Positions 1 to 42,558 of a DNA stretch of 42,558 nucleotides are shown here, one piece after another; positions within the stretch are counted from its first letter, which is position 1, and each line of letters begins with the position of its first letter. The translations under genes and the position numbers were made by a program. Source of the DNA: a virus (Duplodnaviria; Caudoviricetes); IMG/VR virus record IMGVR_UViG_3300030376_006202, positions 1 to 42,558 of that record; one strand, 5' to 3'. Under the pieces are notes generated by a model, which made no database searches, had not been told where the DNA came from, and was given only the letters and a program-made list of their open reading frames with translations.

Positions 1-398
1 AAGTCAACAGTCTCACCCCAGACCTGATGCTGCCGAAAAAGCAGTACTTCAGTGGGGTGTCGATGAAGCGTGACCAAGCCGAAGATCACCACTTGGTGTT
101 GGCAGAAGTCACGTGCCACGACCTCTGGACTGAGCAGATGTTTGACGACTTGATGGACACACTGAAAGCAGTTGAGGACGCCAAGCCAAAGAAGCATAGG
201 AGGACGGTAACAAGTCAAGACGTAGTTGACCACATCACCATGGGCAATGGTCTCCAGTTGGACTTCGTGGACGACTACAAAAACTACTACTTCGGGGTGC
301 ATCGAGACTATATCCAAGAGTTTGGTATCGATGGGCAACAGACCTTCAGCCGCGAATTAGAAGAGCCGCAAGAGCATGTGTTACCAATCAGTCAATAA
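1..398 (+). CDS. 3' part of an early hypothetical protein that probably spans the window junction (continues from 42315)
   Basis: The frame of ORF 27..398 is open back to position 3, has no RBS before ATG27, and is in frame with the open ORF at 42315..42558 if the ends are joined. Confidence 0.7.
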   Translation, partial: VNSLTPDLMLPKKQYFSGVSMKRDQAEDHHLVLAEVTCHDLWTEQMFDDLMDTLKAVEDAKPKKHRRTVTSQDVVDHITMGNGLQLDFVDDYKNYYFGVHRDYIQEFGIDGQQTFSRELEEPQEHVLPISQ

Positions 399-406
399 AG
401 TGCCTT

Positions 407-455
407 TCGTGGCCCCAAGCCAGTGGGGGCCACGACGTCCCTTTATTTTTTTTTG
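407..455 (+). terminator. Rho-independent terminator-like hairpin
   Basis: 10-bp stem TCGTGGCCCC/GGGGCCACGA (407-416/426-435), followed after 6 nt by a long T-rich tract. Confidence 0.65.
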
Positions 456-479
456 TTAGATTAGTTTTAAGGAGTTAAT

Positions 480-1145
480 ATGAAAGCCGTAAGTAATGAA
501 GTTAAAAAAGTAGTTAATGACATGTTCACAGCAGGTGAGCCTCTCATTGTAAAGCCCGGTGTCCCAAACAAAGATGTAAGAATTGACGACCACGGTAAAT
601 GGCGCGGTTGGTTCATAGACAAAAAGATGGAAGATGGCACCAAGGAGTTCAGAATCACAGGTAAGAGCTTCTTCGTTGCATTCCTAGACCGAGGCCAAAA
701 GGATCTCGTGCCGGTGCTCTTCCTAGTTCACAAAAACTTGAACAAAGACACCTATGGCAAGTTAAGCGTGTGGGAATACTACCTCCCAATGAAAAGCATG
801 GCACATGCCCGCAAGGTAATCATGGACTTATGCCAACGCCAACAGAAGAATGATGAACGCGGCAAACTACAAGGAAGATACTTCTTCAAGACCGCTGAGT
901 ACAATGGCCTCCCAGTTTGGAAGATGAACCGATCATTTATCCCAAGCACAGAAACCTTCGAACAAGAGATCGTAGATGTGTACGCGCAAATTGTTCGCGA
1001 ATACTGCGATCACTTCAACATGATTGCCAAGGAATTCCAATCTGATGAGGGGATTGATCAAAACTGTAGCGAGTTTACAGAGGTAGAAGTACAGTACTTT
1101 GACTCCGAAGACAGATACGACTACTCGGAGGTACGCTATGTATAA
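480..1145 (+). CDS. hypothetical early protein (221 aa)
   Basis: Long ORF with RBS AAGGAG upstream; no recognised motif. Confidence 0.85.
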   Translation: MKAVSNEVKKVVNDMFTAGEPLIVKPGVPNKDVRIDDHGKWRGWFIDKKMEDGTKEFRITGKSFFVAFLDRGQKDLVPVLFLVHKNLNKDTYGKLSVWEYYLPMKSMAHARKVIMDLCQRQQKNDERGKLQGRYFFKTAEYNGLPVWKMNRSFIPSTETFEQEIVDVYAQIVREYCDHFNMIAKEFQSDEGIDQNCSEFTEVEVQYFDSEDRYDYSEVRYV

Positions 1146-1281
1146 ACCAGACAACAGGTTCCTACAACCACGCGAGTCCATCCACAGGACACGCCTCCAA
1201 ACCATCCTCCTGATTGTTGCATCCAGCAGCATCGGTGGCTTCATCCTGATTGCCGCCGACTCACTCTTCCAAGCACAATAA
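1138..1281 (+). CDS. small single-pass membrane protein (47 aa)
   Basis: GGAGGT RBS then ATG1138 overlapping the upstream gene end; hydrophobic stretch ILLIVASSSIGGFILIAA. Confidence 0.6.
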   Translation: MYKPDNRFLQPRESIHRTRLQTILLIVASSSIGGFILIAADSLFQAQ

Positions 1282-1285
1282 AAGA

Positions 1286-1309
1286 TGGTGGCCCCGAAAG
1301 GGGCTGCCA
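1286..1309 (+). promoter_or_regulatory. GAAA-tetraloop RNA hairpin without U tract
   Basis: TGGTGGCCCC-GAAA-GGGGCTGCCA with two G-U pairs, directly after the stop at 1281. Confidence 0.6.
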
Positions 1310-1335
1310 CTCCCGCCTGGCACGACGCCGGAATA

Positions 1336-1434
1336 AACCGCAAGAGCAACAGCATGGAGGTGTCCATGCGATACAACCTCAACCGCAAGGGCTGCAAAAG
1401 CAGGGGCATGGAGGTATCCATGCAATACAACCTC
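1336..1434 (+). repeat. two-copy direct repeat: 29-nt palindromic core, each copy preceded by AACCGCAAG
   Basis: GCATGGAGGTRTCCATGCRATACAACCTC at 1352-1380 and 1406-1434 (2 mismatches); AACCGCAAG at 1336 and 1381. Confidence 0.9.
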
Positions 1435-1575
1435 GGAACACCAGCGCCTCCGCCCCAAGCCCGAGACCACCACCGAGACCAAAGAGGGAGGGCCAGGGGG
1501 CAGGAACTATCATAGGTTATGCAATTTTTTTTGTGCATTGAATCCAAACAGTTTGTAAATAATAAAGGAGCCGCC

Positions 1576-2070
1576 ATGAACATCAAAAACACCCCAGAAG
1601 GCCAAGAAACAATCACCCTTCCAATTGCAACACTGTACAAAATTCTAAATGAATTTAGCCAAGACGACCAACATATCTCAATTGAGTTTCATGATCTAGA
1701 CACCCACCAATCATTATCTCCTGAAGAAGACCGAGTAATTAGGTTTGTGCTGTGGGATACCGGTATCAACGGAGAACAGTCAATTCGTCACTGTATGGAA
1801 TGGGAAAACATGCCATGCCCCAAACAAAGAATTAAAGACCTCGAAGAGTATGTTGAATTTTATGACAAAGAGATTAAACGAAAAGAAAGAGATATAGAAT
1901 ACCATCTAGCCATGAAAAAAAGAGCTAACATCGGTATTTCCAAAGGTATGAACGCCATCCCAAAAGAATTGAGATGGGACTTTCTTAAGCACTTCGATAC
2001 AAATCTTACGATCAAAGATGGGTTGGACTTAGTTGAAGACCCTCTAAATAACGAAGCAATTAAAAGGTAA
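1576..2070 (+). CDS. hypothetical protein with coiled-coil segment
   Basis: ORF 1519..2070; AAGGAG RBS favours ATG1576. Confidence 0.8.
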   Translation: MNIKNTPEGQETITLPIATLYKILNEFSQDDQHISIEFHDLDTHQSLSPEEDRVIRFVLWDTGINGEQSIRHCMEWENMPCPKQRIKDLEEYVEFYDKEIKRKERDIEYHLAMKKRANIGISKGMNAIPKELRWDFLKHFDTNLTIKDGLDLVEDPLNNEAIKR

Positions 2071-2073
2071 AAC

Positions 2074-2120
2074 GCTTTTCCCTTCCCCCCCCCTTTCAGT
2101 ATGGGGGGGAAGGGAAAAGC
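2074..2120. repeat. perfect 18-bp inverted repeat (intergenic hairpin)
   Basis: GCTTTTCCCTTCCCCCCC (2074-2091) / GGGGGGGAAGGGAAAAGC (2103-2120), 11-nt loop. Confidence 0.9.
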
Positions 2121-2181
2121 TTACTACTTAACCAAGGAAAGCATAGACGTGGAAACAAACATCAATGCAAAGGAAATAGTA

Positions 2182-2475
2182 ATGTATGAAGATCTGGATG
2201 TCGAGTGGGAAAACACTAACGAAGGTTATGAAGAATATCGGCCAAATATAGCCTGCTCATTTCAAAACAAACTTATCTCTGCATTCATCAGAGTTGATGC
2301 AGAGATAAATGACCGCCCATTATACGACTTGTTTATACGAGTAAAAGAAAGAACAGGGGATACCCTATACCAGATTGCATCAAACCAGAGAGCATACCAA
2401 TGCTTAGCTATTGTTAAGTCAATAGAAAAAACAGGAGGAAAACAATGTTACACAATGAATTCGATATCACTGTAA
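2182..2475 (+). CDS. hypothetical protein
   Basis: ORF 2101..2475; ATG2101 lies inside the hairpin, and AAGGA RBS favours ATG2182 (GTG2149 also possible). Confidence 0.7.
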   Translation: MYEDLDVEWENTNEGYEEYRPNIACSFQNKLISAFIRVDAEINDRPLYDLFIRVKERTGDTLYQIASNQRAYQCLAIVKSIEKTGGKQCYTMNSISL

Positions 2476-2717
2476 GCTACTCAGTTAATGTAACAAGCAC
2501 AGGTACTCCGCCGGGAAAAGATAAGTCTGGCCAAGTAATTGAACCTGCTGAAGGCATTAGCTATGAGATTGAGTCGTTTCGTATTGGAGATAAAGACTTC
2601 CCCACGTCAGGACTCAGCTTAGCTGTGTCGGTTGGCATAAAGTCTTATCTAGAAATCATAGAACAGATCGAAGAACACGCGAAAGAAAACATCGAATCAA
2701 TGATTGAAGACAATTAA
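2445..2717 (+). CDS. hypothetical protein (90 aa)
   Basis: AGGAGG RBS; fits the early gene run. Confidence 0.8.
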   Translation: MLHNEFDITVSYSVNVTSTGTPPGKDKSGQVIEPAEGISYEIESFRIGDKDFPTSGLSLAVSVGIKSYLEIIEQIEEHAKENIESMIEDN

Positions 2718-2732
2718 TCAAAGGGAGTTATT

Positions 2733-3116
2733 ATGGATAACGTGCATGAAATATACTTGGCCATTCATCCTGACGCAGATTCAGGCGAGTTAGTAATGAG
2801 GACAGCCACGCATCCATATGCTGCTGCAATGGAGTGCTTTTCTAGGTCTTTAGGTAAGGTTAGCCCAGAGCAATGGGGAGACAAGACAGAACTAATAACA
2901 ATTGTGAAGGTCTTTAGTATGGAGCAGAACCCACTGGGATTCTGCCCAGGCTTAATTGGTACCGATGACTACGGTAACCCGAAGATTCCACAAGGAGCAT
3001 CCTATAAAAAAATAGGGGCAGTAGTGATATCTCTAGCAGAGGGCGGGGATGACATTTCATTTAACATTAAATTCATGGAGGTAGCAACGACAATCAATGA
3101 CATTACAGCGAATTGA
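2733..3116 (+). CDS. hypothetical protein (127 aa)
   Basis: GGGAG RBS; tight packing. Confidence 0.8.
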   Translation: MDNVHEIYLAIHPDADSGELVMRTATHPYAAAMECFSRSLGKVSPEQWGDKTELITIVKVFSMEQNPLGFCPGLIGTDDYGNPKIPQGASYKKIGAVVISLAEGGDDISFNIKFMEVATTINDITAN

Positions 3117-3312
3117 AATACAAGGTGTACGCCACCTTATCCTTCACTTTAAGTTCGCAATCAACAATCCAGACGCAAAAATATATGAAGAAGAGGGTTT
3201 CTATTTAGCAGAGATCAACGGTGTAGTTTATGTATTGGGATGGTTGGATTCTGATGGAACGCCCGACAGGGTTGCGAACACAATTAAAAACAAAATAAAA
3301 ACCAAGGAGTAG
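3097..3312 (+). CDS. hypothetical protein (71 aa)
   Basis: Fills the gap between neighbours; GGAGGT upstream with a long spacer. Confidence 0.65.
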   Translation: MTLQRIEIQGVRHLILHFKFAINNPDAKIYEEEGFYLAEINGVVYVLGWLDSDGTPDRVANTIKNKIKTKE

Positions 3313-3314
3313 TT

Positions 3315-3632
3315 ATGAGGACCGACTTTACTGTGTCTCCTCAGATGGAACTGTCTGACTGGACCATCTTAAAACAAAACGTAAAGCTAAAATCTTTAGA
3401 CCTTATTGAAATGATGTCTATGGCAAGATCTCAAGAGTTTACTAAAGAGCATGTTAAACAACTGCAAGCAAACGCTCAACATATTATGCAAACACTTGAT
3501 TCAATAGATGCGGCATTGCTCGATATGGATCTAGAGCTAAGAGCCTTAGAGAACATGCAGCTTCAGATCCAGCTTGGAGATGCAAGCATGAGGGAGATTG
3601 GTTGGTTTGAAAAACGGGAGGCAAGAGACTAA
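3315..3632 (+). CDS. hypothetical helical/coiled-coil protein (105 aa)
   Basis: AAGGAG RBS; heptad-like Leu pattern. Confidence 0.8.
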   Translation: MRTDFTVSPQMELSDWTILKQNVKLKSLDLIEMMSMARSQEFTKEHVKQLQANAQHIMQTLDSIDAALLDMDLELRALENMQLQIQLGDASMREIGWFEKREARD

Positions 3633-3820
3633 TGGCACATTTCTTAGAAATATATAGCGATAAAAGCATAGAGAAATGGACTGAAAGGTTGTTTGACGCA
3701 AGATTCAATCAAGGTATGAATTACGATGAAGCAACAGCATTCTTAACAAGAAAATACAACGTCACAAAAGATGAGTTAGATGGGATTCGTGAACTTGTTG
3801 ACATAAACCTAGAGGAATAG
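3632..3820 (+). CDS. hypothetical protein (62 aa)
   Basis: GGAGG RBS; TAATG stop/start coupling. Confidence 0.75.
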   Translation: MAHFLEIYSDKSIEKWTERLFDARFNQGMNYDEATAFLTRKYNVTKDELDGIRELVDINLEE

Positions 3821-3822
3821 CA

Positions 3823-3996
3823 ATGGAAAGAGAACGATATAAAATTGTAAGAGCTTACGCTGATAAGAACAGGCCAAAAAGAGTTGTCAAAAGAGACTTA
3901 ACTCTTGCCGAAGCAGAAGCACATTGTAGTAGCCCTAAAAGTAAAAAGGAAACTAACGGCTACATAATTTGGAATGAACATTACTACAAAGACTAA
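3823..3996 (+). CDS. small phage protein (57 aa), absent from the ORF track
   Basis: GAGGA RBS; translates to MERERYKIVRAYADKNRPKRVVKRDLTLAEAEAHCSSPKSKKETNGYIIWNEHYYKD and fills the gap exactly. Confidence 0.75.
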   Translation: MERERYKIVRAYADKNRPKRVVKRDLTLAEAEAHCSSPKSKKETNGYIIWNEHYYKD

Positions 3997-4006
3997 GGAG
4001 AGAACG

Positions 4007-4807
4007 ATGGGACTTATGATTGAAGCAGGGGCCGAGGCCGTAACATATGAAGACGTATGCAACGCATACATTCCAGAACCAACAGAATCACATTATCCAA
4101 TACCGCATAAGTTTATTATTGATTCATGCAGGGATGTGGTTCAAACGATATTCCCAGAATTCAAATTAATTAATGAGCAATATGCTTTGGGTGGGAAATG
4201 CAGAGAGACAGGCAAGCTTAGGCATATGTTTGGAGTCCATACATATGATACAGGGCATCCAACATTTGGTCTTGCCATTGGTATGCGAAACTCAGTAAAC
4301 AAAAATTTCAAAGCAAGCATTGCAGCAGGATGCAATCCACTAAGAGACGGTCTTATCGTTTGCAGTAATTTATGTTTTAGTGGTGATGCTTGGGTCATTG
4401 GTCGTAAAAACACAATGCATGGTCAAGCAGAACTATACCATAAACTTATTAATAATGCTCATGCAATGAATGACGAGTTCAAAAGAATGACTCGTCAGTT
4501 TGATACGCTTGAACTAATTCCTGTTGATCAAGACCGAGGCTATGAAATTATTGGCCACATGGAGGGGACAAAAGTTATCAAAACAAATCAATTCTCAGCA
4601 GCACAAGAAGCCTGGAGAAACCCACCACAAGAATCTTGGGAACCTCGCAATGCTTTAAGTTTATACAATGCTGTCACTGAAGGGACAAAGAAAACAAGCC
4701 CATCACGAGTATTGGACGAACTAAAAGATGTGCACGGTTATTTCATGGACCGATACAAGATTGTTGATGTAGAGCCAAGAATGCACATGGTCCCGGAGGT
4801 AGCATGA
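4007..4807 (+). CDS. DUF932-like phage/plasmid protein
   Basis: Motifs PIPH, MFGV, GMRNS, VCSNL, and LYNAVTE near the C-terminus; AAGGAG RBS favours ATG4007. Confidence 0.7.
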   Translation: MGLMIEAGAEAVTYEDVCNAYIPEPTESHYPIPHKFIIDSCRDVVQTIFPEFKLINEQYALGGKCRETGKLRHMFGVHTYDTGHPTFGLAIGMRNSVNKNFKASIAAGCNPLRDGLIVCSNLCFSGDAWVIGRKNTMHGQAELYHKLINNAHAMNDEFKRMTRQFDTLELIPVDQDRGYEIIGHMEGTKVIKTNQFSAAQEAWRNPPQESWEPRNALSLYNAVTEGTKKTSPSRVLDELKDVHGYFMDRYKIVDVEPRMHMVPEVA

Positions 4808-5037
4808 CAAAGCCACAATACCACACAACAAAGCTGAACCACCTCACGGAGTTTATCCGTGAAAGTGGGGAGCCTGACTTAAGCATTGCTTTAAGAGAGG
4901 CGAAGAGGTGGGTTCGAGAAGGCATCGCAACGCTTGGAAAGCCAAAGCAAAAGAACGATCCTAATTGGATTCAAGTAACACCAAGTGCCAAGAAAACATT
5001 CGCATTTAAACTAGAAGTTTGGAAAAGGAAAGACTAA
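4804..5037 (+). CDS. hypothetical protein (77 aa)
   Basis: GGAGGT RBS; ATGA overlap with the upstream gene. Confidence 0.75.
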   Translation: MTKPQYHTTKLNHLTEFIRESGEPDLSIALREAKRWVREGIATLGKPKQKNDPNWIQVTPSAKKTFAFKLEVWKRKD

Positions 5038-5258
5038 TGCCAGTAATGACTGAAGAAGAAGTAACAATAACAAGGGCTACATTCCAGAAGGATGAACTTG
5101 TAGATCTTTTTGTTAAGAATACAGGGATTCTAAATGACTATGGAACCCTTGATGACAACTACAAGTATACCTTCAGGGTGTTTGACTCTACAGGTAAAAA
5201 GGTCTGCGACGATGTTGCAAACGTAACAATCATCCGAGTAAGAGAAAGGAGTATTTAG
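5037..5258 (+). CDS. hypothetical protein
   Basis: TAATG coupling at 5037; AAGGA RBS. Confidence 0.7.
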   Translation: MPVMTEEEVTITRATFQKDELVDLFVKNTGILNDYGTLDDNYKYTFRVFDSTGKKVCDDVANVTIIRVRERSI

Positions 5259-5710
5259 TGTATCTATTGTTGTATAAAGAGCCCACCAAGAAAACCATTT
5301 CCTGGCTAACAAAGAATGCAATACCTATTGCTCCTTTGTGCTGGCTACATAACTCAACAATAGAGGGAACCATCCCGATAAAGATAAACAATTCCACTCT
5401 CAAGCAACTGTCTAGTCAGATAGACAGTTGCTCTGAGGGGTTTATTGAATTTGTTGAAAGCAAAATAAAAACCACTCTGTTCAGAGGCATGACAAAAAGA
5501 TTAACAATTAACAAACTCAGAATGATTGTTGAAGCTTCCCAAAGTATAGAGATTGTAGGACATGCTAAAGATCTTTTAATTATACTCGGAGAAAATGAAG
5601 AGACCGACTCTAAGCCAGAAGAAATACCAAAGGATATGGAGTTAGGAATTGACACTGAATCAGTAAAAGAGTATCTGTTAAGACTTGCAAAGAAGCCAAG
5701 TATTCACTAA
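5258..5710 (+). CDS. hypothetical protein (150 aa)
   Basis: AAGGAG RBS; GTG start overlapping the upstream TAG. Confidence 0.75.
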   Translation: MYLLLYKEPTKKTISWLTKNAIPIAPLCWLHNSTIEGTIPIKINNSTLKQLSSQIDSCSEGFIEFVESKIKTTLFRGMTKRLTINKLRMIVEASQSIEIVGHAKDLLIILGENEETDSKPEEIPKDMELGIDTESVKEYLLRLAKKPSIH

Positions 5711-5713
5711 AAT
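5685..5713 (+). promoter_or_regulatory. sigma70-type promoter for the recombination/replication genes
   Basis: TTGCAA (5685-5690), 17-bp spacer, TAAAAT (5708-5713). Confidence 0.55.
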
Positions 5714-5738
5714 ATTGCAAAAGGCGGAGGTATTTGGT

Positions 5739-6137
5739 ATGACCAATAAGAAACCTATTGGGTACAAAGAGTTAACTGTGTCTAGCTCTCCACCGCCCAC
5801 TCCAGTGGAGGCGGTGGAGAGGCTAGCCGCCAGTATAGAGGAGACAAAAGGAGAACTGTTGGAAGATCAAAAGTTCCTAAAGAATCTCTTACAAAAGTGT
5901 GTAGAGAACCCAGATTCTTTTGTAAGAGAAAAGAAAGGTGAAGTTTCTGGCGCAGAAAAAAAGATCAAAAGACATAGCCTAAAGGGAAGAACAAACAAGT
6001 TGAAATTAGTTTGTTATTTCTCTGATGAAGAAATGAAACAACTTTGGTCTTTAGTTGAGCACCGAGGGGACAGAAGCCCCTCGGATATGGTCAATCAAAT
6101 AGTCTGCACAGGGCTTGCAGCATTAAGGATGATATGA
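5739..6137 (+). CDS. putative transcription regulator with C-terminal ribbon-helix-helix domain
   Basis: GGAGGT RBS before ATG5739; C-terminal KLVCYFSDEEMKQLWSLVEHRGDRSPSDMVNQIV fits the strand-helix-G-x-S-x-S-helix pattern. Confidence 0.6.
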   Translation: MTNKKPIGYKELTVSSSPPPTPVEAVERLAASIEETKGELLEDQKFLKNLLQKCVENPDSFVREKKGEVSGAEKKIKRHSLKGRTNKLKLVCYFSDEEMKQLWSLVEHRGDRSPSDMVNQIVCTGLAALRMI

Positions 6138-7000
6138 ACACCGAAGGAATGCAACTGGCAAACATTGTACTAGAGTATGTAAACCAACCTAATGTAGAAA
6201 GAGGAGATGGTGTATATTATCCTCGCGTATCTGCTGTCTCAAGATGTCCAAGAGACATGGTTATGCACAGGTATGGAGAACCTTGGTCAGACCCGCCAGA
6301 AGCCCAGTGGGGCACTCAGTTTAGGTTTGACATGGGGCACGACACAGAGGACAGACTGATTGTAGCTATGGAAAAAGCTGCAATATCTGTACAGTGCCAA
6401 CAGCTAACCGTTGAGAAGAGAACAGAAGATGGCCATAAAGTTACTGGTCACATTGATGGCATTGCAGTCATACCGCATGAGTACCCAGGTGGAGGGAAGT
6501 GGTATGTCTTCGATGTTAAAAGCGCTGGCCAATGGATGTACCGAAAGGTTTACAAAAGTGGCGAAGCAAAATACGAACACATAAAACAAATAGCCGCTTA
6601 CTCCCAAATGATTGTGAACGATCCAAAGTTTTCACATCTTAATGGGACAAAGCTACAAGACTTAAATGTAGAAGGGTATGAGTTTGGTGGCGGGTTAGTT
6701 GGGTATGTTGCTATAGACAGGCCAACTAATGGAAGGTTTGGAGACAACAAAGAAGAGTTGCCCAAAGTATTCTTTGCTTCATTTGAAATAGATCCTGAAG
6801 AAGCGGAAATGTTTCTAGATATATTCGATGAAGTAGAAGACCACTACGAAAACAAAACAATGCCAGGATTCCCGCACCCTAAAAGTGACGCGGTTTGGGG
6901 TGGAATACGCTGCACACAGAGGTGGTGCAGCAGATACAGCGTTTGCCAAGGACTTGTCGAACCACAAAGTCCAGAACTTAAGGAGGTTTTAAATGGCTAA
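6134..7000 (+). CDS. Cas4-like PD-(D/E)xK exonuclease with probable Fe-S cluster
   Basis: CPR...GH...GHIDG...FDVKS...QIAAY, plus C-terminal C-x4-C-x5-C (1+3 Cys arrangement of Cas4/AddB-type nucleases). Confidence 0.85.
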   Translation: MNTEGMQLANIVLEYVNQPNVERGDGVYYPRVSAVSRCPRDMVMHRYGEPWSDPPEAQWGTQFRFDMGHDTEDRLIVAMEKAAISVQCQQLTVEKRTEDGHKVTGHIDGIAVIPHEYPGGGKWYVFDVKSAGQWMYRKVYKSGEAKYEHIKQIAAYSQMIVNDPKFSHLNGTKLQDLNVEGYEFGGGLVGYVAIDRPTNGRFGDNKEELPKVFFASFEIDPEEAEMFLDIFDEVEDHYENKTMPGFPHPKSDAVWGGIRCTQRWCSRYSVCQGLVEPQSPELKEVLNG

Positions 7001-8027
7001 AGGAAACAATGTAAACAATGAACTCTATAAAAAACTACATGAGGAGTATGGGTTAGAATTTAATACAGACTTCTATCTACACCCACAGTCAGGCAGTTAT
7101 ATTATCAAACATAATGCTGTTAAAAAGATTGTAGCAAAACAACGGGAGAAGGGATTCATTATTGAAACCCCAAAAGGAAAAAACATTATTATAATTAATG
7201 ATGGCACAAGAGAGGGGATACACGGCAAAGAGGTTGTTGTTGCTGGAGACTTTTATTTAAAGAACAAAGACGGTGTAATTCTTGAAGAGGTTTACCAACT
7301 TGGCGAAGTAAACGCAAAGAATTGCAAGAATGCTTACTCTCATACAATGGCAAAGAAAAGAATGTATGACCGTGGAGTTCTAGATCTACTTCGATTTGCA
7401 CAAGAAGGTTTGTATTCTGATGTGGAGGCTGATGAGTTTAAAAATAATCCCAAGCAAAGAACATCCCCGCAAAAACCTCAACCAACAAAAGAAGTTATCG
7501 CCAGTGAAGCATTGCCAAAGGTAACGGCTACTCCAGTGCCTAAACTTTCAATGCCTACAAACGTAATGCCGAAGATTAGTGCGCCAGAAAAAAAAAGTAT
7601 CCCAGTGACCCATGAGTCTTCTGTTGAGTTTATGATTATGAATGTCCTGATTGAGAACTCAAAAGGTACTTCTAAATCTGAAATGTGGAACATGATCCCT
7701 AGCGATAAAGAAGAGATTAATTCTGCGATTGATAAGCTGATGGAAGAAGGAAAGATTACCAAGACAGGAGAAAGAAGAGGAACAAAGTACCACGCAAAAA
7801 CTACAGAGAGTAATGTGATTACTCCTCTGACAAAAGAAGAATACAATTCTTTGTGGAGAGAAACGTCTGAAGATCTTATCTCAAAAGGCTTTAAGTATCA
7901 TGATCTTATGCAGGTAGTTTCAGAGGTTACTGGACACAACAGTGCAATTGGTGCATTCAAAAGTGGAGAAATGACAAAACAGCATATTGAAGAAATCAAA
8001 CGAGTTGGTATGCTAAGAGTCAATTAA
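6993..8027 (+). CDS. putative single-strand annealing protein with winged-helix C-terminal region
   Basis: N-terminal GE...MAKKRMYDRGVL...GLYSDVEADEF resembles RecT/Rad52-type annealases; lies between exonuclease and ssb; Pro-rich linker, then a wHTH-like segment. Confidence 0.6.
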   Translation: MAKGNNVNNELYKKLHEEYGLEFNTDFYLHPQSGSYIIKHNAVKKIVAKQREKGFIIETPKGKNIIIINDGTREGIHGKEVVVAGDFYLKNKDGVILEEVYQLGEVNAKNCKNAYSHTMAKKRMYDRGVLDLLRFAQEGLYSDVEADEFKNNPKQRTSPQKPQPTKEVIASEALPKVTATPVPKLSMPTNVMPKISAPEKKSIPVTHESSVEFMIMNVLIENSKGTSKSEMWNMIPSDKEEINSAIDKLMEEGKITKTGERRGTKYHAKTTESNVITPLTKEEYNSLWRETSEDLISKGFKYHDLMQVVSEVTGHNSAIGAFKSGEMTKQHIEEIKRVGMLRVN

Positions 8028-8242
8028 TTATGTCAGTTGAGAAGCAAAGGGGGTTGCTCTCCTTTTCTTCAGGGGCATAGGCCAATGGACGCGTTGGCTG
8101 ACCAAGAGCATAGCTTGGGCTATGCGGCAGCCGCTGGAAAGTGGTGGTGTGAATTTACCCTGATGATCACCTGCCGTCCTCACTTGGGCTGATATGACTA
8201 GACACCTGAGTGGTGGTGTGACTGCTAGGAGAGACTGGCACC
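8028..8242 (+). ncRNA. candidate structured RNA (multibranch) upstream of Hc1/ssb
   Basis: GC-rich 236-nt intergenic gap with several nested stems containing G-U pairs; family not recognised. Confidence 0.6.
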
Positions 8243-8263
8243 TTATTACAATCTGGAGGAGTC

Positions 8264-8446
8264 ATGGACTTAACAAAGCTTTCTGTAAAGCTTCAGGAAA
8301 ATATTGATAAATTCAAAGAGGATTTTGTCCAAGCAAACACAAACAAAAGCGCAAACAGGAGGGCGCGGTCACAAAGTATTGAGATAAGAAAAATGTTAAA
8401 AAGTTGGCGAGAAAAACTACTAGCCATAGAAAAGGAAACAAAATGA
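8264..8446 (+). CDS. histone H1-like (Hc1-type) small DNA-binding protein
   Basis: NKSANRRARSQSIEIRKMLKSWR matches the NKAAxxRAR..S.E..K..K.FR pattern of short Hc1-family proteins; GGAGGAG RBS. Confidence 0.7.
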   Translation: MDLTKLSVKLQENIDKFKEDFVQANTNKSANRRARSQSIEIRKMLKSWREKLLAIEKETK

Positions 8447-9063
8447 GAGATCAAAATAGAGTATCCCTTAAGGGAACAGTAAGCAAAGAAGTAACTACAG
8501 CAACCAGTAAGAATGGATTAGCCATTGCTAACATTCCTATCTCGACTACCCAGTCAAGACAAAACGGAAATGACATTACCACTTACCACACAATTGTATG
8601 CTTTGGTGAGCTTGCTGAGATGGCTGCATCCTTTCAACTCGGTGACCGCGTGTCAGTGGAAGGGAGTATCCAAAACGATTCTTACGAGAAAGATGGGCAG
8701 CGTATTCGTGTTACCAAAGTAAAAGCATCACATCTGGACAAACTATTCTCAGAAGCCGTTGATGCACCCGCAGGTAATGCCTCTCCTAAGAAGGAGGACA
8801 GCGCAAATTTTCCCCTTGGGGAAGCTAGTAAGCCTACTGGTTTCCCCTTTCTCGATAGCCAGCGACAGATAAACTGGGAGAAGCCTGGACCAGAAGACAA
8901 TGGTTGCAGCCCAGTAGTTGAACAGTCAGGTGTTCATATGACTTGTCGTTGGGAAGATCCTGAGAATCCCTTGAGCGGAGGTATTGTTTACGGAATGAAG
9001 GATGGTGAAGAAAGCTGGACTCAGCTTGGCACAATTCCTAATACTGTAGATCTTCCCTTTTAA
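8443..9063 (+). CDS. ssb: single-stranded DNA-binding protein
   Basis: OB-fold motifs NRVSLKG, TYHTIVCFGELAE, GDRVSVEGSI; C-terminal DLPF tail; ATG8443 with AAGGA RBS. Confidence 0.93.
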   Translation: MRDQNRVSLKGTVSKEVTTATSKNGLAIANIPISTTQSRQNGNDITTYHTIVCFGELAEMAASFQLGDRVSVEGSIQNDSYEKDGQRIRVTKVKASHLDKLFSEAVDAPAGNASPKKEDSANFPLGEASKPTGFPFLDSQRQINWEKPGPEDNGCSPVVEQSGVHMTCRWEDPENPLSGGIVYGMKDGEESWTQLGTIPNTVDLPF

Positions 9064-9079
9064 TCCATTGGAAGGTTCA

Positions 9080-9119
9080 GCGTAGGGGGGATGGCACTCC
9101 TCCCTACGCATTTTTATTT
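9080..9119 (+). terminator. Rho-independent terminator after ssb
   Basis: 12-bp stem GCGTAGGGGGGA/TCCTCCCTACGC followed by ATTTTTATTT. Confidence 0.85.
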
Positions 9120-9130
9120 ACGAGGAAACA

Positions 9131-10474
9131 ATGTCCAAACTAGGAGACGCAACATGGAAGACAGAGTTTTATTTTCTGGCTTCACTAACCAACCAACCAA
9201 GATACATATACTCGATAGACCACCCACATAAATTGTTTGCAAACGGAGATCTCCTTTCTTTGTTTCGAATGTTTGAGCAAGCAATTACAAGACGAGATAA
9301 AAACGATCCACTTATAGATCCTATAGACCTTACAGAAATTAGATGCACAGCAGAATTTAGCAAAGGCAATGCAAAGTTTGACGCTGCTGGATACTGGTCA
9401 GACCTTAAAGATCCTACTATTGAAGGTTCACCCGAGAAGTTCCACAGACTTCTCGAACAATACTCTGCACTAAGACTTATACAAACGACACTCACCAGTA
9501 AGATTGAACAACTAGAGAACGGCATACTAAGCCCGGAGGAAGCCGTTAACAGCATCCAAAGCGATGTCGTAGGGCTACACCTTCCTGAGAGGTATGAGCC
9601 CGTCTCAATGAGGTCTATGGTCTCTGAGATGTGGGGCAATAGACTGGAGAGCAGAGAAGCTTCCATCAAGACAGGGTTTAAGAAGCTAGATAAAACAATC
9701 GGAGCTTTAGTTCCTGGGTGTACTTACTTGTGGACTGCTAGGACAAGTCACGGAAAAAGTAGTTGGGTAGCAGAAGTTTCTAACAACCAAGCAGCTAACG
9801 GAAACAAGGTTGGGATTATATCCCTTGAAGACTCGAAGTCAGTATGGGCATCAAGATGGTTATCTAAAGTGTCAGGAGTTTCTTTAGGTAAGATTAGGGA
9901 CAACGTTCTTTCAAACGCTGAAGGTGAGAGCTTAGATCTAGAAGATGAAGAAGCTATAGAAAGAAGTACATTCATGGACCATCTAAACAACATAACAATT
10001 GTAGATGCAAAAGGTGCACAGCTTTCAGAGATCTTACGAGTAATGAATGACATGGTTGTAAGACAAGGGTGCCAAGTTATATGGCTAGATTATCTACAAG
10101 CTATTTATGCTGATGCGCGTAACACGCGCTCAAGAAGAGACTGGTTAGAATATTGCTGGGCCATGTTAGAAAAAGAAGCCGACAGAATGGGAGTGCCGTT
10201 AATGATTACGGCACAACTAAATAGAGAGTGGGAAGGCAAAGACCTTCCTGTTATGCCAGCATTAAGAAACACAGAATGGCTAGGTGCAGCAGAGCAGAAA
10301 TGCTATGTCGGCGCAGTTATATACCGACCATACAGAGACCCAAGACTTCACATTGACGACAGGTCTGAAAGGTTTAACGAGCTAATAGTAAACATTGAAA
10401 AATGCAAACAAGGTGAAAACGTGCCCATCAAATACACTTTTGAACCTGGGCTTTGCCAGATAACGGAACTATGA
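9131..10474 (+). CDS. dnaB: DnaB-like replicative helicase
   Basis: TGFKKLD, Walker A ARTSHGKS, SLE, Walker B IWLDYLQ, AQLNRE. Confidence 0.9.
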   Translation: MSKLGDATWKTEFYFLASLTNQPRYIYSIDHPHKLFANGDLLSLFRMFEQAITRRDKNDPLIDPIDLTEIRCTAEFSKGNAKFDAAGYWSDLKDPTIEGSPEKFHRLLEQYSALRLIQTTLTSKIEQLENGILSPEEAVNSIQSDVVGLHLPERYEPVSMRSMVSEMWGNRLESREASIKTGFKKLDKTIGALVPGCTYLWTARTSHGKSSWVAEVSNNQAANGNKVGIISLEDSKSVWASRWLSKVSGVSLGKIRDNVLSNAEGESLDLEDEEAIERSTFMDHLNNITIVDAKGAQLSEILRVMNDMVVRQGCQVIWLDYLQAIYADARNTRSRRDWLEYCWAMLEKEADRMGVPLMITAQLNREWEGKDLPVMPALRNTEWLGAAEQKCYVGAVIYRPYRDPRLHIDDRSERFNELIVNIEKCKQGENVPIKYTFEPGLCQITEL

Positions 10475-10710
10475 AATACCAAATACTTACAATATTGTTG
10501 CTAGTTTCTTTAGCTGGCATTGGGAACATGATATATCGGCACAGAAAAGGACAAGCCTACAGGGAATTAAAGAAAGTTCATAAGCCATCTCAATTCACGT
10601 TATACTTGTTGGATGAATACGAACACTTCTTTAGGCCATGCTGGTGGCATTGGTTCTTTGTCTTTACATTTGTCTTTTCTTTAGGGGCTATTTTAATTGA
10701 TACGCATTGA
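10471..10710 (+). CDS. small membrane protein (two hydrophobic segments)
   Basis: ATGA overlap with the helicase stop; hydrophobic N- and C-terminal stretches. Confidence 0.65.
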   Translation: MKYQILTILLLVSLAGIGNMIYRHRKGQAYRELKKVHKPSQFTLYLLDEYEHFFRPCWWHWFFVFTFVFSLGAILIDTH

Positions 10711-11203
10711 GATAGACGGAGAGTTTCAACCTATTAAAAAGGATGGGGCTGGGCCGGAAGATGTAAAACGTTGGAAGAAAGAGGATCCCCTTTATCTTCT
10801 TAGAATGGCGCTTGTAAATAAACTAAGAAGCAAGCATTGGAGAAGTGCTCATGCAGCTAAAAAGAATTGGATGGAGGCAGCAGAAAAACACGCCAAGATC
10901 AGCGGGACTCCGGCAGAAACTCCGGCCACGGTTATTATTGAACACGCCCTACCAAACAAGTGCGACATTGACGCTCCAGTCAAGGTACTTCTCGACGCGT
11001 TTCAATCAGTGCTGCTCAGTTCTGGAGATGACAAGGATATTGAAGTGCTTATCCTTAGAAGAAAGGAATGTAAAAGAAATGAACAAAAACCAAGGGTTGT
11101 GATATATGCCTATTCAAACAAACAGTTTGCTTCCTTTTCCAGAAAGGATGTACAAGGTTCAACTGGATCTTTGGAAGAAAGAGTGGAAGGAGAGATTAAG
11201 TGA
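10697..11203 (+). CDS. rusA: RusA-like Holliday junction resolvase
   Basis: DIDAPVKVLLDAF...GDDKDI matches the RusA D-x-D-x3-K-x3-D...DD motif. Confidence 0.8.
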   Translation: MIRIEIDGEFQPIKKDGAGPEDVKRWKKEDPLYLLRMALVNKLRSKHWRSAHAAKKNWMEAAEKHAKISGTPAETPATVIIEHALPNKCDIDAPVKVLLDAFQSVLLSSGDDKDIEVLILRRKECKRNEQKPRVVIYAYSNKQFASFSRKDVQGSTGSLEERVEGEIK

Positions 11204-11513
11204 TACATATCCAATACAAAGTGAAATTTCCAGAAGAGTGGCTGAATACAGAAAAGCCTGTAAGAAAAGATCACAGGAAATGAACTTCAAAAAAGAAGAT
11301 TGGTACCTAGAGCTAAAAGCAAAAGAAACCTTGCTCCATGCAAGGTGTGTAGAAGCGGCAGAACAAATCAAACTAATAGGTAAGAAAATTGATTCACTAC
11401 ACAGACCGAAGAGAACACCTTATAAAATTGCTAGAGGACCTAAAAGAAGAAGTAGAAGCTGGACAAGTCCAGGCAATGGCACTAGTCCAACTAGATACCA
11501 ATGGGGACTTTAA
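11106..11513 (+). CDS. hypothetical protein; start uncertain, overlaps both neighbours
   Basis: The only long + strand frame covering 11204-11388. Confidence 0.4.
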   Translation: MPIQTNSLLPFPERMYKVQLDLWKKEWKERLSDTYPIQSEISRRVAEYRKACKKRSQEMNFKKEDWYLELKAKETLLHARCVEAAEQIKLIGKKIDSLHRPKRTPYKIARGPKRRSRSWTSPGNGTSPTRYQWGL

Positions 11514-11604
11514 GTGCCACGAATCTTTTAAAAACAATACAGATAGACTTGCGTTGGTTGGAGCCACGCAAGTCTTATCTCAGCATATAATGTCGGGGGA
11601 ATAG
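11389..11604 (+). CDS. hypothetical protein (71 aa), last gene of the + strand arm
   Basis: TTG start with weak AGGT RBS; protein-like helix-strand-strand-helix pattern. Confidence 0.6.
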   Translation: MIHYTDRREHLIKLLEDLKEEVEAGQVQAMALVQLDTNGDFKCHESFKNNTDRLALVGATQVLSQHIMSGE

Positions 11605-11874
11605 CTACTTCTTTTTACGAGTAGTCTTACGCTTTCTAGTCACAGTCTTAGCAGCTTTCTTTCTATTAGCAGCTTTGGAAACAACGCGAAGATTCTTCTT
11701 CCCGTTGGTTCCACCTTTGCTCAAAGGTTTCTTGTGGTCTACTTCCTTGCCCGGACCAGGCTTCAACTTACGATTAGCAGCATTACGTTTAGCCCGATCT
11801 TTCTTGTCTTTCTTGGGCGCATGGTCCCTTGCGTACTCTTTCTTATAATTACGCTTTGACTTCTTAGTAGGCAT
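11605..11874 (-). CDS. small basic HNH endonuclease-domain protein
   Basis: EVDHKKPLSKGGTNGKKNLRVVSKAANR is an HNH(N) motif; TAATG coupling favours start 11874. Confidence 0.85.
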   Translation of the reverse strand: MPTKKSKRNYKKEYARDHAPKKDKKDRAKRNAANRKLKPGPGKEVDHKKPLSKGGTNGKKNLRVVSKAANRKKAAKTVTRKRKTTRKKK

Positions 11875-12179
11875 TACCACTTCACCTTGTCGGCCCAGTA
11901 AGCAGCCGACATCTTACCCTTGGCAATGTTCTTACCGTGACGAGCCTTAAAAGACTTACGCTTGGCTTTCATCTTAGCTGACTCGCCAGCCTTTGGCTTC
12001 CCCGCAGTGCTAGCACCCTTCTCACCAAAACGAATTGTCTTAATCTTACTGCCTTCTTTGGCTACGACAATATGGCTTTTCTTGGGATGTGAGGGAGTCC
12101 TCTTCGGCTTGTTGAAGCCAGAAACCCCTGCCCTTGCAAGACGGGAGTCTTTCTTCTTTGCTGGTTTTTTAGTCGCCAT
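11874..12179 (-). CDS. Lys-rich phage protein (RFG...SFKARH...SAAYWA..W type)
   Basis: Motif I recognise from aquatic phage proteins; GAGGA RBS; function unknown. Confidence 0.8.
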   Translation of the reverse strand: MATKKPAKKKDSRLARAGVSGFNKPKRTPSHPKKSHIVVAKEGSKIKTIRFGEKGASTAGKPKAGESAKMKAKRKSFKARHGKNIAKGKMSAAYWADKVKW

Positions 12180-12633
12180 ATGTTTCCTCTAGGCAAACGT
12201 AGCGATAACAAGCAGCGACCGCAGTCACAGCTTCGCTTTCTGTTTCGATTGTTGTATCTGATACACACGATTGAACCTCCTCTATGCCCTTCTCACCTGT
12301 ACAACCAACACCGCCAGCAGCCACAGAAGTCGAGCCCACCACATTGGCGATACCTTTGAGAAGACACAAGCCTAGCCCCCGGCCAGAGCAAGAGGCTGAT
12401 TTGTTCACTAAACATGTACCAAATTCTCCATAGCCTTCCCCACCGGAAGGCTTATCACAACCTGCTGTTGCCTGAGAGGCACAGCCAATAGAGGTATGAA
12501 AGGCACAATCAGAGACTGTGACAAAAGCTTGTTTAAAAGCTTTCTTATGGGCGTCTGTGCAACCGCACAGAGATATAACAATGGCGAGAGCAATTAAGAT
12601 AAACACCCCACAAAACAACTTAAAAGTTGTCAT
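12169..12633 (-). CDS. Cys-rich predicted lipoprotein (possible spanin or accessory lysis protein)
   Basis: From ATG12633: hydrophobic signal ending in lipobox-like LCGC, then about ten further Cys; downstream of holin/endolysin candidates. Confidence 0.55.
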   Translation of the reverse strand: MTTFKLFCGVFILIALAIVISLCGCTDAHKKAFKQAFVTVSDCAFHTSIGCASQATAGCDKPSGGEGYGEFGTCLVNKSASCSGRGLGLCLLKGIANVVGSTSVAAGGVGCTGEKGIEEVQSCVSDTTIETESEAVTAVAACYRYVCLEETYGD

Positions 12634-12646
12634 AAGGTATTCATCT

Positions 12647-13015
12647 TCAGTCGCTAGCTGGAGCGGTTTTCTTTGCTGCTTCTTGGATGACATTTAACAA
12701 ACTCTCCAATTGGTCTGGGTCTACGGAATCTGTACCCATAATACCATTAAGAACATTGTCCCCAAGCCCCAAAAAGAGAGCAACAAGAACAATAAACACA
12801 ATTGAAATAAGGGCTTGGCTGTTCCCAAGAATAGCCTCAAGGGTACTCTTAGGACGCGCAGATTGTTCCCCAACTTTTTCAATTAAAACGTCCATCTTCT
12901 GATTAAGAAGCACCAGTTGACCATTTAGGTCCAGTGCTTCCTTCTGGTTATCTAAGATCTCTTTGAGGATTACTTGTGACTCATCGCCAGATAACGCACT
13001 AGAATTCTTAAGCAT
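12647..13015 (-). CDS. membrane protein, holin candidate
   Basis: Coiled coil followed by one TM segment (ALISIVFIVLVALFLGL); adjacent to the endolysin candidate. Confidence 0.5.
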   Translation of the reverse strand: MLKNSSALSGDESQVILKEILDNQKEALDLNGQLVLLNQKMDVLIEKVGEQSARPKSTLEAILGNSQALISIVFIVLVALFLGLGDNVLNGIMGTDSVDPDQLESLLNVIQEAAKKTAPASD

Positions 13016-13853
13016 TTTTCCTTTCCCCAGAAAGAGACTCTTTAATAACTTTAACCTGCTCCGATAATACAGGATTTATGTCATTGGCTTCTACCATAAT
13101 ATCTTCTTTCCCCACTAATCCGGCTCGAAAGAAATTAAGGTAGGTTGGTTTAAAAGTCGGTACAAGTCTATCGAGTCCATGCCTCGCATCGTCTCGGCCA
13201 GTGGAGTTAAGATACCCCCACGCTTGCTTAAGATTTTTAGTGTTCTTTCTCCCCGTACCAACCATAGCGCATCGTTTGGATTTGGGCATAGAAGGGGTGC
13301 CGAACCTCTTTGTAAATTTAGAAGAGATTGTAGATATTCGAGTTCCATAGATCATCGGCTCGTAGTAATCAAAGGGAACTATCATCTCTTTGGTGACGGG
13401 TGCGTTAAAACAGTTGGCAAACAATACTACATCTGGTGCGTGTAGCTTAAATGTTTCCGCAAATGCCAACGCATTGCGCTCAGGCTCCTCAGAGCCCGCC
13501 CACTGCTTCTCTGCGTTCCAGTGGTATGCTGACAAGGACAGCTCCTCACAAAGGCCAGCAGCAACCTCTCCTTCTCGCTTAGCGTCCTCTTCTGTTGTGC
13601 AGTAATGGAACCCCCAGCCATGAGCTTCCATATTAAGATCATCAGCAGTTGCTATAATCTCCCCCGCATCTTTCTTGCGGTAAGCTTTAACACCATCGCA
13701 AATTTTAACAGACAGAGCGTCAAAGCCGCTAACATAAAGATCCCAATCTTTATTAAGCTGACTCTTAAGCCAAATTGTAAGAATGTACTTGGTGGATGGT
13801 GCGCTCTTCCCCAAGGAAGAGAGCGCGCCCATAACGCTATTAAAGAAACTCAT
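13008..13853 (-). CDS. TIM-barrel glycoside hydrolase-like protein, endolysin candidate
   Basis: VKICDG, HGWGFHY, WNAE and PMIYG segments follow the GH25-like strand pattern; no other lysin is evident. Confidence 0.55.
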   Translation of the reverse strand: MSFFNSVMGALSSLGKSAPSTKYILTIWLKSQLNKDWDLYVSGFDALSVKICDGVKAYRKKDAGEIIATADDLNMEAHGWGFHYCTTEEDAKREGEVAAGLCEELSLSAYHWNAEKQWAGSEEPERNALAFAETFKLHAPDVVLFANCFNAPVTKEMIVPFDYYEPMIYGTRISTISSKFTKRFGTPSMPKSKRCAMVGTGRKNTKNLKQAWGYLNSTGRDDARHGLDRLVPTFKPTYLNFFRAGLVGKEDIMVEANDINPVLSEQVKVIKESLSGERKNA

Positions 13854-14287
13854 TTCTTTTTCCTGGTTGTCTTGGGTTTAGATCTAACAGACTTACTAGC
13901 TTTAGCAGCAGCCTTAGTATTCTTAACTACCTGCTTACCCTTCTTAGACGCAGAAGTCTTCTTTTTGTTGGTAGCTGCTTTCTCAGAAGCACTTAGCTTC
14001 TTCCAAGCTTTATCAGGCAAGTACCGTTTTGTAACGGTCTTGCCAGAAGAATCTTTGCGAATAGCAGGCTTCTTGTCAGAGGTTCGCCACTTCTCTCCGG
14101 TCCACTTCTTAAGGCTCTTCTGCTTTGCAGTTTTGCCACCCTTGTAGCCACCGCCCTTCTTCTCATACTCAGATGCAAGCATCTGTGCCTTACGGGCACT
14201 CCACTGACCGGCCTTGCCGCCCTTAGAGCTAGCCATAATCTTATTCTTAAGACGAGTCCTAAGAGTAGGCTTAGTGTAAGTGGCCAT
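13850..14287 (-). CDS. Lys-rich phage protein (probably DUF5872-like)
   Basis: GGKAGQWSARKAQMLASEYEKKGGGY...SLKKWTGEKW...RYLP motif. Confidence 0.75.
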   Translation of the reverse strand: MATYTKPTLRTRLKNKIMASSKGGKAGQWSARKAQMLASEYEKKGGGYKGGKTAKQKSLKKWTGEKWRTSDKKPAIRKDSSGKTVTKRYLPDKAWKKLSASEKAATNKKKTSASKKGKQVVKNTKAAAKASKSVRSKPKTTRKKK

Positions 14288-14448
14288 TACCTGCGTCTAC
14301 GACTCTTGGTTTTCTTCATAGCAGCATTACGAGCACCTTTCTTAGGAAGAGAGACAGCCTTGCCACCAGTCTTCTTAGCGCGTTTTTTTGCTGCACTCAT
14401 AGTGCTGTGCTTTTTCATTTTTCCAGACTTTGATTTAGACATTGGCAT
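14287..14448 (-). CDS. 53-aa extremely basic protein, absent from the ORF track
   Basis: MPMSKSKSGKMKKHSTMSAAKKRAKKTGGKAVSLPKKGARNAAMKKTKSRRRR; TGATG and TAATG coupling on both sides. Confidence 0.8.
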   Translation of the reverse strand: MPMSKSKSGKMKKHSTMSAAKKRAKKTGGKAVSLPKKGARNAAMKKTKSRRRR

Positions 14449-14651
14449 CACTTCACCGCCTTTTTGCGAGCAACTTTTTTAACAGGAGCTTTCTTAGCTT
14501 CCTTAAGTTTGCCGATTTCTGTAGACAATGCAGTAATTAAAACAAGCATGTCTTCAAATTTAGATTCAAGGTCATCAAGACGAACATCAAGTTCGTCTAC
14601 GCCTTCAACAACCAACTTAACAAATTTTTCCTTACCCCGTCCCAAGCCCAT
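14448..14651 (-). CDS. small coiled-coil protein with Lys-rich tail
   Basis: GGAG RBS; heptad repeat, then KKAPVKKVARKKAVK. Confidence 0.75.
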   Translation of the reverse strand: MGLGRGKEKFVKLVVEGVDELDVRLDDLESKFEDMLVLITALSTEIGKLKEAKKAPVKKVARKKAVK

Positions 14652-15201
14652 AGCTCAAGTCTCCCTCGTTCCATCCAATGACAAAACAATCAATAGCAAA
14701 TGTACCACCATAAGCAGTAGAGCCATCTACATTAATACCAAATCTAAAATAAGCCACAGGCCCACTAATTGCTTCAGAGTCAAACCCACCATGAGTAAAT
14801 GAGATACCATCAGCCGCCCCGTTAAGGTCATTGCCAGCAGCACTGCCTGTGATTTCAAGCACAGTCTCTACAACACCAGTCGGTCTTACAGCCTCAACTC
14901 TACATGCAATATCTCCAGCTCCAGTAGGAGGAGTTCCGAGATCAGCAAAGACAACCTGGACCATCCAATTGGACTTAGATCCCCAGCCAACATTGTCTAG
15001 CCTTGCCATTGGCCCTGCATCTGCCGAAGGAGTTGGCTCTGTATACTTCTCAATTAAGCCAGAAGCATCTACAACAGGAGGAAAGTATATAGTTCTCCTT
15101 GCTGAAGTGTCAGTATCAATTCGATTATGGCCATTAGCTCCAATGCCCCAATTGCCATCACCAAGATTTGAGACTAAAACTCTTCTATGAATCTCAGACA
15201 T
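14632..15201 (-). CDS. beta-rich putative virion protein (189 aa)
   Basis: Gly/Asp/Thr-rich with alternating strand pattern; late operon. Confidence 0.6.
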   Translation of the reverse strand: MSEIHRRVLVSNLGDGNWGIGANGHNRIDTDTSARRTIYFPPVVDASGLIEKYTEPTPSADAGPMARLDNVGWGSKSNWMVQVVFADLGTPPTGAGDIACRVEAVRPTGVVETVLEITGSAAGNDLNGAADGISFTHGGFDSEAISGPVAYFRFGINVDGSTAYGGTFAIDCFVIGWNEGDLSYGLGTG

Positions 15202-15204
15202 TGT

Positions 15205-15375
15205 TTACTCCGATGGGTAGTTGCCATCACCACCAGAAGTGGGAGCATTGTGTTTGTCTTTACCACCAGTGCCGGTAGAAAGCTTAGTGCTAGATGCCTT
15301 AGATCCACGGGGCAGTTCTTCACGACTGCCCGTGTGTGAATACTTAGGCAATGAATAGTTCATGTCAGTGTTCAT
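15205..15375 (-). CDS. small low-complexity protein (56 aa)
   Basis: AGGAG RBS before ATG15375. Confidence 0.6.
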   Translation of the reverse strand: MNTDMNYSLPKYSHTGSREELPRGSKASSTKLSTGTGGKDKHNAPTSGGDGNYPSE

Positions 15376-15389
15376 AGTATCTCCTATTT

Positions 15390-18300
15390 TCATTGCTGCA
15401 TATTTAACATAAAGTTAGTTCTAAAATCATGAATATCTTTTAATTCGATTTCCCCAGAAAGTAACTTTCCTAATAAGTCTAACTCAATATACATGTGAGC
15501 GTCTAACTTATCATTTCTCAACTCTTTCTGCTTAATAGAAATTTTTGTCCGTAGCTCTCTCAATTCTTTGTTAACAGATTCAAAAGCATCTTCGTTTATT
15601 TCTTTTCCCATGGCCTGATCTTTCTTAAACTCTTTGTACTTATCATTAAGTTCTTTGTAGTAATTACGGGGATAAACCTTGTAATCCGGGTACATTGTTT
15701 GATCAAACGGAGTAACCGTTACACCCGCAAGGCCACCATATATTTGCCCTGGCCTTTTTGTGCCGTCAAATAACCCAATCCAACTTCTAATAAAACGAGG
15801 TACAAGGCGTTCCTTAATAATCTTACCTGCGCCCTCAAAACCTGTAGTGTCTGGAACAGACAATGGATCTCCAGTTAACTCCCCAGATTCAACCATTTCA
15901 TCTCGAAGTAACTTCTTATTCTTTTGAGATGATGTAGAGTTTACCAAAGATTCTTTAATTTGATTACCAATACCACCCATACCATAGGTAAGCATTGCGT
16001 TACGCATATTTGCGTAATCATTGGGGACAATCTCTTCTATGTTTTTAGGCAGTTGCTGGTGAACGGAAGATGGATCAAAAGGCAAATGCAAGGGAATGTT
16101 GCCTAAAAAGCCGTCAACACCAAGCATAGAAAGGGGGATACTTGCTGGTACACCCGTAATAACAGATCCTCTGTAAGTCATCGGGCCGCCAACAAAAGAC
16201 TTACTCTTTCCGTACTCCCTGCCAGTTGCCTCTTCGGTAATGCTTCCCGGCAAAAACTGAAGAGTTGGGTCGCCGTAAGTAGATCTAATTTCAGCAATTG
16301 ATGTCTTCAGCTTAAGAGTCTCTTCCAATGCTTTGTCGTTTGACCTTGCTAAGTGAGCTAAGATAAAAGAACGAATAGGGTGATTTGTTAGCATATGCCC
16401 ATGGTTCTGGACCTGCTGCGCTGAGAAAGTAATAAAGTCCATGGTAAATGTACTAAACAAAGAACCAGTAGCCCCAAGAGATTTTGGACCAGTACCATAT
16501 CTCATAAAGTCTAAGTATTTCGGAAGATCAACATAAGAAACATACGTCCTTAAGCTCTCTTCATAAGCGCGTGAAGGTCTAAAATTGTGACTTGTTTCAA
16601 GCTGGTATTGATACGCTATCTTTTGAACCATGTCAGGCTTAGTATATAAGAACCTAATGACTTTCCAGGGAACTCCAATGGCGGAGGCTGCCTTTTTAAG
16701 AGCAGCCTCTGACTTCGAGAATGATATAGCCTCATCGAAGTCAACAGTGTTAAAATCTTTTAAGAACTCATTTCCTTCCCGAAAGCCTTTTAACTTTAAA
16801 GTTTCAGAAAGGTTTTTAATGGCTTCTTTTGATGTTGGCTTATCTGCTCTGTTTACCTTTTCTATGATCTTGTCTTTAGACATTCTTTCAAACATTGAAT
16901 AGATCATGTCATAGAACTTTTTAATGCCCTTTGTAAGCGGAGCGCCTTGACCTGTTACTTCAGCAAAAAAAGACGTGTCTGATGCGTGTTCTTTAATAAT
17001 CCTAATAAGCCGTTTGTCTTTTGGAACCCTTCCCTCTGATATATCAATTAAGGCTTTTGAAACACGAACAACATGTGCCGGGTTTGCAACATGCTTCCCA
17101 TGGAACAGACCCCCAAAAACTTGAGCATGGTAGATATTTCTTAAAACCGAGTTGTTAAAAACGTCAAGAACAAGCCCAGCTTTAGTTGCCTGCTGAATAT
17201 AACCAAAAGCAACTCCCTCTCGACTTTTCTGAAGGGCCATTTGCAATGCCTTTTGCCTTCCAAAAAAATCAGCAACCTGACGGTTTATATAAGCACCTTC
17301 CATTGTAGAAGGAAAAACCATTTCATTTTCAATTTTTATATTTGTTACTTTGTCGTATTGTTTTTTTAGGTTTTCTGGGAGCCTGCTGTGTTCATATTCA
17401 TTTAGTATTTTGCCCTTAGATCGAAGATAATCTTGAAGCTTTAGTTGATGAAGAACATCAGTTAAACCAACAACTGTTTGCATTGCTGAGTGTTGGTAAT
17501 CAGCATACATTTGCATAAGTTCGCCATCTTTAAAAACCTTACCAAATGATTGCTCCATAAAGAATTTTTCAACAATAGACAATTCTCTTCCAAGCTTAGC
17601 TATTTGTTCTTTTGAGGTCATAGAAAGAGCTTTGTTAATTGCTATTGCAGGATTGCCTCCAGCATCCTGCAAAAACTTTTTACTTTCTGGAAAAGCTAGC
17701 AGTACGTTTTCAGCTAGTCTATTGAGTTGTTGTTGAACTAAGACTGGATTAGCTTCACCGCTTTCAAGTTTACGCATTGTGTTTTCAAGAAAAGAAGCGA
17801 CCCTGTTTGTCTCAATAAAGGTACTTAGGTATTGTGACGTTACCTTCATAATGTCATAAGGCTGAACCTCAAACACCCTTGTTTCTCCAGGTTTCGTTGC
17901 TGGCGCACTTCCTCTTTTTGACTGGTAAGATATTGAAGAAATATCATCTTCTGTGAATGTGAAGATGTTTGTTCCTGTGTCACCACCAGATTCTTTTCTA
18001 AACTTTTCGGCTTGTATTTGCCCTTTTTCGCTGTTTTCAAACTTCTTAAGAATGTTTATTTCACCCATTGCGTTTTGACGAGCTACAACGTTTTGAAAAC
18101 CATCAGAGGTTTTAAACATAAGTCTTGTTGTGTTTTGTCCTGTAGCAATTTGAATCACTAGGTCTTGAACAGCTTTTCTTCTTGGGGCAACAAAGTCATT
18201 GGCAATCACAACAACGGCTTTTTCAAAGTCGTCCATTGCTGCAATTGATTTTTTAGGAGTGTATTTAATGTCCTGAACACCAGTTAAAACATTTTCCATT

Positions 18301-21300
18301 GTTAGTTGAGAATTAACCTCAAACTCAGTTAAAGCTTTTGTAAGTTCATATTGATCGTAGGGGGTAAACTGCTTTGTTGGATCTTTAGACTTTTCCCTTA
18401 ACTCTTCAATCGTAGACCTTACTCTGTTCATGTCAGGAAAAATATTGTCAACCAACATTCTTCCTTTTGGCTGGGCTAACAAGGCTTCCGTTTCTCTTTT
18501 CATTGCATCAAGCACTTGAAGCTTAGTATTGTTAGTTTCGCTAAGCTCAAAAAGCATTTCCTCAATTCTATAAAGTCTTTCTTTTAAAAGATTAGAAGCA
18601 TCGGCAGTTAGCTCTAAGAATGAGGAAACTCTATATGAGTTTCCATTTTTAGGGTTAACCACATCAGTATCTAGATTTCTGTGGACGGCATGGCTAATTT
18701 CATGAAGCTCCATCCTGTTTACATTTAAAGTTTCCCCGCTGTTAAAAGAAGCTTCAGCATTATCAAAAACTCTTTGAACATCATCTTCTGTAACTTTTAC
18801 TTTTTTGTTTGGATCAAACTTTTTTGCAATCTGCTCTACTTCAAAGGCTCTTGAGGACTCATAAGCTTTTATCCTGTAGTAGTCTTCCTGGCCAAGAATT
18901 TTCGATGGCTTGGAAAGCTTATCTAAAACTCTAGCAAGAACATTTGATTGTTCACCTGTTGAAAAATGATGAAGGGCAGCTTCGTCAATTATATTTCTCA
19001 CAAAGCCAGGAATGTTTAACGCAGCGTATGGCCTTGAAAGGGCCTCCGCTGCTGCATAAACAACAAACCTTTTTTGTCCTGTTTTTCTGTATTGATTAAC
19101 TAGGTTTATCCCCTCTTGCCCAATAGCCGTTCTGGCTGCGGCCCTTCCTATTCTTTGGGGGAGGGTGTCTTGTGAGACACCATATATCTTTTGAGGTCTT
19201 GCTGCTCCTTTTTGCCCCTCTGGGGCAATAAAACCCCTAAACATAGGACTAGAGACATCATCGACAACGCCATACTCTCCGACAAAATGATCACGACTTT
19301 TTTCAACGGAAACAATTGCATCTCTGTTTGCTTTACTGTCGTCCATAAATCTTTGAAGAGTAGCCGCCGGGAGGTCTAGGCCAAAGAAGGCTTCAGGAGG
19401 GGCTCCCTTCACAGAAAGCTCATCAGCAATAGCAAGTGCTTCGAACTCATCTCGAACTACTCTAGGGCTTTTTCTTGTTTCTTTTGCAAATACACTTATA
19501 GGCCCTTCAGTCGGGTCAATAGATCTAACAGCTTCCGATCTAGCCTTTACACCTTCTATGTATTTCTTTTGTCGAACTATTGAAATTCCGCTAGCAATGT
19601 TTTTGTTGGCTTTGCTTAGATACTTGGCTTTTGATACTTTTACTAAATAACTCCACACTCTGGGGTCATCTATGCCCTCTTCTATAAGCGCAGCAATCAT
19701 CTGCTTCGTGCCAGATTGTGTCGTATAGTTTCGGATGTCATAGTTGTCTTTAGATTTTAATCTATCTAATGTGTTTTTTGCAAAGGTAGTGTCTCTCAGC
19801 AAAGCATCTCTATCCATATCATGCAAAACATCTAATAAATCTAGCTCTGTTGTAGCTTCATCTCTAAGAAACTGCTTACGCTCTTTTCTTTGGAACCCAG
19901 CTAAGGATTCAGCGCGCTCCATTTTCACAAGACTTGACTCTGGCTGAGGCACAGTGTCAGACAAATCTACTTTAATAGATCCATCTTCACCGACCGCTGC
20001 CTCTAAATTCCCTTCAAAGTAATCCTCACGGGTTTTCTTTAGTTTTTGGATTTGAATCTCTTGAGCTTCTAGGCTTTTTATAAAAGCCCCGTCTTGCTCA
20101 ACTTTAGGCTTTGTTTTTTCTTTTTGTTTAAATCTTTCAATTTCATTTAATTGCCTTTGATATTGGCCAACCGTGTCTGTTGTAGACACGGTTGTTTTGC
20201 CGACAATTCTTTCACCCTCTAATAAGTCAGCAGCGTCATCTGCAACATCATAAATGACGTTTGCTGGGTCAGCCTGTTCATTTATAACATCGTCAAGAAT
20301 GCTTTTATTAAGAGTTTTTGCTGTTTCAAATCCTTCAAATATGGCTTCAATAAATGGAATTTCATTCACATCATAGTCGAAAGTTCTAATTCCCGGCGCC
20401 GTCTTTCTACCTCTTGCAAAAGAAGCGGCATCAGAAGCATCTATACCAAAACGAAATGTTTTTAATCCGCCTCTTGCTGTCGCAGCAATACCAGCCGCAA
20501 GGTCAACAAACACATCAGTTGGGTAATCTTCTAGTTTTTTGTCTGCTTTCTTTTGCAGCTCTTTGTCCTCAAACTCCTTACCAAGCAAAGACGCAATGCC
20601 AGCAAAAGAAAGAAATGTTTGATAAGGAAGCTCACCTACAGACGCCCCTAGATTATTAAAGTAAGCACTAGCAGAATCCTCAAACAGAGGATTCTTTGCC
20701 ATTGTCTCTACAGTTAACAGGTGAGGAGCGTATTTGTGGAGCCTCCTACGCCTTTTCTCGACATCCTTGCCCTTTATCTGGTCTCCACGCCACCTGGGAC
20801 CAAGCTCGCCGCTAGCAGCCATTTCAGAGAGTTTTTTCATCTCTGCTTTTTGGACGTGTCTTAAGGCAACATTGCTAAACAATCTTCTTCTTTCTTGGAA
20901 TGCTCTTGCGGCAGCCCCATAAACTTCACCAGAAGAATCACTTGTAAAGAATTTTTCAGCAGGATACCTGCCCAAGGCTTTCTTTACTTCGGCCCTCATT
21001 TTTTCATCTGGAATTACAGAAAGAAATTTATCAAAGTCCTCTTTATAGTGTTTTTTCATTCCGGTGTCTGCGACACCTTTTTCAAAAATATAGTAGGACG
21101 CGTTGTTTATAAGATCTATTTGGTCTTGTGCAATTTTTCTTTTGGGGGCATAGCCTAAAAAAAGTTTCGCATAATTATAGTTTCTATTTTTACCTGTATT
21201 TTGTGCAGTCCTTATCGATTTAATCGCTTCAGGCTCTGCAAAGCCTGACAGCGCATAAGTATTAAATATCCTTTTAACTTCTTTTTCGAACTCATGTGGG

Positions 21301-22940
21301 TTTAATGTAGCGCCCGATCTAGACAAGTTTTCCTGAAGTAAAGCTGAAATTTGCCCAAACAATTTATCTTTATCTTTAGCTATTTTAGAAGTAGCTAAAA
21401 TTATATCAGAAGGTTGAAAAATTGGTATTGATATGGTGTTGTCATCATCGGTTAGCGTTTTTCCCCTGAGAGATATCTCAACCACATCTTTAAAAAACAC
21501 ATCATTTACATCAGGCTCCCCAGTGCTCTGAAGATTATCAATCAGATATTCTGGGTCTTGAGTTCCGCCTTTGCCGCTAAGATGCCAATCAATTACACCG
21601 CTACCCGTTGTGTTCAAAAGAACAAAGTTTTCTTCTTCAGAAAGAGGCTCTTCTCCACGAAGGTAATATTTTTCATTTGCAAAAGGAGCAACAACACTGC
21701 TTGCAATAACACCGAAAAGACCAAGGGTCATATTCGATATACCACCAGCAACTTTATAAATGTTTCCAACGTCAAGAGTTCCAGCGGATTGCCCAGAAGA
21801 AATTTTAGCAGTGTCATACATTACAGAGTGAGTTATAGACTCTATAGTTGACTCAGAAGACTTTTTAATCTTTCTGTCCATAATGGACATTGCTTTGCGT
21901 CGTTCTTTTGGACTTAAGTTTGAAACGCCAAGCTCTTCTAGCATAAGTATTTTTGCGTACTGCTGTGGAGTTTCAAAAGTGTCCATGGCTCCGCCGACAC
22001 TTCTTTCTTCTTCAAAACCTTCTTCGATTTCTTTAACAGTTCTTCTAGATCTAGATTTCTCTAGTGCTTCCTCTAGCGTTGGGCTTGGTTTCATGGAGGT
22101 CGAAAAAGCACCTCCTTCTTTTCGAGATGACTCAAAAGCAGCCTCTGCTGCGTTTCTTATGTTTTCTCTTCTCGATTGAGATAAACGTAAATCTTGCGGC
22201 CTTTTTCCAGGAACGCCACTTGCTTCTGCAATTACGTCGTCAACATATGTTTCTAGAAATTGAAGTTTTGTTTCTTCAGACAACTCCTTGTCCGATGCGT
22301 TTTTAATTAAAGAATCTCTTCTTTCGGAATCACTAAAGGTTGTTGTGTTAAAATAACCTAAGTTTTTAGCTGACTTCCAAGATCCCTCCGCAAAAGTCCT
22401 TGCTTGCTCAGGAGTGTCAAACGCAATGTAGTTATTAGACTCAAAAGCAGTCATTGCGTCATTGTCATCGTAAAGACTAGTTCCATCAAAACGAGTTGTC
22501 GGGAACGCAATATTAATGCCGTTAATGGTGTCATAGCCCATTGCATGGGTTAAGTCATTTCCATCTGCATCTTTATCTGAAGGATATCTTTCCGGCCTTA
22601 ACATTCTGTCAACAAAGGGAACATCTTTGTTTTTTTCTAGTATTTGAGATTGTTTTTCTGAGTACAGGTCTACTGTTTCAGACAAAAGCCTATTGCCAAA
22701 CTCAGATGCAAAGTCTCCAGCCATACCAAAGTCAAAGCTAGGAGTGTCTATAGGCTGAGGAGCCTCCACGGGCTCCTCTTCTTCGGGGAAATAGTCAATT
22801 ATTTCAGGAGACGCAGCCATTGGTTCAGTGGCAGTAAGGGGGTCAAATACTACTTCTTCTTCCTCTGGGAAGTAGTCAATGACCGCATCTTCAACATCGT
22901 CTTCCTCTGGGAAGTAGTCTGGTATATCCTTAAGAACCAC
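15390..22940 (-). CDS. very large internal virion / DNA ejection protein (2516 aa)
   Basis: Last and largest of three helical-looking genes after the tail nozzle, as in podovirus ejectosome modules. Confidence 0.7.
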   Translation of the reverse strand: MVLKDIPDYFPEEDDVEDAVIDYFPEEEEVVFDPLTATEPMAASPEIIDYFPEEEEPVEAPQPIDTPSFDFGMAGDFASEFGNRLLSETVDLYSEKQSQILEKNKDVPFVDRMLRPERYPSDKDADGNDLTHAMGYDTINGINIAFPTTRFDGTSLYDDNDAMTAFESNNYIAFDTPEQARTFAEGSWKSAKNLGYFNTTTFSDSERRDSLIKNASDKELSEETKLQFLETYVDDVIAEASGVPGKRPQDLRLSQSRRENIRNAAEAAFESSRKEGGAFSTSMKPSPTLEEALEKSRSRRTVKEIEEGFEEERSVGGAMDTFETPQQYAKILMLEELGVSNLSPKERRKAMSIMDRKIKKSSESTIESITHSVMYDTAKISSGQSAGTLDVGNIYKVAGGISNMTLGLFGVIASSVVAPFANEKYYLRGEEPLSEEENFVLLNTTGSGVIDWHLSGKGGTQDPEYLIDNLQSTGEPDVNDVFFKDVVEISLRGKTLTDDDNTISIPIFQPSDIILATSKIAKDKDKLFGQISALLQENLSRSGATLNPHEFEKEVKRIFNTYALSGFAEPEAIKSIRTAQNTGKNRNYNYAKLFLGYAPKRKIAQDQIDLINNASYYIFEKGVADTGMKKHYKEDFDKFLSVIPDEKMRAEVKKALGRYPAEKFFTSDSSGEVYGAAARAFQERRRLFSNVALRHVQKAEMKKLSEMAASGELGPRWRGDQIKGKDVEKRRRRLHKYAPHLLTVETMAKNPLFEDSASAYFNNLGASVGELPYQTFLSFAGIASLLGKEFEDKELQKKADKKLEDYPTDVFVDLAAGIAATARGGLKTFRFGIDASDAASFARGRKTAPGIRTFDYDVNEIPFIEAIFEGFETAKTLNKSILDDVINEQADPANVIYDVADDAADLLEGERIVGKTTVSTTDTVGQYQRQLNEIERFKQKEKTKPKVEQDGAFIKSLEAQEIQIQKLKKTREDYFEGNLEAAVGEDGSIKVDLSDTVPQPESSLVKMERAESLAGFQRKERKQFLRDEATTELDLLDVLHDMDRDALLRDTTFAKNTLDRLKSKDNYDIRNYTTQSGTKQMIAALIEEGIDDPRVWSYLVKVSKAKYLSKANKNIASGISIVRQKKYIEGVKARSEAVRSIDPTEGPISVFAKETRKSPRVVRDEFEALAIADELSVKGAPPEAFFGLDLPAATLQRFMDDSKANRDAIVSVEKSRDHFVGEYGVVDDVSSPMFRGFIAPEGQKGAARPQKIYGVSQDTLPQRIGRAAARTAIGQEGINLVNQYRKTGQKRFVVYAAAEALSRPYAALNIPGFVRNIIDEAALHHFSTGEQSNVLARVLDKLSKPSKILGQEDYYRIKAYESSRAFEVEQIAKKFDPNKKVKVTEDDVQRVFDNAEASFNSGETLNVNRMELHEISHAVHRNLDTDVVNPKNGNSYRVSSFLELTADASNLLKERLYRIEEMLFELSETNNTKLQVLDAMKRETEALLAQPKGRMLVDNIFPDMNRVRSTIEELREKSKDPTKQFTPYDQYELTKALTEFEVNSQLTMENVLTGVQDIKYTPKKSIAAMDDFEKAVVVIANDFVAPRRKAVQDLVIQIATGQNTTRLMFKTSDGFQNVVARQNAMGEINILKKFENSEKGQIQAEKFRKESGGDTGTNIFTFTEDDISSISYQSKRGSAPATKPGETRVFEVQPYDIMKVTSQYLSTFIETNRVASFLENTMRKLESGEANPVLVQQQLNRLAENVLLAFPESKKFLQDAGGNPAIAINKALSMTSKEQIAKLGRELSIVEKFFMEQSFGKVFKDGELMQMYADYQHSAMQTVVGLTDVLHQLKLQDYLRSKGKILNEYEHSRLPENLKKQYDKVTNIKIENEMVFPSTMEGAYINRQVADFFGRQKALQMALQKSREGVAFGYIQQATKAGLVLDVFNNSVLRNIYHAQVFGGLFHGKHVANPAHVVRVSKALIDISEGRVPKDKRLIRIIKEHASDTSFFAEVTGQGAPLTKGIKKFYDMIYSMFERMSKDKIIEKVNRADKPTSKEAIKNLSETLKLKGFREGNEFLKDFNTVDFDEAISFSKSEAALKKAASAIGVPWKVIRFLYTKPDMVQKIAYQYQLETSHNFRPSRAYEESLRTYVSYVDLPKYLDFMRYGTGPKSLGATGSLFSTFTMDFITFSAQQVQNHGHMLTNHPIRSFILAHLARSNDKALEETLKLKTSIAEIRSTYGDPTLQFLPGSITEEATGREYGKSKSFVGGPMTYRGSVITGVPASIPLSMLGVDGFLGNIPLHLPFDPSSVHQQLPKNIEEIVPNDYANMRNAMLTYGMGGIGNQIKESLVNSTSSQKNKKLLRDEMVESGELTGDPLSVPDTTGFEGAGKIIKERLVPRFIRSWIGLFDGTKRPGQIYGGLAGVTVTPFDQTMYPDYKVYPRNYYKELNDKYKEFKKDQAMGKEINEDAFESVNKELRELRTKISIKQKELRNDKLDAHMYIELDLLGKLLSGEIELKDIHDFRTNFMLNMQQ

Positions 22941-25066
22941 TATTGTCCTCGTTTCAATTTAAATGCTTTTCTAAAGCTGCCGTAAGATGTAAGTGTATTC
23001 TTTTGTGCTGCTAAGAAGAAGTCGCGTTCTTTTGGCTTTGATGAAATCTCTTTCCATTGTTCTTTTGTTAGCCAATCATGACGAGCTTTTGCCTCATCAA
23101 AGCTTGTCATTGGAGTGGAGGCAGAAACTCCCTTTTGGGTACCGAAAATATAAAGATCATCAAGCACTCCTCCAGAAAATTCTCCAGCAATTGCTTGGCT
23201 TTTTTGTCCCTCAGTGATTGGAGCCTCTTTAAGAAGTTGAGGATCTGCCACAACATTAGCGGCCACAGCTTTTTTCTCTTCTTGTACGACAGCCCGTGAC
23301 CTACCTCCCCTTAGACCTTCTGGAGTAACACCAGATTCAGCAAGCCTGTTGACCATAAAGTCTACTTTCTCTTCGTTTGTCGAGTCTTTCCACCATTCGA
23401 GCGATCTAAGATACTTAGGGTCAATGGCTTTGAATGCAGCACTGTCAGCACCAAAAGACTTTTTAACCTTATCTACGAGAGCGCTTCTTGCATTTTTATC
23501 CCCTCCATCTGCTGAAACCACATTTTTCCAGTCATCAGAAGCCCTTTTTCTCCTTCTAGAAGGGTCTAGTTCCCCAGCTTTTTTACCCTCAAATCGAGAC
23601 AATGTGACCGGGCCTAACCCTGTTACCTCTTGAGTCTTAACTGCCGGGTCAACTTTAATATCTGGTCGGCTCATTGCATTTTTGATCTGTTGACTAGCCT
23701 CTTGCATTGTCGAAAGAGTCCCTGCTCTTTCTTCTTTAAGCCCTTTAATAGTTGCACTAACGGACTTTTTTTGTGCAGACGTAATATCTGTTGCCTTTAA
23801 TTTAGTTTCCAGCCGAGCTATATCTCTATCAAGTCTTATTAAATTCTTTTCTTCTCTCAGAATTGCAAGGCTATTTGTTTCTATAGCCCCTTCAACTGAT
23901 CTGGGAGATGGGATCTTCACATAAGTTCTTGGACCGGGCCTTGCTCCAAAGACAGTAATATCTTCAACTCTTCCGCCATTTGGAGACGATAGGACTGCTC
24001 TTTCAAACTCAGCAGCCTCGTTAGGCAAGGCTGCGTTATAAGCAGATGATACATGCATTAAGCCTTTTTCTAAGTTTCGATCTCTTAGCCTTGCAGAAGC
24101 CTCAACAAGATCTTTCGTAAACTTTTTCTTAAACGCTATTCTGTCTTCTGCGGTCATCTTTTTGGCGGTTTTGTTAAAGAATTCAAATCTAGCACCGACA
24201 TCTGCTTTAAAAGCGTCTAGTTCTTTTCTGTCTTCAGTCTCAAGAACCTTAGCTCTTTCTTTTGCAAGAGTTGCTCTTTTTTTCATATCAGAGGCATAAG
24301 GCGTTCCAAAGATATTGGGGTACATTTTTTCAGCTTCTTGTGCGGCCTGCTCCATAACACTAAGGGGTTTTCTTCTTGGGGCTCTTTCAGGTGCCCCCTC
24401 AGAAGCCCTTTCGCCAGGCCTCATTGCGTCATATTCCGCCTCTGTTACCCTAGTAAGCTCTTTACCATCCTTCATTAAGGACTCAGGCTCAGGAAGCGAC
24501 ACTGGCTCTTTGCCCATTTTCTTTCTAGCAGATTCTGCTTTAGTGATTAGATCACCTAAGCCCATATCGTCTTTAACGGTGCCTGCCGCTTTTGCTTTTT
24601 CGTAATCGCTCTTAGGAACCATAAGATCACGCCCGCCCATGCCGCTTCTTGTTGACAGCATGCTATTTCCTTGGGTGGGTGGTCGAATTCCATCGGTTGG
24701 CGATGTCGGCATTTTACGACCGCCATCAACCCAACTGCCAAAACCTTCAGGAGGTTTTGTTGGGTCATATGCTTCCCCATGAAGCCTTTCAAATAAAGCT
24801 CTTTGGGATGGTGACTCTTTACCCATCTCCCAAAGTCTATATTTTTGTTCTTTAAGGCGGTGACCCTGCACAGAGGCCAACTCTTCTTTTCCACCAAACA
24901 AACCATACTGGGCAGCATCAACAGCAAGCTTACCTAGAAGCTTTGGCAATTGATCTACGGAGGCGTTTAAAAGACGCCTCCCTGGACTATTAGACATTCT
25001 TCTTTGCCTTTCAGCTTCTTTTTGTTGCCTAAAGGCTATGTCTGTTTTTGCGGAATAAAATCCCAT
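22940..25066 (-). CDS. internal virion / ejection protein (708 aa)
   Basis: Charged, coiled-coil rich; synteny. Confidence 0.6.
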   Translation of the reverse strand: MGFYSAKTDIAFRQQKEAERQRRMSNSPGRRLLNASVDQLPKLLGKLAVDAAQYGLFGGKEELASVQGHRLKEQKYRLWEMGKESPSQRALFERLHGEAYDPTKPPEGFGSWVDGGRKMPTSPTDGIRPPTQGNSMLSTRSGMGGRDLMVPKSDYEKAKAAGTVKDDMGLGDLITKAESARKKMGKEPVSLPEPESLMKDGKELTRVTEAEYDAMRPGERASEGAPERAPRRKPLSVMEQAAQEAEKMYPNIFGTPYASDMKKRATLAKERAKVLETEDRKELDAFKADVGARFEFFNKTAKKMTAEDRIAFKKKFTKDLVEASARLRDRNLEKGLMHVSSAYNAALPNEAAEFERAVLSSPNGGRVEDITVFGARPGPRTYVKIPSPRSVEGAIETNSLAILREEKNLIRLDRDIARLETKLKATDITSAQKKSVSATIKGLKEERAGTLSTMQEASQQIKNAMSRPDIKVDPAVKTQEVTGLGPVTLSRFEGKKAGELDPSRRRKRASDDWKNVVSADGGDKNARSALVDKVKKSFGADSAAFKAIDPKYLRSLEWWKDSTNEEKVDFMVNRLAESGVTPEGLRGGRSRAVVQEEKKAVAANVVADPQLLKEAPITEGQKSQAIAGEFSGGVLDDLYIFGTQKGVSASTPMTSFDEAKARHDWLTKEQWKEISSKPKERDFFLAAQKNTLTSYGSFRKAFKLKRGQ

Positions 25067-25080
25067 GTTGGCCTCGTGTA

Positions 25081-26601
25081 TTAAAACTTAAGATTCGAAA
25101 GTTTCTCTGGAAGTGTGATTCCATAGATCTGTGCAAGCTTGTCAAGAATAATAGTAACTTTATCTGGATTACCGCCGGGACTGTTTGCCTCAAGAATATA
25201 GGTGTTCATTGCTTGAATTAACAAATTAGCGGCACCAATATAATTTTTTGCTGCTTCTTGCTTTGTCATTGTTGCATTTGGAGGCATTGTGTCTTCAAGG
25301 ATTGCCCCTTGGACTTGAGCAAGAACCCCAACAAAAGCATCTTTTGCGGTCCCTGAAATAGTGTCCCCAATCTTTTCTGCATACTCACTAATCTCTGTTG
25401 TTTTTGTTTCATCGAAAAACTCAGAGATGTTTAAGATTTCGTTGAGATCATCTTCGGTATACTGTTCTTGCTGAGCGTAACCATTTGCAAGAGTCATATA
25501 ATTCATAAACAACTCTTGCTCATCTTGGTCTGACATATTCAAGTCGAGAATATTGTATTCTGTTATTGTGCCAAGCTCTTGTCCCATAAACTTAGACAGA
25601 TTATCAATTTCTTGTTTGTTAAGATTGTTATACTCGCCAAGAAGACCCTGCAAGACTGTTGCTGCTGCACTATTGATTTGTGCTGAGTGGACCCCAGATC
25701 CAAACATGCCAGCCATAGCCATTTGGCGATCAATTCCTAACAGTGCTTGTTGCAGTTGAATTGCAGCTTGATCGTCTAATTCTGATTGCGCTGTAGATTT
25801 GTACCCGGCAAGCGTTTCTTCGTACTCTTTAATTTTATCAGAAGTTTCTGTTTTTAAGCCCTCAAGTTCTTCATCTGGAATTCCAGCAGTTCCTTCCGCG
25901 TAACTTTCTGCTGTTTCTAGCATTTGTTCTGATTTTGATCCTTCCAAGCCATGACTTTCTAGCCAAGCCTCAAGATCAGAGCCTTCATCAAAAGGTATAT
26001 TATCAAGACTCTTTGGGTCGCCAACGGGAATACCGTTTGCAATTTCTTGAACCGTACCTGTCTCAGGGTCATACTCGTAGGTAATTCCATCGCCCGCATC
26101 AAAAGTAGTGTCTGGCTCTGTAGTGCTAGACTCAGAAAGAAGCTGTCCACCCGCATCCTGACCGGGAGCAGGCCCAGGACCTCCAGACAAAGACAAGTTT
26201 ACGGCTGGATTAACAGGAGGGAGTGATGTCATGTTTGACAACCCCATAGATTGATTCATCCCTGAGATCTGCCCAGCATCCATTCCAGAAAAGATGTTGT
26301 AGCCTCTTCCCGGTTGCATGGGCATACCTTGGCTTACAACTCGCGTGTCAGGCCCTTTGGGGGTCTGTCTTGCCGCAGGGACTGGCTTTGGCCCCGGCAT
26401 TGTCCCCGGTCTAGGGGCTGGGGGAGATATGGATTGTTGATATGAGCTTCTCCCCTGTTTTGCCACTTGAGGGGCAATTGGCATATTGGGATTAAAGCCA
26501 CCTGTAGCAACATTGTTTCTAGCTGTTTGTTGGGTGCCTGGAGTGGCACCCATGCCAGCGGAGTTACTAGGTCCTTTTGGTAGTTTGTTTTCAGTAGCCA
26601 T
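25081..26601 (-). CDS. internal virion / ejection protein (506 aa)
   Basis: Pro/Gly/Met-rich N-terminus, acidic helical body, AMAGMFGSG motif; synteny. Confidence 0.55.
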   Translation of the reverse strand: MATENKLPKGPSNSAGMGATPGTQQTARNNVATGGFNPNMPIAPQVAKQGRSSYQQSISPPAPRPGTMPGPKPVPAARQTPKGPDTRVVSQGMPMQPGRGYNIFSGMDAGQISGMNQSMGLSNMTSLPPVNPAVNLSLSGGPGPAPGQDAGGQLLSESSTTEPDTTFDAGDGITYEYDPETGTVQEIANGIPVGDPKSLDNIPFDEGSDLEAWLESHGLEGSKSEQMLETAESYAEGTAGIPDEELEGLKTETSDKIKEYEETLAGYKSTAQSELDDQAAIQLQQALLGIDRQMAMAGMFGSGVHSAQINSAAATVLQGLLGEYNNLNKQEIDNLSKFMGQELGTITEYNILDLNMSDQDEQELFMNYMTLANGYAQQEQYTEDDLNEILNISEFFDETKTTEISEYAEKIGDTISGTAKDAFVGVLAQVQGAILEDTMPPNATMTKQEAAKNYIGAANLLIQAMNTYILEANSPGGNPDKVTIILDKLAQIYGITLPEKLSNLKF

Positions 26602-26609
26602 TAGTTCAC

Positions 26610-27206
26610 CTATACGTGTTCTGTTTTCATTCTAGCCGTCACATTTAAGCTAGGAGGGTATGTGGGGTTTGAAGCTGCATTCTGAACAATAACTCGAATG
26701 TAGTCCCCGGCGGCTACACTTTGCCCACTCGTACCGGTAATTGTAATAACTTCAAAGTTAGAAGAAGCGCTTTGGCAGTCATTATTTGTGGTGCTGCCAA
26801 TTTGAGAATAGGTTCCATTAAGAGAGCTAGATTTTTGCAGAAGAAAAGCAAGATTATCTCCTGCTGAAAAAGCACTCTGCGTAACAACAGACACTGTTAC
26901 ATTATCTGTAAATGTTCCGGCAAAAGGAATCCTAATTACACTGCCTAGAGGGGCGTGTATATGGCTTGCTGTGTTTGTTGCTGCTGTTCCAGCAGGAACT
27001 CCACTTGTAAGCGTTGGATACCTTACCCAGCCATCACCATTGTAATTAGCGTGTGCCGTTAAAAGAAACTCTGAATTTGGGTATTTAAGATTGTCGTGTT
27101 CAATGTTTCCATTTAGAACACTAGCAACGGCTCCAAACTTTTTATTATGTAGGTCTGCTGTATGCAGATCTCCATCGCTATCTCCAGAAATTGTAATAAA
27201 TCCCAT
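26610..27206 (-). CDS. short tail fibre/spike-like protein (198 aa)
   Basis: Follows the nozzle gene; N-terminal LNGNIEHDNL adaptor-like segment and Ser/Thr/Gly beta-rich C-terminus. Confidence 0.5.
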   Translation of the reverse strand: MGFITISGDSDGDLHTADLHNKKFGAVASVLNGNIEHDNLKYPNSEFLLTAHANYNGDGWVRYPTLTSGVPAGTAATNTASHIHAPLGSVIRIPFAGTFTDNVTVSVVTQSAFSAGDNLAFLLQKSSSLNGTYSQIGSTTNNDCQSASSNFEVITITGTSGQSVAAGDYIRVIVQNAASNPTYPPSLNVTARMKTEHV

Positions 27207-27215
27207 TTTGCACCT

Positions 27216-29360
27216 TTAAGATTGTTCTCTTTGGGAACCGCCTTTTGCGGTTCCATAAACTCTAACTTCTGAAATATCCACCCTTAATGGCTGACTAGTG
27301 GCTTTTGAGTAAAGATCTGCATAAATAGATCTACCTTCTTCATCCGGTGTATTAACTCTAGCATAAGAATCAAAATATTCAGAAGACATTAAGGGGGATG
27401 AGGTCCCGGTAGGCAAAGACCCCAGTTTCATTGTGTTTAAAGTTGACGTTGTGTTTTCACTAACGCCAATCTGAGAATTAAGAATCGTGTCAGAAAACTC
27501 TACATCTGTTTCAGAGGCATCAAAGTATTTTAAACCTTCGCCCTCAGATCTAACAATTGCCGTAAGCGTTGCGGCTCCTGTTTCTTCTTCTACGTTCTTA
27601 GAAAGCTGACGTCTTCTTACTGCGACATCACTGCATATAACTCTACCATCATGGTCCACACGCCCCACACGACCAAGAGACACTACGAAAGGGTAGTGAA
27701 CAACGGTATTAGATCCAGAGGCAACACCAGCTCTGTTATAAGTCTCAACAATAGCTAGGTCCTGACGCTCAGTCCCAAACTCATAAATAATACATCTGTT
27801 TTCATCTTTAAGCGTTGTTCCAAATAAAGGAACGGAAGGGACGGAAACAAAGAATATTCTCTGCTCACCATTTATCGTGGCCTCAGAAGAACAACCCCAG
27901 TTGTAAAGATTGTAAGATATGTTGTTCATGTCAACATTGGGTCTAGCCGCAGCAGAGTCAGGAAAAGAGCTACCTGGGCTTAAAGATGTGGTTGTATATT
28001 TCGTTTGATCATCAGAGGTCCAAATGCTCCATTTAGCCTCTCCCACACCCTCAAGCATGTCAGAGTAGTTAAACACCCATACCATGTCGTTAGAGATGCC
28101 ACCAAGAGACGTTAAGGACACCATTACCTGCTGCCTTCTCTTGTCATTAACGCAGTGTGCGTTTCTTAACTTCTTTTCATCTACAAAGTAAGGATACGAG
28201 GTGTCTTTGATTCTGGATTCTGTGTACCGAGTAATGTCTGGCTTTCTTCTGGCAAACCAAAGATCATCCATTGCTTTGGAAACACGCTGCACACCACCGC
28301 TGGCTGTAGCTATATAGCAACCATCTGTCGCCACAAAAAATAGATAATTCTTAAAGTAACAGTACGCGTTTGGTCCAGCCAAGCTGACTTCTATTGCTTT
28401 TACTCTTCTTGGTGCTGGGGCCGTTGGGTTTACTATTTTATAAAGAGAGTTCTCTGTAAACACCAGTAGCTCTGTGCCAAGCCCAACCGTTGCAATTATT
28501 GTTTCGTTGCCGAGCCAATAAAACCCACCCGGATCATTGGCTGCAAAACTACTCCAAAGGAACGGCTCTGATAAATAAAGAGCCGCTTGGTCTGTAGTGA
28601 CAATATCTCTCTGAACCCCAATCAATTGCTCTGGAGGGACTGGAGAATCCTTTTCATCCTTCTCTTTAATTGGAAGGCTTACTTTGCAGGCTTTTCTTTT
28701 TTTAAACCCAGATATTACAAGTTGATCATAGAAATAAGATATTGAAGACGGGGCAATGCCATCTAGAAAATATGAAAGGAGGAGGGGAAGAGTTCCCTCC
28801 TCAAAAAAGTTAGCAGTAATTTCAAAGTTGGTGTAGTTGTTATTTCCAAAAGAAGCACTTGTCGCAAGCTGCTCTTTGATTTCTATTCTATAGAAATTTC
28901 CTATCCCATTTGAAAAGTAAACAAATCTCCCGGCTGCCTCAAAAGCGTATTGGTATTCACCCATAGACTTATCTTTAGGCTCTAGATCATATGTTGGTTG
29001 ATTTGAATAAGCATGGTCTAACCCGTAAAAGCTTCGTAGTTGGCCGCCGTCTCCGTAAACAAGAAGATCTATAAAGTCATTAATTGGGTCATGGACAATA
29101 AGAAATAAAAACAACTTATTATCAAAGTAATAAGCAAACATACCTTTTGGCTGACATGGGTTTTGCCCAGTTCCTGAGCCACTTAAATAAGTAGAGGCAT
29201 TTGCAAATATCCTAGACCCCGGTCTTTGTTTTAAAGAGCCGCGATCTGAAAGATCTACATTTAAAAGCAAGCTTGGAGCCCCAGAGGTCTTAACAGTTCT
29301 GGTGTCCATACCTTTAAAAGGAGGGGAGTAGTTAAATATAAGCGGAGAGATTGTAGACAT
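27216..29360 (-). CDS. tail nozzle / stabilisation protein (P22 gp10 / T7 gp12-like position)
   Basis: 714 aa, aromatic beta-strand-rich (propeller-like); follows the adaptor gene. Confidence 0.7.
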   Translation of the reverse strand: MSTISPLIFNYSPPFKGMDTRTVKTSGAPSLLLNVDLSDRGSLKQRPGSRIFANASTYLSGSGTGQNPCQPKGMFAYYFDNKLFLFLIVHDPINDFIDLLVYGDGGQLRSFYGLDHAYSNQPTYDLEPKDKSMGEYQYAFEAAGRFVYFSNGIGNFYRIEIKEQLATSASFGNNNYTNFEITANFFEEGTLPLLLSYFLDGIAPSSISYFYDQLVISGFKKRKACKVSLPIKEKDEKDSPVPPEQLIGVQRDIVTTDQAALYLSEPFLWSSFAANDPGGFYWLGNETIIATVGLGTELLVFTENSLYKIVNPTAPAPRRVKAIEVSLAGPNAYCYFKNYLFFVATDGCYIATASGGVQRVSKAMDDLWFARRKPDITRYTESRIKDTSYPYFVDEKKLRNAHCVNDKRRQQVMVSLTSLGGISNDMVWVFNYSDMLEGVGEAKWSIWTSDDQTKYTTTSLSPGSSFPDSAAARPNVDMNNISYNLYNWGCSSEATINGEQRIFFVSVPSVPLFGTTLKDENRCIIYEFGTERQDLAIVETYNRAGVASGSNTVVHYPFVVSLGRVGRVDHDGRVICSDVAVRRRQLSKNVEEETGAATLTAIVRSEGEGLKYFDASETDVEFSDTILNSQIGVSENTTSTLNTMKLGSLPTGTSSPLMSSEYFDSYARVNTPDEEGRSIYADLYSKATSQPLRVDISEVRVYGTAKGGSQREQS

Positions 29361-30146
29361 CTAGTACTCCCAGCGCATTGAGTCTCTTTGTTGGGGTTGC
29401 TGTCGCTGTCGCTTCTTGCAGCCCATTTTTAGATTAGAATCATATTGGCCAATAATCTCTGCGTAAAGTGCTGCGAGTTGACTGACGTCCTCTCCTTTTG
29501 CACTCTTTGCTTGGATTGCAGCCTTATAGACAATTGCAGGATGAAACTGAGGAAGAAACCCACCTAAAAGATTTTGATCTTCATCAATCAAAGCAGGGAG
29601 TTCATCTGGAGTCCATCGCAAATACATGTAAGTGTCTTCGCTTGGGATTGGCCTTAAAGAAAGCTTTTTGCCCAAGTAATAACCCTGAAAGCCCGAATAA
29701 GAACCACCACCCAGACCAAACGAGCTTGAGATTGTAATTGCTCCTGGTCCTGTCGGATATGGAGTCGAAAAGCTACTGGTTGAAGTAATTCCCGCACCAT
29801 TTCCAGTTGAATCAAGGTTTGTTCTACGCAACATTTGAACCTGAACCGGAAGATTACTAGAGCTTATCTCTTCGTCTTTAGAGGTGATCCCCACGTACCA
29901 TAAAGCCATGGGGAGACCACTTACCTTTTGACTTAAGTCTACATCAGAAGCATTAGCGTCATATGTAAATCTATCTATTGTTTGAAATATCTCAGGCCCG
30001 TAGTTTACCACACGGTGGTACATATCAAGGTTTGCATCACTGAGCAGATCTAAAAGATACTGCTCTGTCCAACCGCCAGAACCATCCACCTTACCACGGC
30101 GTTGCAAATAACCATTTAAGCGACGGATAGCTTCTTTTACGTTCAT
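29361..30146 (-). CDS. head-tail adaptor (P22 gp4 / T7 gp11-like position)
   Basis: N-terminal helices, LSLRPIPS and LPQFHPAIVYKAA motifs typical of podovirus adaptors. Confidence 0.7.
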   Translation of the reverse strand: MNVKEAIRRLNGYLQRRGKVDGSGGWTEQYLLDLLSDANLDMYHRVVNYGPEIFQTIDRFTYDANASDVDLSQKVSGLPMALWYVGITSKDEEISSSNLPVQVQMLRRTNLDSTGNGAGITSTSSFSTPYPTGPGAITISSSFGLGGGSYSGFQGYYLGKKLSLRPIPSEDTYMYLRWTPDELPALIDEDQNLLGGFLPQFHPAIVYKAAIQAKSAKGEDVSQLAALYAEIIGQYDSNLKMGCKKRQRQQPQQRDSMRWEY

Positions 30147-30757
30147 GGCAAAATAATCCTAGAAGATGTCGGTTTATTCCTGTCAAAAGCAGCACCAAAG
30201 TGCTTACCGCCATGGTTTGGTCCGTTTCCATCTGCACCAAGGGTAAAGTTAGCGTCTTCCCCCATAGCTCGTTTCCAGATCCAAAACATATCATCAACAC
30301 GGCCTTGTGCTTCATTCATAGCATCTTTTAATTTTATGTCGTTAGCTTTTTCTTTTTCTCGCTCCATCCTTTCTAACGCAGCGTGACGCCCCTCGCGCCA
30401 GTCAAGAATAAGCATTCTAAGCCCATCTAAGTGGGAGTCGTGCGGAGTGCTATACTCACCGCACTGGCCAACCTTTTCAATTGTCATAATTGTAAAGATA
30501 GGCTTTTCGCCACGATAGGTTGTTGTATTTGGTTTCTGTGCAAAAAGAATCCATTTGTTAATGGACGAACCATCAAAGTTCTTTTCAACAAATCTCAAAT
30601 AAAACTCTTCATCAGGAAGTAGGCCATCAAGAAGATTGGCCCTCCGCTCCCATTCTTCATGGGGAGCGGAGGTTCCATTCCTGACTATGTTTCGGAAATA
30701 ATCCATTTCCTCTCGGATAAGATCATCCCTGTTTTTTAACATAGAAAGCATAGTCAC
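30143..30757 (-). CDS. hypothetical protein in the morphogenesis module (204 aa)
   Basis: Tightly packed late-operon ORF; start uncertain. Confidence 0.7.
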   Translation of the reverse strand: MTMLSMLKNRDDLIREEMDYFRNIVRNGTSAPHEEWERRANLLDGLLPDEEFYLRFVEKNFDGSSINKWILFAQKPNTTTYRGEKPIFTIMTIEKVGQCGEYSTPHDSHLDGLRMLILDWREGRHAALERMEREKEKANDIKLKDAMNEAQGRVDDMFWIWKRAMGEDANFTLGADGNGPNHGGKHFGAAFDRNKPTSSRIILP

Positions 30758-30759
30758 CT

Positions 30760-31284
30760 TTAGTCAGAAAAGCTGTCGCCAGTTACTGGAACAAGGTCAA
30801 CAAAAACAATGAATCGCCCATTGTTACCACTGTCAGTGCCTCCCCGAGTTGCCATAACGCGGTACCCTGTAGATCCACCAATTAAGAAGTTTTCATTTCC
30901 CGCGACAGTAGGATCTAGAAAAGCTCCATCACCATCCATCGTAAGCTCAACCTCAGTGCCTATAGCTGTTGAGTTTGGAACCTTTTTACCTACCTTAACA
31001 AAAGCGTCAGCATCTACCGCAGTTGTGCCATCTTTTTGATAAACACCAACTAGAATATCTTCGCCTTCTGCAAGATAGGTTTCTGTGGCAACAACACGCA
31101 CTCGCGTAACCTGATAGCCGATGTCACTAAGACCAAACCACCCAACTGCCGCAGCAGCAGCAGTGTTTTCGTCAATATCAACAGCCGCCCCAACAGCATT
31201 TCGCAACTGAACAGTAATAGGCCCTTTGAGCGAAGCCTGGTCGCTGGACCCTCGGGGTCCTGTTCTCATTTTATCATTCGCCAT
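30760..31284 (-). CDS. putative capsid decoration protein 2
   Basis: Ala/Gly/Thr/Val beta-rich; GGAG RBS; two genes after the capsid gene. Confidence 0.55.
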   Translation of the reverse strand: MANDKMRTGPRGSSDQASLKGPITVQLRNAVGAAVDIDENTAAAAAVGWFGLSDIGYQVTRVRVVATETYLAEGEDILVGVYQKDGTTAVDADAFVKVGKKVPNSTAIGTEVELTMDGDGAFLDPTVAGNENFLIGGSTGYRVMATRGGTDSGNNGRFIVFVDLVPVTGDSFSD

Positions 31285-31295
31285 TTTATTTCTCC

Positions 31296-31793
31296 TTAAT
31301 CCTTGTATTGAATCTCTGGGGCAAGTTTAACCCAGATACGTCCATGACCAGTACCCGCATGGGCAGCAGTCAACCATCGAAGTTGTTGTCCGGAAAGAAG
31401 CCGAGGCACACCACCTGAATCCAAAAGACCATTTGTTGTATTGTTAAATTCCCATGCAGCAGCCCCACCTTCGGTGGTAGAAACTGTTGCTCCTGCAACA
31501 CCGTTTGCTACATCTGGCCCAGCAAGAACTGGAATAGCTTGTGCTGTAACAAGGTCATTTCCCGCAACCCCAGCAGCCAAGCCAGTAACTAGCTCAATAG
31601 TGATTGTGGTTCCTGCCGCAGTAGTGGCATTTGCTGTAAACCCAGCAGAAAGGATTCGGTAATTCACCCCATCAACAAAAGGCTGATTAGGGAAAATGAC
31701 CCCCGTCGCACTGGTATCAATGTTTACAACATCACTAACAATAAGGACTTCAGCAAGTTCGTTTGAAATATTATGTGCTTTTTGAAAACTCAT
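31296..31793 (-). CDS. putative capsid decoration protein 1
   Basis: Ala/Gly/Thr beta-rich; strong AAGGAGG RBS; immediately after the capsid gene. Confidence 0.6.
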   Translation of the reverse strand: MSFQKAHNISNELAEVLIVSDVVNIDTSATGVIFPNQPFVDGVNYRILSAGFTANATTAAGTTITIELVTGLAAGVAGNDLVTAQAIPVLAGPDVANGVAGATVSTTEGGAAAWEFNNTTNGLLDSGGVPRLLSGQQLRWLTAAHAGTGHGRIWVKLAPEIQYKD

Positions 31794-31804
31794 ATTTCCT
31801 CCTT

Positions 31805-31830
31805 AAAAGGAGGGGGGCCAGAAGCCCCCC
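31805..31830 (-). terminator. hairpin / leaky terminator after the major capsid gene
   Basis: GGGGGGC-TTCTG-GCCCCCC then TCCTTTT on the - strand. Confidence 0.6.
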
Positions 31831-31837
31831 AACTCAA

Positions 31838-33211
31838 TTAAGTTGCGATAAGGCCGGTTGGGACTCGAATGTCCTCTTCACGGGCTTGGCAACGTGGGTT
31901 TTCGCAAACAAGTTCAAACTCATTGTAGGCATACGCTTGGAAAGCGAATGTGCCAGGAATCTGCTTGAAGATAGAACCAGTTGAGGTATCCCAACCGTAG
32001 TCTCCGAGCTTAACCCGTTTCATCGCTGAAGCATCCATAATGGTGTAGCTGTTCAATGGAGCAGACCGTGCGGTCTCCCATGGAATCTGACGTGCACCAT
32101 ATTGGTAAGCAATTGTCGTATGACCCTTAAGAGCCTTAAGGTCTGTCTGCATGTATACAGGATCAATTTCTTGGAGGTAAACCTGAAGCAATGAGTTATG
32201 TGAAAAGATCACAGGGTTCATTTCATCAATGTCTTTAGGTCCAAGATCAGTCATCTGCATCAACAGGTTTGTGATACGCCAGTGATTGAAGTCACGAAGA
32301 ACATCACCATTACGCACAACAAATGAGTGCCATGGGTTGTTCTGTGGCGCAGCAGCAGTACCACGGTTAATTCCGTGGTAAGTACCATTGTCGTTAATTG
32401 CATCAGCAAGACCAGTAATTGTGTTACCCCATTCGTTGCCGTTTGCATCACCCTCTACAATGTAGCGAGTTGCATCACCAGCAGGAATAGCAGTGTCAAC
32501 TTGGAATGTTTGTGCGGCTTGATTTACTACAGTCACAACACAACTTGTTCCAGTATTTCCTGCCAATTGAACGGCATTACCAATCTGAAGCTGCATACCA
32601 ACACGAAGATACCGACATCCAGCGTAAGCATTCATGTAGGTCTTTGTGTTAGACAAAGCAGCATCTGACTCTCGTTGGTTTGCTGTAATGTCAGCACCGG
32701 CTGCCACACCAGCAGCAATTCCTGTCGCAAGAGCAAGCACACCAGAGTTAGGGTTAGTACCGGGAGCACCAGCAGATCCACCCCAATACTTAGGTCCAAT
32801 TCGATTCTTGTGTGAGTTTTTGGCATCAGATACCAACTCATCCATGATCTGTCGGTACATACCGGGCTTCTCATGAGCACGAATCAACTTAGGTCCGGTG
32901 ATCTCCACAATGTCCATGTGGGGGAACAACCGAACAGTAGCCTCATCGTATGATGGTGGGTTGTACACAGGAAGCACAGGTGCTGCTGCTCCAGGTCCAC
33001 CACTAACAAATCGACTACCACTGCCTTCAGCAGTTTTGTAAAGGTAGTACTGAGAGTCTCCTCCGTTCCAATCTTCTGTCGTAATGGAATCAATCCACTT
33101 TTCAACATCATCAACGGAATCAAGAAGCTTAATAATTACATCAGCGTAGGTGTATTGAAATAAATCACTAAACGCCCCCGCTGACGACTGACTGGTCTTT
33201 GGCAATGCCAT
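31838..33211 (-). CDS. major capsid protein (HK97 fold expected)
   Basis: 457 aa after portal and scaffold; ITGLADAI, YHGINR and C-terminal ELVCENPRCQA segments; AGGAG RBS. Confidence 0.85.
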   Translation of the reverse strand: MALPKTSQSSAGAFSDLFQYTYADVIIKLLDSVDDVEKWIDSITTEDWNGGDSQYYLYKTAEGSGSRFVSGGPGAAAPVLPVYNPPSYDEATVRLFPHMDIVEITGPKLIRAHEKPGMYRQIMDELVSDAKNSHKNRIGPKYWGGSAGAPGTNPNSGVLALATGIAAGVAAGADITANQRESDAALSNTKTYMNAYAGCRYLRVGMQLQIGNAVQLAGNTGTSCVVTVVNQAAQTFQVDTAIPAGDATRYIVEGDANGNEWGNTITGLADAINDNGTYHGINRGTAAAPQNNPWHSFVVRNGDVLRDFNHWRITNLLMQMTDLGPKDIDEMNPVIFSHNSLLQVYLQEIDPVYMQTDLKALKGHTTIAYQYGARQIPWETARSAPLNSYTIMDASAMKRVKLGDYGWDTSTGSIFKQIPGTFAFQAYAYNEFELVCENPRCQAREEDIRVPTGLIAT

Positions 33212-33223
33212 CGTATTCTCCTA

Positions 33224-33916
33224 TTAATTTGCGCCCTTCTGACGGCGCAATAAATCTTCAAGAAGATCTCCAGCTTCCTTCGCATTTTCAGGAGCCTTTG
33301 GAAGATCTTCAAACCCAGCAGAAGCAAACATATCGGGAAGCATTGCTTTTCTATCGGCAAGCTCACGACGCTTTCTGTTTTCTTCTGCGACTTTTGATTC
33401 TAACTTGTTAAATTTGCCTACCCTGTCTTGAGCAATCTTTAACGCAATCTCTTTAACATCACCAACAGGTTGGTTAAGAGTTTGTTTTCTTTTTACCTCT
33501 TCAGAAGCGTCAAGCATTACAAGTCGTTCAAAGTCCATAATCCTAGAGGATTCTGGATGCTTATCTTTAAATGCTTTTAATGCTCGATCTACCTCTCGGC
33601 CAGCAGTCTGCTGAAGAGCGTCTGTTGCATATTTTTCTACAAGCTGAATTCTAGGCTCAATTGTTTTAGAAACAATCTGCTCTAGCATAGACTGAATTGA
33701 CGAATCGCTTTGGTTATCCACAAAGCTACTTGTCGTTTCAGGGGTGCCAGTTTGCATAGATTCTAGTTGACCCTTTAGGTACGATTCATTCTGACGAGAC
33801 TCCTCCATAGCCTTATAAGCTTGGCTATAGTAATTTTGAAGTCTTTCGTTTTCTGAACGCATCTCAGATACAACGCCTTGTAGTTCTTTAATTCTTTCGT
33901 CTGCTGTTTTACTCAT
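33224..33916 (-). CDS. capsid scaffolding protein
   Basis: 230 aa, charged, all-helical/coiled coil; between portal and capsid genes. Confidence 0.7.
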   Translation of the reverse strand: MSKTADERIKELQGVVSEMRSENERLQNYYSQAYKAMEESRQNESYLKGQLESMQTGTPETTSSFVDNQSDSSIQSMLEQIVSKTIEPRIQLVEKYATDALQQTAGREVDRALKAFKDKHPESSRIMDFERLVMLDASEEVKRKQTLNQPVGDVKEIALKIAQDRVGKFNKLESKVAEENRKRRELADRKAMLPDMFASAGFEDLPKAPENAKEAGDLLEDLLRRQKGAN

Positions 33917-33928
33917 TACCCTTCCCTG

Positions 33929-36001
33929 TTAGTTTGGCGCATTACCCTCTACGCCTAGTTCACCTGTAAACCCTGAAGAAACTGCGGGGGTCATAGCGGC
34001 CCCCTTTTGATCGCCACCTAAAAGAGCGGCAATGTCTGGTGCGCCCCCGGCTTCTCCTGGAAGGCCGGGAGGCATTGGTGCTTGATTTGGAGCAATTGCA
34101 GCTTGATGCTGCTGCAATAAAGACTCTAATTTTTGCTGCTGCTCTGGAGAGTAGTCTAAGAAAAACTTAGGGTCTCTCATGGCTTCTAGCAAAACACCAA
34201 TATGTTTTTGATGGTCCATCCACGCTCTAAAGAATGGTTCTCTTCCATCTCTAATTCTAAGGATGTTTATAGACGCAACTGCCTTATCTCCAGGCTCTTC
34301 AACATCAGTTAGCCTAGATGCGACAGGGGCTCCGAGGAGTAACTCAACAATAGCATCATTACGAGGATTGCTTTCCTGAAGCATTCCATTTGAAGCAAGT
34401 TGCATAATTGCGCTTCTAATTTGGTTTGGGTAAGACACAGCAGCAGAGCCGGGAACCATTCTAACTTCCAATAAGTTAAATGGAGTTCCGTCAAACTCAT
34501 AAACAGCAGCCTGTTGGTCCGACCCCATTAGGGCAAAGCGGTATCCAATCGGCAAATGGTCTTGGCAAAGTCGTACAAGGTGGGTCGCCTGGTGGCCTTG
34601 TGAGGCTTCGATTTCCTGCACAGTAGGAGCCATCGCGATCTGATTTTCTTGGAGCAATCTATCTAGATATGCCCCACTGTCTCCGCGACTTGGAGCACTG
34701 CCCCCTACAGGTGAAGATGTTAGGCTCAGCGACTCCAAATCAGCCATCGCATCAGATCTCATTTGATACAAATGCGGTGATATTTGAGGTGGAACCATAA
34801 AGGAAGGCTTTTCCTCACCATAAGGAACGTACTCATAAATCTCACCAGCACGACCCTGAAAGTTAGTATCGTTAGAACCATGCGGTTTTAACATTGGCGG
34901 GTCAGCAGTTCGTTCTGCTGCCCTAATTTCTATTTGTTCAACAAGGTCTAAGCGTTTTTGTGCCTCTCTTAGCACGTCAACTACGCAAAGTCCCCACCCT
35001 CTATCGGTAAATTGCCGATCTCTGTAGGTTGTATGGGGGTAATCGTTGTATGGTAGCCCATCTACTAGCTTAATTATCTGGTCTCCAGTGTAAACACACC
35101 TAAATCCGGCTTTATAGTCAAGGCCAAGGGCTTTTGACACAACTGGAGCGTGATAAAAGTCCCAAACCTCTACCATTGGCTGTGAAACAGAGCCGTTTGT
35201 GTCTCGTAGGCCAAATTGTTGGTCTACTTCCCTAAAAAGAAAGCCATCTTCGGGCTCGTAGTCCTTCGAAACCTTGCTTAGGTCTACATTTGGGAAGTAA
35301 ATCTCCATTAGGTCGTATGGAATTAGCTTTCTTTCGGCATAATTCATACATTGGCTAATTGTTAGGTGTCGCCAGTGTGGATCTGGGAAGAAATTAAACG
35401 GGTGAACAGACCGGATCTTAGGGATTCCGGTCTGGTACATAGATGTTTTTAAAGTTTTCTCTTCGTTAAACGGCATATCAACCAATGAAGGCTGATTAAA
35501 TTCATCTAATGACGGGACGTTCATTGTCGAGTACTGGGGATCTGCCCCCATGTATTCAATTTCTTCAACAAACTCACCAGAATTTGGATCCCATTGCGTG
35601 GCCCAAATTCCGTTTCCAAAAACCATCATATTCATCATGGCTGCATGTTTTGCGTATATGGTTTCTTTCTTTTCCCAGAAGTGAAGAATAAGACCGTTAG
35701 AAACTAAAGCTTTTTTGCGAGCATCTCTGTCATTTGTAGCGGGGATGCACTCAGGCATCATCCGTGGGGATACAAGCTTTGCATGGTATTTTCTAAGTTT
35801 ATCTTGGACCTGTGGGTTGCTAGATCTACCGCCCCCAAATGTCATTGGGCGCTGAGTTCTTGGGTCATACTCAATGTTGGTATAACCAGCAGCAAACGCA
35901 GCGTTTTCATACCACCTGTACTCAAGTGGTTTCCGTGCGTCTTTATTTCTTTTTACACACTTTTTAACGTAATCTAATACTTGGGAGTCTTTGTTTGCCA
36001 T
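33929..36001 (-). CDS. portal protein
   Basis: 690 aa downstream of TerL; VHPFNFFPDP and RGWGLCVVDVLREAQ segments; Pro/Gly/Gln-rich tail. Confidence 0.85.
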   Translation of the reverse strand: MANKDSQVLDYVKKCVKRNKDARKPLEYRWYENAAFAAGYTNIEYDPRTQRPMTFGGGRSSNPQVQDKLRKYHAKLVSPRMMPECIPATNDRDARKKALVSNGLILHFWEKKETIYAKHAAMMNMMVFGNGIWATQWDPNSGEFVEEIEYMGADPQYSTMNVPSLDEFNQPSLVDMPFNEEKTLKTSMYQTGIPKIRSVHPFNFFPDPHWRHLTISQCMNYAERKLIPYDLMEIYFPNVDLSKVSKDYEPEDGFLFREVDQQFGLRDTNGSVSQPMVEVWDFYHAPVVSKALGLDYKAGFRCVYTGDQIIKLVDGLPYNDYPHTTYRDRQFTDRGWGLCVVDVLREAQKRLDLVEQIEIRAAERTADPPMLKPHGSNDTNFQGRAGEIYEYVPYGEEKPSFMVPPQISPHLYQMRSDAMADLESLSLTSSPVGGSAPSRGDSGAYLDRLLQENQIAMAPTVQEIEASQGHQATHLVRLCQDHLPIGYRFALMGSDQQAAVYEFDGTPFNLLEVRMVPGSAAVSYPNQIRSAIMQLASNGMLQESNPRNDAIVELLLGAPVASRLTDVEEPGDKAVASINILRIRDGREPFFRAWMDHQKHIGVLLEAMRDPKFFLDYSPEQQQKLESLLQQHQAAIAPNQAPMPPGLPGEAGGAPDIAALLGGDQKGAAMTPAVSSGFTGELGVEGNAPN

Positions 36002-36002
36002 G

Positions 36003-36371
36003 TTATTCGTAAAACCCCAAAAGATTGTTTAGGCCATAATCTTGAGCCATAGGTTGCTGCTGGCCCATAACACTTATTCCTCTTGATGATTGAAAAGGGT
36101 TGGGCGAAGGCAATTGCAAAATTGGATCCTCGGGAGCATCTGCATATTGGGCTTCTGGCGGCTCGTCAAACATGCTGCCAATTAATGGTGCTAAAAATCC
36201 AATCCCTGCACCAAGCGCAGTAGCAAGACCACCATCCATAAATCCAAGAGAACCACTTATTGCAAGTCCAGCACCAGTGGCTCCTGCGGTCATGCCACCA
36301 ACAGTGCTTCCGGTATTATCAGGAGCGGAGTACCCAGTGATTTGCTGCGGTTTGTACGGATTAAAACTCAT
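36003..36371 (-). CDS. glycine-zipper hydrophobic protein (pilot/ejection-like, 122 aa)
   Basis: GGMTAGATGAGLAISGSLG...ALGAGIGFLAPLIG; TAATG coupling. Confidence 0.6.
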   Translation of the reverse strand: MSFNPYKPQQITGYSAPDNTGSTVGGMTAGATGAGLAISGSLGFMDGGLATALGAGIGFLAPLIGSMFDEPPEAQYADAPEDPILQLPSPNPFQSSRGISVMGQQQPMAQDYGLNNLLGFYE

Positions 36372-37123
36372 TAGTAGCCTACCATGTAAGGGTTAAATGC
36401 TTGATATGGCCCCTGTTGCATTTGGCGTTGTTGGTTAAGGTTTTGATATATGTTTGGCATTTGCTGCGGCATTTGTTGCGGCATTTGCTGTGGCATAAAC
36501 CCAGGAGGCACCATTTGCTGGCCCATTCCGCCCATCTGTTGCCGGTTTCTTCCGTAGCCCTCTAGTACTTGTTTAACTTTTGGAGCCATCCCAGCGGAAA
36601 ACTTTTTAAGCGTTTTAGGCTGAGGAAGGTTAATTTGTTTTTGGGCTTGTCTTTGTTGAGCTTGTCCTTGGGTCGGTTGGTTTTGCTGGCCCAAGGCCGG
36701 GCCAATTAACTTTAAGAACTCTTGTCCAATCGCAGTATAATCATCATCAGTGTAGTTTTGTACTTTTTCATAAAGCTCTTCTCCAAGTGGAATTACACTC
36801 TCTGACGAGCCTTGGGGAAGATAATTTTGTTTGGCTTTTTCACGTCGAGCCTTTTCAAGAGAGCTAAAGTCTTTATATTTAAAGGTTGGGTCTCCTGTCA
36901 TTGTTCTTTGGCTTTCTACTGGCCCCGGATCAAAATCTCCGGGACCGTACTGAGGATTAAAATTTCGAGCTTGATCAATTGGAAAATTAACAACATTTCC
37001 GGGAAAGCGCCTTGCTCTTTGAAAACCCTCTTCACTGTATCCAAGAGGCTCACCCGGCAATCCTCCGCGAAGATGAAAAGTAGACCTTCCGAAAGAGGGG
37101 TCGAATGCATTTGGTTCTGCCAT
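36371..37123 (-). CDS. Gln/Pro/Met-rich low-complexity protein (250 aa)
   Basis: GAGGT RBS; C-terminal PQQM repeats. Confidence 0.75.
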   Translation of the reverse strand: MAEPNAFDPSFGRSTFHLRGGLPGEPLGYSEEGFQRARRFPGNVVNFPIDQARNFNPQYGPGDFDPGPVESQRTMTGDPTFKYKDFSSLEKARREKAKQNYLPQGSSESVIPLGEELYEKVQNYTDDDYTAIGQEFLKLIGPALGQQNQPTQGQAQQRQAQKQINLPQPKTLKKFSAGMAPKVKQVLEGYGRNRQQMGGMGQQMVPPGFMPQQMPQQMPQQMPNIYQNLNQQRQMQQGPYQAFNPYMVGY

Positions 37124-37126
37124 AAT

Positions 37127-39211
37127 TTACCTCTGGATCCAAAAATTTAGCATTGAGTTTGAGTTGTTATGTTTATTCTTTTTATTATTTGCTTTAACGG
37201 TCGCCCTTAGATCAGCAAATGTCAAGACTTTAGGCTGCGCTTCCTTAACTGGCTTTCTACACTTTAAACAAATACCACCGGCTACCACTGCATGTGGGCA
37301 TTCTTTTTTTTCTTCAACAGGTTGATACATAACGCTTCCCATGTAGGGAAGCTGTCTACTTGCATAAATGCCAAGCATTAAACAAGTGACTTCATCATCG
37401 TGGTACCGCTCACCAGTAATTGGGTCTGTTCCATCCATAGCTTCAGGCAACATCCTAGAACTTTTCTTAACAAACACTTCAAGCTCTCTTAATGTGTTTG
37501 GGTTTTTAACTACACACATCCCTTGCTTAAAAAAGGCAGTAGCGGAGCTAACTGCCTCTGACTTACTTCGGCCAGTCATCCTCCAACCTAAGTACTTTGT
37601 TGGCGATTCATTTTGTATGTTGTCTGTATTCTTGCGTCTAAAAATGCGGTGTAGCGGGTAGCACGACCGGAACAGGGCTAATGCTGCCGCTCCACATGAG
37701 TTAACCTCGGGTATCTGCCAAGCCATGTTATAGTAGGCTCCTAAAGCAATAGCTTCAGATGCAGACTCTTCAGGGTAGCATTTCTCTCTAAAGTGAGCGA
37801 CTTGGGTAAGCTGCTCACCACGTTTATAAACATGGATAACATTGTAGTCGCATTGGGCGCTTTGCCCTTCTGCATAGTCAGATGACACAATGTATTCTTC
37901 GCCTGGTATTGGGTCTTCGTATATTTTTATAGGCCCAAAGCTTTCAGGGACAAACGTGAACATATTCGGGGAAACGGTGTATGTTTCTTTATTGACCTGA
38001 CTCATCATAGCGTCAGAATCAGGTTGCAGTGCCCTTCTTCCTTCTTTGGTGATTAACTCGCCACGAACAGGGTTAGGCTCTTCCTTTATTCTTTCTGACT
38101 GATTAACGACCTGACTCATGTCAAAGATCGTTAGCGTCGAAGACATAAACGCTTCGCGCCAATGTGTAGGATACTGGTTTTTAAATATCTTAGACTTACC
38201 GTCACAACGGTCTTGAATGGCCCATCTACGCCACTCAATCCAACCCATTGGGTTTAGCTTTTCATTCTCGGGCTCTTTGTTCCATCGAGGGACAATGTGG
38301 TTTGTTAGTAGATCAAACTCATCATCATCGAGGTTTAGTAAAGACGAATACTTCTCTAGGCCAGTGCCATCTTTTCGAGAATGGCACTGCATCCAATCAT
38401 AAAATAAGGCTTCGTTATCTTTATTAGGCTCTTGCCAGCACTGCTGTTCATCATCTAGCCAAGAAATAAACAGAGGCTCAAACTCAGACCTACCTGCTAC
38501 AGCCTCTTCCCATAAACGAGAATACGAGTCACCGCGACTTTCAGCGGTAGTATCAATTACGATAGCCCCTGTGTTCTTACGAACAGTAGGGAACATCTCT
38601 TTAATAATTGTGCTTTGATTACGGTACTTTGCAAACTCTGAGAGCAAAAGATACTGAATTGTAGCACCTGTTCTTGCTAGCGGAGTTCTCTCTGTAAAGA
38701 TCGAAATCGTAGAATTAAGCCCCCCGTATGGCTTAGCACCACCCCTTTCCCAGTTTAAAGTCTCTTGTTCAGGGATATCCCGTCTAAATTCCATGGGTTC
38801 TTTAAACGAACGAGAGTTACCCCAACGCTGTGGGCGGAGTGATGTGGGGTAGTTGCTATAGAATATATGGTTTCTTTTGTGGATCTCAGATGCCATATCA
38901 TCTAACTGAGCGCCAACAACTACGTTTGTATTCGGAGTTAAGGAGGCTTGCCTATAAGCATCCATAGAAAAGAACGTCGTAGAGCCAATACGACGTGCCT
39001 TGCAGACAACAATGCGCAGAAACCCACGACTGAACCACTGTCGGTTTACAGCCTCTGCTATGCGTCTTTGTACACGTCTTAGTTTAACCCTGGCTATAGG
39101 GCCTTCTTCAGGGGCGATATAAAGAGGAGCTACATCGTTTTCAGCAAAGAAAGAGATGTCGGCAAGACAATCTCTTTTAAACTTATCAATGTGCTCATTC
39201 TTTATTGCCAT
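37127..39211 (-). CDS. terL: terminase large subunit
   Basis: Walker A KARRIGST, Walker B LLLSE, coupling motif DTTA, nuclease SSDYAEG...HDD. Confidence 0.95.
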   Translation of the reverse strand: MAIKNEHIDKFKRDCLADISFFAENDVAPLYIAPEEGPIARVKLRRVQRRIAEAVNRQWFSRGFLRIVVCKARRIGSTTFFSMDAYRQASLTPNTNVVVGAQLDDMASEIHKRNHIFYSNYPTSLRPQRWGNSRSFKEPMEFRRDIPEQETLNWERGGAKPYGGLNSTISIFTERTPLARTGATIQYLLLSEFAKYRNQSTIIKEMFPTVRKNTGAIVIDTTAESRGDSYSRLWEEAVAGRSEFEPLFISWLDDEQQCWQEPNKDNEALFYDWMQCHSRKDGTGLEKYSSLLNLDDDEFDLLTNHIVPRWNKEPENEKLNPMGWIEWRRWAIQDRCDGKSKIFKNQYPTHWREAFMSSTLTIFDMSQVVNQSERIKEEPNPVRGELITKEGRRALQPDSDAMMSQVNKETYTVSPNMFTFVPESFGPIKIYEDPIPGEEYIVSSDYAEGQSAQCDYNVIHVYKRGEQLTQVAHFREKCYPEESASEAIALGAYYNMAWQIPEVNSCGAAALALFRSCYPLHRIFRRKNTDNIQNESPTKYLGWRMTGRSKSEAVSSATAFFKQGMCVVKNPNTLRELEVFVKKSSRMLPEAMDGTDPITGERYHDDEVTCLMLGIYASRQLPYMGSVMYQPVEEKKECPHAVVAGGICLKCRKPVKEAQPKVLTFADLRATVKANNKKNKHNNSNSMLNFWIQR

Positions 39212-39572
39212 ACATCTTCTCTAAAGCTGAAGGTAGGGATGTGTCCTCTTCGCTACTCACAACCGAGGGTCTAACGCTCTTATGTAATGGTTCTGAGCAG
39301 ATCAGACGACAAGCATCCCTAAATCCATCTTTAAACTGTTTAGATGCCATAAGTCTATCTTTTGGTGATAAATCGCTGTCACTCATTATTTCTGCCTCAA
39401 CTTTAGCAGCAGCAAAAGTAGCAGCAACTACAGCTCTAACAGAGACACCGTGGTCCCGCTCGGCTTCCCAAGCAAGCCCAGCAAACATAGCGTCCACAGT
39501 AGACTCAGGAAGATTACCCAGCTTAATCCCAAGAGTAACGGTATCCAATGCCTCATCTTTCTTTTTAGCCAT
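39195..39572 (-). CDS. putative terminase small subunit
   Basis: 125-aa helical protein overlapping the terL start; position only. Confidence 0.5.
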   Translation of the reverse strand: MAKKKDEALDTVTLGIKLGNLPESTVDAMFAGLAWEAERDHGVSVRAVVAATFAAAKVEAEIMSDSDLSPKDRLMASKQFKDGFRDACRLICSEPLHKSVRPSVVSSEEDTSLPSALEKMYGNKE

Positions 39573-40054
39573 TAAGCTTCAAACTCAAGCTGTACGACAG
39601 TGTAAGTCCCCGCAGTGGTGTCGGCCCAGGGGGCACCAGCGGCCTCTACGGCGTTATATGGGGGGGTGGTGGTGGAGTCCAGCACGTTGTCAAACTTTAA
39701 TAAGTCTGTGTACATGTTGGTTGCTCCCGCCCTGTCTCTAAAAGAAGCGTAGAAGTTTGTGTATAAGGCTTTTGATCTACTGGTCCCAAGCTCTTGGTCA
39801 TTAATATGAGTTATCACCACCGGGTGATCCCAAATGACCAAAAGGAAAGTAGGCGCTGTAAACTCCCGACTAATAGTCTCGCCAATTACGCCCTTAATAA
39901 AAGATTTAGTCTCAATGGACTTCCCCTTAACTTTAACGCCGTCAAATCGACGAATATCATTGGGTAAAGAATAGCTGGGGTTTGTCCCCGACTTGTTGCT
40001 AACAACAAGAGAAATCGCCAAACTTAAATAGTCCTGTACGTTAGATATTGCCAC
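39572..40054 (-). CDS. hypothetical protein, first gene of the late operon (160 aa)
   Basis: AGGAGG RBS before GTG; TAATG coupling to the next gene. Confidence 0.75.
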   Translation of the reverse strand: MAISNVQDYLSLAISLVVSNKSGTNPSYSLPNDIRRFDGVKVKGKSIETKSFIKGVIGETISREFTAPTFLLVIWDHPVVITHINDQELGTSRSKALYTNFYASFRDRAGATNMYTDLLKFDNVLDSTTTPPYNAVEAAGAPWADTTAGTYTVVQLEFEA

Positions 40055-40404
40055 AATGCCCTCCTAGCATAAGCCTCTCACAGGCTTCTCTATATAGCTT
40101 GTTAATATACTAATATGCCCTTGGCCCTCTAAGGGAGCCAAGGGCATTATATATATATACTTATATAGTACCCCATCCTGTGTCAACAACCAAAACGTTC
40201 ATTGCTTAAACCTAGCGGCGGTAATACTTTTCAGCGTTTATAAGCATGTAATTTCGCACTTTTTAATATTTATTAAATAATTGCCTTTCTACAGCCCTAA
40301 CCACTGCTGGCGTGTAGGAAAAAAGCACCCCCTGCAATTATGTCGGGAGACCTGTTTGGGCGTATTTAGTAGCATGTTTCTTTTAATAACCAAGGAGATT
40401 AAAG
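40055..40404. promoter_or_regulatory. divergent control region between the late (-) and early (+) arms
   Basis: Strand switch; AT-rich with TATATA tracts; 11-bp inverted repeat ATGCCCTTGGC/GCCAAGGGCAT (40115-40147). Confidence 0.6.
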
Positions 40405-40647
40405 ATGATTCAGTTTACAGCTATTAAAATGTTTAGAGAGGGGAAATGGGAAAGCATGCTAAAGGGCCATGACGGTAGTGGCACACTGATACTGGTGAAC
40501 CCCAAAGAGATCTCTAGCATCTCCGATGAGCCCCTTGCGAGTGGTGACCCTGCCTGCATCATTGCCATGACAAACGGGGACCAAATAGTGGCTGATGAGG
40601 CTGTTCATGCGGCTATTGAGGCTTTGGTGGAGTATGAGCTTTCTTAG
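40405..40647 (+). CDS. FlbD/SwrD-like small protein (80 aa)
   Basis: MIQFT...ILVNPKEISSI...IIAMTNGDQIVADE matches the FlbD pattern; AAGGAG RBS. Confidence 0.6.
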   Translation: MIQFTAIKMFREGKWESMLKGHDGSGTLILVNPKEISSISDEPLASGDPACIIAMTNGDQIVADEAVHAAIEALVEYELS

Positions 40648-40679
40648 GTTATGTATATAGGGATGTTAATAGATATATA

Positions 40680-41887
40680 GGGGGGTGTCACCTTGGGGGT
40701 GACTCCCTTACCTTCCCGTTACGCTTAAAGCAATACTTTGTATTGCTGCTCCACTAGAGGTGATTAATCCTTAAAACAATGGGTCCCTGGCCCATTGCTG
40801 GATTAACCCATTGTGCTATCTAGCTCAGGTCGAAGTTGATGGCTAATATGTCCCTAGTAGATCCAAGATACCAACCTACACATCCAGATACCAACCGCAA
40901 GCGGTCGGCTCTGCCTTGTGTGGTCGGCTCTTGTCTCTCCAGGCATAAAGCTTTGCGAACATAGTGGCACCCGCAGGAAGATCATGTACGCATTTAACCT
41001 CTTGCATTTCCCCTTACGCACACGTACACGCGCGAAGTTTTCGTCAAGGCCATTCTGCCCTTAACAATCCTTGACCAACTGGGCCAGTTGGAGGGCGTTC
41101 GCAACCTGCGGCCAGGTTGAACCCCTTCTCCGATGTACTATAGAGACCAGTTATGCCTCTCACTGGGCTCTATAGTACCAAAGCTAGATGCCCCTGCTAA
41201 CAGGGGTAACCTTCCTATGGGCCGACAAAAACAAGGGGTTGTTTTTACCGGTTTGCTTTGACTCTTAGCGCAGGAGCGCACGAGCCCGGTGACTGCCAGC
41301 GCCGGGTGCGAGAAGTGCTTGTTGTCACCTTTTATATTAGCTGATGCCAAGCCTTATTCTGATGCGGGCGTGTGCGCCCTCTACGGTGCCTATAGCACCT
41401 TAAGTTAGACGGGCCAAGGCTAACGCCTCTTGGCCTTCGATCTCTCTCTCTCTCTGTTTACTCATATTGTAGCCGAGTCACTCCGCCCGCAAGGACTCAA
41501 AATAAATGTTCGTGCGCGCGGTTCTGCTTTTGGCCTGTTAGAGAAACGGGGCCCTGCCCGTTGTATTTTTTGTCTCGACCTTCTGGCCCTCCGGGGGATG
41601 AGGCCAAAATGCTCACCGTGCTCCAAACATTTTTTTTGCCCGGTTCCCGGCAAGATTGTCTAGCATTCCCTGAGCCTATCCTCTTCCTTTGGAATTATAA
41701 AAGCGCTGTTGGTCCTAATGGGTCCCTGCCCATTAACCCTCTGGGCCTCCGGCGGGTTGCGCTCGTTTATAACTTCCAAAGCAATTCACCGCGAGCATAG
41801 GCTCAGGGAATCCTGTCAATCTAAGGACCTTGCGGTGCTCGCTTACCTCGGCTTCAATATTCTAAACAGCGCGAGAGAGCGCTACAA
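40680..41887 (+). ncRNA. candidate large structured RNA or structured control region
   Basis: 1.25 kb without a credible CDS; more than 15 hairpins plus long-range helices; strand inferred weakly from G-U pairs and flanking genes. Confidence 0.55.
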
Positions 41888-41901
41888 CCAAGGAGAACGT
41901 T

Positions 41902-42231
41902 ATGTTTAAGAGTTTAGAAGAGCAGATCATGGAAGTACTTACAGCAACCTTTAGCAAGGACGCAACCGAAGCAGCACTTGATGCCCTCTACGGTAAATAC
42001 CTGGGTGCTATGAAACAAGTTGCTATCGAACGATATCGTGGGAGCACTACCCACAACCGGGACGTCTTCGGTGCAATGGACCACGCGCACTGCCACTTCA
42101 TGGAGTGCGTGGAGTTAGTGATTCGGGACATACAAGCCCGTTGCGACTTCGTCAATTATATTTCTCAAGAAGCCAATACGGAAGAGGAGTACGACGAGTT
42201 TGTCCTCGCGATGCACGACACCCTCCACTAG
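41902..42231 (+). CDS. hypothetical early protein (109 aa)
   Basis: AAGGAG RBS; helical composition. Confidence 0.8.
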   Translation: MFKSLEEQIMEVLTATFSKDATEAALDALYGKYLGAMKQVAIERYRGSTTHNRDVFGAMDHAHCHFMECVELVIRDIQARCDFVNYISQEANTEEEYDEFVLAMHDTLH

Positions 42232-42263
42232 TTGGTGCCCACCCCGTTAAACTACAAAGGAAT

Positions 42264-42300
42264 ACCCCGGCGTCATGGTGGCGTCGGGGTTTACTATTTC
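42264..42300 (+). terminator. intergenic hairpin, weak terminator or processing site
   Basis: ACCCCGGCGTCA-TGG-TGGCGTCGGGGT (12 bp, 2 G-U) followed by TTACTATTTC. Confidence 0.55.
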
Positions 42301-42314
42301 AAAAGGAGAATACG

Positions 42315-42558
42315 ATGACTAATCAAGAGCAAACATGTGACAAGTGCGGATGGAAAGAAACCTTCTTTGGTAGCTGCCCTAACTGTGAGCAGGAAGCAGC
42401 ATACTGGGACTCCCTGAACGACGGCAGTGAGCAGGAAGCGGAGTACTGGAATCAACTATCACGACTTCACGAAAGTTTCCGAGCAACGCGAAGGCATCTG
42501 ATACCCCTCGCAAAACTTTATCCAACGACCGTGGGAACCAAAAGCAACTTCCGACGGC
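42315..42558 (+). CDS. 5' part of a zinc-ribbon-containing early protein (runs off the window end)
   Basis: AAGGAG RBS; MTNQEQTCDKCGWKETFFGSCPNC (CxxC...CxxC); no stop before the end. Confidence 0.8.
   Translation, partial: MTNQEQTCDKCGWKETFFGSCPNCEQEAAYWDSLNDGSEQEAEYWNQLSRLHESFRATRRHLIPLAKLYPTTVGTKSNFRR

What the first reader, a model, noticed from the sequence alone, without database searches (positions are those of the whole stretch)
41444..41879. ~440-nt domain closed by a long-range imperfect helix, ending just before an early-gene RBS
Seen: the two ends pair colinearly over about 50 nt. The pairs are CTCTCTC/GAGAGAG (41444-50/41873-79), CTGTTTA/TAAACAG (41454-60/41863-69), ATATTG-T-AGCCGAG/CTCGGCT-T-CAATAT (41464-77/41847-60) and CCGCAAGG/CCTTGCGG (41487-94/41828-35). 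Two arms lie inside. One is TTTTGGCCT/AGGCCAAAA (41528-36/41601-09). The other is a long rod with a perfect 15-bp stem (41665-79/41797-811) plus an inner TTTGGAA-TTATAAA-AGCGC stem (41688-706/41759-80). The domain ends about 10 nt before the SD of gene 41902, and alternative pairings exist there (AGCGC/GCGCT local hairpin; TTGTAGC 41467 with GCTACAA 41881). Inference: this is too much nested pairing for chance and suggests a large phage ncRNA or switchable leader. I do not recognise it as a named family.
Basis: partly seen in the sequence, partly recalled or inferred. Interest (0 to 1): 0.85.

Follow-up and report, generated by a model that had tools for sequence, protein, structure and literature searches.

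The report
Two-armed orphan RNA in marine phage
An uncultured marine phage carries a 436-base stretch with no credible gene that is predicted to fold far better than chance into two long arms tipped with the same small module, likely a new accessory RNA read from the strand opposite the neighbouring gene that would act as a two-headed protein decoy, though neither its expression nor its target has been shown.

Summary
The pairings are real at the stated coordinates. The domain folds at z about -9.5 on both strands, best of 97 genome windows, and matches nothing in Rfam. Strain contigs give 8 changes in the domain: two A-U to G-C double changes (joined across contigs of two studies), two that stay paired only on the minus strand, one unpaired, one break. 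In one contig the domain differs at 4 of 238 positions against 17 of 215 in the next gene. Internal loops are 81% pyrimidine on + (109), so the structure is strand-specific, most likely a minus-strand RNA; G-U pairs in the heads argue for +. The switch idea is not supported: the domain does not pair with the Shine-Dalgarno. Relatives with 91-98% identical terminase lack it, and no homologue was found in viral, metagenome, genome, phage or plasmid searches. Verdict: a real, orphan, accessory structured RNA candidate; strand unresolved, expression and function untested, covariation thin.

The parts
41444..41879 (-). Whole structured domain (436 nt); strand given is the more likely one, not proven
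41444..41494 (.). Left arm of the interrupted closing helix (28+7 bp in five segments); carries variants at 41464, 41465, 41476, 41483
41828..41879 (.). Right arm of the closing helix; carries variants at 41848 and 41860 that restore pairing with 41476 and 41464
41498..41638 (.). Arm 1, an interrupted rod ending in head copy 1 (z -4.0/-4.1 alone)
41544..41599 (.). Head copy 1: hairpin A (41545-62, followed on + by a T-run; terminator-like) and hairpin B (41580-97)
41640..41650 (.). Small 4-bp hairpin in the central junction (P 0.84 on +, 0.52 on -)
41653..41822 (.). Arm 2, long rod with the perfect 15-bp stem; variants at 41674 (G-U only on minus) and 41808 (break on both strands)
41716..41758 (.). 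Head copy 2: hairpin A (41716-35) directly followed by hairpin B (41736-57)
40778..40795 (.). Third, isolated copy of hairpin A outside the domain
41035..41443 (.). Adjacent gene-free, hairpin-rich stretch (z about -5 on both strands), also absent from relatives; may belong to the same transcript
41890..41895 (+). Shine-Dalgarno AAGGAG of the first early-side gene; not paired with the domain
41902..42231 (+). 109-aa orphan gene (only itself found among 5.8 billion proteins); linked to the domain in a variant contig
40698..40712 (.). Family landmark motif M1, conserved in the intergenic region of related phages
41009..41032 (.). Family landmark motif M2; the variable slot that holds the domain starts behind it

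Best explanation
The stretch is predicted to fold into a closed, two-armed structure and is likely an accessory non-coding RNA read from the minus strand, which would act in trans as a two-headed decoy or scaffold that binds two copies of one (probably host) RNA-binding protein through the duplicated modules at its arm tips. Shown: the pairing potential; the duplication of the head; the one-sided loop composition; lower divergence than the next gene; the open Shine-Dalgarno; absence from close relatives. Partly shown: selection on pairing (two double changes, joined across contigs). Inferred: that it is transcribed, the strand, that the heads are the working parts, and that the ligand is a protein. 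The long interrupted helices would protect the ends and hold the heads apart; since phages with 91-98% identical terminase do without it, the job would be host- or condition-specific (host take-over or counter-defence) rather than packaging or replication.
For: Folding z -9.8/-9.5. Eight variant positions in the domain over runs X2-X7: 41464/41860 and 41476/41848 are partners and both go A-U to G-C; chance of 2 of 3 right-side changes hitting partners about 0.002-0.004 by a rough model. 41465 and 41674 leave G-U on minus but A-C on +; with all 8 changes applied the MFE loses 12.6 kcal/mol on + and 4.8 on minus. One contig has 4 of 238 differences in the domain part and 17 of 215 in the gene part (Fisher p 0.003). 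Internal-loop and bulge bases between the 131 pairs shared by both strands: 63 of 78 pyrimidine on +; opposed mismatches 8 Y-Y, 1 R-R, 1 A-C, 1 G-T of 11. A cruciform or a decayed DNA palindrome would not give this one-sidedness; A/G-rich loops are usual in structured RNA (recalled, no call), which points to minus. Purine fraction on + is 0.42, inside the range of the minus-transcribed late region (0.39-0.53, 127 windows) and outside that of the early region (0.52-0.63, 51 windows). Heads 79% identical with one double change and one C-G/U-G change between copies; no variant seen in either head. The four overlapping ORFs lack a good RBS; variants are missense or nonsense in three of them, and the single variant in the fourth is silent.
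Against: No RNA data: transcription is untested. The double changes come from two different contigs in different studies (depth 3.4-4.7), linked only by the shared change at 41674; no single contig shows both sides. The change at 41808 (X4, X5, one study) breaks the 15-bp stem on both strands. Hairpin B depends on G-U pairs on + (P 0.88 and 0.99) and hardly forms on minus (0.00 and 0.27); 41518:41619 is G-U on +; a variant at 41140, outside the domain, is also G-U on + only. G-U pairs are rare overall (8 of 161 on +, 7 of 156 on minus), low for a natural RNA (recalled). No promoter or terminator was found that brackets it on minus. No kissing-loop candidate on minus. No ligand is identified and the host is unknown. 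No diverged homologue, so no R-scape-type test.
Confidence: 0.4

Rival explanations
1. A + strand RNA (part of the early leader or a processed sRNA) whose heads present C-rich loops and the anti-Shine-Dalgarno word CCUCC, pairing with ribosome-binding sites of host mRNAs as RNAIII, RsaE or 6C RNA do.
For: All four head loops are C-rich on + and both hairpins of both heads form well on + (P 0.88-0.99); CCTCC occurs exactly twice in the domain, at homologous places 41588 and 41746; the domain lies directly before an early-side gene; RNAIII (514 nt) and RsaE use redundant C-rich loops on SD sequences (passages of PMC4152353).
Against: Two strain variants break pairs on + but not on minus; loops on + would hold only 12 A among 114 unpaired bases; a terminator-like hairpin-plus-T-run sits inside arm 1; no + promoter found in 41035-41890.
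Confidence: 0.25
2. A single-stranded DNA structure near the genome end, origin or packaging site (Frpo/ssi-like promoter or primer signal, or a protein-bound hairpin array) and not an RNA.
For: Both strands fold alike, with few G-U pairs; it lies next to conserved landmarks M1/M2, one complete relative starts at M1 and ends in a 108-nt near-copy; long hairpins before leading genes serve as ssDNA promoters in plasmids (passages of PMC13478746); hairpin A is also a palindromic DNA site in three copies.
Against: The phage is a tailed dsDNA phage (portal, terminase, capsid), with no obvious ssDNA entry stage; relatives keep M1/M2 but lack the domain (19, 25, 59); no consensus promoter in the stems (a by-eye candidate in arm 2 has only a 15-nt spacer); one-sided loops exclude a symmetric cruciform, though not ssDNA.
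Confidence: 0.15
3. A relic of a foldback or miniature mobile element, or of local duplication and inversion in a hypervariable slot, without present function.
For: Species-specific; the region is modular (one contig lacks 41288-41336, another the 40405 gene); ends are inverted repeats; arms share a duplicated unit.
Against: Single copy, no target-site duplication by eye, no transposase, TnpB or RT in the genome; mismatches are mostly Y-Y, whereas decay by transitions (6 of the 8 variants are transitions) would leave G-T and A-C; more conserved than the next gene.
Confidence: 0.1
4. One reading: a cis leader whose alternative pairings open or close the ribosome-binding site of gene 41902.
For: Ends 10 nt before the SD; the outer helix competes with a local hairpin and with a pairing of 41861-67 to the start of the coding sequence; the domain travels with this gene.
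Against: The SD is not paired with the domain in any of 5 contexts; the TTGTAGC/GCTACAA pairing has P 0.0; the four bases before the start codon are all changed in X4; no aptamer match.
Confidence: 0.08

Closest known systems
ROOL and GOLLD RNAs (large accessory phage/prophage ncRNAs; passages of PMC12286853)
   Same: Large, heavily paired, phage-encoded, function unknown, not protein-coding.
   Different: No Rfam match; no tRNA in this genome; smaller (436 nt); simple two-rod plan with a duplicated head; no pseudoknot or kissing loop evident; found in one phage species only.
RNAIII / RsaE / 6C RNA (C-rich-loop anti-SD sRNAs; passages of PMC4152353, listing of PMC6486639)
   Same: On the + reading: redundant C-rich hairpin loops in an RNA of similar size.
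   Different: Those are chromosomal regulators of Gram-positive bacteria; no sequence or model match; no targets known; strand evidence leans the other way.
CsrB/RsmZ protein-sponging RNAs
   Same: On the minus reading: repeated purine-rich loop words (AGGGA, GGAGG); the decoy mode of action proposed here.
   Different: GGA is not enriched (12 on minus, about 10 expected from composition by hand) and only one hairpin loop in the domain holds ANGGA; long rods are unlike CsrB (recalled).
Frpo / ssi single-stranded DNA promoters (passages of PMC13478746)
   Same: Long imperfect fold-back directly upstream of early genes.
   Different: They need ssDNA entry; no convincing -35/-10 in the stem; no match in 72,556 plasmid records.
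phi29 pRNA (recalled)
   Same: Non-coding RNA near a probable genome end, beside the packaging genes.
   Different: pRNA is essential and conserved among relatives; this domain is missing from phages with 91-98% identical terminase.

Membership tests
ROOL / GOLLD / OLE and other Rfam families | Match to the family covariance model | tested here: not met
   0 matches at gathering in the window; 0 at E<=10 in 41420-41900 (100); 3 sub-threshold matches in 40000-42000, none in the domain (12)
ROOL / GOLLD | Often near tRNA islands | tested here: not met
   0 tRNA/tmRNA genes
ROOL / GOLLD | Pseudoknots and kissing loops supported by covariation | tested here: inconclusive
   No >=5-bp complement among 33 unpaired segments on minus; 4 among 36 on +, none head to head; no alignment deep enough
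ROOL / GOLLD | Abundant transcript that forms multimers | not testable with these tools
   No RNA holder listed
Retron msr-msd / DRT ncRNA | Neighbouring reverse transcriptase | tested here: not met
   PF00078 six-frame search of the genome: 0 (controls rang in 3 of 14)
HEARO / omega / TnpB guide RNA | Adjacent HNH or TnpB nuclease | tested here: not met
   PF07282: 0 (111); PF01844: one sub-cut-off match at 11656-11754, far away
CsrB / RsmY / RsmZ | Many GGA motifs in hairpin loops | tested here: not met
   12 GGA, 3 ANGGA on minus; GGA-loop hairpins are common throughout these genomes
C-rich-loop anti-SD sRNAs (RNAIII, RsaE, 6C) | C-rich words in accessible hairpin loops | tested here: met
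   On + all four head loops are C-rich; holds only if + is the transcribed strand
C-rich-loop anti-SD sRNAs (RNAIII, RsaE, 6C) | Pairing with and repressing target mRNAs | not testable with these tools
   Host unknown; no long complement elsewhere in the phage genome
Frpo / ssi ssDNA promoter | -35 and -10 boxes at promoter spacing within the fold-back stem | tested here: inconclusive
   Scan finds none in the domain (10); weak by-eye candidates only
Frpo / ssi ssDNA promoter | Element enters the cell as single-stranded DNA | tested here: not met
   Portal, terminase and major capsid genes of a tailed dsDNA phage; inference from family knowledge
Packaging RNA (pRNA) | Present in all close relatives | tested here: not met
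   Absent from L001 (98% TerL) and L003 (91%), which span the same slot
MITE / foldback element | Multiple copies, target-site duplication, partner transposase | tested here: not met
   One copy; no duplication seen; no transposase among the proteins scanned
Riboswitch / translational switch | Alternative structure that occludes the SD | tested here: not met

The most novel reading that the evidence does not exclude
A new class of phage RNA weapon: a rigid two-armed RNA, built by duplicating one head, that uses avidity either to trap a dimeric host defence or regulatory protein (minus strand) or to clamp host ribosome-binding sites with paired anti-Shine-Dalgarno loops (+ strand), carried as swappable cargo in the first-entering part of the genome.
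Probability: 0.15. Interest if true: 0.8.

Novelty: new member of a known kind. Interest (0 to 1): 0.5.

Why it matters
Large structured phage RNAs of unknown function are few (ROOL, GOLLD) and were found by covariation in deep alignments. An orphan like this would be missed by such screens (the IMG/VR screen of PMC10690425 needed three matching regions and reported 29-151 nt motifs). A duplicated head on two rods gives a direct handle for a pull-down, and would show that phages swap large RNAs as accessory cargo in the early region as they swap proteins.

Tried and rejected
Homologue searches, all blank or chance: blastn against 50,697 phage records and 72,556 plasmid records; viral-contig patterns for the 15-bp stem (0 hits), the head (8 hits, none homologous), the closing helix (3 hits, none homologous) and a neighbouring hairpin (6 hits, only the pattern itself); one metagenome pattern (1 hit, L036, near-identical); one genome-collection head pattern (0); nhmmer over all loci then held (0 at E<=1); a covariance model of the head over 28 sources, 380 kb (only the window's own copies and one E 0.83 fragment) and over 5 further records (0 of 5); DNA searches of 10 related records (only 14-24-nt matches). 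Exact patterns miss diverged homologues. Protein-anchored searches with the 39572 and 41902 genes gave no usable loci; terminase found no prokaryote genome, so the host is unknown. No RNA holder was listed among 20 runs; this says nothing on expression. A 300-nt folding scan of five relatives showed no outstanding domain, but this window size is short for a 436-nt closure. Hammerhead core absent in 40641-41900. The 'local hairpin' column was indexed one base off and is replaced. Literature: 10 searches; an 18-nt head word in four spellings was in no paper; 6 supplementary files of PMC10690425 held none of six words, but files 1, 2 and 4 were not searched and could bear on novelty. I found no passage for the rule that RNA loops are A-rich; it is recalled. 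Earlier scan notes: none for this genome or sequence; four word matches from other genomes did not bear.

Full report
Setting. The window is a complete 42.6-kb virus record of a tailed phage: terminase, portal and capsid genes run on the minus strand from 40054 down, replication genes (SSB, DnaB, Cas4-like nuclease) on +. Runs that hold the DNA are marine or aquatic. No cultured relative is close (terminase about 22% identical at best coverage) and the host is unknown. The finding lies in a stretch without credible genes, 40648-41901, between an 80-aa gene and a 109-aa orphan gene.

Observation. The result does not hang on the chosen ends (core -8.2/-9.4) and the domain is the best of 97 blind windows. 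The plan is a long interrupted closing helix, a junction with a 4-bp hairpin, arm 1 (41498-41638) and arm 2 (41653-41822). New here: both arms end in the same two-hairpin head (33 identical columns, 79% mean identity; 13 pairs, 25 of 26 cells paired, one double change, which with two sequences is not significant). A third copy of hairpin A lies at 40778.

Distribution. Twenty-two terminase relatives were fetched. The intergenic region keeps two landmark motifs, M1 in 10 and M2 in 7 of the 16 sequences scanned, the window included (L008 and G002 are near-identical). Behind M2 the relatives reach the first early RBS within about 76 (L001, 98% terminase identity), 121 (L003, 91%), 368 (L008) and 327 nt (L013), against 856 nt here, and none resembles the domain (19, 25, 59, 71, 107, 108). 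All collection searches were blank or chance (see Tried and rejected). The domain is therefore accessory and, as far as exact-word searches see, limited to this phage species. That rules against an essential packaging or replication role.

Strain variation. Six runs were laid (X2, X3, X4, X6; X2, X4, X5, X7); all are contigs of low depth and none spans the domain. Eight positions in the domain vary. X2 changes 41464 and 41476 from A to G; X4 changes their exact partners 41860 and 41848 from T to C. Both contigs share the change at 41674, which suggests one haplotype, but this is inferred. A rough chance estimate is 0.002-0.004 (86). The changes at 41465 and 41674 give G-U on minus and A-C on +; 41483 is unpaired; 41808 (X4, X5) breaks the 15-bp stem on both strands. 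Seven of eight changes fall in stems and none in the heads; fast-changing stems are the pattern in bacterial rRNA (passages of PMC1904297), but numbers are too small to lean on. The X4 contig differs at 4 of 238 positions up to 41897 and 17 of 215 beyond (p 0.003). X3 matches the window where it covers.

Strand. Between shared pairs, 63 of 78 loop and bulge bases are pyrimidines on +, and 8 of 11 opposed mismatches are Y-Y (10 of 12 in the + MFE). A double-stranded cruciform has no reason for such one-sidedness, so selection acted on one strand. Minus is favoured by A/G-rich loops (59 A of 124 unpaired; the rule itself is recalled), by two variants, by purine content like the late region, and by the neighbouring 40770-41230, which folds better on minus (z -5.9 against -3.6). 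Plus is favoured by G-U-dependent hairpin B in both heads, one more G-U in arm 1, one variant outside the domain (41140) and position before an early gene. I put minus at about 55%, plus at 35%, DNA-only at 10%.

Switch. The SD (41890-95) is never paired with the domain; it is open in 4 of 5 contexts and partly paired with the coding sequence in the fifth. A cis switch is not excluded but has no support.

Mechanism. The most economical reading of two rods with identical tips, closed ends, no partner gene (no RT, TnpB or nearby HNH; 110-112) and patchy occurrence is a trans-acting, two-headed binder. On minus the heads show CAGGG and GGAGG words and would bind a protein; on + they show C-rich loops and CCUCC and would bind SD sequences. 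I commit to the first at 0.4 and give the second 0.25. CsrA in particular is a poor candidate. Everything from transcription onward is inference.

Known families and novelty. No Rfam family fits. It works like, at most, the large accessory phage RNAs ROOL and GOLLD (passages of PMC12286853) but fails their membership features. Papers seen as passages: PMC12286853, PMC13478746, PMC4152353, PMC10690425 (plus 6 of its supplementary files; files 1, 2 and 4 not searched), PMC1904297, bioRxiv 10.64898/2026.09.22.753630 (72, nothing bearing); all others only as search listings. I class it as a new member of a known kind, a large structured phage ncRNA candidate, with interest 0.5: real and unexplained, but an orphan with two cross-contig double changes, no expression data and an open strand.

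Noticed in passing
L001:1-110 (-) and L003:10-125 (-): A conserved ~100-nt intergenic motif in the early region of two relatives: conserved flanks around a variable rod with GNRA-type loops; 4 of 28 predicted pairs change on both sides; no Rfam match at gathering. Not seen whole in the window. A candidate small structured RNA.
   Followed up: partly
window 40860-40940: A rod rich in G-U pairs with a G(CUUG)C loop that forms well on the minus strand only, between landmarks M1 and M2.
   Followed up: partly
window 40698 and 41009-41032; G005 ends: Landmark motifs M1 and M2 (alternating purine-pyrimidine) are kept down to about 66% terminase identity; G005 starts at M1 and ends with a 108-nt copy with 2 differences. 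Possibly genome end, pac site or origin.
   Followed up: partly
L003:1030-1240 (-): Three palindromes with AGGA/GGGA loops in the M1-M2 interval of a relative, on the early strand; the window's hairpin A has a similar core on the opposite strand (56, 93).
   Followed up: no
window 40370-40639 and 41288-41336: Strain contigs delete the 80-aa gene (X6) or a 49-nt hairpin (X7); another X2 contig leaves the window sequence after 41421, and an X5 contig before 41710. The region is modular.
   Followed up: no
window 40170-40190 (-): TTGACA followed 17 nt later by TA, read by eye here and in L001 and L003 upstream of the first late gene; likely the late-side promoter.
   Followed up: no
window 42190-42225: The end of gene 41902 (a ...AMHDT motif) recurs in otherwise unrelated early genes of L001 and L003; possible recombination joint.
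   Followed up: no
window 11656-11754 (-): Weak HNH match (E 2e-5, under cut-off) in a 102-aa frame where early and late transcription converge.
   Followed up: no
window 40405-40647 (+): 80-aa protein with a weak FlbD-like Pfam match (E 8e-4, under cut-off).
   Followed up: no
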